64,000 bases of DNA from an uncultured bacterium (GCA_938031185.1 CALHGX010000023.1:1715-65714); one strand, 5' to 3'. Numbered from the stretch's first letter, positions 1-64,000 are shown. Numbers and translations are program-made. The notes: generated by a model not told the origin, from the sequence alone.

Positions 1-1323
1 CCGTTCGTGGCGGAACGCCTCCTACGGTTTGCGCGCTGCGCGGCTGCCGTTGCGGAAATGCGCGGCAAGAATTATCTGTCTCTCGGCAGCGTGTCCATGG
101 GCATCATCGGTTCCGATGTCCGGCGCAACCTCCTCCACCACTATTTCGGGATGGGCGCCGTATCCGTGGACATGGTGGCCATACAGGGCCGCATGGCGCG
201 CGGGTACTACGATCACGAGGAGCTCGAAAAGGCCTTTGCGTTCATGAAGGAGAACTTCCGCTTCGATTTCGGCGAAGGCGTTCGGCCTCTGCCGCCGGAT
301 GACCTGCTGCGGGAATGCCTGAAAATGACGCTGATCACGCGGGACCTGATGATCGGCAACCCCCGACTAGCCGACGAACGGGTGGGCCGGAAGCAGGGGT
401 TTCGGGCCGACGTGGAATTCGCGCAGGGCTGCCATGCCATTGCCGCCGGGACGCAGGGGCAACGGGCCTGGACGGACCTTTACCCGAATTTCGACATGAC
501 GGAATCGCTTCTTTGCAGTTCCTTCGATTGGAACGGCCCGCGGGCGCCGATGGTCGTGGCCACGGAAAACGACTGCAAGAACGGAATGGGGATGTTGGCG
601 GCGACGCTACTGACCGGCATGCCGCAGATGTTTGCCGACATCCGTACCAACTGGACCCCGGCGAGCATTCGCAAGGCCACGGGGCGGGACGTCAGCAAGC
701 TGGTGCCCGGCGGGCTGATTGACAAGCGCAATTCCGGCGCGGCGGCGCTGGAATACAGCGTGGATGTTTTCAAGCTGGTGGGCGGGGGGGACCGCACCAT
801 TCAGGCAGTGGCGGCCTTGTTGCGGGAACGGAGCGATCTTCGCGAGAAGTTGATCAGAGCGGCGATGCGCAACACCATCTATACGGCTGCCACGTTGGAA
901 TATTTTCCCGGGGACGGCCTGTCGAGCCACTTCCGCACGCCGGGCGGAATTCCGATGACGGCCTATCGGTACAACGTGATCGGCGACGAAATCACTTGTT
1001 CCGTGGTGGAAGGGGACACCGTGGAATTGCCCCGCGAGGTTGCCGATCACATCAGCGAGGTGACGGACAAGACCTGGCCTGAAACATACTGGGCGCCGCG
1101 GAACATGACGTCGTTCGAGTACATGTCGCGCATCGGACCGAATCATGACGCGAACTCCTTTGGACTGATCGGCGCGGACCTCCTGACGTTCAACGCCATG
1201 CTTCGCATCCCGGTCGACATGCACAATGTGCCGCCCGAGCAGGTGTTCCGCCCGACCTTGTGGGATCGGTATGGCGGGGACGATTTCCGAGTCTGCAAGG
1301 CGTTGGGGCCGTTGTACGTCTGA
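1..1323 (+). CDS. fucI: L-fucose/D-arabinose isomerase, 5'-truncated by the window edge
   Basis: Motifs GKNYLSLGSVSMGI, ATEND (catalytic Glu), FADIRT (catalytic Asp), GPNH, MLRIPVDMHNV and C-terminal GPLY. The frame is open to base 1. Confidence 0.9.
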   Translation, partial: PFVAERLLRFARCAAAVAEMRGKNYLSLGSVSMGIIGSDVRRNLLHHYFGMGAVSVDMVAIQGRMARGYYDHEELEKAFAFMKENFRFDFGEGVRPLPPDDLLRECLKMTLITRDLMIGNPRLADERVGRKQGFRADVEFAQGCHAIAAGTQGQRAWTDLYPNFDMTESLLCSSFDWNGPRAPMVVATENDCKNGMGMLAATLLTGMPQMFADIRTNWTPASIRKATGRDVSKLVPGGLIDKRNSGAAALEYSVDVFKLVGGGDRTIQAVAALLRERSDLREKLIRAAMRNTIYTAATLEYFPGDGLSSHFRTPGGIPMTAYRYNVIGDEITCSVVEGDTVELPREVADHISEVTDKTWPETYWAPRNMTSFEYMSRIGPNHDANSFGLIGADLLTFNAMLRIPVDMHNVPPEQVFRPTLWDRYGGDDFRVCKALGPLYV

Positions 1324-1333
1324 ACGAAACGCC

Positions 1334-2125
1334 TCACCTGGCCGCCGGCGGAGCCGTTTCGTGCGGTTGCTGCCGGCGTCTTCTTTCCCAGAGGCGCGTG
1401 GTCCAAATGGAGATTTCGTAGAGGACGATCAACGGCGTGGCGAGCATGACCTGCGTGGCGGGATCGGTCGTGGGCGTGATGATCATCGCCAATGCCAGCG
1501 CCAGGACGACCGCATGGCGGCGTTTGCCGCGCAGTTGGTCTGACCGGACCAGGCCCAGCCGTCCCAGCGCCATCAGCACCGCCGGCAGCTCGAACGTCAA
1601 TCCGAAGGCCAGGAGGAGCCGCAGGACGAACGCAATGTAGTCGGTCACGCGCCAGAACTCGACCGGAATGCCCATCCATTCGTTGAACCAGAGCATGATG
1701 CGAAGGGCCGCGGGCAGGGCATAGAAGTAGCCCAGCAGGATGCCGCCAACGAAGAGCAGGGACGCGAACACCAGCCCGCTGCCCAACGCCCGGCGCTCCG
1801 CCGGCTTCAGCGCCGGGCCGAGATAACCGGCGAGAATGGCGAGCATGAGGGGAGTGCTGAGAAACAAGCCCCCCCACAGTGCGGTTTGCATGGCCAATGC
1901 CACGCCGCCGGTGACTTCCAGCGTCCGAAGGAAACGATCCGGATCCGCCACCACCGATCGCAGGGGGTGCTTCAAGACGTTCAACAGGCGCGGAGCCAGT
2001 GCGCCGGCAAACGCCATCCCGGCGGCCAGTACCGCGAGGCACTTGAGCAGAACGCCGCGCAGGTCTTCCAAGTGATCCAGGAAGGGTTTGACGGGGCCGC
2101 CGTTTGGTTCAGCCAGCATGGTCAT
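1334..2125 (-). CDS. tatC: Twin-arginine translocase subunit TatC
   Basis: FLDHLEDLR, FGLTFELP, ITPTTDP and LYEISI motifs; about 6 TM segments. Confidence 0.95.
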   Translation of the reverse strand: MTMLAEPNGGPVKPFLDHLEDLRGVLLKCLAVLAAGMAFAGALAPRLLNVLKHPLRSVVADPDRFLRTLEVTGGVALAMQTALWGGLFLSTPLMLAILAGYLGPALKPAERRALGSGLVFASLLFVGGILLGYFYALPAALRIMLWFNEWMGIPVEFWRVTDYIAFVLRLLLAFGLTFELPAVLMALGRLGLVRSDQLRGKRRHAVVLALALAMIITPTTDPATQVMLATPLIVLYEISIWTTRLWERRRRQQPHETAPPAAR

Positions 2126-2444
2126 ACGGGTCGCCCTTTACTTGCGGCGGCTCTTCCGTTGGCGGTGCCTCGCGGCATGCGCCGGCCGTCGGCCGCGTGC
2201 GATCCGGATCATGAGAGGGCAACGGCGTATTCGTTTCATCCGGGGGGGGCGAAAGCAGCTCGTCTCGTATGGATCGGGCCGCGCGTTGCCATTCCTCGAT
2301 GGTCTTGCCGAGGGAGCGCGCGATGCCCGGGAGGCGTTTGCTTCCGAAGAGCAGCAGGGCCGCGGCCAGGACCAACAGCAATTCACCGCCGCCGATGCCC
2401 GGCCCGAAAAAACCGATACCGCTCATGGATGCCGGCTCAAGCAT
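2109..2444 (-). CDS. tatA: Twin-arginine translocase subunit TatA/TatB
   Basis: GGGELLLVLAAALLLFGSKRLPGIARSLGK. Start placed at ATG 2444 after a GGAGGAG SD. Confidence 0.9.
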   Translation of the reverse strand: MLEPASMSGIGFFGPGIGGGELLLVLAAALLLFGSKRLPGIARSLGKTIEEWQRAARSIRDELLSPPPDETNTPLPSHDPDRTRPTAGACREAPPTEEPPQVKGDPYDHAG

Positions 2445-2457
2445 CCGCTTCTCCTCC

Positions 2458-2490
2458 AAAAAGGAAGAAGCCCCGGACCGTGCCGGGGCT
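2458..2490 (-). terminator. Intrinsic terminator between pal and tatA
   Basis: Minus strand AGCCCCGG-cacggt-CCGGGGCT (8-bp stem) followed by TCTTCCTTTTT. Confidence 0.65.
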
Positions 2491-2521
2491 CCCACCACTT
2501 CTTGCAGCGCGCAGACGGGGA

Positions 2522-3049
2522 TTACTCGCCCATCAACACGAATTCCACGCGGCGGTTCACGCGCCAGGCCTCTTCATTGTGGCCGGGATCTTTCGGGCGT
2601 TCTTCACCGAAGCTCTTCGTCTGAATGCGGCCGGCATCCACGCCCATGTTCATGAGGACGGCCCGAACCGCCAGCGCGCGTCGCTCGCCAAGGGCCATGT
2701 TGTACTCGTTGCTGCCCCGTTCGTCGCAATGCCCTTCAAGCACAACCGTCACACGGCCATTGGCCTTCATGAACTGCGCCACGGCCTCCACCTTGCCGAT
2801 TTCCGAATCGTTTACGCGGGCGCTGTCGAAGTCAAACAACACGTTCGCGAATTGTTCGCCGAGCGGCGCGCCCAGCATTCCTTCGCGTCCCGGCAGCCCG
2901 ATTTCGCCTGGCAGACCAGTGTCGGTAATCATATCGCCTGGTCCGAGCCCCGATCCCGCGCCCCGCTTGCCGGGCCGGCGGCATCCGGTCGCCATCGTGG
3001 CCGCCAATCCCGCCACCAATGCCAAGCAAACCCATTGCTTCACCCGCAT
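2522..3049 (-). CDS. pal: Peptidoglycan-associated lipoprotein (OmpA-like domain)
   Basis: Lipobox MATGC; FDFDS, EGHCDERGSNEYNMALGERRA, SFGEERP and NRRVEF motifs; lies downstream of tolB. Confidence 0.95.
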   Translation of the reverse strand: MRVKQWVCLALVAGLAATMATGCRRPGKRGAGSGLGPGDMITDTGLPGEIGLPGREGMLGAPLGEQFANVLFDFDSARVNDSEIGKVEAVAQFMKANGRVTVVLEGHCDERGSNEYNMALGERRALAVRAVLMNMGVDAGRIQTKSFGEERPKDPGHNEEAWRVNRRVEFVLMGE

Positions 3050-3081
3050 CGCGCACCTTCCTTCCTGATGGTTCCGCACGC

Positions 3082-4320
3082 CTATTCCGCCGACCAAGCC
3101 GGCGAAAACCAATCTCCCGAATTAGGGGTCAACGATACCGGCGCATCGCCCAGTGTGTCAAGCACCCAAATTTGGGAACGATGACCAGCAGTGCGGGCGC
3201 AGACCACGTGGCGGCCGTTGGGCGCCCAGGAAGGATCTTCATAGTCCGCGTCGGCCGGGCTTACGACCCGTTCCTCTCCGGTGTCCGGATGCGCGATGCA
3301 CACCACGTAGCGTCCGGCGCGGCGGCTGGTGAAGGCGATCCATCCGTTCGGCCCCCAATCCGGCGCGACGTTTTCCCGGCCGCGGCTGGTCAGCAGGCGG
3401 GTGTTTCCGGCTCGATCGGTGATGTACAACTGCGGCGCGCCGACGCCGGCGCGATCGGAGACATAGACAATGCGCGAGCCATCCGGCGACCACGAGGAGC
3501 TGGCTTCCGCGGCTCGAGGCGTCGAGGTCAGTCGCGTCAGCTTTCTGGATCGCAGGTCCAGGATGTAAAGTTCGGGATTGCCGTCACGGGAGAGCGCAAG
3601 GGAGACTTCCTGCCCGTCGGGCGAAAAGCCGCCCGCCAGATTCATGCCGGGGAAATTGGCGATGCATTGGCGCTGCCTGGTTCCGAGGTCAATGACGTAG
3701 GCGTCGGGGAACCCGCTGCGATAGGAGGTGTAGAGGATACGGCGTCCCTGCCGGCTCCAGGCGGGCGCCAGGCTGATCGAGCGATCATGGGTGATCTGGC
3801 GCAGATTGGCGCCGTCCGCATCCATCAGGAAAAGCTCCTTGTTGGCCCCCACTCGCCCGACGAGAACGATCTGTGTGCCCGCGATGCCCGGCACGCCTTT
3901 GAGCGCCTTGACGAGATCGTCGGCGACCCGATGGGCCAGTCGCCGCGCCTCGGCCGCGTTTTCTTGATAGGATCGGTCAAGGCGGACCGTGCCGCCGGCC
4001 GCGTCCCGCGCCTGGCAGCGCACGGCGATCTGGCCGCCGCGCTCTTCGTAGTTTCCCGTGACTGCGTAGGCGCCGGGAGCGGATAGGGAAAACCATCCGG
4101 AGCGCCTGAGATCGTTTTCCAGCGTGGCGCGGAACACGCCGGCGGCGCCGGCGCGTTCGCCCGTGAAGCCTGACAAGTCCAGGGCCGTCTTGCCTGCGCC
4201 GGACTTGATGACGCGGAGATCCTGCGCAGAAGCCGTTGCCGCCAGCAAACCGATCAGCGCGAAGTGATGCCATGTGTTTCTCTTCATGATGGAGAGGGCC
4301 CTTTCCAAGGATGTTTTCAT
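3082..4320 (-). CDS. tolB: TolB beta-propeller protein (start could be 4287)
   Basis: Signal peptide, AHRVADD, PD40 repeats (PAWS, FSPDG, WSPDG, PSWAPNG); tol-pal context. Confidence 0.92.
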   Translation of the reverse strand: MKTSLERALSIMKRNTWHHFALIGLLAATASAQDLRVIKSGAGKTALDLSGFTGERAGAAGVFRATLENDLRRSGWFSLSAPGAYAVTGNYEERGGQIAVRCQARDAAGGTVRLDRSYQENAAEARRLAHRVADDLVKALKGVPGIAGTQIVLVGRVGANKELFLMDADGANLRQITHDRSISLAPAWSRQGRRILYTSYRSGFPDAYVIDLGTRQRQCIANFPGMNLAGGFSPDGQEVSLALSRDGNPELYILDLRSRKLTRLTSTPRAAEASSSWSPDGSRIVYVSDRAGVGAPQLYITDRAGNTRLLTSRGRENVAPDWGPNGWIAFTSRRAGRYVVCIAHPDTGEERVVSPADADYEDPSWAPNGRHVVCARTAGHRSQIWVLDTLGDAPVSLTPNSGDWFSPAWSAE

Positions 4321-4324
4321 GGGA

Positions 4325-5110
4325 CTATTGATCCGTCAGTTCAAATGAGACAACCAGACGGCGGTTGCTAATCAGAAAATCAGCCGGGATGCCGGAGACC
4401 CTCCGCACGGCGCGAACAGCCCGGACTACGGACTCATCCATGGGGGTTGAGCCCGAAGGCGCGACGATGCGGTGGCCGGTGATCGTGCCGTCCGGGTTGA
4501 ACGTCAGTTCCATGCGGGTGGTCAGTCCGTACGCGCCCGAGCTCGGCTGATCCCAAGCGGCATAGAGCGCCTGACGGATCATCTCCCGATAAAGCTGGTC
4601 CGGCGTCATGGCCGCGCCGTGCTCCGCGAAGGTCTGACTCGTGTTCAGCAGGCGGCGCAGGTCGGCGTCGGAGAGGCTGGAGCGCTCGCCCGGTTTTGCG
4701 CCACGTTCGAGAAGGCGACGTATTTCTTCCGCCGTCAGCTTGGGTTGGGCCGGTTTTTGCTGGATCGGGCGCGTGACGCGTTTCTGGCTGACCTCGATCT
4801 TGCGCGGAGGTCCAGGCGGTTTTGGTGGCGGCGGTTTGGGCCGCGGGGTTTTCTGCTCGGGCGGTTTTGGCGGAGCAATGTCTTCCGGATCAGGCGGCGG
4901 TTCGGTCGGTGGCGCTGGACGCAGCGCCGCCGTACCCGATTCGGCGGCCGGCGTGGCGACGATCAGCTCGATGGGGATGGCGGCGGCTGCTGGACGGGAC
5001 TTGGTGCAGCCGTGCAGGAACATGGAGACAACAAGGACGAGAATGAGCCCGGCATGTGTGCCGGCCACCACGGCCAGGTTGACAAGAAAGCGCGCGCGAT
5101 GAGGGGTCAT
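4325..5110 (-). CDS. TolA/TonB-family energy transducer
   Basis: N-terminal TM with His (GTHAG), Pro/Lys-rich linker, TonB_C-like end (PDGTI...SGSTPMDESVVRAV). Confidence 0.85.
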   Translation of the reverse strand: MTPHRARFLVNLAVVAGTHAGLILVLVVSMFLHGCTKSRPAAAAIPIELIVATPAAESGTAALRPAPPTEPPPDPEDIAPPKPPEQKTPRPKPPPPKPPGPPRKIEVSQKRVTRPIQQKPAQPKLTAEEIRRLLERGAKPGERSSLSDADLRRLLNTSQTFAEHGAAMTPDQLYREMIRQALYAAWDQPSSGAYGLTTRMELTFNPDGTITGHRIVAPSGSTPMDESVVRAVRAVRRVSGIPADFLISNRRLVVSFELTDQ

Positions 5111-5526
5111 GATCCCTGTTTTCCGCCGGGCGCCGTCACCAACGCCAGGCGCGCCAGCTTGGCTTCATGCAGCACCTGCAGCACGCGAACCACCTGGCCG
5201 TAGGGCACGCCTTCGTCGGCGCGGATGAGAATGACGGTATTGGGCGCGGCCTGCCCGAGGCGCATCATTTCGGCCCGGACCTGCTCGATGTCGCTGGCTC
5301 GTTCGTCCAGAAACACGCGCCCTTGGCGATCCACGGTGATCACCCGCTTGTGTTCGGCGGGCAGCTCGGCCGCCTGGCCTCGCGGCAGGCGGACGGGAAT
5401 GCCGGTCTGAATCATGGGAAAGGTAATGACGAAAGTGATGAGCAGCAGAAACGTAAGGTCAATCAGCGGCGTCATGTTGATCTCGCCGATTGGTCGTTGC
5501 AAACGGGCGGAAGACTTGTGCGCCAT
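5107..5526 (-). CDS. TolR/ExbD biopolymer transport protein
   Basis: EINMTPLIDLTFLLLITF and IRADEGVPYG motifs. Confidence 0.92.
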   Translation of the reverse strand: MAHKSSARLQRPIGEINMTPLIDLTFLLLITFVITFPMIQTGIPVRLPRGQAAELPAEHKRVITVDRQGRVFLDERASDIEQVRAEMMRLGQAAPNTVILIRADEGVPYGQVVRVLQVLHEAKLARLALVTAPGGKQGS

Positions 5527-5532
5527 CGGGAA

Positions 5533-6294
5533 TCACCGCTCCTTTGGGGGCTGCAGAAAGTAGCGCTCCATGTCGTGGGTGAACTCCTCGCTGAAATTGT
5601 CCATTTCCATGCACAGTCGGCGGATCTGGTTGGTGAGCAGATTATATCCGATGAGGGAGGGCAGGGCGACGATCAGACCGACGACCGTCGTGAGCAAGGC
5701 GCCGGAAATGCCGGGCGCCACCTCGCTTAGCATGACGGTGCCGCTGGCGGCCATGGCTCGAAAGGAATCCATCACGCCCCAAACGGTGCCGAGCAGGCCG
5801 AGAAAAGGCGCGCCCGTCACGGCGGTCGCGAGCAGCCCCATGTCTTCTTCGAGAAAGAACCCCTGATCCATGGCGCTGCGTTCGGCGAGTTTGCGGACGG
5901 TATTGATTTCAAAGGGGCCCACCTGCAAACGAGGCGCCCCGCTTGGGTGGTTCAGCGTCAACTCCAATGCGGTTGTCTTCTCACCGGCTTCCGAAAGAAC
6001 GCCTCCGCTGGCCTGGGCGTATATCACGGCGAGAGGCCCCCCATATTTCCGACTCTGGATGCGCAACGCGAGCGGATTTTCCTCGCGGCGATAGGCGGCG
6101 AGGAAACGCCGGTTTTCGGCGGCCGCGCGCCGGAACTCGCGGGTCTTCGTGATCATGATGGACCAGGCAAAAATCGAGCCGCCCAGCAGCAGCAGCACGA
6201 TGGCCTTTCCGAAAAGGTCCGCGGTGGAAAAGGCGTAGATCACGGTGGATGCGATGCTGGCCAGCGGGCAGCCAGCAAGAAAGAACATCGGCAT
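5533..6294 (-). CDS. TolQ/ExbB/MotA proton channel protein
   Basis: APFLGLLGTVWGVM and APGISGALLTTVVGLIVALPS. Start at 6294 after GGAGG. Confidence 0.92.
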   Translation of the reverse strand: MPMFFLAGCPLASIASTVIYAFSTADLFGKAIVLLLLGGSIFAWSIMITKTREFRRAAAENRRFLAAYRREENPLALRIQSRKYGGPLAVIYAQASGGVLSEAGEKTTALELTLNHPSGAPRLQVGPFEINTVRKLAERSAMDQGFFLEEDMGLLATAVTGAPFLGLLGTVWGVMDSFRAMAASGTVMLSEVAPGISGALLTTVVGLIVALPSLIGYNLLTNQIRRLCMEMDNFSEEFTHDMERYFLQPPKER

Positions 6295-6394
6295 CAAAAA
6301 AACCTCCCAAACACCCTTGGCTCTCTTGTTTGCGGACAAGATGCCCGGCCCCAGGGCCGGCCTGTTCCGCGGAGGCGCGGTTCGCCCGCCGCAC

Positions 6395-6423
6395 AATCTA
6401 GTCCTGTCATTTTCCGAAAACAA
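6395..6423 (-). promoter_or_regulatory. Candidate sigma70 promoter of the tol-pal operon
   Basis: TTGTTT-17 nt-TAGATT on the minus strand. Confidence 0.4.
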
Positions 6424-6542
6424 GGCGTTCGTTTTTTGAGCCTGGCGGGGTACGGCCGCGCAAAGCGGCGTGGAATGCGCCGGTGGCAGAAAAGGCGAAG
6501 CCTCGCGACAGCGGACGCCCCATTGAAAAAAGATAAAAATTA

Positions 6543-6590
6543 TTGACGGTGGTGGGGCAAAGTGTTGAATTGTGTCAGGATGTGGAGTGG
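6543..6590 (+). promoter_or_regulatory. dcw promoter with MraZ-binding repeats
   Basis: TTGACG -35 at 6543, then GTG(G) boxes at exact 10-bp spacing (6552, 6562, 6572, 6582) directly upstream of mraZ. Confidence 0.75.
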
Positions 6591-6635
6591 AAAGGGTCTC
6601 CCGTGGGGAACAAGGGGAACAAAAGAGATGAGGGG

Positions 6636-7094
6636 GTGAACGAGCGGCCGGCGGCGTTGGGCATTTTTGTCGGCACGTTCTTTCATGCCCTTGATCCGAA
6701 AAGGCGGCTCACCATCCCGTCCGAGTGGCGGGAGCAGTCCGGCGAGTCGGAGAGCTTCTACGTTCTTCCCGGGGTGGATCAACCCTGCCTAGTTGTCTTT
6801 CCGGCCCGCGTGATTGCCGGGCGGCTGGAGCGCATCCGTCATCATTCAATCGCCGATGCGCAGGCGCGACAGTTCGCCCGCGTGCTGGGCTCGCGTTCGC
6901 AGCTTGTGCCTTGGGACAGCCAGGGACGCATCCGGGTGAAAGACGAGCTGCTGGCGCTCGCGGGCATCGAGACGCAGGTGGCCCTGATCGGAGCGTTTGA
7001 GGGATTTGAACTTTGGCATCCGGGACGTTGGCGTGAGTCGGGTTCGATGGATGGCGGCAGCCTGGGCGAGGCGGCTCGATACGTCGGTTTCTAA
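6636..7094 (+). CDS. mraZ: Division/cell-wall cluster transcriptional repressor MraZ
   Basis: Two DPKRRLTIP / DSQGRIRV motifs and FELW; first gene of the dcw cluster; GTG start 6636. Confidence 0.93.
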   Translation: MNERPAALGIFVGTFFHALDPKRRLTIPSEWREQSGESESFYVLPGVDQPCLVVFPARVIAGRLERIRHHSIADAQARQFARVLGSRSQLVPWDSQGRIRVKDELLALAGIETQVALIGAFEGFELWHPGRWRESGSMDGGSLGEAARYVGF

Positions 7095-7143
7095 AAGGCC
7101 GTTCCGGTCCATGGGCCGGACGGAGAGCGGGAAGGAGTGCGGT

Positions 7144-7371
7144 ATGCAGGCGTCGGTTATCACGCAGTTCATGCAGCTTAACGGGGCGATTGTTGGCAAG
7201 GCGGATCGCTCGCGCTGGTTTCGGCTGCCGCGCCGTGAAGTCGTGACGGTGGGCAGCATGCTCGGCAGCCGATTGATTGGCCGGGGCGGGCTGCGAATCG
7301 TCAGCACCGCCTTGAGCGAGGAAGCGCTTCGGCGTCAGGCCCGGCGTCATGCACAAGCCGGTTCTTCTTGA
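7144..7371 (+). CDS. Putative 75-aa basic small protein between mraZ and rsmH
   Basis: AAGGAG SD 6 nt before ATG 7144; fills the mraZ-rsmH gap; no recognisable domain. Confidence 0.35.
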   Translation: MQASVITQFMQLNGAIVGKADRSRWFRLPRREVVTVGSMLGSRLIGRGGLRIVSTALSEEALRRQARRHAQAGSS

Positions 7372-8281
7372 GGGGGTCATGGCGCGGCTGAAGGTTCGGC
7401 CGGGCGGACGGTATGTGGACGCCACGGCCGGCGGCGGCGGCCATGCGCGAGCCATCGCCGAGCGGATGGGCCCGGCCGGTCGTCTGCTGGCGTTGGATCA
7501 GGACGAAACGGCCTTGGCTCGAGCCAGAGCGCGGCTCGAGGGAACGCCCGGAACGTGCGTGTTCGCGCGGGCGAATTTCGCGGAACTGGAGGAGGTTGGT
7601 CTCGAAAACGGCTTTGTCGAGGTGGACGGCGTGCTGATGGATTTGGGGGTTTCGTCCGATCAGCTTGACGAGGCGGAACGGGGGTTCAGTTTTCTGCGCG
7701 ACGGCCCTTTGGACATGCGGATGGATCGGCGGCGGCGCCGAACGGCGGCGGACCTGGTGAACACGCTGGAGGAGTCGGAATTGAGGGACCTGCTGCGAGC
7801 GGGCGGAGAAGAGCGGGAGGCGGGCCGCATCGCGCGCGCCATCGTGCGGGCTCGTCCGCTAGCGCGCACGCTGGAGCTGGCGGAAGTGGTCCGCCGCGCG
7901 AAGCGAACGGAGCGGGGCAGACGGATTGATCCGGCCACGAAGACATTTCAGGCGCTGCGCATGGCGGTCAACGAAGAGTTGGCGGCGTTGGAGCGCGGAC
8001 TGGAGGGAGCGCTGCGGCTCTTGCGGCCCGGCGGACGACTGCTGGTCATTTCGTTCCACAGCCTGGAGGACCGCCTCGTGAAGCGGTGTTTTCTCGCGCA
8101 TGCGGGGCGATGGGAGGCCTTGGAAGCCGGCGGGCGGCGATGGGTGGCCGCCGAGCCGGAAGTGATTTTGGTGGACAGGAAACCGGTGACGCCTTCGCCG
8201 GAAGAGGTGCGGGAGAATCCTCGTGCGCGATCGGCCCGAATGAGGACGGCGCAGCGGAAGGAAGGAGCGAGTCATGCGTAG
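7349..8281 (+). CDS. rsmH: 16S rRNA m4C1402 methyltransferase RsmH (MraW)
   Basis: HKPVLL, DATAGGGGHA, DLGVSS, RGFSF, PLDMRM, FQALR, ISFHSLEDR, NPRARSA. Confidence 0.97.
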   Translation: MHKPVLLEGVMARLKVRPGGRYVDATAGGGGHARAIAERMGPAGRLLALDQDETALARARARLEGTPGTCVFARANFAELEEVGLENGFVEVDGVLMDLGVSSDQLDEAERGFSFLRDGPLDMRMDRRRRRTAADLVNTLEESELRDLLRAGGEEREAGRIARAIVRARPLARTLELAEVVRRAKRTERGRRIDPATKTFQALRMAVNEELAALERGLEGALRLLRPGGRLLVISFHSLEDRLVKRCFLAHAGRWEALEAGGRRWVAAEPEVILVDRKPVTPSPEEVRENPRARSARMRTAQRKEGASHA

Positions 8282-8654
8282 GAATCGCAAGAAGCGAACA
8301 GATGGATTCATCTTTCCGGCCCCGTTGGCGGTGGCCATAGCCGCCTTGTCGGCGTTCGGCGTTTCTTTCGGGTGCCTGCGGGCCCGGACGGACGCATTGG
8401 GGCGGGAGATCAAGCAGTTGGAGGCGCGCCGGAACACCGCGCGGGAGATGGCGCTCAAAGAGGAAAATCGCTGGGCGCAGGCGCGGTCGCCGGCCGGGAT
8501 TGAGGAAGCGCTGAACCGCCACGGCCTGACGATGACCTGGCCGGCCGCCGAGCAGGTGGTTCGGTTGGCGGATGACAGCGGACGTGAAACGCCGGCGCGG
8601 CCGCGGTACGCGGCTTCCCGGTTGTCGCGCTCGGAGCGGATGCGAGTGGAATGA
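8274..8654 (+). CDS. FtsL-like cell division protein
   Basis: Basic N-terminus, single TM and coiled coil; sits between rsmH and ftsI. Confidence 0.7.
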   Translation: MRRNRKKRTDGFIFPAPLAVAIAALSAFGVSFGCLRARTDALGREIKQLEARRNTAREMALKEENRWAQARSPAGIEEALNRHGLTMTWPAAEQVVRLADDSGRETPARPRYAASRLSRSERMRVE

Positions 8655-10369
8655 CCAGGGCCACGCATGGAGCGGCGCGCATCTTGTTTGTGGCCGGGCT
8701 GGTGTTGCTGGCCATCAGCGGGCTGACGTACCGCCTGACATCCTTGCATCTGGAGGGTTCGCTCGACCGCGCACGAGCGGAGCGGCGCCGGCTCTACCGC
8801 GGCGTCCTGCCGGCCAGCCGGGGGCGGGTGTTTGATTCGAGCGCCGAGACGAACACCCTGGCGATGAACATCCGTGTGGCAGACCTGTGCGCCGATCCCG
8901 CCGTGCTCGTTGCGTCCAATCTGGTTGAAGAAACGGCGGATCGTTTCGCGCGCGAGCTCCATCTGGATGCGGCGGCGTTGCGGCAGCGTCTGGGGCGCCC
9001 TGACCGCCGGTTCGAGTACGTGGCCCGCCGGCTGCCGAAGGAGACCGCGGAGTCGGTGCTGGCGCTGCGCCTGCCGGGGGTGTTCAAACAGGACGCCTGG
9101 GTTCGCAGCTACCCGATGGGCTCGATGATGGCCCACGTGCTGGGCTTCGTGAACGATGAAGAGATGGGGGCGGCCGGCATCGAGCAGCGATGCGACGCCT
9201 ACCTCCGGGGGCGCCCGGGATTGCTCGAAAGCCGGTTGGATGGCCAGCGCCGCGAGATGGTGGTGCGGCGCGTTCGCCAGATTCCGGCGGAGGAAGGCGC
9301 GGACGTCTACCTCACGCTGGACCAGCATGTGCAATACATCCTGGAAAAGGCGCTTGACCAGGCGCTGGAGCAGCATCGGGCGCGCGCCGCGTGGGGGATC
9401 GTGCAGCGCGTGGCCACGGGCGAAATATTGGCGATGGCCAGCCGGCCGGCGTACGATCCCAACGACTTCCGCCGCAGCGAGGATGCTCAGCGGCTGAACC
9501 GCGCGATCGGCCAAGTGTACGAGCCGGGTTCCACGTTCAAGGTGGCAGTCATCGCGGCGGCGCTGAACGAAGGCTTGGTGCGACCGGAAACGGAATTCGA
9601 CTGCGAAAACGGCCGCTGGCTTCACGAGAACCGGATTCTGCGCGACTATCATCCCTATGCCCGGCTGAATGTGGCGGACATCATCAAGAAGTCCAGCAAC
9701 ATCGGCGCGGCGAAGATCGCATTGATGCTCGGGGATCAGCGCTTGGACGCTTACTTGCGCGCCTTCGGCGTCGGCCGCCGCCTCGGCATTGATCTGCCGG
9801 GCGAAGAGGCCGGCATCCTGCATCCGGTGGCGCAGTGGTCGCGCATTACCTCCAGCCGCGTGGCGATCGGGCAAGGGGTTTGCGTCACGGCGCTACAGAT
9901 GCTCGGCGTGATGTGCGCCATCGCCAACGGGGGCACGCTCATGCGCCCGTATGTAGTGCGCCAGATCGTCGGACCCGACGGCGCGGTGCTGCATCGCCAG
10001 GAACCGCAGCCGCTGGGGCGGCCGATTCGGCCGGAGACGGCCGACCTGATGCGCGAACTGCTGGCTCGCGTGACGGAGGAAGGGGGCACGGGACGCCGCG
10101 CTGCGTTGCGGGGCTATCGCGTGGCCGGCAAGACCGGCACCGCCCAGAAGGTGCAGGCCGGAGGCTATTCGGAAAGCGACTACATCGCTTCCTTTGTGGG
10201 GTTCCTGCCCGTGGAGGCGCCGCAGATCGGCATGATCATCGTGGTAGACGAGCCGCAGCCGCTGCACACCGGCGGCGTCGTGGCTGCGCCGGTCTTTGGG
10301 ATGGTGGCGGAACAGTTGACGCGTTATCTGGACATTCCGCCGGCGGCCTATGCCGTGGCGGCACGATGA
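8651..10369 (+). CDS. ftsI: Class B penicillin-binding protein (FtsI/PBP3)
   Basis: EPGSTFK (SxxK), SSN and GKTGTAQK motifs; RSYP; dcw position. Confidence 0.93.
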   Translation: MTRATHGAARILFVAGLVLLAISGLTYRLTSLHLEGSLDRARAERRRLYRGVLPASRGRVFDSSAETNTLAMNIRVADLCADPAVLVASNLVEETADRFARELHLDAAALRQRLGRPDRRFEYVARRLPKETAESVLALRLPGVFKQDAWVRSYPMGSMMAHVLGFVNDEEMGAAGIEQRCDAYLRGRPGLLESRLDGQRREMVVRRVRQIPAEEGADVYLTLDQHVQYILEKALDQALEQHRARAAWGIVQRVATGEILAMASRPAYDPNDFRRSEDAQRLNRAIGQVYEPGSTFKVAVIAAALNEGLVRPETEFDCENGRWLHENRILRDYHPYARLNVADIIKKSSNIGAAKIALMLGDQRLDAYLRAFGVGRRLGIDLPGEEAGILHPVAQWSRITSSRVAIGQGVCVTALQMLGVMCAIANGGTLMRPYVVRQIVGPDGAVLHRQEPQPLGRPIRPETADLMRELLARVTEEGGTGRRAALRGYRVAGKTGTAQKVQAGGYSESDYIASFVGFLPVEAPQIGMIIVVDEPQPLHTGGVVAAPVFGMVAEQLTRYLDIPPAAYAVAAR

Positions 10370-10397
10370 ACGGGGAACGGCGGGGTTCTGCGGCACA

Positions 10398-11876
10398 ATG
10401 AAACTGTCCGACATTCTAAACGAGGTGGACACTCTGGAGACGCGAGGGCCGCTGGATCGGGAGGTTCAGGGGCTGGCCTACGACTCGAGGGCGGTGCGGC
10501 GGGGGTTTCTTTTCGTCGCCTTGCGCGGCGAACATGACGACGGTATCCGCTTTGCCGACGAAGCGCTGGCGGCCGGCGCCGTTGCGATAATCTCGGAACA
10601 TCGAGAGTTTCAGCGGCGGGAAGTGACGCACGCCGTCGTGGCGGATGCCCGCCGCGCCCTGTTTCAGGCGGCCGGCGCGTTTCATGGGCATCCATCCCGC
10701 CGCCTGAAGGTGGTCGGCATCACGGGCACGAACGGCAAGACAACGACGGCGTTCATGCTCCGCGACATCCTGGCGGCTGCTCACCACAGCCCGGGCCTGA
10801 TCGGAACCGTGCAATACGAGGTCGGCCAGCGCATCATTCCGGCCGGACGCACTACGCCGGAGGCGCCGGACATTGAGGCGCTGCTTCATCAGATGAAGCA
10901 GGCCGGTTGCCGTGCGGCCGTCATGGAGGTTTCGTCGCACTCGCTGGCGCAGCAGCGGGTGAGCGGCCTTTCGTTCGATGCGGCGGTGTTCACCAATCTC
11001 ACACGTGATCATCTGGACTATCACGGCACCATGGAGCGCTATTTCGAGGCCAAGTGCCTGTTGTTTGACCAACTGGCGGCCGGGGAGAAGAAAGCGACGG
11101 CCGTGCTGCCCGCAGACGATCCCTGGGGGCGTCAGTTGCTGGAGCGGTGCGTGGCGCGGGGCCTGGCGGTCGTGACCTACGGTTTTTCGGCTGAAGCGCA
11201 GGTGCGCGGGGAAGGATTGGCCGCGGATGGCACGGGCATACGGCTTCACGCGCAGACGCCCTGGGGCGTCACGGACCTGCGGCTGGCCTTGCCGGGGCGG
11301 TTCAACGCGGCCAATGCGCTGGCGGCTCTGGCGGCCGGCGGGGCGCTGGGCGTGGGGCCGGCCGTCGCCGCCGAGGCGTTGAGAGGATTACTACTCGTGC
11401 CCGGCCGGCTGGAGGCGGTTCCGACGGGGCGGGATTTTCAGGTGTATGTGGATTACGCGCACACAGATGACGCGCTAGCCAATGTGCTTGGCACACTAAG
11501 GGAGTTCACGGCGCGCCGTCTGATTGTGGTTTTCGGCTGCGGCGGCAACCGCGACCGCGCCAAACGCCCCTTGATGGGCGCGGTGGCGGCGCGTCTTGCC
11601 GACCATACGATTTTGACGTCGGACAATCCGCGCAAGGAGCCGCCAGGGCGGATCATCGAGGAAATCCGAGCTGGCATGCCGCCCGATGCGTCCTGCGACA
11701 TTTGCGAGGACCGGGCCGCCGCCATTCGCCTGGCTCTCGAGACGGCGCGGGCCGGCGATGTGGTCCTCATTGCCGGCAAAGGGCATGAGCGCACGCAGGA
11801 GTTCGCCAGCACCATTGTGCCGTTCGATGATCGCCAGGCGGTGCGGCAGGCCTTGCAAGGCATGGAGGCTAAATGA
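10398..11876 (+). CDS. murE: UDP-MurNAc-tripeptide synthetase (meso-DAP-adding)
   Basis: GITGTNGKTT, MEVSSH, DHLDYH, DYAHT, DNPR (DAP specificity), AGKGHE. Confidence 0.97.
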   Translation: MKLSDILNEVDTLETRGPLDREVQGLAYDSRAVRRGFLFVALRGEHDDGIRFADEALAAGAVAIISEHREFQRREVTHAVVADARRALFQAAGAFHGHPSRRLKVVGITGTNGKTTTAFMLRDILAAAHHSPGLIGTVQYEVGQRIIPAGRTTPEAPDIEALLHQMKQAGCRAAVMEVSSHSLAQQRVSGLSFDAAVFTNLTRDHLDYHGTMERYFEAKCLLFDQLAAGEKKATAVLPADDPWGRQLLERCVARGLAVVTYGFSAEAQVRGEGLAADGTGIRLHAQTPWGVTDLRLALPGRFNAANALAALAAGGALGVGPAVAAEALRGLLLVPGRLEAVPTGRDFQVYVDYAHTDDALANVLGTLREFTARRLIVVFGCGGNRDRAKRPLMGAVAARLADHTILTSDNPRKEPPGRIIEEIRAGMPPDASCDICEDRAAAIRLALETARAGDVVLIAGKGHERTQEFASTIVPFDDRQAVRQALQGMEAK

Positions 11877-13273
11877 GGGATGGCGGTTTTGATCCCGTCG
11901 AACTGGCCCGCTGGTGCGGCGGAGTCTGGCGGCCGGCCGCACCGGCGTTCGTGTCCGCCATCGGCCACGACACGCGCGCCCTAGCTCCGGGATCGCTTTA
12001 CGTGGCGCTGCGCGGCGGACGGCATGATGGGCACGCATTTGTGGCGGAAGCATTCCGTCTCGGCGCGGCGGGCGCCCTCGTGGAGGACGCGGCCGCCGCG
12101 AGCTTGGCGCAGCATGGACCGGTGCTGGCGGTGCCGGACACCTTGACGGCGCTGCGCGCGCTGGCCGCGGGGCATCGCCGGCGGCTGCGGGCCGTGATCA
12201 TCGGCGTTTCGGGTAGTGTGGGTAAGACCACCGTCAAGGAGCTGATTGCTCATCTGCTGGCCGCCGCCATGCCGGTGGCGTGCACGCAGGGAAACTGGAA
12301 CAACGAAATCGGCCTTCCGTTGAGCCTGCTTGCCATGCCGGTGACGGCGCGCGCCGGTGTGTTCGAGATGGGCATCAGCCACCCGGGAGAAATGCGGCCG
12401 CTGTGCGAGACGCTGCAGCCCGATTGGGGCGTGCTCACGCACGTCGGCCCGGCGCATCTGGAATTTTTTCCCTCCATGGAGGCTATCGCGCGGGAGAAGG
12501 CGGTGCTGTTGAGCGGCCTGCCGGCGGCGGGGGCGGCCTTCCTGTGTCGGGATCAGGAGTGGTTCGAACTGCTACGGTCGCTGGCGTCGGCGCCAGTGGT
12601 GACGGTGTCCGCCGAAGATGCCGCCGATTTCCGCTGTGTCTTGTGGCGGGCGGCGGAAGGACGGATGCGGGTGCGCGAAGCCGCCGGTGGGGCGGAGACG
12701 GAGCTTCCGGTCCCGTTGCCGGGTCGCCATCAGATTTCCAACACCCTGCTGGCGGTGGCCGTGGCCAGGCGGATGGGGGTGGACTGGTCCGCCATCAAGG
12801 AGGCGCTGGCCCACTACACGGGCCCGGCGATGCGTTGGGAAGTGACGCGCGTCGGCGGCGTGACCTTGATCAACGACGCCTACAACGCCAATCCGTTGAG
12901 CATGCGGGCCGCGCTCGAAACGTTCGCCTCGGTGCGCGATGCGGCGCGAAAATGGCTCGTCCTGGGCGACATGCTGGAGCTGGGCTCCGCCGAGCGCAAG
13001 GAGCACGAACGCGTGGGGCGTTCTGTCGGCGCGGGAGATTGGGCCGGCCTCATTGCGGTGGGATCGCGGAGCCGTTGGCTGGCGGACGAAGCGGAACGGA
13101 CCGCCGAAGGCCGTTTCAAAGTGATCCGGCGCGCGAACGGCCGCGAGGCCGCCGAACAATTGGCCGCCATCATCGCGCCGGGCGATGCCGTGCTGTTCAA
13201 GGCGTCTCGTGGCGCGCGGTTGGAAGAGGCGGTGGCCCGGCTTCGGGAGTTGCTGGCGACGAAGAAGGAGTGA
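11873..13273 (+). CDS. murF: UDP-MurNAc-pentapeptide synthetase
   Basis: SGSVGKTTVKE, NNEIGLP, DAYNANP, LGDMLELG, KASRG. Confidence 0.96.
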   Translation: MRDGGFDPVELARWCGGVWRPAAPAFVSAIGHDTRALAPGSLYVALRGGRHDGHAFVAEAFRLGAAGALVEDAAAASLAQHGPVLAVPDTLTALRALAAGHRRRLRAVIIGVSGSVGKTTVKELIAHLLAAAMPVACTQGNWNNEIGLPLSLLAMPVTARAGVFEMGISHPGEMRPLCETLQPDWGVLTHVGPAHLEFFPSMEAIAREKAVLLSGLPAAGAAFLCRDQEWFELLRSLASAPVVTVSAEDAADFRCVLWRAAEGRMRVREAAGGAETELPVPLPGRHQISNTLLAVAVARRMGVDWSAIKEALAHYTGPAMRWEVTRVGGVTLINDAYNANPLSMRAALETFASVRDAARKWLVLGDMLELGSAERKEHERVGRSVGAGDWAGLIAVGSRSRWLADEAERTAEGRFKVIRRANGREAAEQLAAIIAPGDAVLFKASRGARLEEAVARLRELLATKKE

Positions 13274-13280
13274 GGAACGC

Positions 13281-14384
13281 ATGCTCTACTATCTGCATTT
13301 GCTGAACGAATGGCTGTCCTGGCTGCGCGTCTTTCGCTACATCACGGTGCGAGCGCTGGCCGGAGCGGTGACGGCTTTTGTCTTGAGCATGTGGCTTGGC
13401 CCGCGCGTCATTCGCACGCTGCACCGCCTCCGCATCGGGCAGCCCGAGCGCACGGATGCGGAGGCGCCCGGCCTGGGAACGATGCATGGCCACAAGGCCG
13501 GCACACCGACGATGGGCGGGCTGCTGATCATCGGCGCGGTGGTCGTCAGTGCGCTGTTGTGGACGCCGCCCACAAACGCCCACGTGGGATTGACGCTCCT
13601 GACCATGTTGTTCATGGGCGCGGTGGGCTTGATGGACGATTGGCGCAAGGTGCGGCAACGCCACAGCCGCGGGCTCAGCGCGCGGGCCAAGTTGTTGCTG
13701 CAAACCGGCTGGGCGCTGGCCGTGGCCGCCGTGCTGCTCGGGCATGCGGACACCGGCGTCCTCACCCGGCAGTTGATGGTGCCGTTCTTGAAGGCGCCGC
13801 TGATCCCGGACATGGGCGTGTGGCTAGCGGCGGCGTTCGTCGCGCTGATTCTGGTCGGTTCCTCCAACGCCGTGAACCTGACCGACGGACTGGACGGCTT
13901 GGCGATCGGCTGCACGGGCTCCGTCGCGCTGGCCTATCTGGCGATGGCCTACGTGGCGGGGCATGCTAAATTTGCGGAGTATCTGATGGTGCCGCACGTG
14001 GCGGGGGGCGGCGAGCTGGCGGTCTTTTGCGGTTGCCTGCTGGGCGCGAGTCTCGGTTTCCTGTGGTACAACTGCCATCCGGCGCAGGTCTTCATGGGGG
14101 ACACGGGCAGTCTGGCCATCGGAGGAAGCATTGCCATGGTAGCCGTTTTGATCAAACAAGAACTGGTGCTGATCATCGTCGGCGGCGTGTTCGTCATGGA
14201 GGCGGTCAGCGTGATTCTGCAGGTGGTGAATTTCAAGCTGCGCGGGCGCCGGATTTTCGCGATGGCGCCGATCCACCATCATTTCCGGCTGCGGCGATGG
14301 AGCGAAACGCAGGTGACGGTGCGCTTCTGGATTCTTTCCATTCTGTTCGCCTTGCTTGGTCTGGCGACGCTGAAGATACGGTGA
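13281..14384 (+). CDS. mraY: Phospho-N-acetylmuramoyl-pentapeptide transferase
   Basis: KAGTPTMGG, SNAVNLTDGLDGL, FMGDTGS, APIHHH. Confidence 0.97.
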   Translation: MLYYLHLLNEWLSWLRVFRYITVRALAGAVTAFVLSMWLGPRVIRTLHRLRIGQPERTDAEAPGLGTMHGHKAGTPTMGGLLIIGAVVVSALLWTPPTNAHVGLTLLTMLFMGAVGLMDDWRKVRQRHSRGLSARAKLLLQTGWALAVAAVLLGHADTGVLTRQLMVPFLKAPLIPDMGVWLAAAFVALILVGSSNAVNLTDGLDGLAIGCTGSVALAYLAMAYVAGHAKFAEYLMVPHVAGGGELAVFCGCLLGASLGFLWYNCHPAQVFMGDTGSLAIGGSIAMVAVLIKQELVLIIVGGVFVMEAVSVILQVVNFKLRGRRIFAMAPIHHHFRLRRWSETQVTVRFWILSILFALLGLATLKIR

Positions 14385-14387
14385 CGA

Positions 14388-15731
14388 ATGCGCGGAACGG
14401 ATCAGCGATGGAGATCGGCTTTGGTGCTGGGCTGCGGGGCCAGCGGTGAAGCGGCGGCGCGTTTGCTGCTGAGGGAAGGCGTGGCCGTGACGGTGACGGA
14501 TGCCGCCCGGGGGGACGAGGTGGAGCGCCGGGCCACGGCGATGCGCGCGATCGGCGCGGAGGTGTTGACGGGGGCTACGGAGGTTCCGGCGGGGCGGTTC
14601 GATGCGGCGGTGCTCAGTCCCGGCATTGCGAGCGCATCGCCGTGGGTGCGTTCGTTGCGGTCCCGGGGTGTGCCGGTGGTCGCGGAACTGGAGCTGGGGT
14701 GGAGCCGCCTGCGGTCGCGCGTGCTGGCGATCACCGGCACCAACGGCAAGAGCACGATGACCGCCTTGTGCCGGGATGCGCTGTGCGCGGCGGGGTTTTC
14801 GGCCGAAGCTGCCGGCAACTTCGGGTGGCCGGTTTGCGCGCTGGCGACCGCCGACGCGCATCCGGACTGGACGGTGCTCGAGGTCAGTTCGTTCCAACTG
14901 GAGGCGGTGGAGCGCTTCCGCCCGGACGTGGGGGTGCTTCTCAATGTGCAGCCGAACCATCTTGATCGGCACGGCGACATGGCCACATACATGGACATGA
15001 AGGCGCGAATCTTCACTCGCATGACGGCGGACGATACGGCCGTTCATGGCGATGATTTGCCGCCGGACATGCTGCGCCGTTTGAGCGGACCATGGCGGCG
15101 CCGGACGTTCGGGCGACGCGCGTCTTCCGACGCGGCCCTCGAAGACGGACGGGTTCGGATTGGCGACCAGTCGCTTGATTTGACCGGTACGGCGTTTGAT
15201 AACGAGGTGTTGGGCCTGACGGCGGCCGCGGCCGCCGCCGCCCTGCAAAGTTGCGGCGTCGGCATGGATGCGCTCCGCCGGGCCATGATCGCCTTTCAAC
15301 GGCTGCCGCACCGGATGCAACCGGCGGGCGAACGCCGCGGCGTGCGCTTCGTGAACGACTCCAAGGCCACCAATCTGGCGGCCCTGGCGGCCGGGGTGCG
15401 GATGGCCGGCGGTCCGGTGCGTCTGATCGCTGGCGGATTGCTCAAGGAGTGGGATTTGGAGGCTGTCAAAAAACTCCTAGTCAACCGTGTGGTGGGCGTC
15501 TATATTATCGGAGCCGATGCCGCCAAATTGGAAGAAGCATGGGGCGATGTATTGTCTTGCTCCGTGTGCGGCAATCTGGAAACGGCCGTGCGAGCGGCTT
15601 GGAAGGAGGCCAGATCGGGGGACGTGATACTGCTTTCGCCTGGCTGCGCGAGTTTCGATCAGTTCAAGAATTTTGAGGAGCGAGGGGATCTGTTCGTTCG
15701 TGTGGTGGAATCGTTGGAGGAGCCGTTGTGA
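14388..15731 (+). CDS. murD: UDP-MurNAc-L-Ala--D-glutamate ligase
   Basis: ITGTNGKST, EVSSFQL, NHLDRH, NDSKATN, LSPGCASFDQF. Confidence 0.96.
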   Translation: MRGTDQRWRSALVLGCGASGEAAARLLLREGVAVTVTDAARGDEVERRATAMRAIGAEVLTGATEVPAGRFDAAVLSPGIASASPWVRSLRSRGVPVVAELELGWSRLRSRVLAITGTNGKSTMTALCRDALCAAGFSAEAAGNFGWPVCALATADAHPDWTVLEVSSFQLEAVERFRPDVGVLLNVQPNHLDRHGDMATYMDMKARIFTRMTADDTAVHGDDLPPDMLRRLSGPWRRRTFGRRASSDAALEDGRVRIGDQSLDLTGTAFDNEVLGLTAAAAAAALQSCGVGMDALRRAMIAFQRLPHRMQPAGERRGVRFVNDSKATNLAALAAGVRMAGGPVRLIAGGLLKEWDLEAVKKLLVNRVVGVYIIGADAAKLEEAWGDVLSCSVCGNLETAVRAAWKEARSGDVILLSPGCASFDQFKNFEERGDLFVRVVESLEEPL

Positions 15732-16588
15732 AAAAAACGCAGGTTGTTGGAATGATTGCCGTGTTGCATGTGGTTGTGATCGGTCTCATGGTCATGCAGG
15801 GGTGCCGGACGACACCGCCGCCGACCCCTCCGCCGGAAGCGGCGCCCATGCCGCCCGCCGAGCTGCCGGAGACCCAGGTGCGCGCCGTCCCCGTGCGGCC
15901 CCCGGCCCCGATCGAATGGCCGCAGGCCGTCGCGGAACCTAAGATCTACGTGGTCAAGACGGGCGACAGCTTGGGATTGATCGCGAAGCGGTTCAACGTG
16001 ACGGTGCGCGACATCGTCGAGATGAACAAGCTGACCAATCCGAACAAGATTCACGTGGGTCAGAAGCTTCAATTGCCGGGCTACGTTGACTTGAATGCGC
16101 CGGAACCGGCGCGGCCCGCGCGCAAGAAGCCAGCGCCCGCGGCGGCGAAGCCGAAGGAGCCCGTGGTGGCGGGGGGCGGGGAGTACATCGTCAAGTCCGG
16201 CGACAGTCTCTCCAAGATTGCGCATCAGCAGGGCACAACCGTGAGGGCGCTCAAGGAACTGAACAAGCTCACGAGCGACCGAATTCGCGTCGGCCAGAAG
16301 CTGGCGCTGCCGCGCGCGGCAGGTGCGTCGGCGGTGGCGGCGCCCCGGCCGGCGGTGCCTGCGCCCGCGGGGGTGGCGGCGGCCGCTCCGGTGCCCGCGG
16401 ACGCGGTGCCGATCGAAACGCCTGAAAGTGCGGAGGTCCTGCACATTGTGGAGCCGAACCAAGACTTGAATGGGATTGCGATGATGTACGGCGTGCGCGT
16501 CGAGGAGATCATGAAGCTCAACGGGCTGACCAGCGCGGAAGTGACGCCGGGGCAGACCCTCAAGATTCCGCCGGTGTCCGAGATGTAA
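15728..16588 (+). CDS. Lipoprotein with three LysM domains
   Basis: MQGC lipobox; YVVKTGDSL, YIVKSGDSL and HIVEPNQDL LysM repeats. Confidence 0.9.
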   Translation: MKKTQVVGMIAVLHVVVIGLMVMQGCRTTPPPTPPPEAAPMPPAELPETQVRAVPVRPPAPIEWPQAVAEPKIYVVKTGDSLGLIAKRFNVTVRDIVEMNKLTNPNKIHVGQKLQLPGYVDLNAPEPARPARKKPAPAAAKPKEPVVAGGGEYIVKSGDSLSKIAHQQGTTVRALKELNKLTSDRIRVGQKLALPRAAGASAVAAPRPAVPAPAGVAAAAPVPADAVPIETPESAEVLHIVEPNQDLNGIAMMYGVRVEEIMKLNGLTSAEVTPGQTLKIPPVSEM

Positions 16589-17727
16589 TGCGCAAGACCC
16601 CGAGCATTCTGGTCGGGATCGTGCTGGTGTTGCTGGCGCTGGGCATTGTGATATTGGCCAGCGCCAGTAGTGTGAAGGGGGACAGCGCGAGGTATCGCGA
16701 CGCGCAGTACTTCCTCAAGCGCCAACTGCTTTGGCTGGCGGTGGCGCTGGCAGCTGGGTTCGCGGCGTTTCGCATAGACTACCGGTATTGGCAGCGCTAT
16801 TGGGTGCCGATTGGTCTGCTCGCTCTTCTCCTGTTGGCGGCCGTCCTGGTGCCGGGCATCGGCGTCAAGAAAGGCGGCAGCTATCGGTGGCTCTACGTGG
16901 GGCCGATCGGATTTCAGCCGTCTGAATTCGGCAAGTTTGCCACTGTGATTTGTCTCTCCGCCTGGGCCGCCCGGGTGGGGCGGCGCATGACATCGTTCGG
17001 CGACGGGCTGGTGAAGCCGCTGCTGGCGCTGGGCGTGTGCCTCGCCCTCGTACTGAAAGAGCCCGACTACGGCACGACGTTTCTCATCGCGGCGGTAGGC
17101 GTGGCGATGCTCTATGCCGGGGGGAGCCGGTGGGGGTATCTGCTGGTGGCCGGCATACTGGGCACGGCGGTTTTCACGCTGGCGGTGCTGCGCGATCCGG
17201 TTCGGACGGGCCGTATTCTGGCCTTTTTGATGCCGGACAAGTATCCGGACGTGTACTATCAGATCGGACAGTCGAAAGATGCTTTTGTGCTTGGCGGGCT
17301 GCGCGGTGTCGGTCTTGGGGAAAGCATTCAGAAGCATTACTATCTGCCGGAGGCGCATACGGATTTCATTTTGGCGATCATTGGGGAGGAACTTGGGTTG
17401 CCCGCGACAGGGCTGGTGGCGCTATTGTTTGCCGGCCTCCTTGTCTGCGGGCTGATGATCAGCCTGGCCGCTCCGGATTTGTTCGGACGGCTGGTCGCGT
17501 TTGGCATCACGTTGACGATTGTCCTGCAGGCGGCCATCAACATCGGCGTGGTGACGGGATCCCTCCCCACCAAGGGGCTGCCGCTGCCCTTCATCAGCTA
17601 TGGAGGAACCAGCCTTGTCATGTCGCTTGTTCAGATCGGCGTGCTGTTGAACGTGGCCCGGCGCGCGGCGTGGTCTTCCGATGATCGGGAACGGCAGGCG
17701 GTGCGGGATCGGACGCAGTGGCTGTGA
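16588..17727 (+). CDS. ftsW: SEDS peptidoglycan glycosyltransferase FtsW
   Basis: FQPSEFGK, EPDYGT, LPEAHTDFI, PTKGLPLPFISYGG. Confidence 0.95.
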   Translation: MRKTPSILVGIVLVLLALGIVILASASSVKGDSARYRDAQYFLKRQLLWLAVALAAGFAAFRIDYRYWQRYWVPIGLLALLLLAAVLVPGIGVKKGGSYRWLYVGPIGFQPSEFGKFATVICLSAWAARVGRRMTSFGDGLVKPLLALGVCLALVLKEPDYGTTFLIAAVGVAMLYAGGSRWGYLLVAGILGTAVFTLAVLRDPVRTGRILAFLMPDKYPDVYYQIGQSKDAFVLGGLRGVGLGESIQKHYYLPEAHTDFILAIIGEELGLPATGLVALLFAGLLVCGLMISLAAPDLFGRLVAFGITLTIVLQAAINIGVVTGSLPTKGLPLPFISYGGTSLVMSLVQIGVLLNVARRAAWSSDDRERQAVRDRTQWL

Positions 17728-17777
17728 GGTGCGGTTGGGCTGCGATGCAAGGCGCCATGCCTGAAGCGGCTTTACCG

Positions 17778-17805
17778 TTGTCTCGATTGTCGAGTGCGGT
17801 ATACT
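17778..17805 (+). promoter_or_regulatory. Candidate sigma70 promoter for the LpoB-like gene
   Basis: TTGTCT-16 nt-TATACT, followed by a GGAGG SD. Confidence 0.5.
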
Positions 17806-17831
17806 GGAGGCTTGAAGGGAGGATCAATTCC

Positions 17832-18461
17832 ATGAAGAACAAAAGTGCATGGCGGCGGGCGAGTAGCGCGACGGCGGCGGTTGTATGCGGGCTGGCCTTG
17901 TGCGGGTGTTCGGCGTTCCGGGCCAAGGTGACGCCGATGGACGTGGACAAAGGCCGACCGCTGACGGCGGATTACGACTATGCGGATTTGCGCTGGCTGG
18001 GCCGCACGGTGGGCCAGGAGATGATAAAGAGCGATTTTCTGCGCAAGGCGGAAACGCCGCCGATCATGGTCGTGATGGGGATTCAGAATCGAACCGAGCA
18101 ACATATTGACACAAAGGCCATCACAGACACGATTCGCACGGAAGTGATTCAATCCGGCCGCGCGCAGTTCGTCAACGAAGCGCGCCGCGACGCGCTGCTC
18201 AAGGAGCAGGGGTATCAACTGGCCCATTGTCCGCCGGAAGCGCGCGTCACGGCGGGCCGTCAACTCGGTGCGCGCTACATGCTGACTGGCTCGCTGGTGG
18301 AAATCAGCAAGGAGTCGCCCCGCGAGGTGCGGCTTTCGAAGCGGCAGGACGTGTATTACCAACTGACGGCGGAGGTCACCGATTTGGAGAGCGGACTGAT
18401 CGCGTGGACCACCCAGCTTGAACGCCTGCGCAGCGCCCGCAGACCGCTTATCGGCTGGTAG
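17832..18461 (+). CDS. LpoB-like (penicillin-binding protein activator / CsgG-fold) lipoprotein
   Basis: LCGC lipobox; NRTEQHID, GRQLGARYMLTG and DLESGLIAW resemble the LpoB/CsgG family. Confidence 0.75.
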   Translation: MKNKSAWRRASSATAAVVCGLALCGCSAFRAKVTPMDVDKGRPLTADYDYADLRWLGRTVGQEMIKSDFLRKAETPPIMVVMGIQNRTEQHIDTKAITDTIRTEVIQSGRAQFVNEARRDALLKEQGYQLAHCPPEARVTAGRQLGARYMLTGSLVEISKESPREVRLSKRQDVYYQLTAEVTDLESGLIAWTTQLERLRSARRPLIGW

Positions 18462-18483
18462 CCATCTTCCGAGGGGCGCCGGC

Positions 18484-19617
18484 ATGAGCATTTGCTCGCG
18501 AGACGCCCGGCGCAGTGCCGGCGCGTGGGTTCTAGCCGCCGCCCTTCTTTGCGCCGGCTGTCGCGGGCCTTCCCTGAACGCGGCCCGATGGAATTTCTAT
18601 GCGGGCCGCTTGGAGCGTGCGGAAAGCGATCTGAGCAGCTCCGGCACGGGCGGGCGCGACGCGGTGTTGCACTACATGGAGCGGGGGATGATTCGTCATG
18701 CCCGTGGGGATTACGAAGGAAGCGTCAGGGATTGGCTCGCGGCGGTGCAACTTCAGGAGCGGCTGGAAACGCACAGTGCTAGCAAGGCGGCGGCCAGCAT
18801 GGTCGTTAACGACACCTTGCTCGATTTTCGCGGGTATCCCTTTGAACGGGTGCTGCTGCACACTTTCTTGGCGCAGAACTTCATGATGATGGAGCGCTGG
18901 GACGAGGCGGCGGTGGAGGGCCGCAACATCGTGCGGCGGTTGGGGCGGATGGATGGGTTTCCCGATGACCCCTTCAGCCGTTATGTGGCAGGCTTTTCGT
19001 TCGAGATGATCGGCGACGGGGAGAACGCGGCGGTGCAGTACCGTCTGGTTTCGCAGTTGCTCAAGACGATTTGCGTGGAGGCGGATACCGGGCGTTTGGC
19101 GCAGCCGGACCCAATGACGACGGCCGGCGGGGAGGGGCGGCCTTCGCATGAGCTGGTCTGTTTTTTTGGGCTGGGACGGATGTTGTCCGGTTCGGCGTGG
19201 GAGGAACCGCCGCGGGTGGAAATCCACACGCGCGGCGCGCGGCTTGGCGCAGGGTGGGTATTGGCCCATACCACGCGGCTGATGGCGGAGAGCGAATCGC
19301 GGATGGCGGCCCGGCGCTTTTCCAAGACCGTGGCGCGCATCGCCGTCAAGGAGTCCATCGCCTCGGCGCTGGAGCGGGAGAACGAAGCGGTGGGCGCGTT
19401 GGCGCGCTTGATCCTTTTCTCCATGGAAACACCGGATTTGCGTTGCTGGGAAACGCTGCCCAAGTGGATGGGCGTCGCCCGGGTGCCGTGCCCCGCCGAC
19501 CTGACATCCTTCGAGTTGCGGGTGAGCAATGGCCGAACGATTACCGTTTCGTCGCGCATCGCGCGCCGGGATCGGACGTTCGTCGCGGTTTGCCGGGACT
19601 ATGCGACCAGACCCTGA
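18484..19617 (+). CDS. TPR-like lipoprotein (COG3014-like), a usual partner of LpoB-like genes
   Basis: CAGC lipobox; LHYMERGMI, DFRGYPFER, AAVE and PDLRCWETLP motifs. Confidence 0.65.
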   Translation: MSICSRDARRSAGAWVLAAALLCAGCRGPSLNAARWNFYAGRLERAESDLSSSGTGGRDAVLHYMERGMIRHARGDYEGSVRDWLAAVQLQERLETHSASKAAASMVVNDTLLDFRGYPFERVLLHTFLAQNFMMMERWDEAAVEGRNIVRRLGRMDGFPDDPFSRYVAGFSFEMIGDGENAAVQYRLVSQLLKTICVEADTGRLAQPDPMTTAGGEGRPSHELVCFFGLGRMLSGSAWEEPPRVEIHTRGARLGAGWVLAHTTRLMAESESRMAARRFSKTVARIAVKESIASALERENEAVGALARLILFSMETPDLRCWETLPKWMGVARVPCPADLTSFELRVSNGRTITVSSRIARRDRTFVAVCRDYATRP

Positions 19618-19631
19618 TCGCCTCGAAGGCG

Positions 19632-20063
19632 TCAGAAGACCAGTGAGATGACCCACAGCAGCAGAATCACGGCGCAGATGAGCATGGCGATTGCCTTGTT
19701 GCGTTGAATGCGCCGTTCCTGATGCAGATGATGAACGCCCTGGATGCCGCCGGCGGAAAAATAGCTTGCGAAGCGGCGGTCTTTGTGAGGCGCAAGGCGA
19801 TGGTCCGCGCCGGGATTGAGTTCCTCTTCGCGCGCCGCAGGCGGCGCGGCGTCAAACAGTTCGCCTTGCGCGGTCTGGCTCCGCGCCGGGACGGCGGGCG
19901 CGTTTCGCGCGGGTGAGCTGGCGGCCGGGCCGGGAAACGAACGCGCTGATCGCCGGCCGGCGCGCTCCACATGCCGCTTTTCGGCTTGCAGTCGTTCCAG
20001 TTCACGCTCGACGGCCGCCAGCCGCTCGGCCAGCGCGGACGGTTTGGCTCGAGAGGGGGCCAT
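19632..20063 (-). CDS. Hypothetical protein: N-terminal coiled coil, C-terminal TM anchor
   Basis: LAERLAAVERELERLQ coil; C-terminal RIQRNKAI followed by a hydrophobic tail. Confidence 0.7.
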   Translation of the reverse strand: MAPSRAKPSALAERLAAVERELERLQAEKRHVERAGRRSARSFPGPAASSPARNAPAVPARSQTAQGELFDAAPPAAREEELNPGADHRLAPHKDRRFASYFSAGGIQGVHHLHQERRIQRNKAIAMLICAVILLLWVISLVF

Positions 20064-20072
20064 CGGTTTCGC

Positions 20073-20801
20073 TCAAACGCCCTTGCTCGTCAGTGCCAAC
20101 CAGATGGCAGCCACGAGGATGATCACGACTATCGCCGGCAAGGAAAAGGCAAGGCCGATCTTGAGCCAGGTGCCAAAGCCGGTGGGTGTCGCCGCTGCCG
20201 TCTCGCGCGCGCCGGCGGGTTGACGATAGGGCGGTTCAACGGGCAGCGGAGCGCCTCCAGCGGCTTCCACGGCCGCCAGGGCCTTGACGAATTCCTTGCG
20301 AACCGTGTCAATCAGCACCACGGCCTTGTTCAATTCCTCGCGAAAGTTCTCGTCCGTCCACGACGCGTCATTGATGCCTTCCAATTCCTGCAACATCTGA
20401 GCGAAACGGTGTCGCGTGCCGGAGTAGATTTCCGTCAGGCGGGCGGACCGGTCCTCCAGTTTTTCCAGCGTGACCAGGCTTTCGTTGATCCGGTCCACCA
20501 TTTCCTTGCGACCGCGATCGTACTCATCTTGTTTCTGCAGCATTTCCTCGAGCGCCTGCTTCTCGCGCTCCAAGTCCGTTTGCCGCCGCTGCAGCCGGTC
20601 TAACTCCTGCTTCACCCCGGCCACGCTGGCGCCGGTTTCTTCGCGGCGACGCGCCATGCGGGCGAGGTTGAGGTCCGAAACGGGGCGCGCCGGCAGTTCG
20701 TCCGGGCGCGGGCCGACGATGTCGGTTCCCTGGCCGACGGACGACGACCGGATGGCGCCACGCCGTTGCCTCAAGTCATCATCGAAAAAATCGGTGCTCA
20801 T
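20073..20801 (-). CDS. Hypothetical coiled-coil protein with C-terminal TM anchor
   Basis: GGAGG SD before MSTDFFDDDL; long heptad-rich region; hydrophobic C-terminus. Confidence 0.8.
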   Translation of the reverse strand: MSTDFFDDDLRQRRGAIRSSSVGQGTDIVGPRPDELPARPVSDLNLARMARRREETGASVAGVKQELDRLQRRQTDLEREKQALEEMLQKQDEYDRGRKEMVDRINESLVTLEKLEDRSARLTEIYSGTRHRFAQMLQELEGINDASWTDENFREELNKAVVLIDTVRKEFVKALAAVEAAGGAPLPVEPPYRQPAGARETAAATPTGFGTWLKIGLAFSLPAIVVIILVAAIWLALTSKGV

Positions 20802-20897
20802 GGTCCACCTCCCCGCGGCTGCCGCCGGCTCTCTCGCGCTTGCGCCCACTCTCGAGTTTACTGTTCCGACACCGCGCCTGCGGCGCGCCAGTCTCTC

Positions 20898-21404
20898 TCA
20901 GGGCCGGAAAATGTCTTCGATTGTCTGTTTATGTTCAATGATTTTCTCCGTCTGACGATCGCTTTGGCGGATCGTCTTCAGGCCTTGTTGCAGCAGGGCC
21001 GCGGCCAGGGCGGTGATCGCGAGCGAGACGGCCATCATGATCAGAATTGTCAGATATTTCGACCGCTGAATGAGGCACTGCAGCGGAATGACGAGCAGAA
21101 GAAAAACCGCCAGTGCCGCGGCCGAAGCCAGATGCCGCTCGGCCAGGGGCCAGGGGACGTGGGGCAACGCATAAAGCCGCACGGCCGTCGCCGCGGCCAG
21201 CATCATTCCTCCGCCGATGAGCAACACGGCCAGGTTCGACCAGACGTGGGCATTGTCGTTGCCGACGGCTTTGCCGACGATGCGCATGGCCACCAGCATG
21301 GCCACCAGGGCGCCGCCGCCCAGGAGCATGGTCTCGAGTGCGGTCGGCGGGGCGCCCGCCAGGGCGTTGATCACGTCCAAGGCTTCCTGTCGCCACTGAT
21401 TCAC
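20898..21404 (-). CDS. Hypothetical membrane protein (about 4 TM)
   Basis: Four hydrophobic segments; GTG start after GGAAGG. Confidence 0.7.
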   Translation of the reverse strand: MNQWRQEALDVINALAGAPPTALETMLLGGGALVAMLVAMRIVGKAVGNDNAHVWSNLAVLLIGGGMMLAAATAVRLYALPHVPWPLAERHLASAAALAVFLLLVIPLQCLIQRSKYLTILIMMAVSLAITALAAALLQQGLKTIRQSDRQTEKIIEHKQTIEDIFRP

Positions 21405-21610
21405 GACGGTCCTTCCCGTGGTGTTACGCGATGGCTCTGACCTTACCAGCAAGCGTGGCTCGGCGGCAAGCGCAAATGCCGAAGCGTGCGGCTCGATGAA
21501 CGGTGCGCTAGCCGCCAAAGCAGGCGCAAGGTGCTCTGATTCGGGTTGATTCCTCTATCGGGGAGCGATAAGAACAGAACGTCGGTACGGCATGGCAAGG
21601 AGGGCGCGCG

Positions 21611-21862
21611 ATGAGACAATTCCCGAAAGGACGATGGGTGGCGGCGGCGGCATGCATTTGGTGCGCATGGGCGGTGGCGGCATTTGGGCGGGATTCGGCG
21701 GCGGCGCCGGCGGTGCCGCCGGGCTTTGAACGGCCGCTTGTGATTGATCGGAAGCTCGAAAGGGACGTCCAGGCGTTGGAAAAGAAAGTGGCCGCGCTGG
21801 AGGCGCAGGTGGCCGCGCTGGAAAAGCGGCTGCAAGCGTTGGAAGGCAAGCCGCGCCCCTGA
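21611..21862 (+). CDS. Small secreted coiled-coil protein
   Basis: AAGGAGG SD, signal-peptide-like N-terminus, heptads VQALEKK-VAALEAQ-VAALEKR-LQALEGK. Confidence 0.7.
   Translation: MRQFPKGRWVAAAACIWCAWAVAAFGRDSAAAPAVPPGFERPLVIDRKLERDVQALEKKVAALEAQVAALEKRLQALEGKPRP
21788..21829 (+). repeat. 21-bp-period coding repeat (heptad duplication)
   Basis: GTGGCCGCGCTGGA at 21788 and 21809. Confidence 0.7.
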
Positions 21863-21884
21863 ACCGTTTCGGATTCGTTGACTG

Positions 21885-23780
21885 ATGAAGAAGCAGAATC
21901 TTCGAGCGCACGTGGTGCAAATGGAAGTCCGTCCGGGCCGGCCGGCCGAAAACGCGCGGCGTATGGTGGATTTTGTGGATCGGGCCCGGCGCGCAGGGGC
22001 GGATGTTGTCGTGTTTCCCGAAATGGCCGTTCCTGGCTATCTAATTGGCGACGAATGGGAGCGTCATGCCTTCCTGCGGGAATGCGAACGGTGGGGACAC
22101 CAGGTGCGCGAACACGCTCACGGCGTGACGGCGATTTTTGGCAATGTCGGCGTGGATTGGCAGCGGAAGAACGAAGACGGCCGGGTGCGAAAGTACAACG
22201 CCCTTTTTGTGGCCGAAAACGGCCGCTTTGTTGCTCCGTCCGGTTCCCGGTATGATTTCGTCATAAAAACGCTGCTGCCGAACTACCGTGAATTCGACGA
22301 GAGTCGGCATTTCTTCGATCTTCGGAAGCTGGCCTTGGAGGAGGGCTGCGACGTTCGAGATCTAATCCGGCCTGTTTGGGCCGGAGGGGTCACGCTGGGC
22401 TGCGCGCTTTGCGAGGATGCGTGGGATCCGGACTATTCCGTTTCGCCCCTGCGCATTCTCGCGGCGGCGGGCGTGGAGGTCTTCGTGAACGCCAGTTGTT
22501 CGCCCTACACCCTGAACAAGAACGACAAACGCATCCGTCTGCTCTCGGCGACGGCGCGAACATTGGGGCGTCCGTTAATTTACGTGAACAACACGGGCAT
22601 ACAGGACAATGGTAAGACCGTTTTCACGTTCGATGGGGCCAGTTGCGTGTATGACGGACACGGGGGGCGGCTGGACGGGCCGCCGGCGTTTGAAGAGGGC
22701 GTGCTGGATGTGGTCGTGCCTCTGGACGGGTCGCGGTTCGGCGCAGGAACGCGACCGGCGGAGGATGGGACCGAAATGATTTACCGAGCGCTGGCCTATG
22801 GAACAAAGAAATTCATGGCCGCAGTGGGGGTAGAGCGGGTGACGGTGGGCGCATCGGGCGGCATTGATTCGTCCGTGGTGGCGGCGCTCTACGCCAGCAT
22901 CCTGCCGCCGGAGTCCCTTCTGCTGCTGAACATGCCCAGCCGTTTCAATTCCGGCACAACGATTGCCGTGGCGCGGGAACTGGCGGAGAACCTCGACTGC
23001 TATTACGCCGAGGCGCCCATTGAAGACAGCGTTCGCATGACCGTCGGGCAGTTGGACGGCCTTCAGGTGCGTCGCCCTCGAAGCGGAGGCGCCCGGCGCT
23101 TGAGCCTATCCGGTCTTCAGCGGGAAAACATTCAGGCGCGCGATCGCTCGGCTCGGGTACTGGCCGCGGCCGCCGCCGCATTCGGCGGGGTGTTCACCTG
23201 CAACGGGAACAAGGCGGAGATGACGGCGGGATATGCTACCCTTTATGGCGACCTGGCCGGGTATCTGGCGAACATCGCCGATCTGTGGAAGGGGGAGGTG
23301 TACCAACTGGGCCGCCACCTAAACGAAAAAGTGTTCGGGCGAGTCGTGGTTCCAGAGGGTGCATTTCGGGTGACTCCTTCGGCGGAACTAAGTGCGGAGC
23401 AGGCGGTGGATGAAGGCAAGGGCGATCCGCTGATCTATCCGTATCATGATCGGCTGTTCTGCTCTTGGGTGGAGTGGTGGGATCGCGTCACGCCGGAGGA
23501 AATACTGGATTGGTATGCGGAGGGCGTCCTGGCGGAACGGATTGGCTATGAGGGACGCATTGAAGCGCTGTTTCCGACGCCGCGCGAGTTCATCGCGGAT
23601 TTGGAACGCTGGTGGGGACAGTACCAGGGGCTTGGGGTGGCGAAGCGCATTCAAGCGCCCCCGGTGTTGGCGGTGAAGCGGCGGGCCTTTGGCTTTGACC
23701 ATCGAGAGGCGCAGTTGGGGGCGCGGTACACGAGCCGCTACTTGGAAATCAAACAACGCCTTCTGGAAGGGACGGCCTGA
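21885..23780 (+). CDS. nadE: Glutamine-dependent NAD+ synthetase
   Basis: Nitrilase triad FPEM / KTLLPNY / CED; SGGIDSS, ENIQAR, GYATLYGD, PSAEL. Confidence 0.95.
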   Translation: MKKQNLRAHVVQMEVRPGRPAENARRMVDFVDRARRAGADVVVFPEMAVPGYLIGDEWERHAFLRECERWGHQVREHAHGVTAIFGNVGVDWQRKNEDGRVRKYNALFVAENGRFVAPSGSRYDFVIKTLLPNYREFDESRHFFDLRKLALEEGCDVRDLIRPVWAGGVTLGCALCEDAWDPDYSVSPLRILAAAGVEVFVNASCSPYTLNKNDKRIRLLSATARTLGRPLIYVNNTGIQDNGKTVFTFDGASCVYDGHGGRLDGPPAFEEGVLDVVVPLDGSRFGAGTRPAEDGTEMIYRALAYGTKKFMAAVGVERVTVGASGGIDSSVVAALYASILPPESLLLLNMPSRFNSGTTIAVARELAENLDCYYAEAPIEDSVRMTVGQLDGLQVRRPRSGGARRLSLSGLQRENIQARDRSARVLAAAAAAFGGVFTCNGNKAEMTAGYATLYGDLAGYLANIADLWKGEVYQLGRHLNEKVFGRVVVPEGAFRVTPSAELSAEQAVDEGKGDPLIYPYHDRLFCSWVEWWDRVTPEEILDWYAEGVLAERIGYEGRIEALFPTPREFIADLERWWGQYQGLGVAKRIQAPPVLAVKRRAFGFDHREAQLGARYTSRYLEIKQRLLEGTA

Positions 23781-23816
23781 CTGCGGGCGGGGTTCAGCCG
23801 AATCGCCCGCTGCCCG

Positions 23817-25721
23817 TCAACTGGAGGATGGCTCCAGCGCGCGTCGCACGGCGACCAGCAGTTGCTCGTCGGAAAAGGGCTTTTGCAGGAAACGCCATGA
23901 CCCGACGGGGACCTGCTTGCGCGCATAGTCGCGCGAAAAGCCGCTGGTGAGCAGCACTGGCGTGTCCGGCTTGATGTTCTGCAGCGCCTCGAAAAGCGCC
24001 CGACCATGCAGATCGGGCATGACGAGGTCCTGCACCACAAGGCTTGTGGCGTCTGCATGGCGGCGGAAAACGCGGAGACAATCCTCGCCGGAGGTCGCCG
24101 TGTGGACGCGAAAACCCGCTCCTTCCAGCGCGGCGCGCGCCTGCTTCAGTGCGGCGGCGTCGTCATCCGCCACGACCACGGTATCTCCGCCTTGAGCCGG
24201 ATGGGCGCTGGCGCCGCCCACTGCTTCAGTGCTCGGCAGGTAGATGGTGAAGGTGGCGCCATGGCCGGGACGGCTGGAGACGCGGATCCAGCCGCCACAA
24301 CGTTGGACGGCGGTATGTACGACGGATAGTCCAAGCCCGAGGTGGCCCCCAGCCCCTTTTGTGGTGAAGAAAGGTTCGAAAATTCTGTCGAGAGCTTCGG
24401 GCGGGATGCCGGGGCCGGTGTCGCGTATCCGCAAGATGGCATACCGCCCGCGCCGGGCGTTGGGGTTGAGCCGTTGATCTGGCTTGAGAGAGGCCTGTTC
24501 TCGCGCGTCAATCGAGACACGGCCACCGCGGGGCATGGCCTCCGCTGCGTTGAGGAGCATGTCCACCATCACGTCCACCAGTTGAGCCGGATCAGCTAAC
24601 ACCGTGGGCAGAGCCTTGAGATTTCGGACACGAACAACGATATTCTTTTGGCGCAGTTGCTCCTCCAGAAGCCCCAGCGCGCTTTGAATGGCGGTTCCAA
24701 GCGGCACACGCTGGATGTTGATATCCTTCTCGATGTCGCTGGCGCGGGCTACGCTGAGGATGCGTTTGGTCAACGTGGAGGCGTGCCGGACGGCTTCCAG
24801 GATGCGACGGGCGTCGGCGGCGGGACGGGTGTTTGGCGCGAGGTACTCCAGCATGGAGGAAGCGTGGCCCGCCATGAGCGTGAGCAGATTGTTGAACTCA
24901 TGTGCGATGTTGCTGGCCAGCTTGCCGATGGCCTCCATCTTCTGCCGCGCCATCATGTGCGATTCGTGCCGACGGTACGCGCTGAGATCGCGAAAGGCAA
25001 TGACCACGCCCATCAACATGCCGGTGCGGTCGTTGATGGGCGACACCGTGCAGTTAATGGGACGATGTGTGCCGTCCGCGGAAATCAGTGTGCGATCGCC
25101 GTTGTCCGGATGGGCTGATTCTTCGGTCGCTTTGCCGTCAGAGTGTGCTTCGACTTCGACGGTGCGGAAAACGGTTTGCAGCGGGCGGCCGATCGCCTCC
25201 TCACGCCGCCAACCGGTAAGGTGCTCGGCCACCGGATTCATGAAAGCCACCCGATTGTTCACGTCCGCCGCGATGACGGCATCGCCGATGCCGGTGAGCG
25301 TGGCCTCGAGCCAGCGAGTGCGCTCCTCGAGCTGGCGTTCCATGCGGGCGCGATAGAGCGCCATGTCCAGCGCCACCGCCAATTCGCGTTCCACAAACGG
25401 CTTGATCAAGTATCCGAAGGGCGCGGTGAGCTTGGCCGACGAAAGGGTTTGTTCATCGGCGTAGGCGGTGAGGTAGACGATGGGGATCTCCAGTTCCGAA
25501 TAGATTCGGCGGCCGGCTTCCAAACCGCTGGTACCGCCGGGCAGGCGCACGTCCATCAGCACCAGATCTGGCCGTTTGCGGCGGGCCAACGTCAGCGCGT
25601 CCTCTCCGGTGGCCGCCTGGCCGACGACCTCATAGCCCAGGCGGCGGAGGGTCTGGGCAAGGTCGCGGGCCACAATGGCTTCGTCCTCCACAACGAGCAA
25701 CCGCGCTTTTTTCCCGGCCAT
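23817..25721 (-). CDS. Hybrid sensor histidine kinase (REC-PAS-HisKA-HATPase-REC)
   Basis: LVVEDE...LMDVRL receiver, MNPVAE PAS, IAHEFNNLL H-box, DTGPGI, FEPFFTTK, GLGLS, C-terminal DLVMP and FLQKPF. Confidence 0.93.
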   Translation of the reverse strand: MAGKKARLLVVEDEAIVARDLAQTLRRLGYEVVGQAATGEDALTLARRKRPDLVLMDVRLPGGTSGLEAGRRIYSELEIPIVYLTAYADEQTLSSAKLTAPFGYLIKPFVERELAVALDMALYRARMERQLEERTRWLEATLTGIGDAVIAADVNNRVAFMNPVAEHLTGWRREEAIGRPLQTVFRTVEVEAHSDGKATEESAHPDNGDRTLISADGTHRPINCTVSPINDRTGMLMGVVIAFRDLSAYRRHESHMMARQKMEAIGKLASNIAHEFNNLLTLMAGHASSMLEYLAPNTRPAADARRILEAVRHASTLTKRILSVARASDIEKDINIQRVPLGTAIQSALGLLEEQLRQKNIVVRVRNLKALPTVLADPAQLVDVMVDMLLNAAEAMPRGGRVSIDAREQASLKPDQRLNPNARRGRYAILRIRDTGPGIPPEALDRIFEPFFTTKGAGGHLGLGLSVVHTAVQRCGGWIRVSSRPGHGATFTIYLPSTEAVGGASAHPAQGGDTVVVADDDAAALKQARAALEGAGFRVHTATSGEDCLRVFRRHADATSLVVQDLVMPDLHGRALFEALQNIKPDTPVLLTSGFSRDYARKQVPVGSWRFLQKPFSDEQLLVAVRRALEPSSS

Positions 25722-26122
25722 GTTGTCTCCCTGATCGGCGACGAATTGACGAGAAGTAGTCTTGCACGGCAAGGCGGCAGATGGCAAGCGCGAGGAACAG
25801 GAGGAGAGAAAAAAGAGATCGTTGGACCACGGACCATGGAAGGACACTGTGATTGAGGAACAGGGAATTAGGCCGGAACGGGACACGCGGAACCGACGCC
25901 AGATCTCGGGGAAAACGTGAACGAAAGCAGCAGGCGATCAGATGGTTCTCGTAAATGAGAACGCGGCGTGATGAGTTGACAAGCCTTTGCTGGACAAAAG
26001 AACTGGTGAGATCGCTACAGCCGCAGGATAACAAGAAAGCGGTCGTCTCAGGTGTGGGGAATTTGTATTTTCGGTGTCAAATGGCCCGAAAGATGCTTTA
26101 GCGCAGGGAGGAGGGTCAGATA

Positions 26123-26398
26123 ATGCTCGCCTTGTATGATACCGCATTGAGTTTTTTGATTGTGTTGATTTTTTCGGTCTGGGTTTGGCGGCTGAAGCGC
26201 GGGATGAACCGGGCGCCGGAATCGGCGCCGTCTGCCGAAGCTCCCCCGGCAGAGCCTTCTCCAAACCATGTCACGCTTGTGGCCCGTCCTCATGCGGTGG
26301 CGGCGACACATTCGCCGGTGACGAAGCGAGCCGCTTCAGCAACGGCTGCGTCGCGGACAGTGCGCGAAGGTGGCGTTCCCACGTGGACGATTGACTAA
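26123..26398 (+). CDS. Small single-TM hypothetical protein
   Basis: Strong GGAGGAGG SD; N-terminal TM followed by RLKR and a low-complexity tail; fits the intergenic space. Confidence 0.5.
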   Translation: MLALYDTALSFLIVLIFSVWVWRLKRGMNRAPESAPSAEAPPAEPSPNHVTLVARPHAVAATHSPVTKRAASATAASRTVREGGVPTWTID

Positions 26399-26412
26399 AG
26401 GTCCGGGCGGCC

Positions 26413-28278
26413 TCACCAACTTGTGTGGCGGACTGCGGAAGAGGGAATCCATCCGGTGAGGCGTTCGCCGGCTGCGCGGGTCCAAATTCCTTCGGGTTCA
26501 GATAGTCGCACGACTTCGCCTTCCTCAAAGGCGCCAGTGGCAAGCGCGCGATCGCTGGGAGCGATGCGAACGGGAATGTTTTCGGTGAGGATAACCGCCT
26601 CGCATTTGTTAGGGAGGCGGATTGCCGGCTGAAAGACGGCTCCGGCGATCAGTGCGGCTGCGCATGTCGCCATTGCGGTCGTGAGCCACCGGGCGGAGCG
26701 TTTCCGTGCCAGCCGAATCGTCAGGAGTATTGCCGTGAGCCCATACAGGGCGATCAGGACGGTTCGTTGCTCTGAGGGGCTGACTATTCGCCACAGCGGG
26801 ATTGCGGCGTTACTGTTGGGAGACAGGCGGCGGAGCATGGCTCGCGTGGCTGTGTTCCGGGGACTCAAGAGCAGGGCGCGTCGGTAGTTCAATACGGCCT
26901 CGCCCTTTCGTCCCGCTTTCCAACAGGCCGCGCCCAGGTTGTGGAACAGCTCCGGCGCGTAGCGGCCATCGGCAAGAATCCGGGCATACAAGTCAACGGC
27001 CTCCGAGAAGCGACCTTCCTTGAAGCGCTCGCTCGCGAGACGAAACTGATCGCTTGCGGCTTTGTCGGCCGCGGCCGGTGCCGGTTTGCGCACGACCATG
27101 AGGCCTTCAGTGACCAGCCAGACGGTCAGCAGCAGAACCGCAACGACTTGGAGGGCAACACCGGTCTTTCGGTTTCTGGGCCGCCACAGGCGCACGGCGG
27201 CCATGAGCAGGACTGCCAGTGCGGGTAGCCCTCGAACAGGGCGAACAAGCGAATGGGGTGAGGGCGCATGCTTCTGGCGCCAGACAGCGGGGGCGGGCTT
27301 GATGAGCGTGGTGTCCTCCTGCGCCTCGGATGATGAAACGGCACGCGGGGGCCGGCGAACAGTCGGGGCGGCAGGCGGCTCTGGGGATACGGCCAAATGG
27401 AACGGTCCGAGTTGCGCTTGGCGGAAGGCCTCTTCGGCTGGATCAAAGTAGGAAATGGAAGCGGTGGGAATCAGGACGGAATTTGTGGTCAGAGGAACCA
27501 GCGTCTGTCGGAAAACACGCTTGTCGGCGCGTGATTGGCTGGAGTCGAGTTCAGGATCATACGCCTTGAAGAGCGGCCCCGGGTCGAAGCGCGGCGGGGC
27601 CATGGCTTCCATGTCGCCGTCGCCGGAGACGGTTATCGTGATGGTCACGAGATCGCCCGGCGTGGGGTTGGTTGGCGCGACGGCGCAGGCAAAAGCGAAG
27701 CGGCCCACCAGTCCGGAATAGTCCAGCGGACGGCCTTCCGTTGGAATCGGACGCACCACGAGATCGAGAGGCGTGACGGGGATCGAGACGGGCTGTTCTT
27801 CCCGAAGGGTCATGAAGAACGTTCGCGAGAGAGCGATGACGGAGGCGCGTAGGACGGGGGCGCATCGGATCGTGCCGGCTTTTGGCGCGCGGGCCAGGCA
27901 TCGAAAGCGGCGCATCTCATAGGATTTGCCTCCGATCGAGACGGGGGCGGCGGCAAGCTCCTCGAAGGGCTGAATCAGCAGTTCTTCGGGGGCAGGAAAG
28001 CCACCGACCTGGAAGGCCGAGGAAAGGTTGATCTCAGGGGCTGAATAAATCTCGAGATACAGCGTCACCTGTTGGCGCTCGAACGGCGAAGGGGGCTCGG
28101 CCTTGATTCGGGCGAAGAGCGTGTCCGGCGTTTGGGCGGTCACGACTCCTGCGCACAGGACGGCCGCGAGCAGCGAAAGACCGATGAGCGTTTCCTTTTC
28201 GGTTTGCATATTCGGCGCCATTGCGGGCGGGTGCGCCACATGTCCTTGCAGCGTGGAATATAACAGAGATCGGTTCAT
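26413..28278 (-). CDS. BatD-like protein fused to a BatE-like TPR + SH3b module (true start probably 28210-28222)
   Basis: BatD-like beta domains (GLVGRF, GDLVTITITVSGDG, ISYFDP), TM segments, TPR (FHNLGAACWKAGRKGEAVLNYRRAL) and C-terminal SH3 (LTGWIP). Confidence 0.75.
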   Translation of the reverse strand: MNRSLLYSTLQGHVAHPPAMAPNMQTEKETLIGLSLLAAVLCAGVVTAQTPDTLFARIKAEPPSPFERQQVTLYLEIYSAPEINLSSAFQVGGFPAPEELLIQPFEELAAAPVSIGGKSYEMRRFRCLARAPKAGTIRCAPVLRASVIALSRTFFMTLREEQPVSIPVTPLDLVVRPIPTEGRPLDYSGLVGRFAFACAVAPTNPTPGDLVTITITVSGDGDMEAMAPPRFDPGPLFKAYDPELDSSQSRADKRVFRQTLVPLTTNSVLIPTASISYFDPAEEAFRQAQLGPFHLAVSPEPPAAPTVRRPPRAVSSSEAQEDTTLIKPAPAVWRQKHAPSPHSLVRPVRGLPALAVLLMAAVRLWRPRNRKTGVALQVVAVLLLTVWLVTEGLMVVRKPAPAAADKAASDQFRLASERFKEGRFSEAVDLYARILADGRYAPELFHNLGAACWKAGRKGEAVLNYRRALLLSPRNTATRAMLRRLSPNSNAAIPLWRIVSPSEQRTVLIALYGLTAILLTIRLARKRSARWLTTAMATCAAALIAGAVFQPAIRLPNKCEAVILTENIPVRIAPSDRALATGAFEEGEVVRLSEPEGIWTRAAGERLTGWIPSSAVRHTSW

Positions 28279-28525
28279 GCGTCACGAGGGGCGGTATCGG
28301 CTCGGTGAAGCCGGGGGCGGCTTCGCGTCAACCCGACGCGGGCGTTCGCGCGACGTATGGAGAGGGAGGCGACGTCAAGCCGAAGGCCCGGAGGGAAAGC
28401 GAAAGCCTGTGCCGCTCAGCCCCTATGAAGGTCCTGCTTTTTCCATTGAACCGCGGGGGGCAGGCTGATACTTGTTATCGGAGCGCCTTGGCGGGGTTGG
28501 CCGCAAGGCCGAGGGAGCCATTTAC

Positions 28526-29548
28526 ATGAGCAAGACATCCAAGTCCGAAGAACCCCAGGCCGCCGCCCTGAATGCCGTTTTGGCCCAGATTCAGAAGGAG
28601 TTCGGCGAAGGCGCCATCATGCGGCTTGGTGAGGCTGAAGTGCACAAGCCGGTGCCGGCGGTGTCCACCGGCGCGTTCACGCTGGACCTGGCGCTGGGCG
28701 TGGGCGGGCTGCCGCGCGGACGTGTGGTGGAGCTGTTCGGCCCGGAATCCTCGGGAAAAACGACCGTGGCCTTGCATGTGATTGCCAGCGCGCAGAAGAA
28801 CGGTGGGCTGGCGGCGTTCATTGATGCGGAACACGCGCTGGATCCGGCGTATGCGCGGAAAATCGGCGTGAACCTGGACGAGCTGCTGGTGTCTCAGCCT
28901 TCCTCGGGCGAAGAAGCGTTGACGATTTGCGAGACGCTGATCCGGAGCAACGCGCTGGATGTGATCGTGGTGGACTCGGTGGCCGCGCTGGCGCCGAAAG
29001 CGGAAATTGACGGTGAAATGGGCGACGCGCACGTGGGGCTTCAAGCGCGGTTGATGTCGCAGGCGCTGCGGAAGCTTACGGCGGCCATCTCGTCTTCCAA
29101 GACGCTGTGCATTTTCACCAACCAGATTCGCGAGAAGATTGGCGTGATGTTCGGCAATCCGGAAACGACCCCAGGCGGGCGCGCCTTGAAGTTCTATGCG
29201 TCCGTGCGATTGGACATCCGGAAGATCAACACGCTCAAGGACGCCTCCGGGCGAGTGATCGGCTGCCGGACGCGCGTCAAGGTGGTCAAGAACAAGGTGG
29301 CGGCGCCGTTCACCGAGGCGGAGTTCGACATTCTTTTTGCCCGGGGAATCAACTGGAGCGGGTCGGTGGTGGATGCGGCGGTGGACCACGGCCTCATAGA
29401 GAAGCGGGGGTCATGGCTTTCCTTCGAAGGCACGCAGATCGGTCAGGGGCGCGACGCGGCGGCCGAGCAACTGGCGAAGGACCCCGAGCTCGAGAAGCGG
29501 CTGATCGAGAAGGTGCTCGAAAAGGCGCGGCTGCCGCACGGCGGCTGA
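28526..29548 (+). CDS. recA: Recombinase A
   Basis: [48 protein letters not shown]. Confidence 0.99.
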
Positions 29549-29551
29549 TGG

Positions 29552-29971
29552 CTACCGCGGCCAGCGCGCTTCGACTGTGATGGCGATGCCGCCGCGGGGA
29601 TTGAAGACGCCGCGCACCTCGATGCGCCGCGGCCGAATCGCCTTCACGACATCCTCCAGAATTCGGTTGATCGCCTCTTCGTGAAACGTGGGATGGTTGC
29701 GGAAGGCGAAGAGGTACAGTTTGAGCGCCTTGCTCTCCAGACACTTGCGGTTCGGCACGTACTCGATGACGATATGGCCGAAATCCGGCTGGCTTGTGAT
29801 CGGACAGCGGGAGGTGAACTCCGGGCAATCGAAGCGCACCACGTAGGGGCGCTTCGGGAAAGGGTTCGGGAACGCCTCAAGGCGGGCTTCATCCGGCGAC
29901 TGCGGATAGGACGTGTCATTCTTTTTCAGCAAGGTCAGGCCCGCGAACCGATCGCTGCGTTTTTTCTTCAT
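29552..29971 (-). CDS. queF: NADPH-dependent 7-cyano-7-deazaguanine reductase (type I)
   Basis: EFTSRCPITSQPDF, ESKALKLYL, FHE, PRGGI. Confidence 0.96.
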   Translation of the reverse strand: MKKKRSDRFAGLTLLKKNDTSYPQSPDEARLEAFPNPFPKRPYVVRFDCPEFTSRCPITSQPDFGHIVIEYVPNRKCLESKALKLYLFAFRNHPTFHEEAINRILEDVVKAIRPRRIEVRGVFNPRGGIAITVEARWPR

Positions 29972-29975
29972 GGGG

Positions 29976-32126
29976 TTATTTCTCCGTCATACTCCAGACA
30001 CCGTCCCAGGCCGCGGGTGGATGCGCCAGCAGTTCGCGGCAGCGGGCTGCGAAGGCCGCGGAGGGCGGATCCGAAGCAGCGCCGTTCTCGAACCAGCGCA
30101 GCGCCTCATCGAAGCGTCCCGCGTAGTAGGCGGCGAGCCCCTGTGCGTAGCGGTCTAATTTCTCGCGATCGGCGGCCTGCTCCGGCGAAAGCGGCTCGAA
30201 CACGCGCACGGGTTCCTTGCGCCCCACCACGCGGATCAGTCCTATTTCGCGGGTGGGGATCGCCTCCCCCGTTTGACGCCGCGTGAACTCCGAAATCAAA
30301 ATCGAAGTGCCGAAGATTTTGTTGATGCCCTCCAGCCGCGAGGCGAGGTTGCCCGCGTCGCCCAGGAACGTGTAGTTGAAGCGCTGGCGGGAGCCCATGT
30401 TGCCGACGACGACGGGACCGGTATTGATGCCGATGCGCGCGTAGAGGTCGCGGCCGACTCGTTCGCGAAAGACCGGGCGCAGCTCGGCGAGGCGGCGCTG
30501 GCAGGCGAGCGCGGCGCGCACGGCCCGGATGGCGTGGTCCTCCTGCGCGAGCGGGGCGTTCCAGAAGGCGATTACGGCATCGCCTTCATACTTGTCCACC
30601 GTGCCGCCTTCCGCATAGATGATCTCGGTCATGGCCGTGAGGTAGTCGTTGAGCAGCGCGGTCAAGGTTTCCGGATCGAGCGCCTCCGACAACCCCGTGA
30701 ACCCCTGAACGTCAGAAAAATAGATCGAAAGCGTGCGCTGTTCGCCTCCGAGCCGGAGCCGCTCGGGATTGCGCACCAGCTCCTCGATGACGACGGGGCT
30801 GAGGTACTGGCGGAACGCGCCCTTGATGAAGCGCTTCTGGCGGCCCTCGGTGGCGTAGTTGACGACCAGCGCGCAGAGCATGGCCGGCAACGCCGCGGCC
30901 AGGGCGGGCACGACGGGCAGCCACAGGCCGGCCGCATAGTACCACAGGCCCGCCAGGGGCGGCAGAGACAGAAAGAGGAGGAACCATGCGACGGTCCATG
31001 CGGCCGAAGCAGCGGCTCGAAGGGCCATGCCGGCCAGAATGGCCAGGGCCAGGACGAAAACAGCACGCCAAAGCAGCGGCGTTTCCCGGATGAAATCCCC
31101 CGAGAGCAGGTTGTCGAGAAAGGTGGCGTGGATTTCCACACCAGGATACACCGCCGCCACCGGCGAGGACTTCAGGTCAAAGAGCCCCGGCGCCGTGAAG
31201 CCGACAAAAACGTACTTGTTTCGGAACTGATCGAGCGGCACCAGCGAATCCCCGCCTTCGCGAAGGCGTAGTTCCGACTCGATCACGGACGCAATGCTCA
31301 CGGTGGCATGGGTTTGGGAAGGCCCCCGAAAACGCAGGATGGCGAAGCCGTTTCGGTCAAGAGGAACGGCTTTCTGGCTGGCGGCGAAGATGCGGCGCGC
31401 TTCGATGCGAATTCGAGGCGCGGAATTTGCGGCAGCCCATGCGCCCATTCCCAAGGAAGGCAATGGGCGGCCATCGAAGAGCACGAGCGGTCGCAGCCGC
31501 CGATAGATGCCGTCGGAATCCGGGTTGCCGAAAACGGTGGCGAGCATGCGCGCGCGGGAAACGATCGGCGGGGTGGGAAAAGTGGCGCGGGGCACGGAGA
31601 ATATGGCGGCAACGGCGTTGGACGCGACGCTCAACTCAATGGCGGGTTCCGGCGCTTCGGAAGGCCACCGGGTTGCGTCACCCGAGGTCTGGCCGGCGAA
31701 GACGGCGATGGTGGAACCCGGCGTCGTGGCGAGGGCGGCGGCGAACGCTTCGTCGTCCTCCACACCGTAGACAGACGGCTCGGAGTAGATGACGTCAAAG
31801 ACGACCGCACGGGCGCCGGCGCGCCGGCAGAAGTCGGTCACCGCGCCGTAGACTTCGCGGGGCCAGGGCCAGGACCAGCCCCGCCGGGCACCCCAGTCGA
31901 GACTGTTCTGATCGAGAAAAACGAGCTGAATCTCTCCGGTGGCTTTGCCGGGCTTGCAGAGGAGGGAGGCGCGCCAGTCCCACGTGCGGGCCTCCCAACG
32001 TTCCAGCCAGCCGTTGCGTTCGACGATCAGCGAAATGGCGGCGGCGAGCAGCCCGATCAGGGCGCCTTGAAGCAGGCGGCCGGCGATGGCGCGGGTGGGC
32101 GTCTTTTCTGGCGGGTGAGGCCCCAT
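29976..32126 (-). CDS. CHASE2-domain class III adenylate cyclase
   Basis: WPWPR, DSDGIYRR, PGVEIHA (CHASE2); 3 TM; FSDVQGFT, DKYEGDA, YTFLGDAGNLASRLEG. Confidence 0.93.
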   Translation of the reverse strand: MGPHPPEKTPTRAIAGRLLQGALIGLLAAAISLIVERNGWLERWEARTWDWRASLLCKPGKATGEIQLVFLDQNSLDWGARRGWSWPWPREVYGAVTDFCRRAGARAVVFDVIYSEPSVYGVEDDEAFAAALATTPGSTIAVFAGQTSGDATRWPSEAPEPAIELSVASNAVAAIFSVPRATFPTPPIVSRARMLATVFGNPDSDGIYRRLRPLVLFDGRPLPSLGMGAWAAANSAPRIRIEARRIFAASQKAVPLDRNGFAILRFRGPSQTHATVSIASVIESELRLREGGDSLVPLDQFRNKYVFVGFTAPGLFDLKSSPVAAVYPGVEIHATFLDNLLSGDFIRETPLLWRAVFVLALAILAGMALRAAASAAWTVAWFLLFLSLPPLAGLWYYAAGLWLPVVPALAAALPAMLCALVVNYATEGRQKRFIKGAFRQYLSPVVIEELVRNPERLRLGGEQRTLSIYFSDVQGFTGLSEALDPETLTALLNDYLTAMTEIIYAEGGTVDKYEGDAVIAFWNAPLAQEDHAIRAVRAALACQRRLAELRPVFRERVGRDLYARIGINTGPVVVGNMGSRQRFNYTFLGDAGNLASRLEGINKIFGTSILISEFTRRQTGEAIPTREIGLIRVVGRKEPVRVFEPLSPEQAADREKLDRYAQGLAAYYAGRFDEALRWFENGAASDPPSAAFAARCRELLAHPPAAWDGVWSMTEK

Positions 32127-33040
32127 CAGATGCTCTTCGCGAACTCTGCGAAACGTTCCCGTCGCTGCGCGGGCGCCGGGGGATTCGCGGCGCCAGTGAT
32201 TTGACGGCGCGCCTCGGCGGCTCGGGCCGAGGGGTCGGGGTGTGTCCGGGCGAATCCCGGTCCGCCCGGTTTCTGGCGGCGGGCCATTTCGTTCAGCATG
32301 GCGGTGAGGCCGTTGGGATCGTAGCCGGCGCGGCGCAGAATGGCGATGGCGGTGGCGTCCGCCTGCCGCTCGAAGGAGCGGGAGTAACCGCTGTTGACGA
32401 GGGTGGCGGTGATGTCCTGGACGGCGCCTTCAAAGGTCTTGGTCAATTCGGCCAGTTCCTGGCCGCCGAGGTTCTTGGCGGATTCCGAGGCCAGCACCAT
32501 GAGGGCGGAGGTGAGACGGCTGCGGCGGATGGCCTGCAGGCCATGGCGATGCTGGACGTGCGCGATTTCGTGGGCGAGGACGGCGGCCACGGCGTCTTCG
32601 TCGGGGCAACAGCGCAGCAGGCCGCGGGAAACCAGGATGAAACCGCCCGGAGCCGCAAAGGCATTGATTTCGTCCGTGTCGAGAATCAGGAAGCGGTAGC
32701 CGCCGAAGGTTTCCGGCCGGTCGGAGAACAGCGCCAGCGCCTGGCCCAGGACATTCACGTAGTCGTTGGCCTTTTCATGGGCATACGGCTGGTACATGTT
32801 CAGAATGGTGGCGGCGACGGTGCGGCCGATGTAGTACTCCTGCTCCGGCGTGATGGACTCGAAGGTGCGGCCCACCGCTTCGGTGGAGCGCTTGATGGAG
32901 CCGGCCTGCTCTTCGGTGATGACGCCGGTGGCCGCCGCGACCGAGGCGCCGACCTCGGACACTTCACGCAGGGCGCGGCATCCGGCGGCGGTCAAGGCCG
33001 CCAGGCCGATCAGGAAGAGGCGGCGGGCATTCGTGTTCAT
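32126..33040 (-). CDS. M48 family zinc metallopeptidase lipoprotein
   Basis: AAGC lipobox, EQEYYIGR, INAFAAPGG, HEIAH, YSRSFERQAD, THP. Confidence 0.92.
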   Translation of the reverse strand: MNTNARRLFLIGLAALTAAGCRALREVSEVGASVAAATGVITEEQAGSIKRSTEAVGRTFESITPEQEYYIGRTVAATILNMYQPYAHEKANDYVNVLGQALALFSDRPETFGGYRFLILDTDEINAFAAPGGFILVSRGLLRCCPDEDAVAAVLAHEIAHVQHRHGLQAIRRSRLTSALMVLASESAKNLGGQELAELTKTFEGAVQDITATLVNSGYSRSFERQADATAIAILRRAGYDPNGLTAMLNEMARRQKPGGPGFARTHPDPSARAAEARRQITGAANPPAPAQRRERFAEFAKSI

Positions 33041-33525
33041 GGATGTCCTCCCGTCGCGAGGCCGCCTTCGGCCAGAAATGCGGCCAGCCGGGCGGGCGGA
33101 ACCGCCTGGCGTTCCATTCGATCCACCCAGGAAAAATCCACGTTTCGATTGGCGGCGCGGAACTGTTTTTCCACGTCCGCGTTGAAGCCCTTGCCGGCGA
33201 GAGCCAGCTCGCCGCTTGATGCGGCCTGCGCGGGGGTTTCCCCGGGCCGAAGCGTCACCACGCTGCGGGTGAGGGCCGAGTTGTGCACCCACCCGGTCAG
33301 CCGACCGTCTTCGGTCCGCACCCGGACCCAGCTTCCGCTTCGTTCGTCCACCGCGACCCGCTGTCCGTAAGCGAGCGCGCCGGCGACCGTGGCGAGGAAG
33401 GAGGGTGTTGTGCGAACGTCCGCCGACCGGACCTGGACGCTTAAGGTTTCCGCGGCGAACGCGCCGCGCGCCGCGACGAGCATGACGACCGCAGTGGTGA
33501 GGGCCAATCGCGCGAGCCGGATCAT
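33037..33525 (-). CDS. Secreted SH3b-domain protein
   Basis: Signal peptide, VRTTPS, WVRV...GWVH, conserved-looking ALAGKGFNADVE tail. Confidence 0.85.
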   Translation of the reverse strand: MIRLARLALTTAVVMLVAARGAFAAETLSVQVRSADVRTTPSFLATVAGALAYGQRVAVDERSGSWVRVRTEDGRLTGWVHNSALTRSVVTLRPGETPAQAASSGELALAGKGFNADVEKQFRAANRNVDFSWVDRMERQAVPPARLAAFLAEGGLATGGHP

Positions 33526-33554
33526 AGGCGCTTTTCCTCCTGCCTTTTGGGGGC

Positions 33555-33583
33555 ATGTTAGCAGACGGCGGAACGCAGTTCAA
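33555..33583 (-). promoter_or_regulatory. Candidate sigma70 promoter for the SH3-M48-cyclase-queF unit
   Basis: TTGAAC-17 nt-TAACAT with an extended -10 TG; AGGAGG SD downstream. Confidence 0.55.
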
Positions 33584-34584
33584 CCGTTTGCCGTGCCGCC
33601 GTCGGGCGCTATGCCTTCGCGCCGCCACACGTCGAGCATCAGTTCATAGCGCTGGAGGCGCATGCCGGTGTAGATGCAGTTGCTCGTCGAAAAAATGTAG
33701 CCGCCGCCGGGCATGCCGTGGCGGAGCGCGTAGCGGGCGGAGGCGATGACCTCCTCGTCCGTGCCGGTGTCGAGCATTCCGCAGCTCACATTTCCCATCA
33801 GGCACACCTCGTTCCCATACTGGCGCTTGACCTCGGCGATATCCACGCCGCCCTGGGGGTCGAGGGAGTGGAGCACATGCGGGCGGGCCTGGATGAGCTG
33901 GTCGAGAATGGGCATGATGTTGCCGTCCGTGTGCTTGATCGTGTAGAAGCCCATATCGCGCAGGGCGCGAATGGTGGCGGCGAGGTAGGGCGTGACGAAT
34001 TCCGAGAAGAGCGAAGGGCTGAGGAACGGACCGTTGTTGAAGCAGTAGTCCGAGCACATGCCGAAGCCGTCCACGCCGCCATGGCGGTGCACCATTTCCG
34101 CCACGCGCAGAGCGTCATCCACCGCGGCCTGGGCTTCCGCCTTGAGCTGCTCCGGCTCGTCGGCGATGCGCCACGAGAACTTCTCCATGCTGTTTCCACC
34201 GGGAATCGCAAAGGTGGGGTCGAGATAGAGCATGAGGAAATAGCGATCGCCGGTCTTTTCCCGGATCAGGTCCACGAGCCGCAAGCCTTCTTCGGTGCTG
34301 GTGGGGGGCGCGGGATGGACGAAGATGGCGCTGTGTTCGAACCGCTCGGCGGTCGCGATGTAGATGTCCGCCATGTCGCGGCGGTGCAGTTCCCGCTCCT
34401 TTTCCTCCATCTGCTGCCATTGGTGGTAGGAGCGGTGATGGGGATGCACCTTGCCCAGCGCCTCCATGGTCAGGTAGAACACCAGCTCGAAGTGGGGCAC
34501 GCGGCCCGGGATGGGGCGGTGTTCAATAGCGCGGATGATGGTTTCGCGAGGCGTGAGTTTTTCAGCGGACGCCATGGTGTTCAT
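33580..34584 (-). CDS. Uroporphyrinogen decarboxylase (URO-D/MtaA)-fold protein
   Basis: TPRE start, SDY, KHTDGNIMPILD, GNV, GGGYIFSTSN. ATGA overlap with the upstream ATP-grasp-GNAT gene. Confidence 0.85.
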   Translation of the reverse strand: MNTMASAEKLTPRETIIRAIEHRPIPGRVPHFELVFYLTMEALGKVHPHHRSYHQWQQMEEKERELHRRDMADIYIATAERFEHSAIFVHPAPPTSTEEGLRLVDLIREKTGDRYFLMLYLDPTFAIPGGNSMEKFSWRIADEPEQLKAEAQAAVDDALRVAEMVHRHGGVDGFGMCSDYCFNNGPFLSPSLFSEFVTPYLAATIRALRDMGFYTIKHTDGNIMPILDQLIQARPHVLHSLDPQGGVDIAEVKRQYGNEVCLMGNVSCGMLDTGTDEEVIASARYALRHGMPGGGYIFSTSNCIYTGMRLQRYELMLDVWRREGIAPDGGTANG

Positions 34585-36140
34585 AGCAGGGAAAGCTCCT
34601 CCGACAGGTCCTTGGCGCATACAATCTTATCGTCCCCGGGCGCGTAGAAATCGCGAAGTCGCGCCACGATTTCGTAGGCTGCGTCGCGGTAGAAACCGCG
34701 CGTGGATTGATATCGCGGCTGGCTCGAGGTTTCAATGATGGCCATGCGGCCGCCTTTGAGTCGGATCTGGCTTTCGGCGAATTCGAGCAAGGCCTTGCCG
34801 AGGCCACGGCGTTGGTGGGATGGCGCCACCACGATCCAGTAGATGTCGTAGCTGCCCAGCGTGCACGGGATGGGGCCGAAACAAATCCATCCGACCGGTT
34901 GCGCCTGATCCTCCACGACGAAAGACTGATAGTGCCCGAGTTCGCCCTCTTGGGCAGCTTGTTCGAGGACCTCGGCGGCCACTTCGACCTCGTCGTCCCG
35001 GAAAAAGCCGGTATGGCGGACGAGCGAAAGGACGGCGTCGAGGTCTCCGGCCCGCATCCGGCGAATGTTCGCCTCGCCCCGAGCCGTTTTCGGCTTGGCC
35101 GTCCGGCCGGATCCCGCCGCCGGTCGAGGCCGTCGGTGGTGGGCGTTTTCCACCAGGGCGGCCACGAAATCCTCGAATGGAATACCGGCGGCGTGAAGCG
35201 CCCCAACGAATCCGGTGTCCGGCGCAATGTCGGGATTGGGATTTACTTCCAAGATGAAAAGGCGGCCTTCCGAATCGGCCCGAAAATCCACCCGGGCGTA
35301 GTCCTGGCAATCCAGCGTGCTCCAGGCGGCCAGCGCATGACGGCGGAGTTGTTCCGCCAGGGCCTGATCCAAGGGCGCTGGAACGACCCGCCGGGTGTGC
35401 TGGTATTCGAAAGAGTCTGGAAGCCATTTGGCGGCGTAGTCTACGATGCGGGGGCGGTCGCGGCCGAAATCGTCGAACACCACTTCCGAGGGCGGCAAGA
35501 TCTCCACCTCGCGTCCGCGCTGATACAGGGCGACGTTCAGTTCCCGTTCGCCGACAAAAGACTCGATGAGCGCCGGTTGACGAAAATTGGCATGCACGCG
35601 CGCCACAGCCCGCCGAAGTTGTTCGAGATCTTCCGGCACAACGGACTGGGCGTCAATGCCCTCGCTGGCGTCGGTTTGAAGAGGCTTGACGATCCAGGGC
35701 GACGGGGGGAGCCGCCCCGTGTCCCACCCGTCGGACACGGGCGCCAGCACGCCCGGGGGCACCGGCAGCCCCGCTTCCCGCAGGACCGCCTTGGCGCGCC
35801 ACTTGTCGTTAGCCAGCGACTGGCAGGCGCTGGTGTTGCCGGTGCAGGATTTGCCGAAGGCCATGCAGATAGCAGGCACGTAGGCCGCGTCGGCGGGGCG
35901 ATTCGGAAAGCTTTCGACCAGATTGAAGAGAATACGCTCGGGCGTGGCCGCCAACAGGGGCGGCAGTTCGCAGAGATCGGACAACGCGGCTACGCGGTGG
36001 GATGCGCCGAGCCGGTCGAGGGCCGCGGTCACCGCCTTGACCTCCTCCAGCACGCCCACCTCGCTCTCGATGCCGTGGCCCGAGGCGGCGGCGCGCGGCG
36101 CGTTGTGAATAATCAGGACCGGTGGAAGTTTTCCGTGCAT
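34581..36140 (-). CDS. D-Ala-D-Ala-ligase-like ATP-grasp protein fused to a C-terminal GNAT acetyltransferase
   Basis: FNLVES, IVKP..TDASEGI, ESFVGERE, DYARVDFR, EVNPNPD; then IYWIVV...QRRGLGKAL, IETSS, RGFY. Confidence 0.88.
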   Translation of the reverse strand: MHGKLPPVLIIHNAPRAAASGHGIESEVGVLEEVKAVTAALDRLGASHRVAALSDLCELPPLLAATPERILFNLVESFPNRPADAAYVPAICMAFGKSCTGNTSACQSLANDKWRAKAVLREAGLPVPPGVLAPVSDGWDTGRLPPSPWIVKPLQTDASEGIDAQSVVPEDLEQLRRAVARVHANFRQPALIESFVGERELNVALYQRGREVEILPPSEVVFDDFGRDRPRIVDYAAKWLPDSFEYQHTRRVVPAPLDQALAEQLRRHALAAWSTLDCQDYARVDFRADSEGRLFILEVNPNPDIAPDTGFVGALHAAGIPFEDFVAALVENAHHRRPRPAAGSGRTAKPKTARGEANIRRMRAGDLDAVLSLVRHTGFFRDDEVEVAAEVLEQAAQEGELGHYQSFVVEDQAQPVGWICFGPIPCTLGSYDIYWIVVAPSHQRRGLGKALLEFAESQIRLKGGRMAIIETSSQPRYQSTRGFYRDAAYEIVARLRDFYAPGDDKIVCAKDLSEELSLL

Positions 36141-37123
36141 CAGCGTACACGCGACAACGCGCCTTCAAGAATCGTGCGGATGAGGTCTGAATAGGTTACC
36201 CCCTCCTGCGCGGCGATCAGGGGCAGATCGGAATGGTCCGGGTGCAGGCCGGGCAGAGGATTGACCTCCATAAACGCCGGCAAACCGTGCCGGTCGAGCC
36301 GGATGTCGACCCGGCCGGCGTCGCGGCACTCCAGGACGCGATAGCTTTCCAGCGCGAGCCGTTCCACGGCGCCGATCAACTCGTCCCGGTGCGGCCGCAC
36401 ATAGCGAACCAGTTGCTCGCAATGCTCCTTGACGTGGTAGGAATAGATGTCCGTCTGGGCGTGTTCGAGGATTTCCACTTCCATCACGCCGAGCACCCGC
36501 GCCGACGGCCCTTCACCGACCAGGCCGACGGTGAACTCACGGCCGGGCAGGTATTCCTCGATCAGGACCGGTTGCCGAAACCGGTCGATGAGCGCCCGGC
36601 AGGCGGGGACAAGATCCTCGGGCTGTTCCACTCGGGATGTGTGGTCAATGCCCTTGCCGGTGCCTTCGGCGAGGGGTTTGACGAAAAGCGGAAACTCCAG
36701 GCTGATATTGTTCAAGTGGGCCGGGTCTCGCGCCACATGGAATCGGGGCGTGTGCAGTCCTGCCGACTGCACGAGCCGTTTGGCAACGGACTTGTCCAAC
36801 GTGACGGCGCAGACCAAAGGGTCAGAGAAAGTATAGGCGATGCCGTACGCATCCAGGAGACAGGGCACTTGGGATTCGCGACCTCGGCCGGCCACGCCCT
36901 CCGCGATATTGAAGACGGCATCCCACCGGTCTCCTTTTACGAGCCGGGCGCAGAGGTTTTTCACGTGTCCGATCCGATCGGTTCGACAGCCGAGGGTTCG
37001 AATGGTTTGTTCCAGCGCGTTGATTGTGGCGTCCGAATCGAATTCCGCGACGGCCTCGGGGGAGAAACCCATGGCGAGATACTCGCTTCGCAGGTCATAA
37101 GTCAGGCCGATCAACGCGTTCAT
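36140..37123 (-). CDS. D-Ala-D-Ala-ligase-like ATP-grasp protein
   Basis: FNIAEG, RESQVP, LDK, FVKPLAEGTGKGI, EEYLPGREFTV, RDAGRVDIR, EVNPLPGL. Confidence 0.88.
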   Translation of the reverse strand: MNALIGLTYDLRSEYLAMGFSPEAVAEFDSDATINALEQTIRTLGCRTDRIGHVKNLCARLVKGDRWDAVFNIAEGVAGRGRESQVPCLLDAYGIAYTFSDPLVCAVTLDKSVAKRLVQSAGLHTPRFHVARDPAHLNNISLEFPLFVKPLAEGTGKGIDHTSRVEQPEDLVPACRALIDRFRQPVLIEEYLPGREFTVGLVGEGPSARVLGVMEVEILEHAQTDIYSYHVKEHCEQLVRYVRPHRDELIGAVERLALESYRVLECRDAGRVDIRLDRHGLPAFMEVNPLPGLHPDHSDLPLIAAQEGVTYSDLIRTILEGALSRVR

Positions 37124-37244
37124 GGCCGGTTATGAGACCACACGCATCCGCGCGTTGTCAAGGCGCGCGCCGGAGGGGACCGGTTTGGACGGTGTGTGGC
37201 ATAGGGCGCAGCGCGGCGGATCGTTGCCGGACGGCCGGAGGCGA

Positions 37245-38582
37245 TTAGAATCCGGCGAATTCGGTTTGGCGCGGGTCTCCGGGAGAATATTCGCGATGGC
37301 CATTTCGCTGGCGTACCGTTACGGCCGGGGCGATGGCCGAGAGGCGTCCCGAGGCGAGCCCCCACACGCCCGTCGCGGCCCTCTTTGGAAATGCGCGTCG
37401 GGCGGTTTCCGGGACGATCGGCTCGGGATAGTTCACCAACAAGCCCTCGTAGTTCCTCAATACCGTGTGCGTGGGACTGGACGAGACGATGTAGTTCGGG
37501 AGCAGGGGAATCTTGCCGCCGCCGTGCGGCGCGTCCACGACGAACTGCGGGATGGCCAAGCCGCTCAGACGCCCGCGGAGGTACTCCATGATTTCGATGC
37601 CGCGGCTCAACGGGGTGCGGAAATGCTCGATGCCGCGGACGAGATCGCATTGGAAGAGGTAGTAGGGACGCACTCGCATGCGAACCAACGCGCGGCAGAG
37701 CTCTTCCATGATGAGGGGCGAATCGTTCACTCCGCGCAGGAGCACGGATTGGTTTCCGAGGGGGATGCCCGCGTCCGCCAGCCGCGTGCAGGCGGCGGCC
37801 GATTCGGCCGTCACTTCCTGTGGATGATTGAAATGGGTGTTGATCCAAAGGGGGTGATACTTGCGGAGCATGCGCGTGAGTTCTTCGGTGATGCGCTGGG
37901 GCAGGACCACCGGGGCGCGGGTGCCCAAGCGGATGATTTGCACGCTCGGCACGGCGCGCAGAGCCGCCAGGATGCGCTCCAGCAGAGAGGTGGACATGGT
38001 GAGCGGATCGCCGCCGGAAACCACCACGTCCGTGATTTCCGGGTGCGCGGCGAGGTATTGGGCGACCTCGCGCAAACGGGCCACGGAAAGAGAAGTCTCC
38101 CGGGTGCCGGCCACCCGCTTGCGGGTGCAATGGCGGCAATACATGGCGCACATGGTGGTGGAAATGAGCAGTGCGCGGTCCCGGTAGCGATGCACGAGGC
38201 CGGGCACGGGCATGTCCGCCTCCTCTTCCAGCGGATCGGGCGTGAGGAAGCTCGGATCGCAAAGTTCCTGCGCCTGCGGGACGCTCATGCGGAAGATGGG
38301 GTCCTGATAGCCCGGGACGCGAATCAGCGAAGCATAGTAGGGCGTGATCGCCAGGGGATAGCGTTCCACCACTTTCTCGATCGCGCGATGACCCCGCAAG
38401 GGGGGAAACTGCTCCGTCAGTTGCGCAAAGGACCGGATGCGGTTTCTTATCTGCCAGCGCCAGTCATCCCAGCGGGCATTTGCGCGAACGGGCGCCGGCG
38501 GCGTCTCGCTCGTCAATGCGGATGGAAGCGGAGGTTCGTCGGCGGGGGACTGTATTGACGCGGCGGCTTCCTGGCGATCCAT
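37245..38582 (-). CDS. KamA-family radical SAM enzyme, lysine 2,3-aminomutase-like
   Basis: HRYRDR, CAMYCRHCTRKR, SGGDPL, HFNHP, NQSVLLRGVND, PYYLFQCD, VDAPHGGGKIP (PLP Lys). Confidence 0.93.
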   Translation of the reverse strand: MDRQEAAASIQSPADEPPLPSALTSETPPAPVRANARWDDWRWQIRNRIRSFAQLTEQFPPLRGHRAIEKVVERYPLAITPYYASLIRVPGYQDPIFRMSVPQAQELCDPSFLTPDPLEEEADMPVPGLVHRYRDRALLISTTMCAMYCRHCTRKRVAGTRETSLSVARLREVAQYLAAHPEITDVVVSGGDPLTMSTSLLERILAALRAVPSVQIIRLGTRAPVVLPQRITEELTRMLRKYHPLWINTHFNHPQEVTAESAAACTRLADAGIPLGNQSVLLRGVNDSPLIMEELCRALVRMRVRPYYLFQCDLVRGIEHFRTPLSRGIEIMEYLRGRLSGLAIPQFVVDAPHGGGKIPLLPNYIVSSSPTHTVLRNYEGLLVNYPEPIVPETARRAFPKRAATGVWGLASGRLSAIAPAVTVRQRNGHREYSPGDPRQTEFAGF

Positions 38583-38693
38583 GGAGGCATCCTTTCTGCG
38601 TGGTGAGGGGTTTGTTATATTCCTGCGGGAGTTTTTCAAGCAACCGGCGCATGGGGCGCACGCGACGGACATTCTTTGAGCGCTGTTCATCGG

Positions 38694-39323
38694 CTATTCC
38701 AGCCAAGAGGCCACGCCATCAAGCAGCAGGCGGGGCACATCGTCCGCCAGCGCGGACAGCTCCTCCTTGTTCATCCCCAGCATGGCCAACCCCAGCATGC
38801 CCAGGGGCAGGCCGACGGCGGCGCACGCCAGACGGCGGAGATGGCCGGCATCCGCGTCGGCCTTGGCACGTTCGCTCAACATTTTTTCGATCGCGGCCAA
38901 GTGGGTGAGAAAGGGTTGTTCCATGGTGGGTGCCGTTCCACGGCGAAGGCGGCTCATCACCCGCGCCTGAAAGAGGATGGCCACCTCGTCGGGATGAGCG
39001 TGAAAGAAAGCGGCATGAGTCCGGGTGATGTGGTGGAAAGCGTCTCGGAGCGTGGCGGCCTCGGACCATCCAGGGCGCAGCGTTGCCTTCAACTGTTCGA
39101 ATACCCCCTCGACCAAGGTTATCAGCAGCGCGTACTTGTCCTCAAAATGGCGGTAGAACGTCCCTTTGCCAATGTCTGCCCGTTCCGTAATATCCTCGAT
39201 GGTGGCCGCATCCACTCCTACTTCGGCGAAAACGGCCAAGGCGGATTCCAAAAGCCTTCGCCGAGTATTTCCGGCTCTCCGGGCTGTACGCCCTTTTTGG
39301 GTATTTGCTGGCTGATCAATCAT
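38694..39323 (-). CDS. TetR/AcrR family transcriptional regulator
   Basis: ATIEDITERADIGKGTFYRHFEDK helix-turn-helix. Confidence 0.93.
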   Translation of the reverse strand: MIDQPANTQKGRTARRAGNTRRRLLESALAVFAEVGVDAATIEDITERADIGKGTFYRHFEDKYALLITLVEGVFEQLKATLRPGWSEAATLRDAFHHITRTHAAFFHAHPDEVAILFQARVMSRLRRGTAPTMEQPFLTHLAAIEKMLSERAKADADAGHLRRLACAAVGLPLGMLGLAMLGMNKEELSALADDVPRLLLDGVASWLE

Positions 39324-39349
39324 ATACTTCAGCGAATGATCTGTCGCTG

Positions 39350-39479
39350 GCGACCATACAGTCGCTTGCGGCTAAAAGGTCGTGACATATTGGGTCATGC
39401 CATCCATGAACAACAATATATGGACATTAGTGTGCGATTCATTTGCGAACAAAATAGTCATAAGCGACCAAACGGTCAA
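39350..39479 (-). promoter_or_regulatory. tetR promoter with two related palindromic operator candidates
   Basis: TTGACC-17-TATTTT (39479-39451); GCGACCATACAGTCGC at 39350-39365 and GCGACCAAACGGTCAA at 39464-39479. Confidence 0.55.
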
Positions 39480-39641
39480 TACAGAATTTTAATCTTTTTC
39501 AAACACGGTATGGAGACCGGCGACGATTCTCTCCGATGAGAAAAAATAACGCTTCATCAGGTCCGCAAACTGCTGTAATAAGTCACTAGTCTGATGGATG
39601 TGGCGCGCGTTGGTTCGACTCGTGCCGGCGGGGAGGCACCG

Positions 39642-40535
39642 ATGAAGGATGATCGGATGAGTGACAAGAGCGATTCGGAGAGCCAGGTGTGGAATGCGAT
39701 TGCCGTTTTTGAACAGATACTGCAGACACTGCCGAATGATCGTGTTTCGTTGGAAGCCCTCTCGCATGCCTATGAGCAAGTTGGGGATGCGGCCAAGGCA
39801 CGGGAGTATTTCCTGCGGCTGGCCGGCATTGTGTTGGAGGAAAAGGACTTGGATGCCGCACGGCAGCTATCCGAAAACCTCCGCCGATATGATGACGGCG
39901 ACCCGGCTGTTTCGGAAATGCAGCGCCGCATTCGAGAAAGCTTGCGGCAGACGCCGTCCCCTGTCGCGCCAGGGCCGGAGACATCCGCCCGACAGGGCAA
40001 GGCACAGGAGCGGGCCGGCGTTACGGAGGATCTCAAACGACAAAAGGCCAATATTGCCGCGGAATTGAGTTTTGCCTGGGCCCTCTACCAGGCGGGCGAA
40101 CTGACGCAGGAGGAGTACGCGACAGTGGCGCAGGATCTCACGGAGGTTTCGATGGCGCCCGGCGGCGTGACGATTTCCACGCTGCACGCGCTTCAGGACC
40201 GTAACTCCGCCAGTCTGGAGCGGGCCATTTGTTTCGCGGCTCGGGAACGCGGCACACCGGTGTTGCCGCTGCAGTTTTTTGAGGTGCAGGAGAAGACCGC
40301 GCAACTATTGCCGCTGGAGTACATGATCCGCAACGGCGTCATGGTGTTCGATCTGATTGGGAATGAGGCGCTGGTGGCGATCATGAATCCCTTCAACACG
40401 TCGTTGATGGAGGAAGTGGAAGCCAGGCTGCGCCGGAAATGCCACTTTTATCTGGCCCTGCCGGCGGATTTTGACGCCGTGATCGGCCAGATCAAGAGCA
40501 AGGTGGAAGGCGCCGCTCCTTCAGTGAGCGGATGA
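39642..40535 (+). CDS. TPR plus GspE/PilB N-terminal (MshEN-like) domain protein without an ATPase
   Basis: N-terminal TPR-like helices; C-terminal LLPLEY...LVAIMNPFN...EVEARL typical of T2SSE_N; GGAGG SD. Confidence 0.7.
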   Translation: MKDDRMSDKSDSESQVWNAIAVFEQILQTLPNDRVSLEALSHAYEQVGDAAKAREYFLRLAGIVLEEKDLDAARQLSENLRRYDDGDPAVSEMQRRIRESLRQTPSPVAPGPETSARQGKAQERAGVTEDLKRQKANIAAELSFAWALYQAGELTQEEYATVAQDLTEVSMAPGGVTISTLHALQDRNSASLERAICFAARERGTPVLPLQFFEVQEKTAQLLPLEYMIRNGVMVFDLIGNEALVAIMNPFNTSLMEEVEARLRRKCHFYLALPADFDAVIGQIKSKVEGAAPSVSG

Positions 40536-40543
40536 CGCGCCGC

Positions 40544-41251
40544 CTATTGCGAGGAACCGCCCACGCGGAGCATACGCCGCTCGCCTTTGTAGGACAGCAC
40601 CGCGCCGGCGGCCGAGACGGACTCAAGCCGGACGCCGTCAATTTCTTCACCGACCACGACCAGTACACCGTTCAAACGGGCGGCGCCGCGTCCGGATGCG
40701 CCGCCGATGACCCCCGTGAGCTGCAAAAACGGCCAGACCACCGTTTCGCGCGGGGGCGGGGCGGGTGCGCGCGGCGAAACGGCGCGCTGTGGAGCAGCGG
40801 GGCTGGCGGCGGTCGGCGGCGAGGGCGTTTCAGAAGGCTTCTCACTGTCGCCGGCTGCTGCATCGGCGGGCGGTGGCGCAGAAGCCGGAGCCGGCAGCGG
40901 AACGGCAGGGGGCGCCTCGGATGCGGGCGGGGGCCGCATCACCAAAGCCATGCCGCTGGCGACGATGCGGGAGAGAAAGTTTTCTTCCGCCGAAGCCGCG
41001 GGCGACGCTCCGCCGGTCGCCGGCGGCCAGGACAGCCATCCCATTCGGTTCAGCAGAAGCGCGCCCAAGGTGGCCAGTAACACGAAAAACAGGATCGTAA
41101 AGATGACCCGTTTCGCAGAGCCTCTTGGAGCGGCCGGCTCAGGGGCGGCCGTCGGTGCCGCTGCGGGAAGCGGCGGCGGCTCCGGAGGGGGCTTGTTTTT
41201 CAATCCCCATTGGCTCCGGTTCTTCTTGAGCGTCTCATCTATCAAGCTCAT
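40544..41251 (-). CDS. GspB/ExeB-like bitopic Pro-rich protein
   Basis: MSLIDETLKK start, one TM, Pro/Ala linker, C-terminal LQLTGV...ARLNG...VGEEIDGVRLESV beta domain. Confidence 0.6.
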   Translation of the reverse strand: MSLIDETLKKNRSQWGLKNKPPPEPPPLPAAAPTAAPEPAAPRGSAKRVIFTILFFVLLATLGALLLNRMGWLSWPPATGGASPAASAEENFLSRIVASGMALVMRPPPASEAPPAVPLPAPASAPPPADAAAGDSEKPSETPSPPTAASPAAPQRAVSPRAPAPPPRETVVWPFLQLTGVIGGASGRGAARLNGVLVVVGEEIDGVRLESVSAAGAVLSYKGERRMLRVGGSSQ

Positions 41252-42144
41252 GGACGGTTCCTGCCCTGCCCCTGAAGATCGGCGTCACCGTCCGCATCGT
41301 GATGGTGCGATTCCCGGTCGCACACATGGCGATTCTCCGCGGCGGCCAGAAAGCGCAGGATTTGTTCCGCGGATTCCGGCGGCTGTTCGCCGGTCCGCAG
41401 CATTTGCGCGCGGCGTAGCAGTCCTTCGCGGTTTGGAAAATCCCGGGCCACCGTTTCGTAGGCCTCCGCGGCACTGACGAGACGGCCGGCCGCCTCCTCC
41501 AGGTAGCCAAGATACGTCAGAATCTCGGCGCGATCGAGAGCGTGTTGTTCGGGGTCGTCGAGAGGCTGATCGGCCCATTGCGCCAACGCCGTTTTGAGGT
41601 GGTCGCGCGCGCCGGCCCATTCTCCGTGTCGAATGCACAGGCGGCCCAGCTCCATGCGCAGGCGGTAGTCCCGCGGGTTTTTTCGCAGCGCGGAGCGAAG
41701 CAATTCCTCGGCCGCGTCTCGGCGTCCGATGGCGCGGTCCAACCAGTAGGCGGCGACCAGGTGGGCCTCCACGTTGCGCGGGTCCGTGGCCGTGGCCATG
41801 CGCAACCAGGGCATGATCTCGGCGATGCGGTTGTCGGCGATATGCGCATGGGCTTCGGGAATGAGGCGCTCGCGCCAGCGACGGAAGAGGGTATCGGCCG
41901 CCACCGGCGGCGTGTGCGGCACGCCGCCGTGGAAATAGGCGTCGGCTTGTTCGTAGAAATGCGCTCCGACGGCGCGGCGGCTTTCGCCCAGCAGCCGTTC
42001 CGCGAGGTCTGCCGGCTGTTCGGAAGGGACCAGCAGGGCGCGCTCTTTGAGTTGCGCGGCGGTGATGGCGATGCCGCACAGCAGCAGCGCCATGACGAGC
42101 CAGGGATTGCGGAATGTCCAACCATGTTCTTGGTCTTGTTTCAT
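41248..42144 (-). CDS. Membrane-anchored TPR protein
   Basis: N-terminal TM, ADAYFHGG, DPRNVEAHLVAAYWL, NPRDYRLRMELG; His-rich C-terminus. Confidence 0.75.
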   Translation of the reverse strand: MKQDQEHGWTFRNPWLVMALLLCGIAITAAQLKERALLVPSEQPADLAERLLGESRRAVGAHFYEQADAYFHGGVPHTPPVAADTLFRRWRERLIPEAHAHIADNRIAEIMPWLRMATATDPRNVEAHLVAAYWLDRAIGRRDAAEELLRSALRKNPRDYRLRMELGRLCIRHGEWAGARDHLKTALAQWADQPLDDPEQHALDRAEILTYLGYLEEAAGRLVSAAEAYETVARDFPNREGLLRRAQMLRTGEQPPESAEQILRFLAAAENRHVCDRESHHHDADGDADLQGQGRNRP

Positions 42145-42208
42145 GTCGCAGTCGGCTTCGCCGAGGACGGCAGCGGGCCGCCCGCGCCGGCGAGCGCCCC
42201 CCCATGCG

Positions 42209-42994
42209 TCATTGCCATTCGCTGCGCGGGAAACGCTTGTTTCGGTACGCCAGCCAGGCCGCCATCAGCAGAACCGCGGTGAACAGGGCTCCGTAGAACA
42301 GCGTGAGCGCCACGGTGTCCCAAGGGGCAGGTCCCCAGTCGTGAACCAGGCGCCGGCGCAGGTCAAACAGTTCCAGATGCGGCATGAGGTAGTAGAGGGC
42401 GTGCAGCAGCAATCCGGTTGCGCGGCCCATGTCCGGCAGCAGCATGGGAACCTGGGGCACCACAAAGAAAGCCGCGCCGCTCAAAACGAAGGCGCCGGCG
42501 CAGGCGGCGTCGCCGTGCCACCGGGTGGAAAGCGCCAGCGCCAGGGCGGTGAGCACGGCCAACAGCGCCAGGTGGAGCAGCAGCGCCTGCAGCAGCGTGA
42601 CGGGATCGAAATGGCCTCCTCGCGCCCATACCACCGCCAGCGTCAACACGTAGAATGCCGCCAGGGCGAGCGAGGCGGCCAGCCAGGCGCCGAGCCACTT
42701 GCCGATCATGAGTTCCGCCCTCGATACCGGTTTGGCGAGGAGCGCGAAAATGGTGCCTCGCGATTCCTCCGTGGGCAGTTGGCGCGCCCCGAGCACGACG
42801 GCCAGGATCCAGCCAAAAAGCCACGCGCCCAGAAGGCCCACGTCCGCCACATAGCGGACCAGACCGGACAAACCGAACACGTTCAGGGAGACGAGCGCCA
42901 GCAGCAGTCCTCCGAGGAGGATCAGCAGCACGTAGACGTCCTTGCGCCGAATGGCCTCGAGCCACACCATGTGGGCGATGGTTCGAATGCGCAT
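42209..42994 (-). CDS. ABC-2 type transporter permease (PilI-like)
   Basis: EAIRRK, EESRGTIFALLAKPVSRAELMIGKWLG; about 6 TM. Confidence 0.88.
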   Translation of the reverse strand: MRIRTIAHMVWLEAIRRKDVYVLLILLGGLLLALVSLNVFGLSGLVRYVADVGLLGAWLFGWILAVVLGARQLPTEESRGTIFALLAKPVSRAELMIGKWLGAWLAASLALAAFYVLTLAVVWARGGHFDPVTLLQALLLHLALLAVLTALALALSTRWHGDAACAGAFVLSGAAFFVVPQVPMLLPDMGRATGLLLHALYYLMPHLELFDLRRRLVHDWGPAPWDTVALTLFYGALFTAVLLMAAWLAYRNKRFPRSEWQ

Positions 42995-42997
42995 GTT

Positions 42998-43735
42998 CTA
43001 CATCTCCCCGCGCGGTTGGGACACGACCCGGACAAAGAATTTCTCGAGACTTTCTCCCGCGGGCACGAGCTGACGGGCGGGCCCCTGCGCCGCCAGACGG
43101 CCGCCCGCCATGATGGCCAGGTGATCGCAGACGAGCTCAACCTCCGACAGCTCATGCGACGAGAAAAAAACGGTCTTGCCCGCCTCGCGCAGACGAAGAA
43201 TCAGCCGTCGAATGTCGAGCCGCGCAATGGGGTCGAGCCCGGCGGTCGGCTCGTCCAAAATGAGCAGGTCCGGATCGTTGATCAACGCCTGAGCCAAGCA
43301 GACGCGCTGGCGCATGCCGCGCGAGTAGGTGGCGATGGGCCGGTCGGCCGCCGCCGTGAGGGCGAGTTCCTCGATCAGGCGGTCGGCACGGTCGCGAAGG
43401 ATCCGACCGGACAGACGAAACAGGCGGCCGGTCATACGCAGCAGTTCGCGGCCGGACAGGAAGCGATAAGTGTCCGGGTTTTCCGGCAGATAGCCGATGC
43501 GCTCGCGAGCGATGGCGCGGCGGACATCTTCTCCGAAGAGGCTGGCGCGGCCCGCCGTGGGCGAAAGGAAACCGAGCAGGACATGCATCGTGGTGGTCTT
43601 GCCGGCGCCGTTCGGGCCAAGGAATCCGAAAACACGGCCCTCCGGCACGTCCAGGTCCAGGTCGCGAACCGCATGAACAACGGATCCGCGGGCGGCAAAG
43701 GAAACGGACAGGCCGCGGATTTCAATGGCGTTCAC
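42998..43735 (-). CDS. ABC transporter ATP-binding protein (PilH-like)
   Basis: GPNGAGKTT, YSRGMRQR, LILDEP, SSH. Likely GTG start at 43735. Confidence 0.93.
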   Translation of the reverse strand: MNAIEIRGLSVSFAARGSVVHAVRDLDLDVPEGRVFGFLGPNGAGKTTTMHVLLGFLSPTAGRASLFGEDVRRAIARERIGYLPENPDTYRFLSGRELLRMTGRLFRLSGRILRDRADRLIEELALTAAADRPIATYSRGMRQRVCLAQALINDPDLLILDEPTAGLDPIARLDIRRLILRLREAGKTVFFSSHELSEVELVCDHLAIMAGGRLAAQGPARQLVPAGESLEKFFVRVVSQPRGEM

Positions 43736-43742
43736 GATCGGC

Positions 43743-43772
43743 ATTATGCAAAAGCCGGGCCAAACCTGTCAA
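43743..43772 (-). promoter_or_regulatory. sigma70 promoter, probably giving a leaderless transcript
   Basis: TTGACA-18-CATAAT, 7 nt before GTG 43735. Confidence 0.6.
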
Positions 43773-44788
43773 TGGCCGGCCGCGCCCTGGCTTGGTGTTG
43801 CGCCACTGGTGGCCGTTATCGGACGGACCAATTCGGCGCAGGCCTTGGCGCGCAGCGCCATGCGGGTCGGATGCAGCTCGTCCTCGGGCGTCAGCAGGGG
43901 CGGAGCACCGGTGGCGATGCTGTGGAGGATGGCGCCGAAGAAATCCATGGGTTTGTCGTTTAGCGGCAGCGGGCCTTCATCCCGGTCGTTGAGAACGAGA
44001 CGGGTGCGGCTGGCGCCGTCCACGGCTTCGACGAAGCCGTGCCGGCCGAAAATGCGCAGCGCCTCGTTGCCCCAGTGTCCGAAGGCGCGGGGATTGAGGT
44101 AGTTGATGACGGCCGCGCCCACCGCGCCGTTTTCCAGCGCGAGCAGCACGGAGGCCGCGGTGCGCAAGGCGCCGGGGCGGGGGTTGGCGAGCTGCGTTTC
44201 CAAGGCGGAGACCGTACGGATGCGAACGCCCGTGACATGCTCGACAAAGCGGAAGGCATGGACGCCGACCTGCAGGAGGAGGCCGCCATCCAAGTCTTCG
44301 TCCTGCGGGCGGCCCTCGTGCATGGGATAGGACTTTTGGGCAAAGACCTGCACGATCTCGCCCAGCACCCCTTGGCGGATCAGATGGCGCATGGCGAGGA
44401 AAGGTTGTTCGAAGGCCGTGCCGGCCATCTCGTGGAAGTGCCGGCCGGTTTCGCGGGCGGCGGCCAGAATGGCGTCGAGGTCGGCTTCGTTGAGGGCGCA
44501 GGGCTTTTCGGCGTAGACATGCTTGCCGGCGCGCAGGCATCGTATGGCGTCGCGGGCCTGGTCGCAACGGCGGGGGGAGCAAAGCGAAACCAGGTCCACG
44601 TTCGGATCGGCCAACAGTTGTTCGAGCGAGGAATAGACGACGGCGGTCTCCGCGCCCGGGGTGTCCGGCGCAAGACGTGCCTTGTCGAATGCGGCCAAGG
44701 CGGTCAAGCGGATTTGGGGATAGCGGGGTAACAGGGAATGGATCTGATGCCCGTTTTCGCCGTAAAGTCCAACGCGAATGATTTTCAT
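43769..44788 (-). CDS. Gfo/Idh/MocA family oxidoreductase
   Basis: LLADPNVDLV, AGKHVYAEKP, GGLLLQVGVH; AGGAG SD. Confidence 0.9.
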   Translation of the reverse strand: MKIIRVGLYGENGHQIHSLLPRYPQIRLTALAAFDKARLAPDTPGAETAVVYSSLEQLLADPNVDLVSLCSPRRCDQARDAIRCLRAGKHVYAEKPCALNEADLDAILAAARETGRHFHEMAGTAFEQPFLAMRHLIRQGVLGEIVQVFAQKSYPMHEGRPQDEDLDGGLLLQVGVHAFRFVEHVTGVRIRTVSALETQLANPRPGALRTAASVLLALENGAVGAAVINYLNPRAFGHWGNEALRIFGRHGFVEAVDGASRTRLVLNDRDEGPLPLNDKPMDFFGAILHSIATGAPPLLTPEDELHPTRMALRAKACAELVRPITATSGATPSQGAAGH

Positions 44789-44959
44789 CTCTTCACTCCT
44801 AGCCCAAGCGATTCGGGCGTACTCTATGACAGGGCGGCCGCGTTGCCCATAGCTTTGTGCGGGCGTTCGGCGCTTGGCATGGCGCGCCCTTTTGCGCTAC
44901 CGTATCGGCGCCGCTCGACATCAGGCAGAAGGCGGCTGTTCGAAATCAGGAGGTATCGC

Positions 44960-46084
44960 GTGAACGAAGCGTTGTTTGTTCTGCCCGCGAAGGGCGTGGA
45001 AACCCGGTGGGCGACGGCGGAGAACATGGCGGCCGCCAAAGGGCAGGCGGCCCGGACGAATGCGGGGCGCAAGGGTTATCCGTTTTTTCCCCTCGACGCG
45101 GGCGAACAACGCGCGATTGCGGAAGTCAAGGGCATGAGCGGCATGGTGCGGTGGCTCTACTTCACGACGCTGGATCGCAGTCCGCTCATGTTGCGCGGCC
45201 TGCGGTTGGACATCTATTGGGACGGGGCCGCGCGGCCGGCCGTCAGTGCGCCGCTGGGCGATTTGTTCGGGCTGGGACTGGGGCTGTGCGTGCCGTTTCA
45301 GTCGGCGCTAAACGGCAGCGCGGAAGGCAAGAGTTTCCACTTGAACATTCCCATGCCTTTTCGAAAGGGCATGAAGGCTGTTGTGACAAACGAGACGGAC
45401 CGGCGGCAAGGGTGTTTTGCTTACGCGGTGGAGATGACGATCGGGGATGAGCTGCCGCCGGATGCCGGGTATTTTCACGCGCACTGGCGGCGGGAGAATC
45501 TGACGGAGTATCAGCGGGACTATGAAGTGTTGCCGCGCGTGGCGGGGCGCGGGCGTTTCCTCGGCGCCGTGTACGGCGTGCGGGTGAATCAGGAGGATTA
45601 TCTGAAGCTCTGGTGGGGGGAAGGCGAGCCGAAAATCTATCTCGACGGCGATACCGCCTGGCCTACCATCGCCGGATCAGGCATGGAGGATTATTTCGGA
45701 TCGGCTTGGGATTTTGCCGGGCCGTACGCCCAGCTTTACCATGGGTTGCCGGTGTGCGACATGGACCGGATGCGATTCTCCATGTACCGCTATCACGTGC
45801 CCGATCCGGTGTATTTCCAGAAGGATTGCCGGATGACCATTCAGCAGATGGGAAGCTGGGGGCCGACCACGCGGTTGCTCCTGCATGATCACGGCAAGCC
45901 GGTTTATCGCGCCGGCGAAGGACTGGTGGAGGAGCGGTTGAACATCGTGGATCCTGCCCGACGCTACGGTCTTTTCGAACGGCGCGACGACTGGTCGAGT
46001 TGCGCGTATTTCTACCTGGATCGGCCCGAGAACGATCTGCCGCCTCTCGCGCCGCTGGAGCAGCGTATCGCCGATTTGAACTGA
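44960..46084 (+). CDS. DUF2961 / GH172-like glycoside hydrolase
   Basis: IYWDG..PAVSAPLGDLFG, PMPF, YFHAHWRR, WWGEGE, GSGMEDYF, YRYHVPDPVYF. AGGAGG SD before GTG. Confidence 0.88.
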   Translation: MNEALFVLPAKGVETRWATAENMAAAKGQAARTNAGRKGYPFFPLDAGEQRAIAEVKGMSGMVRWLYFTTLDRSPLMLRGLRLDIYWDGAARPAVSAPLGDLFGLGLGLCVPFQSALNGSAEGKSFHLNIPMPFRKGMKAVVTNETDRRQGCFAYAVEMTIGDELPPDAGYFHAHWRRENLTEYQRDYEVLPRVAGRGRFLGAVYGVRVNQEDYLKLWWGEGEPKIYLDGDTAWPTIAGSGMEDYFGSAWDFAGPYAQLYHGLPVCDMDRMRFSMYRYHVPDPVYFQKDCRMTIQQMGSWGPTTRLLLHDHGKPVYRAGEGLVEERLNIVDPARRYGLFERRDDWSSCAYFYLDRPENDLPPLAPLEQRIADLN

Positions 46085-46205
46085 CCGCGGAATGCGCGGC
46101 GGTTTCCTTCGACTGCGGCGCAGGAGCGGATCGAGGTCAGGATAGAGGCGGCGGGGGCGCAACGCTTTCGCGTTCGATGAGCCCCACCGGCGGAACCAAT
46201 ACGGT

Positions 46206-47246
46206 TCATCGCGCCATATCGGTTGCGGCGGTTCGATCGGGTCCGTTCAGGCGCTGCAGCAGGAGGGCGCAAGCTTGCCGGCCCGCTTCGCTGCGGTCTT
46301 CCCGCACCATGGTGAGCGGCGGCATACAGCAGTCGCCCACATACACCTGAATCTGATCGGGCTGTCCATCGCGTGTCTGCCCGAGATGATAATCGCCGAT
46401 TCCGACGATGCTCAAGTCGGCGGGCACACGCAGTCCGAGCTTGGCGGCCTCCTGCCAGGCGGCGACGGCCACATAGTCCGGCGCCGCCAGGACAGCGGTG
46501 GGGCGCAGGCGTTCCTGGAGCAGCGCCCGAATGGCGGCGCGGGTGGACGGCGTGCCCGCGTAGTCGGTGGCCACCACGCGCCGGTTCTCCGGTCCGAGGC
46601 CGGCCGCTTCCATGGCGCGCCGATAGCCGGCGACGCACTCGACTCCGGTGTGATGTGCCGGACAGGCCAGCACGGCAATGCGCCGATGGCCGGCTTTGCG
46701 CAGGGTTTCAACCGCGAGCAGGGCGGCGAGGCCGGTGTCGCACAGCACACTGAAGGCGATGCCCTCCGTTGGACTGAACAGTGCCACCATCGGAACGTCT
46801 CGTTGCTGGTACAGGTTGAGCATTTCTGGAGACGGCTTCTTCTCGACGCTCGCGATCAGCAGCCCTTCCACCCGCCGTTCCAGGCATATGTCCAGCGCTT
46901 CCGCCTGCCGGGCGGCCACATTGGCGCCGAAGTGCAGAATTTCAAAGCCGTGTGCGGCCGCGTGGTCATGGGCGCTTTGCACCGCCTCCACATGGTGGGG
47001 CGTTAACGGCGTGATGGCGCCGAGAAGAAAAGTGCGGCCGGTGGACAGCTCCCGCGCGGCCGCATGGGGATGATAGCCGCAGGCGGCCGCGGCTTCCAAT
47101 ATTCGTTGTCGGGTGACTTGGCTGACACGCTTGGTGTTGGGGAAACGCAGCGCAATGGACACGGCCGCCACGGAGACGTCCGCGCGGGCGGCCACATTCG
47201 CCAGAGACGGCCGGCTGATCGTTGAGGCGATTTTCTTTCTACCCAT
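46206..47246 (-). CDS. LacI family transcriptional regulator
   Basis: SLANVAARADVSVAAVS HTH, GHRRIA, RPTAV, VPADLSIVG, PPLT. Confidence 0.92.
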   Translation of the reverse strand: MGRKKIASTISRPSLANVAARADVSVAAVSIALRFPNTKRVSQVTRQRILEAAAACGYHPHAAARELSTGRTFLLGAITPLTPHHVEAVQSAHDHAAAHGFEILHFGANVAARQAEALDICLERRVEGLLIASVEKKPSPEMLNLYQQRDVPMVALFSPTEGIAFSVLCDTGLAALLAVETLRKAGHRRIAVLACPAHHTGVECVAGYRRAMEAAGLGPENRRVVATDYAGTPSTRAAIRALLQERLRPTAVLAAPDYVAVAAWQEAAKLGLRVPADLSIVGIGDYHLGQTRDGQPDQIQVYVGDCCMPPLTMVREDRSEAGRQACALLLQRLNGPDRTAATDMAR

Positions 47247-47340
47247 GGAGAGCCGAGTTTAGGACAGAATGGCTGCGGCATCAACCCAAGTTGTCAACTG
47301 CATTGCCGGCCGGCGGTGGGAAGAGGGGCTTGGGGATTTC

Positions 47341-49103
47341 TTACCAGACGGTCAGGTCGAGCACGAACGATTTGCCGTCGTCGTAGACCGCGGCGGCTCG
47401 ACGCCGGAGGGTTTCCATGCCGTTTGTTCCGGCCGCGGCCCGAGCCTGCCGAATCCACCTCTCATACGGCAGGTAGTAGTCAATATCCTGGTCCTCGTAG
47501 ATGTCGGTCTTGACGATGAGATGCGTGACATTCCATCGCTCCCGCAAGGCGCGCCAGGGGGCGACGTTGGTGGCGAAGTAGGCTTCAAAAAGCGCCCGTG
47601 TGCGGCGGCGGGTTTCGTGCACATAGTTTCGGTGGTAGGCGAGAGATGATTCCTTGCTCACCAGCACCCGACGGGCTGTCATGTAGGGAAGGGTATTGAT
47701 GACGCGGCTGTCGGGCCAGCCAGCTATCAAGGCGTCCGGCGGCAGGGTGGCGATGAACTCCAGCAGTCGACGATCCGCCCGATGGAGTCGGATGGACAAG
47801 TTGCGCCCGGCGCTTGGCATGCCGCCGAAAAGGGCCAGCACGGCGACGAGAAGAAGGGGGCCGCCCAAACGGCCGGTCCAGCCGCCCAGACCCGGATGGC
47901 GCCTTTCGAGAAGTGCGCCGAGTCGGCGGGACAGGAGCATAAGACTGAGCGGACCCAGCAGAATCCAGAGCAGTTGCGCGGGATAGCGGAACAGGCGATC
48001 GGGAAGATGCAAGAGCGGAAAGCCGAAATAGGCCACAAAGTGGCCGATCAACGTCGCCGGCACGAAGGCCCACAGGCGGCGCAGAGCGGGAAGGGATCGC
48101 CACCCGAGCGCCACGCCCGCGGCGGCCAAAAGGGTCCATGCCGCCGCAAAGCCACTGCCTGCGAGCGGCGGGACCACTTGGGCGTGGACGCGGGGCAAGA
48201 AAGGATTGTGCTTGTTGACGAACGCGGTCTCGACCGATTCGCGCCATTCGTTCCGAAGGCTTTCCATCCATGTGTCATCCATTCCGGGTGATCCGCGGCC
48301 TCGCTTTCCGGCCTCCGGATAGACCATCCAGTCCGCCGTTCCAAGGGGCGGGCCGTAAGGGCGCGTTGCCGCCAGGGTTGGCCAGTGGAGCAGCACGAGC
48401 AGCGCGGCCATGCCGGCAAGGAGCAGCAGGCGCTTGACGAAGGACGCGGGCGGCGCCTTTTTGCCGGATGCGCCGAAAAGCCACATAAGGCTCCAGGAAA
48501 GGAAAATGGTTACGGCCACAGGCGGATAAACCGCCATCGCTGCGGCCGAGAGGAGCGCCATGACGCCGTAATGTCCTTCCATGCACGCGGACATGGCGAA
48601 AGCCAGCAAGGGATAGCGAAGGCGCGAGGGAAGCCGCCTTCAATTCTATTGAGAAAGACGGGTGAAGACAGGGCCAGCGCCAGTGACGCTGCCGCGGCGA
48701 CGGGTCTGCCCAGCCGTCGTCCGCATCGGTACACACCGATCAGGAAAAGCGCAAAGCACGCGGCGGCGAGAATCCGCGCGAAGGGCCGCGGATCGGCTAC
48801 TCGCGACGCGGCGGTCATGAGAAATCGGTAGCCGATCGGATGACAGGCCCTCAGGTATTGCTCGGGATCGCCATGGCGCGCGCCGGCCGTCGAAGGAGGT
48901 ATCCGATAAGGGGCGATGTGCTGGCAGACATCGTCGGGGAAGGATGATCCGCCAAACACCTCGCGGTAATACGGAACCAAGGCGGGCATGAAAAGCGCGA
49001 CGATCAGGAAAGGCCGCCACCGCGCGAACACGCGCAACGGTCGAACGAGCGGCCGGGGCGTGCAGGCGAGCGGGGCAGCGATCGTCGGTTCATCCGGGAT
49101 CAT
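47341..49103 (-). pseudogene. GT-C-like polytopic membrane protein with a single frameshift near 48610 (pseudogene or assembly error)
   Basis: First frame MIPDE...IEGGFPRAFAIP continues as LLAFAMSAC in another frame. The joined product aligns with the 50065-51846 paralog; 1763 nt is one base short of 588 codons. Confidence 0.75.
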
Positions 49104-50050
49104 GACTTGCTGTTTAAGGGGCCATTCAAGTGCAAGTGTCGTCGCAAGAACGGGAGACCGCCGAGGGCGGGCAGAAGGTAGCGCGTGGTGCAGAGCCATC
49201 CGAGGGCGGCAGCGGCTTCGCGCGGCATATACGGCGCGTAGAAGAGCAACAGGGCCGTGTCGCGCGTGCCAACGCCGGCGAGCGTCAAAGGCAACAATCC
49301 GGCGAAGATGGCCAGCGCGCTCAGCCCCATGCTGTCCGCATAGGGCACGTTCTGCCCCAGGGCGCGGATGAACATCCATATCTGTGCCAGATGCAGGAAC
49401 CAGATGAAAAGGGAAACGGCCACGACGCCGAAGAGCATGGCGCGGCGCGACCAGAAGGCGCGATGCATCTCGAGCCACGACCGGTGGATGGATTCCACAC
49501 GACGCCGCCAGCAGCCTGAAAAGGGGCGCGCGATCTGCCGGAACAAGAACTCGGCCGTGCGCGCGTGGCCCAGCAACAACCAGCCGGCGGCCAGCGCGAC
49601 CGTGACGGCCGCTGTCAGCAGCCAGAACGAGGCGTTGTTTTTCGGCTGCATCAGCAACCCGACCGCGCACCACGCGAGCAGGGAGAGGGTGTCCAGCGTC
49701 TTCTCGAACACGACCAGCGGCAGCGCGAGAGCCGATTGCCGGGCATCGCGATCGCGGATGAAGGCCGCCTTGATCAGGTCGCCCATCTTGGATGGCAGAA
49801 GCAAATTGAGCACGCTGGCGGCCAGCGTCAACGAGACCGCTTCGCCCAATCCCATTCGAACGGAAGCGGGCGCCAGCCATGTCAGCCGCCAGCCGGTCAG
49901 GAGTGTGAGGGGGATGACCATACCGAGGCCGAGCAGCAACCAGCCCTTGTCGCAGCGGGCCAGGGTGTCCAGCATGCGGGGCGTGTCCAACCGCGAATAC
50001 AGCAGCGCCAGCAGTCCGAGGCTGACAAACAAGGCGAGCAGCTTTCGCAT
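49100..50050 (-). CDS. Lysylphosphatidylglycerol synthase TM-domain (UPF0104, flippase-like) protein
   Basis: NLLLPSKMGDLIKA, VFEKTLD, LPLTLAGVGTRD; multi-TM. Confidence 0.85.
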   Translation of the reverse strand: MRKLLALFVSLGLLALLYSRLDTPRMLDTLARCDKGWLLLGLGMVIPLTLLTGWRLTWLAPASVRMGLGEAVSLTLAASVLNLLLPSKMGDLIKAAFIRDRDARQSALALPLVVFEKTLDTLSLLAWCAVGLLMQPKNNASFWLLTAAVTVALAAGWLLLGHARTAEFLFRQIARPFSGCWRRRVESIHRSWLEMHRAFWSRRAMLFGVVAVSLFIWFLHLAQIWMFIRALGQNVPYADSMGLSALAIFAGLLPLTLAGVGTRDTALLLFYAPYMPREAAAALGWLCTTRYLLPALGGLPFLRRHLHLNGPLNSKS

Positions 50051-50064
50051 GGCAGGTGCTCCGG

Positions 50065-51846
50065 CTAGGGCGGTCCGGCGGCGGATTCCCCGGTCCAAAT
50101 CGCCGCGAGTTTTTCTGTGCCGACTACACGATAGTCGCGCCAATGGAAGACCACCGCCGCCGGCGGCGGATTGGCGAGGGCCAGTTCTTCCTTGCGGCGG
50201 CCGTTCAGCAGTTCGCGGAGGGTGGCATCGAACGGTTTGAAAAGTTGCGCATTGCGGACGAACTTCTTGCCGTAACGATCGTCGTGTAGCAGCAGGTGGG
50301 TGATGCCTTCGGCCCGGCAGAACGCCAGAACTTCGTTTCGGTTGGTGGCGTAGAGCGCCCGGAGCGTGCGTTCCGTCAGGGCTTTGTTTCGTTTCCAGGA
50401 CTCGTCCAGCCAAGGGAGAAGCTGTTCGGCGCCCGGTGTTATGGAAAGCGCCGTCCAGAACGGCACGCTTTCGGTATCGAAGGGGTGCCCGGCTATCCGG
50501 CTGTCGGCCGGGAGCGTTCTCAAGAACTCCCACAAGGGCCATTCCCGGCGCCCATTGAGACGCATGCCGGCATCGCGCTGAATACCGTCCCCGCCCCAGA
50601 ACAGCAAGGCGGCCATGAAAGCCGTTGCGGCCAGGTTGCGGTGCGTGGCGCGCCGGGCGCGATGCCGATCTCTCGGCCAAAGCAGCCCGATGGAGGAAAT
50701 CGCCAAGGCCAAGGGGAACATGGTCATGCCGTATTGCAGATATCGTTCGGGTATGTAGAGCAGACGGAACGCGAAGCGGCGCGCCAAGCCGTACAGGATC
50801 GGGGAGGCTAACAGGATGGAAAAGGCGGCGGTGGGCGAGGGACTTCGGCGCCAGAGGGGCAGCAGGCCCGCCGCGACGATCCATGCGAAGGGGCCCCACT
50901 GGCGCAGGCGCCGCGGCCATCGCGGCGGATGAAAATACGTGCTGTCGCTGTTGGGATTGAAGGCGGTGGCCAGGTAAATCCGCATGGTTTTCCAGGGCGG
51001 GGCGAAGGGCACCTTCTCGGTGCGGCCGCCATGTTGAAACGCGGGATCGGCCAGTGTTTCCCGAACGGTGGGCAAGCGGCCGCGCCGGGGTTTGAGAAAA
51101 GCGTTGTCCACGGACACCACCGCATAACAGCAAAGCGCGAGAACCGCGAAACGCAGCAGGCTCCGCCGGAAGGCAGGTGAACGGAAACGGACGCCCTGCC
51201 ACAGGCGAAACAGGCCTTCGGCGCCAAGCAGGAGGGCCATGATGGTCGGGTATGTTGCGGACGCCAGGAGCAGCGAGGCGCCACGGGCGATGGGACGGCG
51301 CGACAGCGCACCGGCGAGCCACAGCGCCATCAGGGGATAGCCGAATGCCCGTTGCAGGCCGCCCGCCATGTTTTCGACGATGTTATCCGTTCGCAGCATC
51401 AGAAACCCCAGAAGGATGGCCGCCGCCAGCCCTGCCCGGCGCGAACGGGCCAGGATCCACATGGAGATGGCCACGATCAGATAGGCGAGGGCCTTGACCA
51501 GCTTGGCGGCGGCAAACAAGCCGCACCAAGGCACAAAAAGGCGGTACAACGCGCGAATGCCTATGGTGGAAAATGCCAGCATGTCGAGGGCGAGCGGATC
51601 CTCCGCGAGGCGGGGCGGGTTGGCGTAACGGTGGAAGGGGAACAGGTGAATTCGGGCATCCGTGCACTGAATCAGGGGATCGAAGAGCGAACGGTGGTTG
51701 GCGTGCACCCAGCATCCGGCATGGATGAAAAAAAGCGCCCAAAGCAGGACGATGCTGATGACATGCCAGCGCCTCCAACGCGCGTGGGCCGGCGCGCTCC
51801 CGCTTGGCGGGACGGGTTGCGGATCGTTTTTCGGCGCGTTGGTCAT
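50065..51846 (-). CDS. Polytopic membrane protein, GT-C glycosyltransferase-like
   Basis: N-terminal TM then an acidic loop (TDAR), many TMs, PERY motif, periplasmic C-domain ending GITHLLL. Confidence 0.6.
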   Translation of the reverse strand: MTNAPKNDPQPVPPSGSAPAHARWRRWHVISIVLLWALFFIHAGCWVHANHRSLFDPLIQCTDARIHLFPFHRYANPPRLAEDPLALDMLAFSTIGIRALYRLFVPWCGLFAAAKLVKALAYLIVAISMWILARSRRAGLAAAILLGFLMLRTDNIVENMAGGLQRAFGYPLMALWLAGALSRRPIARGASLLLASATYPTIMALLLGAEGLFRLWQGVRFRSPAFRRSLLRFAVLALCCYAVVSVDNAFLKPRRGRLPTVRETLADPAFQHGGRTEKVPFAPPWKTMRIYLATAFNPNSDSTYFHPPRWPRRLRQWGPFAWIVAAGLLPLWRRSPSPTAAFSILLASPILYGLARRFAFRLLYIPERYLQYGMTMFPLALAISSIGLLWPRDRHRARRATHRNLAATAFMAALLFWGGDGIQRDAGMRLNGRREWPLWEFLRTLPADSRIAGHPFDTESVPFWTALSITPGAEQLLPWLDESWKRNKALTERTLRALYATNRNEVLAFCRAEGITHLLLHDDRYGKKFVRNAQLFKPFDATLRELLNGRRKEELALANPPPAAVVFHWRDYRVVGTEKLAAIWTGESAAGPP

Positions 51847-51875
51847 GACGATGGATTGGATGGGAGGGTTCCTCG

Positions 51876-52373
51876 CTACAGCCCTTGGGCGGACAGGCTG
51901 CGAAGCAAGGTCCAGTAGAGCAGATGATTCGCCGCGAGACTTTGCAGACCCGAGACCGCGTCATCCAGCACGATGCCCCAGCCGCCGGGCAGGCGCTGCA
52001 TCTGACGCGCCGGCGGAAGTTTCAGGACGTCAAAGAAGCGGTGAAAAAAGAAGGCGGCGAGAAGCGTCCAGGGCGTGATCGGCACTCCGATCATCGTGAG
52101 CGGGAAGGTAAGGTATTCGTCCGCGACGATGCGGCGGTCATCCTTGCGGCCGAAATGCCGTTCGGCCATGCCGCAGATGGGAATGGCCGGCAGGATCATG
52201 GCGACGGCCAGAAGGGCGTGACCGAGGACGCCGGTTTTGGCGGCGGCCCAGGCGAGCGGCAGGCCGGGCAAGGTGCCCACCGTGCCGGGCATCCATCGGG
52301 AGCGGCCGGCCCCAAACCCCGTGGCGATCGCCAGCCACAGGCGCTGCAAAGCGGAAAGAAACGTGGATTGCAT
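51876..52373 (-). CDS. pgpA: Phosphatidylglycerophosphatase A
   Basis: ATGFGAG, PGTVGTL, KDDRRIVADE, FRFFDVLK-like (HRFFDVLK), GGWGIVLDD. Confidence 0.92.
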   Translation of the reverse strand: MQSTFLSALQRLWLAIATGFGAGRSRWMPGTVGTLPGLPLAWAAAKTGVLGHALLAVAMILPAIPICGMAERHFGRKDDRRIVADEYLTFPLTMIGVPITPWTLLAAFFFHRFFDVLKLPPARQMQRLPGGWGIVLDDAVSGLQSLAANHLLYWTLLRSLSAQGL

Positions 52374-52496
52374 GGCCTTCAGCATAGCGGCTTGCGGCGT
52401 CGGCGCAACGGAAAAGGCGTGCGGCGGGGGATCGTTCTTGCGGGGGCGGTTTACGGTGTGCGATAGTGGAAGGGATATTACCGCGGATGGTGCGGC

Positions 52497-53231
52497 ATGC
52501 AGGAGGCGATTCGTCGGGTCTGGATACCCCTGCCTCGCGTGGCGGGGATTGACATGAGCGTCACGAATGACGTGGCGCTGCTGTGGGTTGCGGCGGCGCT
52601 GACCTTCGTGGTGTTGTTGCCGGTGTGCCGACGGCGCACCCTCGTGGCGCGGGGGTTCTATCAGAATCTGGTCGAGGGTTTGATCGAACTGGTGGAACGG
52701 GAAATCGTGGCCGACAGCGTGGGACGTCGGGGGCGCTTCTGGGCGTCCTTCCTGCTGACGCTGTTCTTTTTCATCTTGTTCAGCAATCTGCTGGGCCTGG
52801 TTCCGTTGCCGCAGGTGTTCGAATCCGTCACGGCGGACATCAACGTCGCGGCGGCCCTGGCGCTGATGGTGTTTGGCGTGACCGTTTTCCTCAGCATCCG
52901 GCGGCGCGGGCTGCTCGGTTTTGCCCGCTCGTTCCTGCCGGCGGGCGTGCCCTGGTGGCTGGGATTTCTCGTGGTGCCGATCGAGATCATCAGTTGGGTG
53001 GCGCGGCCCATTTCGCTGGCCGTGCGATTGTTCGCCAACATGATGGCCGGTCATGCGCTGTTGTTTGTTTTTATCGGGTTGGCGATGGGCTCGGTGGCCC
53101 TGCTTAAGCCGCTGCCGCTGGCGGGGGCGATTTTCATGGACGTATTCGAGCTGTTCGTCTGTTTTATACAGGCGTTCATCTTCACGATGTTGGCGGGCAT
53201 TTACATCCGCGAGGCGATGGAAGAGACCTGA
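52497..53231 (+). CDS. atpB: F0F1 ATP synthase subunit a
   Basis: SNLLGLVP, PISLAVRLFANMMAGH (essential Arg), ELFVCFIQAFIF. Confidence 0.95.
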   Translation: MQEAIRRVWIPLPRVAGIDMSVTNDVALLWVAAALTFVVLLPVCRRRTLVARGFYQNLVEGLIELVEREIVADSVGRRGRFWASFLLTLFFFILFSNLLGLVPLPQVFESVTADINVAAALALMVFGVTVFLSIRRRGLLGFARSFLPAGVPWWLGFLVVPIEIISWVARPISLAVRLFANMMAGHALLFVFIGLAMGSVALLKPLPLAGAIFMDVFELFVCFIQAFIFTMLAGIYIREAMEET

Positions 53232-53480
<249 letters not shown>

Positions 53481-53493
53481 GAGAGGAAAGACA

Positions 53494-53985
53494 GTGAACT
53501 TGACGATCGATCCCGGCCTGGTGGTCTGGACGTTGATCACCTTTGCGGGGTTGCTCCTGGTGCTGTCCCGGGTGGCCTTCAAACCCCTGCAGAAGATTTT
53601 GTCCGAACGGGAGCGGCTGATCGAAGAGTCGTTGCGCAAGGCGGCTGAAGCCGCGGAGGAGGTGGAGCGGATTCGCCGGCGGAACGAAGAGGCGATGGGG
53701 GCGGCTCGTGCGGAAGCGGCCCGCATTTTGGAAGAAAGCCGCCATCTGGCTGCCGAAGCGAGGCAGGAAAGCCTGCGGGAAGCCCGGCGCGAAGCGGAGG
53801 CCATCCTGGCGGAGGCGCGCAATGAGATGGATCGGGAAATCCGCCGGGGGCTGGACGAACTGAAGCAGACGGTGGCGAATTTGTCGGTGCGGGTGGCGCA
53901 GGAAGTGATCCGCGAAGAGATGAATCCCGAACGCCATGAGGCGTTGGTGAAGGATTTTGTGGAGCGATTGAAACGGGCCTCATGA
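53494..53985 (+). CDS. atpF: F0F1 ATP synthase subunit b
   Basis: PGLVVWTLITF...AFKPL...ERERLI followed by a coiled coil. Confidence 0.93.
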   Translation: MNLTIDPGLVVWTLITFAGLLLVLSRVAFKPLQKILSERERLIEESLRKAAEAAEEVERIRRRNEEAMGAARAEAARILEESRHLAAEARQESLREARREAEAILAEARNEMDREIRRGLDELKQTVANLSVRVAQEVIREEMNPERHEALVKDFVERLKRAS

Positions 53986-54521
53986 CGGCGGAAAGCCAAA
54001 GAGCCGCGCACTACGCTGCCGCCCTGGCCGCGCTGGGACGGGCGGCCGAACTGGACGGCCGGCTGGATCGGGACGTGGCCGAAACGCTTGACCTGCTGGC
54101 GGGCCATGCCATGCTGGATGCAGCGGAATCGGATGCGCGGATAGCCCCGGAAGGGCGCCGCGCCATCCTGCGCGAATTGCTGGGCGAGACGGCGCACCCT
54201 ATCTGGCTGGGCTTTCTGGAAACGCTGGCCTCCGCGGGGGACTGGCACCTGCTGCGGGATATCGCGGCGGCGTATTTCGAGGAGCGGGGCCGCCTGTCAG
54301 GCGGTTTGGCCGGCGAGATCGCCTCGGCCTATCCGCTGGATGAGAACTCAGTGCGGGCGCTGGAAGAGGCGGTGCGGTTTCGCCTGGGACGGCCGGTGCG
54401 ACTGCATGTGCGGATCAGGCCGGAGTTGGTGGGCGGCGTGGCCGTTCGGGTCGGAGACTGGTTGATAGACGGAACGGTGTTGGCGGGGCTGAAGCGAATG
54501 CGGGAGGCGTTGACGGCATGA
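53982..54521 (+). CDS. atpH: F0F1 ATP synthase subunit delta
   Basis: AAHYAAAL, SAYPL, PELVGGVAVRVGDWLIDGTV. Confidence 0.9.
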   Translation: MTAESQRAAHYAAALAALGRAAELDGRLDRDVAETLDLLAGHAMLDAAESDARIAPEGRRAILRELLGETAHPIWLGFLETLASAGDWHLLRDIAAAYFEERGRLSGGLAGEIASAYPLDENSVRALEEAVRFRLGRPVRLHVRIRPELVGGVAVRVGDWLIDGTVLAGLKRMREALTA

Positions 54522-56656
54522 TACGGCGCGTGTGGTATGTGGTGGGGCTGGCCGGCTTGGGGGCGATGGCGGCGGCTTTGATGAAGGCGCCGGTGGCAGC
54601 GGAGGCGCCGTCCGGGCCCACCAAGGGCATTCTGGCGCCGGACCGCAAGGAACAGGAGGCGGCGAGATTGTTCGCGCAGCGGTTTCCCCGGGGCCACTTG
54701 CGGCGGTTGGAGCTGGATGTTTCGGTCGCCACCAACGCCATTGAAATTTATCTATCCACGCTGGATTTCGACCGCAGCTACTTCCTCGCCTCGGATGTCC
54801 AGTCGTTTCGGGCGCGCGCACCGCAGGCGGCGGAGGCCCTCCGGGCCGGCGAACTGCAACTGGCGTTCGACATATTTGAAGTGTTCCGCGCCCGCGTTCG
54901 CGACCGCGTTGCCTATGTGGATCGCCTGCTGGCGGAGGGGTTCGATGTGGATCGCGACGAAAGTTATTTATGGAAACGCCGCGACGCGCCGTGGCCGGAG
55001 GGGCCGGCGGAATGGAACGAGCTGTGGCGCAAGAAGATAAAGAACGAGTACGTGGCTCGGCTGGTCGCTCGCAAGCTGGCCGAGGAAACGCAGGCCGACA
55101 AAGCGGGGGGCGTCACCAACGGCGTGGCTGAGGAGAGCTTGGCGCCCGAGGCGTTCATTCGCAAGCGTTATGAACAGTACCTCACGATTCTGGAAGACTA
55201 CGATGCGGAATCCGTTGTCCAGCGCTACTTGAGCGCCTTCGCGCAGGTGTACGACCCGCACTCGGACTACATGACCCGCGATGGAACGGAGGATTTCGAC
55301 ATCGGCATGAAGCTGTCGCTCATGGGCATCGGCGCGCTGCTCAGTGCGGAAGACGGCATGGCCAAGGTGGAGCGGATCATACCCGGCGGGCCGGCCGATC
55401 GGGACGGCCGGCTCAAGGCCGGGGATCGCATCGTTGCGGTCGCGGAAGGCGACGGTCCGCCGGTCAGCATTCTGCATTGGCCCCTGCATAAGGCGGTGCA
55501 GGCGATTCGCGGGGCGAAAGGCACACGGGTGGTTCTGACCGTCGTTCCGGCGTCGGACATTTCGGGCGCCATCACAGTGAAGATTGACCTGATTCGAGAC
55601 GAGGTGCAGTTGGAGGAGCAGGCGGCCAAAGGGCGGATCGAGGAGATCGAAGCGGCACCGGGGCGGACCAACCGGCTGGGGGTCGTTTCGTTGCCGGCCT
55701 TTTACGTGGACATCCGCAACCGGATCAACGAGCCGAAGGGCGAGTTTCGCAGTTCGTCGCGCGATGTCGCGCGGCTCCTGACGGAACTGCAGGCGCAGGG
55801 CGCCGAGGGCATGGTGCTCGACTTGCGCAACAACGGCGGAGGTTCGCTCACCGAAGCGGTGGAGATGACGGGGCTCTTTTTCGAATCGGGGCCGGTGGTG
55901 CAGGTCAAGGAACGCCGGGGCATTCAGGTGCTGGGCGATGCCGATCCAGCCGTGGTGTATGGCGGGCCGCTGGTGGTGCTGGTGAACCGCCAGAGCGCGT
56001 CGGCGTCGGAAATTCTGGCGGGTGCGTTGCAGGACTACGGCCGGGCCGTGATCGTGGGGGACGCCAAGACCCACGGCAAGGGGACGGTGCAATCGTTGGT
56101 GGCGTTGGACGACAAGCGCCCCGAGATGGGTTCCATCAAAGTCACCACGGCCAGTTTCCACCGCATCGCCGGGGGCTCGACGCAGTTGCGGGGCGTGACC
56201 CCGGACATCGTTGTCTCCTCCTTGCTCGATGCGCTGGAGATCGGCGAGGAGTACCTGCCTCATGCCATGGCTTGGACGGTGGTGGGGCGGGCGTTGTATC
56301 GTCCGACGGCGCAGGTCACGCAGTGGATTCCGGAATTGCGGGAGCGGTCGCTGGCTCGCCGGCGCGCCGATCCTCGTTTTGTGGCGCACGAGGAAATGGT
56401 GCAACGCCTGGCGGAGCGGCATCGTTCGCGCGAGATGTCGCTGCGTCTGGCGGACCGCCTTGAGCTGGCCCGGATCGAACGACGGCTGGGGGCGGCGGAG
56501 GAGCACGAAACCGGGGAGGAACCCGGCCCGCCCGAACGGAGCAAGGACCTGGCGATGGAAGAGGCGCTGCGCATATTGTGCGACCTGATTGATTTGAGCC
56601 AAGGAAGGAGTTCCACGAATGGAAATTCCGTTTTGGAAGATGCACGGGGCCGGTAA
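54518..56656 (+). CDS. prc: Carboxy-terminal processing protease (S41A, Prc/Tsp type)
   Basis: DPHSDY, GIGA PDZ, DLRNNGGGSL, SASASE (Ser), HGKGTVQ (Lys), GVTPDI. Confidence 0.93.
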   Translation: MIRRVWYVVGLAGLGAMAAALMKAPVAAEAPSGPTKGILAPDRKEQEAARLFAQRFPRGHLRRLELDVSVATNAIEIYLSTLDFDRSYFLASDVQSFRARAPQAAEALRAGELQLAFDIFEVFRARVRDRVAYVDRLLAEGFDVDRDESYLWKRRDAPWPEGPAEWNELWRKKIKNEYVARLVARKLAEETQADKAGGVTNGVAEESLAPEAFIRKRYEQYLTILEDYDAESVVQRYLSAFAQVYDPHSDYMTRDGTEDFDIGMKLSLMGIGALLSAEDGMAKVERIIPGGPADRDGRLKAGDRIVAVAEGDGPPVSILHWPLHKAVQAIRGAKGTRVVLTVVPASDISGAITVKIDLIRDEVQLEEQAAKGRIEEIEAAPGRTNRLGVVSLPAFYVDIRNRINEPKGEFRSSSRDVARLLTELQAQGAEGMVLDLRNNGGGSLTEAVEMTGLFFESGPVVQVKERRGIQVLGDADPAVVYGGPLVVLVNRQSASASEILAGALQDYGRAVIVGDAKTHGKGTVQSLVALDDKRPEMGSIKVTTASFHRIAGGSTQLRGVTPDIVVSSLLDALEIGEEYLPHAMAWTVVGRALYRPTAQVTQWIPELRERSLARRRADPRFVAHEEMVQRLAERHRSREMSLRLADRLELARIERRLGAAEEHETGEEPGPPERSKDLAMEEALRILCDLIDLSQGRSSTNGNSVLEDARGR

Positions 56657-57443
56657 CGACTTTGTGCTGGTGGATGACCGTGACGGGCAGTTTCCCGCGG
56701 CCGACGCGAAATGGATTGCGGCCGTGGCGGCGCGGCGGACCGGCGTCGGCTGCGAAGGCGTGATCCTCATTCAACCCTCCGGCTCGGCGGATTTTCGCAT
56801 GAGGTTCTTCAATCCCGACGGCGCGGAGGCGGACATGTGCGGCAATGGGGCGCGCTGCGTGGCCCGTTTGGCGCACGAGATCGGCGTGGCGGGAGCCGAG
56901 ATGACGATCGAAACTGCCGCAGGGGCGCTGCGGGCACGGGTGAGAGGCGAGCGCGTCAAGTTATGGATGACCACGCCCCGCGACTGGCGGATGAACCGGC
57001 GGCTCACGGTGAACGGACGGGACTTTGTTTATCACTATGTGAACAGCGGCGTGCCGCATGTTGTGATCGAGGTGGAGGATTTGGCGAGTGCGGATGTGGC
57101 CGGGCTCGGACGCGCTATTCGGCGTCACGAGGATTTCCGTCCGGCGGGCACCAATGTGAACTTCATTCACGTGACCGGCGCCGGCGCATTGCGCATCCGC
57201 ACCTATGAGCGGGGGGTGGAAGCAGAGACGCTCGCCTGCGGCACGGGAATGGTGGCAGCCGGGCTGATCGCCGGGCGGCTGGGACGGACGAGGCCGCCGG
57301 TCGCCGTCACCTGTGCCAGCGGCGATGTGCTGACGGTGGATTATCGTTTAAGAGAGGATGGGGCCGAGGACGTGACGCTCGAGGGGCCGGCCGAGCATGT
57401 TTTCCGTGGCGTTTTGCCGTATCCCCCATCCCGGAGCCAGTAG
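56619..57443 (+). CDS. dapF: Diaminopimelate epimerase
   Basis: KMHGAGNDF, MCGNGARC, GVPH, NVNF, ERGVEAETLACGTG. Confidence 0.97.
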   Translation: MEIPFWKMHGAGNDFVLVDDRDGQFPAADAKWIAAVAARRTGVGCEGVILIQPSGSADFRMRFFNPDGAEADMCGNGARCVARLAHEIGVAGAEMTIETAAGALRARVRGERVKLWMTTPRDWRMNRRLTVNGRDFVYHYVNSGVPHVVIEVEDLASADVAGLGRAIRRHEDFRPAGTNVNFIHVTGAGALRIRTYERGVEAETLACGTGMVAAGLIAGRLGRTRPPVAVTCASGDVLTVDYRLREDGAEDVTLEGPAEHVFRGVLPYPPSRSQ

Positions 57444-57483
57444 CTGGGGGTCGTGCCGCAGCCGCGCGGAAACGGGCCAACGA

Positions 57484-58269
57484 ATGCGTATTGCCACGTT
57501 TAATGTCAATTCCATCCGGTCGCGGCTGGATACCGTGCTGGACTGGTTGGCGAAGAATCGTCCGGATGTGCTCTGCCTGCAGGAAACCAAAACGCCGGAC
57601 GCGGACTTTCCGGCCGTTGCCATTCGGTCGGCTCGGTATCATGTGTTGTTTCGCGGGGAGCCGAAGTATAACGGCGTGGCGATTGTATCCCGGGTTCAGC
57701 CGGATGAGAAAGGATTCGGTCTGGACGGCGGGACGCGCGCTGACGAGACACGCTTGGCGTGGGCGCGGTTTGGCGATGTGTGGGTCGTCAATACATATGT
57801 TCCCCAGGGCCGTGACATCGAGCATGAGATGTACGCCTACAAGCTGGAATGGTTCAAGCGCTTGAGGCTTTTCTTTGAAAAGCATCTTCGTCCCGACTGG
57901 CTGGTGGCGTGGGTGGGGGACCTCAACATAGCGCCGGAGGCCAAGGATATTCATAATGCCGAGAAACAGGCCCATCATGTTTGTTTCCATCATGAGGCTC
58001 GGAAGGCGTTCGAACGAACGAAGGCGTGGGGTTTTGAGGATGTTTTTCGGCGGCACCACCCGGAGGGTGGACAGTACAGCTATTTCGACTACCGACAGAA
58101 AGAAGCGGTGGAAAGAGGCTTGGGGTGGCGGGTGGACCACATTCTGGCCACGAAGCCGCTGGCCGAGCGTTCGACGGACGCGTTCATTGATTTGGCGCCG
58201 CGGCGGGCGGAACGCCCGTCCGATCACGCGCCGGTGATCGCGGACTTCCGGCTCCCGTCCAGCCAATAG
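57484..58269 (+). CDS. xth: Exodeoxyribonuclease III
   Basis: ATFNVNSIR, CLQETK, YNGVAI, GDLNIA, GWRVDH, PSDHAP. Confidence 0.96.
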   Translation: MRIATFNVNSIRSRLDTVLDWLAKNRPDVLCLQETKTPDADFPAVAIRSARYHVLFRGEPKYNGVAIVSRVQPDEKGFGLDGGTRADETRLAWARFGDVWVVNTYVPQGRDIEHEMYAYKLEWFKRLRLFFEKHLRPDWLVAWVGDLNIAPEAKDIHNAEKQAHHVCFHHEARKAFERTKAWGFEDVFRRHHPEGGQYSYFDYRQKEAVERGLGWRVDHILATKPLAERSTDAFIDLAPRRAERPSDHAPVIADFRLPSSQ

Positions 58270-58366
58270 TTCCGGGTTGATCCCGCGAGAGCCAGGTTCC
58301 TTGTTGAAGAGACCCTGCCCCGGGCTCTGAATACGGACGGAGGGGCGTGAGAAAAGGCCTCCTTGG

Positions 58367-59374
58367 TCAGCGCGGGCTGTGGAACGGCATCGGTTCGCAG
58401 AGCGCCCGCAGGTTGGCGGGCGGCGTGCCGGGTGGAATCTCGCAGCCGGCGTTGACAAGGTAGGGGTCGCCGGCGGCCGCATAGGCCGAAGCCAGCGCGG
58501 CGCGGATGCCTTCCGGGGTTCCGAAGCGGATGACAGCGGCCGGATCGAGATTGCCGGCCAGGACTACCTGCGGACCGACGGCCTGACGGGCCACGGTCAA
58601 ATCCACCATGTGATCCACATCCAGAATGTCCACGTTCAGGGTGGCGATGCCGGGCAGCAGGTGGGTGATATTGCCGCAGATATGGAGCCGCGCCAGCCCG
58701 CCGGCCTTGTGGATGGCATCCACCAGTTGTTTTTCGCGCGGCAGGATCAAGCTTTCATAGAGTTCACTGGAAACCTGGCTCGCGATGGCGTCGCCGATGC
58801 CGATCGTGTCCGCGCCCGCGGCCAACTGCGCCAGGGAGAAGTCCACGGCCGTTTGCAGGCAGCGATCCATGAGGGCTGCGGCGAACGGCTCATCGTCGAT
58901 CAGATCCAAGAGGAAGGTTGTGACCCCCCGCAGGTCGGCCGCTTCGGCCGCTGGTCCTTCCACCCACCCGAGGATGGAATAGTCTGCCGCGTGTTTCTGG
59001 AAGAGGCGAATCGCCTCGATGCGGTCCCGCATCCGTTCGGCCGTGAGGGGATGGGGGCGGGGCAGGCTCGAGAGGTCTTTGGAGTCCTCCAGGGGGAGGC
59101 GCAGGCATCGGGGAACGCCGTCGCGCACGAATTCGATTTGGGCGCCGAACCCCTGCGTTTCGCGATACGGATCGGAAATGGCGCTGACCTGGTCCATGCC
59201 GAAGTCACGGGCGCAGCGCAGGTTGGACTCCACGAGCACGCGGTGGTCGGAGGCAAAGGCGCCGTAGTTGGAGCCGATGTATTCCGCGGCGAACTGCATC
59301 AGGATGGGGACGCGCGGCAGATGATCTGCGGGGCGGCCCCCGAGCACCGCCATGTATCGTTCCCGCCCTGTCAT
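58367..59374 (-). CDS. URO-D / MtaA-CmuA family methylcobamide methyltransferase-like protein
   Basis: MTGRER, AGAD, LHICGN (Zn ligands), GNLDP, NAGCEIPPGTP. Confidence 0.88.
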   Translation of the reverse strand: MTGRERYMAVLGGRPADHLPRVPILMQFAAEYIGSNYGAFASDHRVLVESNLRCARDFGMDQVSAISDPYRETQGFGAQIEFVRDGVPRCLRLPLEDSKDLSSLPRPHPLTAERMRDRIEAIRLFQKHAADYSILGWVEGPAAEAADLRGVTTFLLDLIDDEPFAAALMDRCLQTAVDFSLAQLAAGADTIGIGDAIASQVSSELYESLILPREKQLVDAIHKAGGLARLHICGNITHLLPGIATLNVDILDVDHMVDLTVARQAVGPQVVLAGNLDPAAVIRFGTPEGIRAALASAYAAAGDPYLVNAGCEIPPGTPPANLRALCEPMPFHSPR

Positions 59375-59456
59375 GAGATGGATCATTATGTCCCGATCGG
59401 CGGACGTCAATTCGTAAAGGCGCCGGCCGAAGCGTGTGTTCGTTTGTACGCAGGGG

Positions 59457-59485
59457 TTGACAACTGTAGGCGCGCGTCATAGCAT
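59457..59485 (+). promoter_or_regulatory. sigma70 promoter, probably giving a leaderless transcript
   Basis: TTGACA-17-TAGCAT, 8 nt before ATG 59494, with no SD. Confidence 0.65.
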
Positions 59486-59493
59486 TGGCACGC

Positions 59494-60873
59494 ATGAAGG
59501 ACACCAAAAGCCGACCCGCCGCGCATGCCATCGGTTCGCCGACGGTCATTCTCTCCAAGCATGGCGTGCCGCACGCGCTGCTGCTGCAGAAGTACAAACT
59601 GCTCATTGTCAACGGCCCCGATCAGGGCAAGGAAGCGGTGATAGACAAGGAGGTTTTCACCATCGGCGCGGGCCGGCAAAACGACCTGGTGTTGCAGGAT
59701 GCGGCGGTTTCGCGGGCGCATTGCGAGATACAGGTGCAGGCGGAAGGATTCCTTTTGCGGGATTTGAACAGCACCAACGGCACGTTGATTCACGGGGTTC
59801 GGATTTGCGAGGCGTATCTGGAGCACGGCACCGAGTTTCAGGCCGGCGGCACGAAGGTGGTGTTTTGTCCGCTGCAGGAGGCCACGGAGCATCTGCTGAG
59901 CGCGCGGGAATCGTTCGGGCGTCTGCTGGGGCGCAGCGTGGCGATGAAGCGCGTGTTCCACCTGGCGGAGCGCTTCGCGCCCACGGACACGCCGATTTTG
60001 ATCGAAGGGGAGACGGGCACCGGCAAGGAGCTGCTGGCGGAAGCGATTCACGCGCACAGCCGCCGGAGCGAACGGCCATTTTCGGTGGTGGATTGCGGCA
60101 CGCTGGCGAAGGGGCTGGTGGAAAGCGAGCTGTTCGGGCACGTGCGCGGGGCCTTTACGGGCGCCGTGAGCGATCGGGTGGGCGCGTTTCAGCATGCGGG
60201 CGGCGGCACGGTTTTTTTGGACGAGGTGGCGGAGCTGGCGCTCGAACTTCAACCGAAGCTGCTGCGAGTGCTGGAGAAGAAGGAAGTGCGCCGGGTGGGC
60301 GCGAACGAATTGAAGCCGGTGGATGTGCGCGTGCTGGCCGCGACGAACAAGCGCCTGGAAGGCGAAATCAACGCCGGCCGTTTTCGCGAGGACCTTTTTT
60401 ACCGTTTGTCCGTCGTGAAGATCGAGATGCCGCCTCTGCGCAAGCGCAAGGAGGACCTCCCGCTGTTGACGCGTCATTTTCTCGAGGAGCTGGGCGGACC
60501 GGATGCGGTGGCGCGGGTGGCGGATTTCGATCGGACCATGGAGCTTTTCCGGCGGCACGACTGGCCGGGGAACGTCCGCGAGTTGAAGAACTTGATCGAG
60601 ATGGCTTTTCATGGCAGCCGGGATCGGATTGATTTCTCTTCGTTTCTTTATCTGGGCGGTTTGCGGGAACGACGGGGGACGGAGGAACCGGTGTTCGATC
60701 TTGGGCGTCCGTTCAAGGAGGCCAAAGGGGATCTCGTGGAGCGTTTCGAGAAGGAATATGTTCAAGGGTTGCTCGAGCGAAACAGGTGGAACGTGTCGCA
60801 AGCGGCCCGCGAAGCGCGGATCGAGCGAGCCTATTTGCAGCGCCTCATCAAGAAACACCGTTTGAGCCCATAA
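59494..60873 (+). CDS. FHA-domain sigma54-dependent Fis-family transcriptional activator
   Basis: FHA ([14 protein letters not shown]), [44 protein letters not shown]-terminal HTH. Confidence 0.94.
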
Positions 60874-60905
60874 TCCGGGCGAGCCGCCGCCTGCCGGCAG
60901 GGGGC

Positions 60906-62591
60906 TCAGTAGTCGTGGCGGGCAAGGCTGCGCCGCCCCAACCAGAGGGGCGTCACGGTGAAGATGGCCGTGAGCAGCGCGAGCCATCCCGTGGCGGCGG
61001 CGACGGCCATCCGCATCGCCTCCAGGTCGAGCCTTCCGCGGAAATAACCGTGCAGCGCCCCGCCGTAGGGGACGATGCCGAGCACCAGGAAGAGCAGGCT
61101 CAACGCGAGGTTGAGCGTTCCGCCGAATCCTGAAACAATGGCCATCGGGTTGGACTGCCGCGGATCAAGAAACACTGCGCCCAATCCCGTGGACAAGCCG
61201 GACACCGCCAGCGAAACGGCCGCGGCCAGCCCGAAAGCCATCAGCCGGATCGCCGGATCCACCTGCAACATGCGGGTGGAAACCAGCATCAGCGTCATGC
61301 TGACGGAGAGCGTGGCGGCCAGCGCCAAGGCGAACTTGGTCATCAGGATGCGGCTCGGACGAGTGGGCGCGAGCCCCAGGAGCCAGAATGCCTGCCCTTC
61401 GAGACTGAGCTGCGGGTACACGAAACGGGCGGACAGCGAGCAGAGGACGGACGCGACGCTGAACACGTTGAGAAACGCGATCACGTTGCGCCACTCCTCG
61501 GGCAGCGTGTGGTAACGAAAGGCCCGCAGGCTGGCGAAATACAGGGCGAGCAGACCAAAAAAGATCAGCGCCTGCGACCATTGGACGGGATCGCGGAAGA
61601 ACGTTCGGATGTCCTTCAAGGCGATGGCGCGGGCATCGCCGGGCAGGAAGCGCAAGAGCCGCTCCAAGCCTGGGAACAATACCATGCGGCGGCGAATTCT
61701 TGCGCCGGCGGCGCCCGAGGCCAACTGGAGCGCCGGATAGAAGCACGCGCCGCCGACGTGACGGACCAAGTGGACGGCCAGCAGCGTGTTGGACGCCAGG
61801 ACGCACCAGAACATGAGACCGCGGCCCCATTGTCCACGGGTGAGGGCCAGCACGCCTTCGGAGGTCCACCAGCTCGGCAGCAGCGGCCAGGAGGCGGCCC
61901 GGAGGCCGGGGATCGATCGGGACAGGACGAACGCGGCTTGATCGGCGGAAGGATCCGGCCGCCCCGGCGGCAGGCGCGTGAGGTAGGCGACCAAGGCGGC
62001 CAGCATCAACCCTGCGGCGCCGAGCCATCGTCCGCGAGGCGTCCACCGGACGAGGAGCAGAACAGCCAAGGCGCCGACCGCGGAGCACCACAGGAGAAAA
62101 GGAATCGAGAAACACAGCGTCCAGAACGGAAACGAAACCCCCATTCGCTCGTGCCATCCATAGGCGGCGGCGAAAGGTAAGACCATGAAGAAAAAAGCCC
62201 AGGAGCCGAGCGCCGAGGACTGCAGGAGCTTGTAGCCGACGAGGGCGTCCATCCGGAACGGTTTCACCAGCAGATAGGAGTTCTCGCGGGCGCGGAAATA
62301 CACCGCGTAGGCCGTCAGAATGCCCGAGACGACGAGCATCAAGCCCATGCCGAGGTAGAAGAGCGAGAACAGGCGGCGGGTAATCATGAATCCGGCGCCG
62401 CCGAGCGTGGCGAGAAAGCGAAATCCGCGCAAGAAAAGCAAGAAGAGCCCCGCCTCCATGCCCGCGAAAAACGTGAGGATGAAGGAGACCTTGAACAGGG
62501 ATTCCCGGCGCAGCCGGCGCCGGACGTTCAGGAGACTGCGTAGATCCTTTCGCAGGAGCGTCCAAACGTCAAACACCGAGGTTCTCCTCAA
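60906..62591 (-). CDS. Putative ABC exporter permease (large, about 12 TM)
   Basis: KDIRTFFRDPVQWSQ, RFVYPQLSLEGQAFWLL...P; coupled to the ABC ATPase gene. Confidence 0.8.
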   Translation of the reverse strand: MRRTSVFDVWTLLRKDLRSLLNVRRRLRRESLFKVSFILTFFAGMEAGLFLLFLRGFRFLATLGGAGFMITRRLFSLFYLGMGLMLVVSGILTAYAVYFRARENSYLLVKPFRMDALVGYKLLQSSALGSWAFFFMVLPFAAAYGWHERMGVSFPFWTLCFSIPFLLWCSAVGALAVLLLVRWTPRGRWLGAAGLMLAALVAYLTRLPPGRPDPSADQAAFVLSRSIPGLRAASWPLLPSWWTSEGVLALTRGQWGRGLMFWCVLASNTLLAVHLVRHVGGACFYPALQLASGAAGARIRRRMVLFPGLERLLRFLPGDARAIALKDIRTFFRDPVQWSQALIFFGLLALYFASLRAFRYHTLPEEWRNVIAFLNVFSVASVLCSLSARFVYPQLSLEGQAFWLLGLAPTRPSRILMTKFALALAATLSVSMTLMLVSTRMLQVDPAIRLMAFGLAAAVSLAVSGLSTGLGAVFLDPRQSNPMAIVSGFGGTLNLALSLLFLVLGIVPYGGALHGYFRGRLDLEAMRMAVAAATGWLALLTAIFTVTPLWLGRRSLARHDY

Positions 62592-63334
62592 GCCATGTAC
62601 TCGTCTTCCGAATGCCGCGTCAGGCGGAGAAAGACATCTTCCAGTCGCCGGTCGACGCCCGGGGTCAGCAGTTCCTCCATCCGGCCGAGCGCGATCAACT
62701 GTCCTTGGGAGATGATGCCGATGCGGTCGGCCACTTCCTCGGCCAGCGCCAGGATGTGGGTTGTGAGGAAGATCGTCATGCCGCCGCGCACCTTGTCCCG
62801 CAGCAGGTCCTTGATCATGCGGATGGTGTGCGGATCAATGCCCACGAGGGGCTCGTCAATGAACAGGGCGCGCGGATCGTGCATGAAGGTGGCCACGTAG
62901 CTGAGCCGCTGCCGGAAGCCGTGGGACAGGTCTCCGATCAACGCCTCGCGGTACGGACCGAGGCCAAAGCGCTCGAAATCGTCGTCGAGGGCGTGGCGCA
63001 CACGGTTGGGCGGAGTGTCGTAGAGGTCGGCGACGAAAAGGATGAACTCGACGGGCGTCAATCGCTCGTAGAGGAAGGGCGTGTCGGGGATGTAGCCGAT
63101 GTGGCGTTTGGCGGCGACGGGGTCGGCCAGAAGGTCCGTGCCCGCGATACGGATGACGCCTTCGTCCGGCCGCATGAGTCCGGTCAGCATCTTGATGGTG
63201 GTGGTCTTGCCGGCGCCGTTGGGACCGAGGAAGCAGAAAAGCTCCCCGGCATTGATGCGCAGCGAGAGGCGATTCACCGCTCGCAGGGCGCCGAACCGTT
63301 TGGACAGGTTCTCGATTTCAATCATCAGAGGCAT
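62588..63334 (-). CDS. ABC transporter ATP-binding protein
   Basis: GPNGAGKTT, LSHGFRQR, IDEP, TTH. Confidence 0.93.
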   Translation of the reverse strand: MPLMIEIENLSKRFGALRAVNRLSLRINAGELFCFLGPNGAGKTTTIKMLTGLMRPDEGVIRIAGTDLLADPVAAKRHIGYIPDTPFLYERLTPVEFILFVADLYDTPPNRVRHALDDDFERFGLGPYREALIGDLSHGFRQRLSYVATFMHDPRALFIDEPLVGIDPHTIRMIKDLLRDKVRGGMTIFLTTHILALAEEVADRIGIISQGQLIALGRMEELLTPGVDRRLEDVFLRLTRHSEDEYMA

Positions 63335-64000
63335 CCTCCAGAGGCTCGATGCGCAAACGGCCGATGAGGCCGACGATTTTCATCTGTTCCGCGAAGTCGC
63401 CCTCGGCCAGCGCCACGTGGGTGGCGTCGGCGCCCAGCTGGCCCAGCGTGGGATCCATTTCAATCCATCGGCCCGCAAACACGGCCGGCCACGCATGGTA
63501 ATGGAAGGCGCCTTCGTGGTAAACGATGCCCACGAGGGGCTTTGCGGGGACGCCGGCCGCGCGGGCCAGCGCCACGAAGAGATAGGTGTGTTCATTGCAG
63601 TCGCCCCTCATGACGCGCAAGACGTCGAGCGCGGACGGCACGCTGACGGTGGGTTCCTTGACCACGTTGCGATGGACCCAGTCGTGAAGGGCGCGGGCGC
63701 GGGCGGCCGGTGTCAGCGCGGCTGGCGCGATGGTTTTGGCGAGGCGAACAATTTCCGGCGCGTCGGATTGAAGGAATGGCGCGGGATTCAGATAGGGCGC
63801 CGGATCGGGAAGGGAGGCGGTATCGCCCTCGCTTGGCGGATCGTCTCGCCGTAGCCGGAGGATGGCGACGTCCCCTTCGCGACGTTCCATTCGCTGCCGC
63901 GACGTGGTGGGGAGCGGATATTCCGGCGGCAGTCCGCGCAATCGCAAGCGCAGCGCCGGTCGGTCGCGAGGCTGCGCGATCGGTGTGGCGGATGGCGCCG
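63318..64000 (-). CDS. Transglutaminase-like domain protein, 5'-truncated by the window edge
   Basis: GDCNEH, HAW and DPT give the Cys-His-Asp triad; the frame is open to the window end. Confidence 0.88.
   Translation of the reverse strand, partial: APSATPIAQPRDRPALRLRLRGLPPEYPLPTTSRQRMERREGDVAILRLRRDDPPSEGDTASLPDPAPYLNPAPFLQSDAPEIVRLAKTIAPAALTPAARARALHDWVHRNVVKEPTVSVPSALDVLRVMRGDCNEHTYLFVALARAAGVPAKPLVGIVYHEGAFHYHAWPAVFAGRWIEMDPTLGQLGADATHVALAEGDFAEQMKIVGLIGRLRIEPLEDASDD

Follow-up and report, generated by a model that had tools for sequence, protein, structure and literature searches.

A TetR-associated operon with a lysine aminomutase and two Ddl-like ligases, and a possible N-acetylated beta-lysine amide product

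What could be made from lysine by an aminomutase that is encoded next to two relatives of D-Ala-D-Ala ligase and an acetyltransferase? Beta-lysine is used in fermentation, in EF-P modification, in N-epsilon-acetyl-beta-lysine and in NRPS products. The identity of the product would add a use beyond these four, and it would define the substrates of two branches of D-Ala-D-Ala ligases that are labelled as cell-wall enzymes in annotation. The genes lie in a 64-kb stretch of DNA (the window), and an initial annotation had described them as five co-oriented genes, the last three joined by translational-coupling overlaps. Five minus-strand ORFs are indeed present, and both overlaps were located in the sequence: the ddl1 stop and ddl2 start overlap as TGATG (36138-36142), and the stop of the ligase-acetyltransferase fusion overlaps the start of the URO-D-like gene as ATGA (34581-34584). 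The GNAT, which had been counted as a gene of its own, is the C-terminal domain of ligase 2 in this locus according to Pfam. The genes are as follows.

38694..39323, minus strand: TetR-family regulator of 209 aa (PF00440, E 1e-14), the first gene of the operon
37245..38690, minus strand: KamA-family lysine 2,3-aminomutase (481 aa as the longest ORF), carrying a LAM_C and a Radical_SAM domain
37124..37244, minus strand: kamA/ddl1 spacer, the 121 nt that separate the stop of kamA from the start of ddl1
36140..37123, minus strand: Ddl-like ATP-grasp ligase 1 (Ddl1) of 327 aa (PF07478, E 3e-28)
34581..36140, minus strand: Ddl2::GNAT fusion of 519 aa, with PF07478 at residues 148-331 and GNAT families at residues 380-485
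35106..36140, minus strand: Ddl-like ATP-grasp ligase 2 (Ddl2), about residues 1-345 of the fusion (PF07478, E 9e-24)
34581..35090, minus strand: GNAT acetyltransferase domain, about residues 351-519 of the fusion (Acetyltransf_1, _7 and _10)
33580..34620, minus strand: ORF of the URO-D-fold protein (PF01208, C-terminal half only), or 33580..34584 (about 334 aa) when started from the ATGA overlap

An Rfam scan of positions 32000-41000 found no family at E <= 1. Among the sequencing runs listed for this DNA there is no RNA run; one DNA run contains it in full and may be where it came from.

The aminomutase aligns with the solved clostridial lysine 2,3-aminomutase 2A5H (E 4e-135). This alignment confirms all the motifs named in the initial annotation, namely CxxxCxxC, the PLP lysine and the QCD/VDAP Asp pair: the protein retains CxxxCxxC, R134, D293 (QCD), D330 (VDAP) and K337 (GGGK). 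We take D293 and D330 to bind the lysine epsilon-amine, R134 to bind the carboxylate, and K337 of 2A5H to be the PLP-binding lysine. None of the seven motif positions varies among the 55 KamAs linked to the cassette. The protein is over the cut-off of the KamA subfamily model TIGR00238 (304 bits, cut-off 199), and it is under those of the AblA model TIGR03820 (495.3 bits, cut-off 525.4) and the EpmB model TIGR03821 (238.9 bits, cut-off 369.3). From the active-site residues we infer the conversion of L-lysine to beta-lysine, including its substrate and stereochemistry. The true start of KamA is probably the ATG at 38582 (M37), which is preceded by AAAGGA; most of the listed homologues start at the window's residue 37. 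The lysine 5,6-aminomutase Pfam family has no match in the genome, and the control genomes gave none either.

Both ligases appear to have kept the ATP-grasp machinery and to have lost the contacts to D-Ala. Residues were mapped onto E. coli DdlB with a MAFFT alignment, which is weak in the N-terminal domain and leaves E15 uncertain. In DdlB numbering, K97, K144, E180, E187, K215, R255, D257, E270 and N272 are retained in Ddl1 and Ddl2, and the ATP-grasp catalytic residues are present in nearly all of the 68 Ddl1 and 64 Ddl2 family members. The residues S150, Y216 and S281/L282, which are presumably the D-Ala contacts of DdlB, are replaced by T, E and S/D in Ddl1 and by A, W and T/G in Ddl2. 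In the Ddl1 family, an acidic residue (E or D) replaces Y216 in 64 of 68 members and D replaces L282 in all 68, and both changes are seen in HMMER's own alignment too. In the Ddl2 family, Y216 is changed to W in 60 of 64 members, E15 (whose mapping is uncertain) to S in 62 of 64, and, among the 53 rows that have a residue at the position, G276 to D in 51 and L282 to G in all 53. Neither ligase comes near the cut-off of any Ddl or Van model; the best Ddl model, NF002378, gives 156 bits for Ddl1 and 99 bits for Ddl2 against a cut-off of 243. Judged by these residues and scores, the two enzymes look catalytically competent and do not look like D-Ala-D-Ala ligases.

The fused GNAT domain resembles 2R7H, a solved GNAT that stands alone (157 residues matched, E 3e-32). 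Its single NCBIfam match is RimI at E 9e-7, far under the cut-off, and it has no AblB match. The fusion is not universal: GNAT is a separate small gene directly after ligase 2 in four loci (L067, L072, L076 and L077), and the match to the fusion falls in two pieces in three relatives (G001, G007 and G012). Longer fused forms of at least 910 aa were sought and none was found at E <= 1e-20, which is weak evidence.

Are these genes kept together elsewhere? Among 8000 candidates scored, 863 homologues of the fusion were found at E <= 1e-3, and a relative of the fusion is encoded in at least 510 species genomes. Synteny was counted in the best 80 related loci, which come from at least eight phyla, with sources in Verrucomicrobiota/Kiritimatiellia, Planctomycetota, Lentisphaerae, Acidobacteriota, Myxococcota, Nitrospirae, Chloroflexota, Neomarinimicrobiota and Eisenbacteria. 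Among these best 80, 67 of 75 loci have Ddl1 immediately before the fusion, KamA adjoins in 55 of 64, and a TetR homologue lies upstream of kamA in 30 of the 60 loci with room to show one. Nine loci have no adjacent KamA; in the five examined, KamA is found elsewhere in each genome, beside Ddl1 in three of them. Clustering of the flanking ORFs (n = 867) gave Ddl (77 loci), KamA (54) and TetR (27), with no other cluster in more than 8 loci; beside the module there is no recurrent transporter, racemase or amidotransferase, nor a further enzyme that would supply a precursor. Of 30 relatives from the window's order, 28 carry the fusion or its split form, and 24 of these 28 have KamA on the same contig. 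In an even sample across the phylum, the fusion occurs in only 4 of 150 genomes. The kamA-ddl-ddl-GNAT synteny, which the initial annotation had proposed as a check, is strongly conserved across phyla, despite gene splitting and relocation. By this comparison of neighbourhoods, the conserved unit is four genes, tetR-kamA-ddl1-ddl2::gnat, and it is smaller than the five-gene proposal. Literature searches outside subscription journals and bioRxiv supplements gave no paper on a gene set of kamA, twin Ddl and GNAT; some of them were probably blind to the aminomutase name as printed with a comma.

Two features upstream of tetR bear on the regulation of the operon.

39451..39479, minus strand: promoter-like site, TTGACC / 17-nt spacer / TATTTT, from a consensus scan only, roughly 130-155 nt ahead of tetR's start
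39455..39470, no strand assigned: candidate operator for TetR, TGGTCGCTTATGACTA, a palindrome of 16 bp that lies inside the promoter-like site, in its spacer and -10 element

The promoter consensus scan of the region returned 4 sites where 1.4 were expected. The operator emerged only from the comparison of loci, and a repeat tool run on 39300-39600 reported no inverted repeat of at least 10 nt. Its candidate consensus is T[A/G]GTCA-N4-[C/T]GACTA, and at least 10 of the 12 consensus positions are matched upstream of tetR in 22 of 26 tetR-linked loci, whereas shuffling gave a mean of 0.32 of 26. Of the 88 loci fetched, 16 contain one exact match each, and in the two inspected (L003 and L085) the match is just upstream of tetR. 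With at most one mismatch, the operator is a single site in the window (0.16 expected), and only one place in the 2.47-Mb assembly is matched on both strands; another 14 places in the assembly match at one mismatch on one strand only, and these we read as chance. The regulator has an N-terminal HTH (PF00440) and a palindrome in its own promoter-like region, and it matches none of the NCBIfam equivalogs at cut-off. The conservation and position of the motif suggest that TetR probably represses the operon through the predicted operator. Transcription of tetR-kamA-ddl1-ddl2::gnat would start from the promoter upstream of tetR, and TetR would shut this promoter by binding the palindrome across the spacer and -10 element. 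The conserved operator is a handle for finding the inducing signal.

Some lineages carry an additional enzyme. In 11 of the 80 related loci, a gene for a GNAT fused to an acetylpolyamine-amidohydrolase-like deacetylase occupies the position of the kamA/ddl1 spacer. The best solved relatives of this accessory deacetylase are acetylpolyamine amidohydrolases (6PHR, 2e-74; 9GKZ, 9e-68; 3MEN, 5e-65; 3Q9B, 7e-64). Tandem-domain HDAC6 chains score similarly (6e-64 summed over two stretches), and single-domain protein-type deacetylases and HDAH reach only 1e-32 to 1e-37. The accessory deacetylase was not found in this genome, where the only HDAC, on contig C53, is 30-34% identical. The deacetylase-fused GNAT was considered as a close paralogue of the cassette GNAT and rejected (E 0.28).

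Taking the locus as a whole, we lean, by a modest measure, towards a TetR-controlled operon that makes a small N-acetylated amide or peptide based on beta-lysine. In the proposed pathway, KamA would convert L-lysine to beta-lysine, Ddl1 and Ddl2 would each form one amide bond via an acyl-phosphate intermediate, and the GNAT domain fused to ligase 2 would acetylate a free amine, which would yield a product of the kind just named. No other precursor-supplying enzyme recurs, and therefore the partner substrates would be beta-lysine itself or common metabolites. Because acidic residues occur at the D-Ala contacts in both ligases and some lineages have an acetylpolyamine-amidohydrolase-like deacetylase, we suggest that a free or acetylated alkyl-amine is present on one or more of the substrates and products, as in a polyamine-like compound or a capped zwitterionic solute. 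A broader idea is speculative and, in our judgement, rather unlikely in full: a class of cationic or reversibly N-acetylated beta-lysine amides would serve anaerobes as polyamine surrogates or capped solutes, with the charge switched by the fused GNAT (and by the deacetylase in some lineages), and in this order one TetR-gated aminomutase would feed both this compound and EF-P beta-lysylation. If true, it would tie the modification of a translation factor to a regulated small-molecule pathway.

A second user of the beta-lysine is probably EF-P. The initial annotation had seen no epmA or efp, which holds for the 64-kb window and fails for the genome: a translationally coupled efp-epmA pair is on contig C28 of the same assembly, both above cut-off (EpmA, 331 bits against 287; efp, 219 against 186), and the EF-P of this genome has the KPGKG loop. 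Its exclusion of EF-P use by elimination therefore fails genome-wide, as the operon KamA is the sole KamA-family gene in the assembly. Each of 28 cassette-bearing relatives likewise has a single KamA-family gene, and with this genome counted, 22 of 31 in the order have an EpmA above cut-off. EF-P modification, too, probably draws its beta-lysine from the sole KamA, both in this genome and in most others of the order, and the pattern of a single KamA with efp-epmA makes the source of EF-P beta-lysine in these PVC bacteria a testable question. The same data could be read further, with KamA acting mainly as an EpmB equivalent for EpmA and EF-P, and with the ligases and GNAT either buffering, storing or detoxifying surplus beta-lysine or being separate from it. 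We consider this improbable. KamA scores far closer to the AblA model than to the EpmB model, it is linked to the ligases in most loci, and 9 of 28 relatives, as well as 3 of 5 other genomes examined (G032, G034 and G035), have the cassette and KamA yet no EpmA above cut-off. A TetR-repressed supply would also be odd for a constitutive translation factor. We note that supplying EF-P and supplying the operon product are roles of KamA that can coexist.

Other readings concern the enzymes downstream of KamA. RimK-type ATP-grasp enzymes modify proteins, and the Bacillus pair AcuA/AcuC (a GNAT and an HDAC-type enzyme) acts on a protein. With these precedents and the sub-threshold RimI match of the GNAT, the ligases and GNAT might modify a protein or ribosomal peptide by RimK-like tailing and RimI-like acetylation. 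However, the ligases are Ddl-type and not RimK-type, no gene for a candidate substrate recurs among the 867 flanking ORFs, and the accessory deacetylase is nearest to small-molecule acetylpolyamine amidohydrolases, so we hold this to be quite unlikely. Membership of the Ddl/Van superfamily, an inducible regulator and an altered position 216, which we take to be a specificity determinant in Van ligases, would fit a VanA-like inducible wall modification in which the Ddl paralogues make an alternative peptidoglycan dipeptide. This we find hardly credible, since VanH, VanX and MurF-like partners do not recur among the same flanking ORFs, a canonical Ddl is encoded elsewhere in the genome (on C24), and the Ddl and Van models are all far under cut-off; we also know of no case in wall synthesis where the genes are so tightly linked to those of a beta-lysine-forming enzyme and an acetyltransferase. 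The ATGA overlap and shared orientation suggest that the URO-D-like gene is probably co-transcribed with the operon here, and they would also fit a five-gene pathway in which this protein tailors the ligase product in this lineage, as a decarboxylase or a methyltransferase. That reading has very little probability in our view. The gene is found in 0 of the 80 related loci; its orthologues in seven relatives (52-68% identity) are all on other contigs, with no neighbours in common, and two of these relatives lack the cassette. It belongs to an expanded family with seven further paralogues in this genome. The protein passes only the Pfam URO-D threshold, and all MtaA and hemE models are far short (hemE, 19 bits against 303; mtaA_cmuA, 41 against 235). 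His-x-Cys is the zinc motif of MtaA-type methyltransferases, and by eye the translation is without it. The pathway membership assigned to this gene is thus withdrawn, and by its genomic distribution it is a lineage-specific neighbour outside the conserved module.

The preferred reading, a TetR-controlled route to an N-acetylated beta-lysine amide, can be compared with several known systems. The operon ligases share with Ddl and Van ligases the fold, PF07478 and all the ATP/Mg and acyl-phosphate residues, and they differ in their scores and in the replacement of S150, Y216 and L282. As in EpmB/EpmA, beta-lysine would come from a KamA-family enzyme, and epmA and efp are in the genome; in contrast, this KamA is AblA-like with LAM_C and lies apart from efp-epmA, and the operon ligases are ATP-grasp and not LysRS-like. 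The protein 2R7H ('putative D-alanine N-acetyltransferase') is the split form of the same family as the fused GNAT. It is a structural-genomics entry, and among the texts searched it was named only in a paper on an unrelated toxin. In the Ngg/AsnO pathway to NAGGN, according to PMC8070244, one polypeptide carries out N-acetylation and ATP-dependent peptide bond formation to give a capped dipeptide solute, and the operon has a dedicated adjacent repressor. The present operon is similar to that description in combining acetylation and ligation in one chain and in its adjoining, probably dedicated repressor. It differs in that its ATP-grasp is Ddl-type (PF07478), its GNAT is C-terminal, its precursor would be beta-lysine, and it is without an amidotransferase. 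An Ngg-type cluster in the ESM Atlas contains a RimK-family ATP-grasp and a GNAT (score 0.90), which we regard as a lead only. The AblA/AblB osmolyte pathway to N-epsilon-acetyl-beta-lysine is mentioned in PMC3543383. It is alike in having an aminomutase, here closest to the AblA model, followed by GNAT acetylation. It is unlike in its acetyltransferase: the operon GNAT is not AblB-type, and the AblB model TIGR03827 has no match in the whole assembly (89% complete), with control genomes positive. The operon also adds a TetR and two ATP-grasp ligases to this scheme, and therefore at least two further amide bonds would be expected in its product.

Five genes, all on the minus strand, occupy positions 33580-39323 of the window. 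Their start and stop overlaps are exact (TGATG at 36138-36142 and ATGA at 34581-34584), and the GC content of the region is 62-66%, similar to the flanks, with a dip solely in the intergenic stretch upstream of tetR. The five co-oriented genes and both overlaps are as described in the initial annotation, but the separate GNAT gene that it listed is in fact a domain of the second Ddl-like protein.

Features of the cassette region (coordinates, strand, description)
Within 33580-39323, minus: TetR regulator
Within 33580-39323, minus: KamA-family radical-SAM aminomutase
Within 33580-39323, minus: Ddl1, Ddl-like ATP-grasp protein, 327 aa
Within 33580-39323, minus: Ddl2::GNAT (the fusion), 519 aa, second Ddl-like ATP-grasp domain with a C-terminal GNAT domain
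33580-34584, minus: URO-D-fold protein, fifth of the five genes
39455-39470: candidate TetR operator, the sole site in 64 kb at ≤1 mismatch (0.16 expected)

The longest ORF of an M48 peptidase (32126-33628, minus) shares 49 nt with the URO-D-like gene, a probable artefact, and the true start of the peptidase looks like the ATG near 33525, which is preceded by GGAGGA. The region is also flanked by a gene for a CHASE2-domain adenylate/guanylate cyclase (29976-32126) and one for a TPR and MshEN-domain protein (39594-40535, divergent from tetR), neither of which is kept beside the cassette in other loci.

Of 8000 candidates scored, 863 are homologous to the fusion protein at E ≤ 1e-3, and no informative names were found among the 120 homologues listed. 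A scan with one genome per species gave 510 genomes with a relative of the fusion, and synteny was analyzed by tblastn in the best 80 loci from these genomes. Ddl1 lies directly upstream of the fusion in 67 of the 75 loci with enough sequence, KamA lies upstream in 55/64 loci, and a TetR homologue is found in 30/60, so the kamA-ddl-ddl-GNAT synteny proposed earlier is conserved. The same tblastn comparison found the URO-D-like gene, M48 peptidase, CHASE2 cyclase, QueF and TPR-MshEN gene in 0/80 loci. When 867 flanking ORFs were clustered, three families recurred (Ddl at 77 loci, KamA at 54, and TetR at 27), and the next-largest cluster covered at most 8 loci. Because only these three families recur, the unit includes no transporter, racemase, decarboxylase or amidotransferase. 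The GNAT is a separate gene immediately after Ddl2 in four loci (L067, L072, L076, and L077). Nine loci have no adjacent KamA; all five genomes examined from these contain KamA elsewhere, and in three of the five it adjoins Ddl1 at this second site, so that the module is present in two separate parts.

The 30 nearest genomes, from other families of the same order, were also compared. The fusion or its split form is present in 28 of them at E ≤ 1e-110, and 24 of these also have KamA on that contig; the two genomes without either form are members of one family. In an even sample of the phylum, only 4 of 150 genomes have one of these forms. The module is therefore near-universal in the order and patchy elsewhere. 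The loci nearest to the window's cassette are labelled Verrucomicrobiota, Kiritimatiellia or 'PVC group'.

The URO-D-fold gene had been counted as a pathway member, which its absence from all 80 loci and the positions of its orthologues contradict. Orthologues with 52-68% identity occur in seven relatives, always on a contig other than that of the fusion, and two of the seven are in genomes without the cassette. They share no common neighbours, and the 26 other ORFs at 20-50 kb of the window are without matches in their vicinity. The window gene and its seven paralogues, on seven other contigs, make eight copies in the 2.47-Mb assembly. The protein passes Pfam URO-D alone, in its C-terminal half only, is far under the hemE and MtaA cut-offs, and has CdmB as its sole, weak PDB sequence match (1.5e-4). 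We conclude that the URO-D-like gene is a bystander of the module.

KamA aligns to the solved clostridial lysine 2,3-aminomutase (2A5H) with an E-value of 4e-135 and retains the three cluster cysteines, R134, D293, D330, and K337. The retention of the cysteines, PLP lysine and Asp pair had been noted from the sequence and is borne out by this alignment; we take the D293/D330 pair to bind the lysine epsilon-amine in the 2A5H enzyme. These seven residues do not vary in any of the 55 cassette-linked KamA homologues. The closest NCBIfam model is the AblA-type lysine 2,3-aminomutase (495 bits, just below the cut-off of 525), followed by the glutamate type (425), the arginine type (352), and EpmB (239 bits). 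Most listed cassette-linked homologues begin at residue 37 of the window KamA, which makes the ATG at 38582 the likelier start.

KamA might also be considered for EF-P modification, a use that the initial annotation excluded. This exclusion holds within the window only, because the assembly (89% complete) contains a single KamA-family gene and, on another contig (C28, L096:6224-7830, minus), a translationally coupled efp-epmA pair. Both proteins score above equivalog cut-offs, and the EF-P has the KPGKG loop. No epmB-type gene was found near this pair or elsewhere in the assembly. A KamA-family match is present in 31/31 genomes of the order including this one, EpmA above cut-off in 22/31, and none of the 28 relatives with the cassette has more than one KamA-family gene. 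The cassette KamA therefore probably also serves EpmA. A role as a mere EpmB stand-in was rejected, since KamA is kept with the ligases in genomes without EpmA above cut-off, namely nine cassette-bearing relatives and three of five further genomes. We note that a genome from the cassette-free family of the order (G002, L097:1529-2611) encodes a short KamA-family protein of 360 aa without LAM_C. Its scores on the Arg, Lys, Glu, and EpmB models are about the same, and its gene adjoins those of AmmeMemoRadiSam system proteins A and B; the protein may be the EpmB substitute of that family.

To compare the two ligases, 68 Ddl1 and 64 Ddl2 sequences were aligned with E. coli DdlB and the canonical Ddl of the genome (contig C24). 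K97, K144, E180, E187, K215, R255, D257, E270, and N272 are retained in both families, and the positions that we take to be D-Ala contacts (E15, S150, Y216, G276, and L282) are altered, E15 and G276 in Ddl2 only.

Residues at the DdlB D-Ala contact positions (Ddl2 counts at G276 and L282 are out of the 53 rows with a residue in the column)
E15 (assignment uncertain because the alignment is weak in its N-terminal part): Ddl1, E 62/68; Ddl2, S 62/64
S150: Ddl1, T 67/68; Ddl2, A 58/64
Y216: Ddl1, E or D 64/68; Ddl2, W 60/64
G276: Ddl1, G 68/68; Ddl2, D 51/53
L282: Ddl1, D 68/68; Ddl2, G 53/53

The K-E and S-D pairs of Ddl1 also appear in an independent HMMER alignment to solved Ddl. From these residues, we read Ddl1 and Ddl2 as putatively active ligases with new substrates, and the new acidic side chains, located where Ddl holds a carboxylate, may point to a cationic amine. 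Carnosine synthase and blasticidin S are precedents for the ligation of beta-amino acids by ATP-grasp enzymes. At a locus of contig C18 (L083:6090-7139 (+) and 7219-8256 (-)), the assembly also contains a third Ddl-like ATP-grasp paralogue of 349 aa, which has the DYAAKW-like motif of Ddl2 without a GNAT, adjoins a TPR protein and converges on a Peptidase_Mx-like gene. Weak matches of the same sort (E about 1e-33) are found in nearly all relatives.

Comparison of the 250 nt upstream of tetR across 26 loci revealed a palindrome, T[A/G]GTCA-N4-[C/T]GACTA, with at least 10 of 12 consensus positions matched in 22/26 loci, compared with a mean of 0.32 in shuffles. Exact matches occur in 16/88 loci, one per locus. 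The site in the window overlies the spacer and -10 element of a promoter-like site (39479-39451) and no other place in the assembly matches on both strands at ≤1 mismatch. Judged by sequence, this pattern would fit a TetR operon that is autoregulated and released by a ligand.

In 11 of the 80 loci, a gene encoding about 580 aa lies between kamA and ddl1, at the position of the window's 121-nt spacer; these loci belong to Acidobacteriota, Planctomycetota, Eisenbacteria, and Neomarinimicrobiota. A histone-deacetylase Pfam domain is present in all eight accessory proteins scanned, four of which also have an N-terminal GNAT that is no close paralogue of the cassette GNAT. The best solved relatives of the deacetylase are acetylpolyamine amidohydrolases (6PHR, 2e-74; 9GKZ, 9e-68; 3MEN, 5e-65; 3Q9B, 7e-64); tandem-domain HDAC6 chains match at 6e-64 over two stretches, and single-domain HDAC6 and HDAH-type enzymes at 1e-32 to 1e-37. 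This accessory gene, which is absent from the assembly under study, suggests that an alkyl-amine of the product is acetylated reversibly.

The module is a real, conserved, and undescribed pathway whose enzyme families are known, and the residue map, candidate operator, accessory deacetylase, URO-D exclusion, and EF-P link are additions to the kamA-ddl-ddl-GNAT synteny. AblA and AblB produce N-epsilon-acetyl-beta-lysine (PMC3543383); the 89%-complete assembly gave no match to an AblB-type acetyltransferase. In the NAGGN pathway, the bifunctional Ngg combines acetylation and ligation in one chain, with a repressor adjacent (PMC8070244). These two pathways offer the nearest described logic to the module, which is a member of neither.
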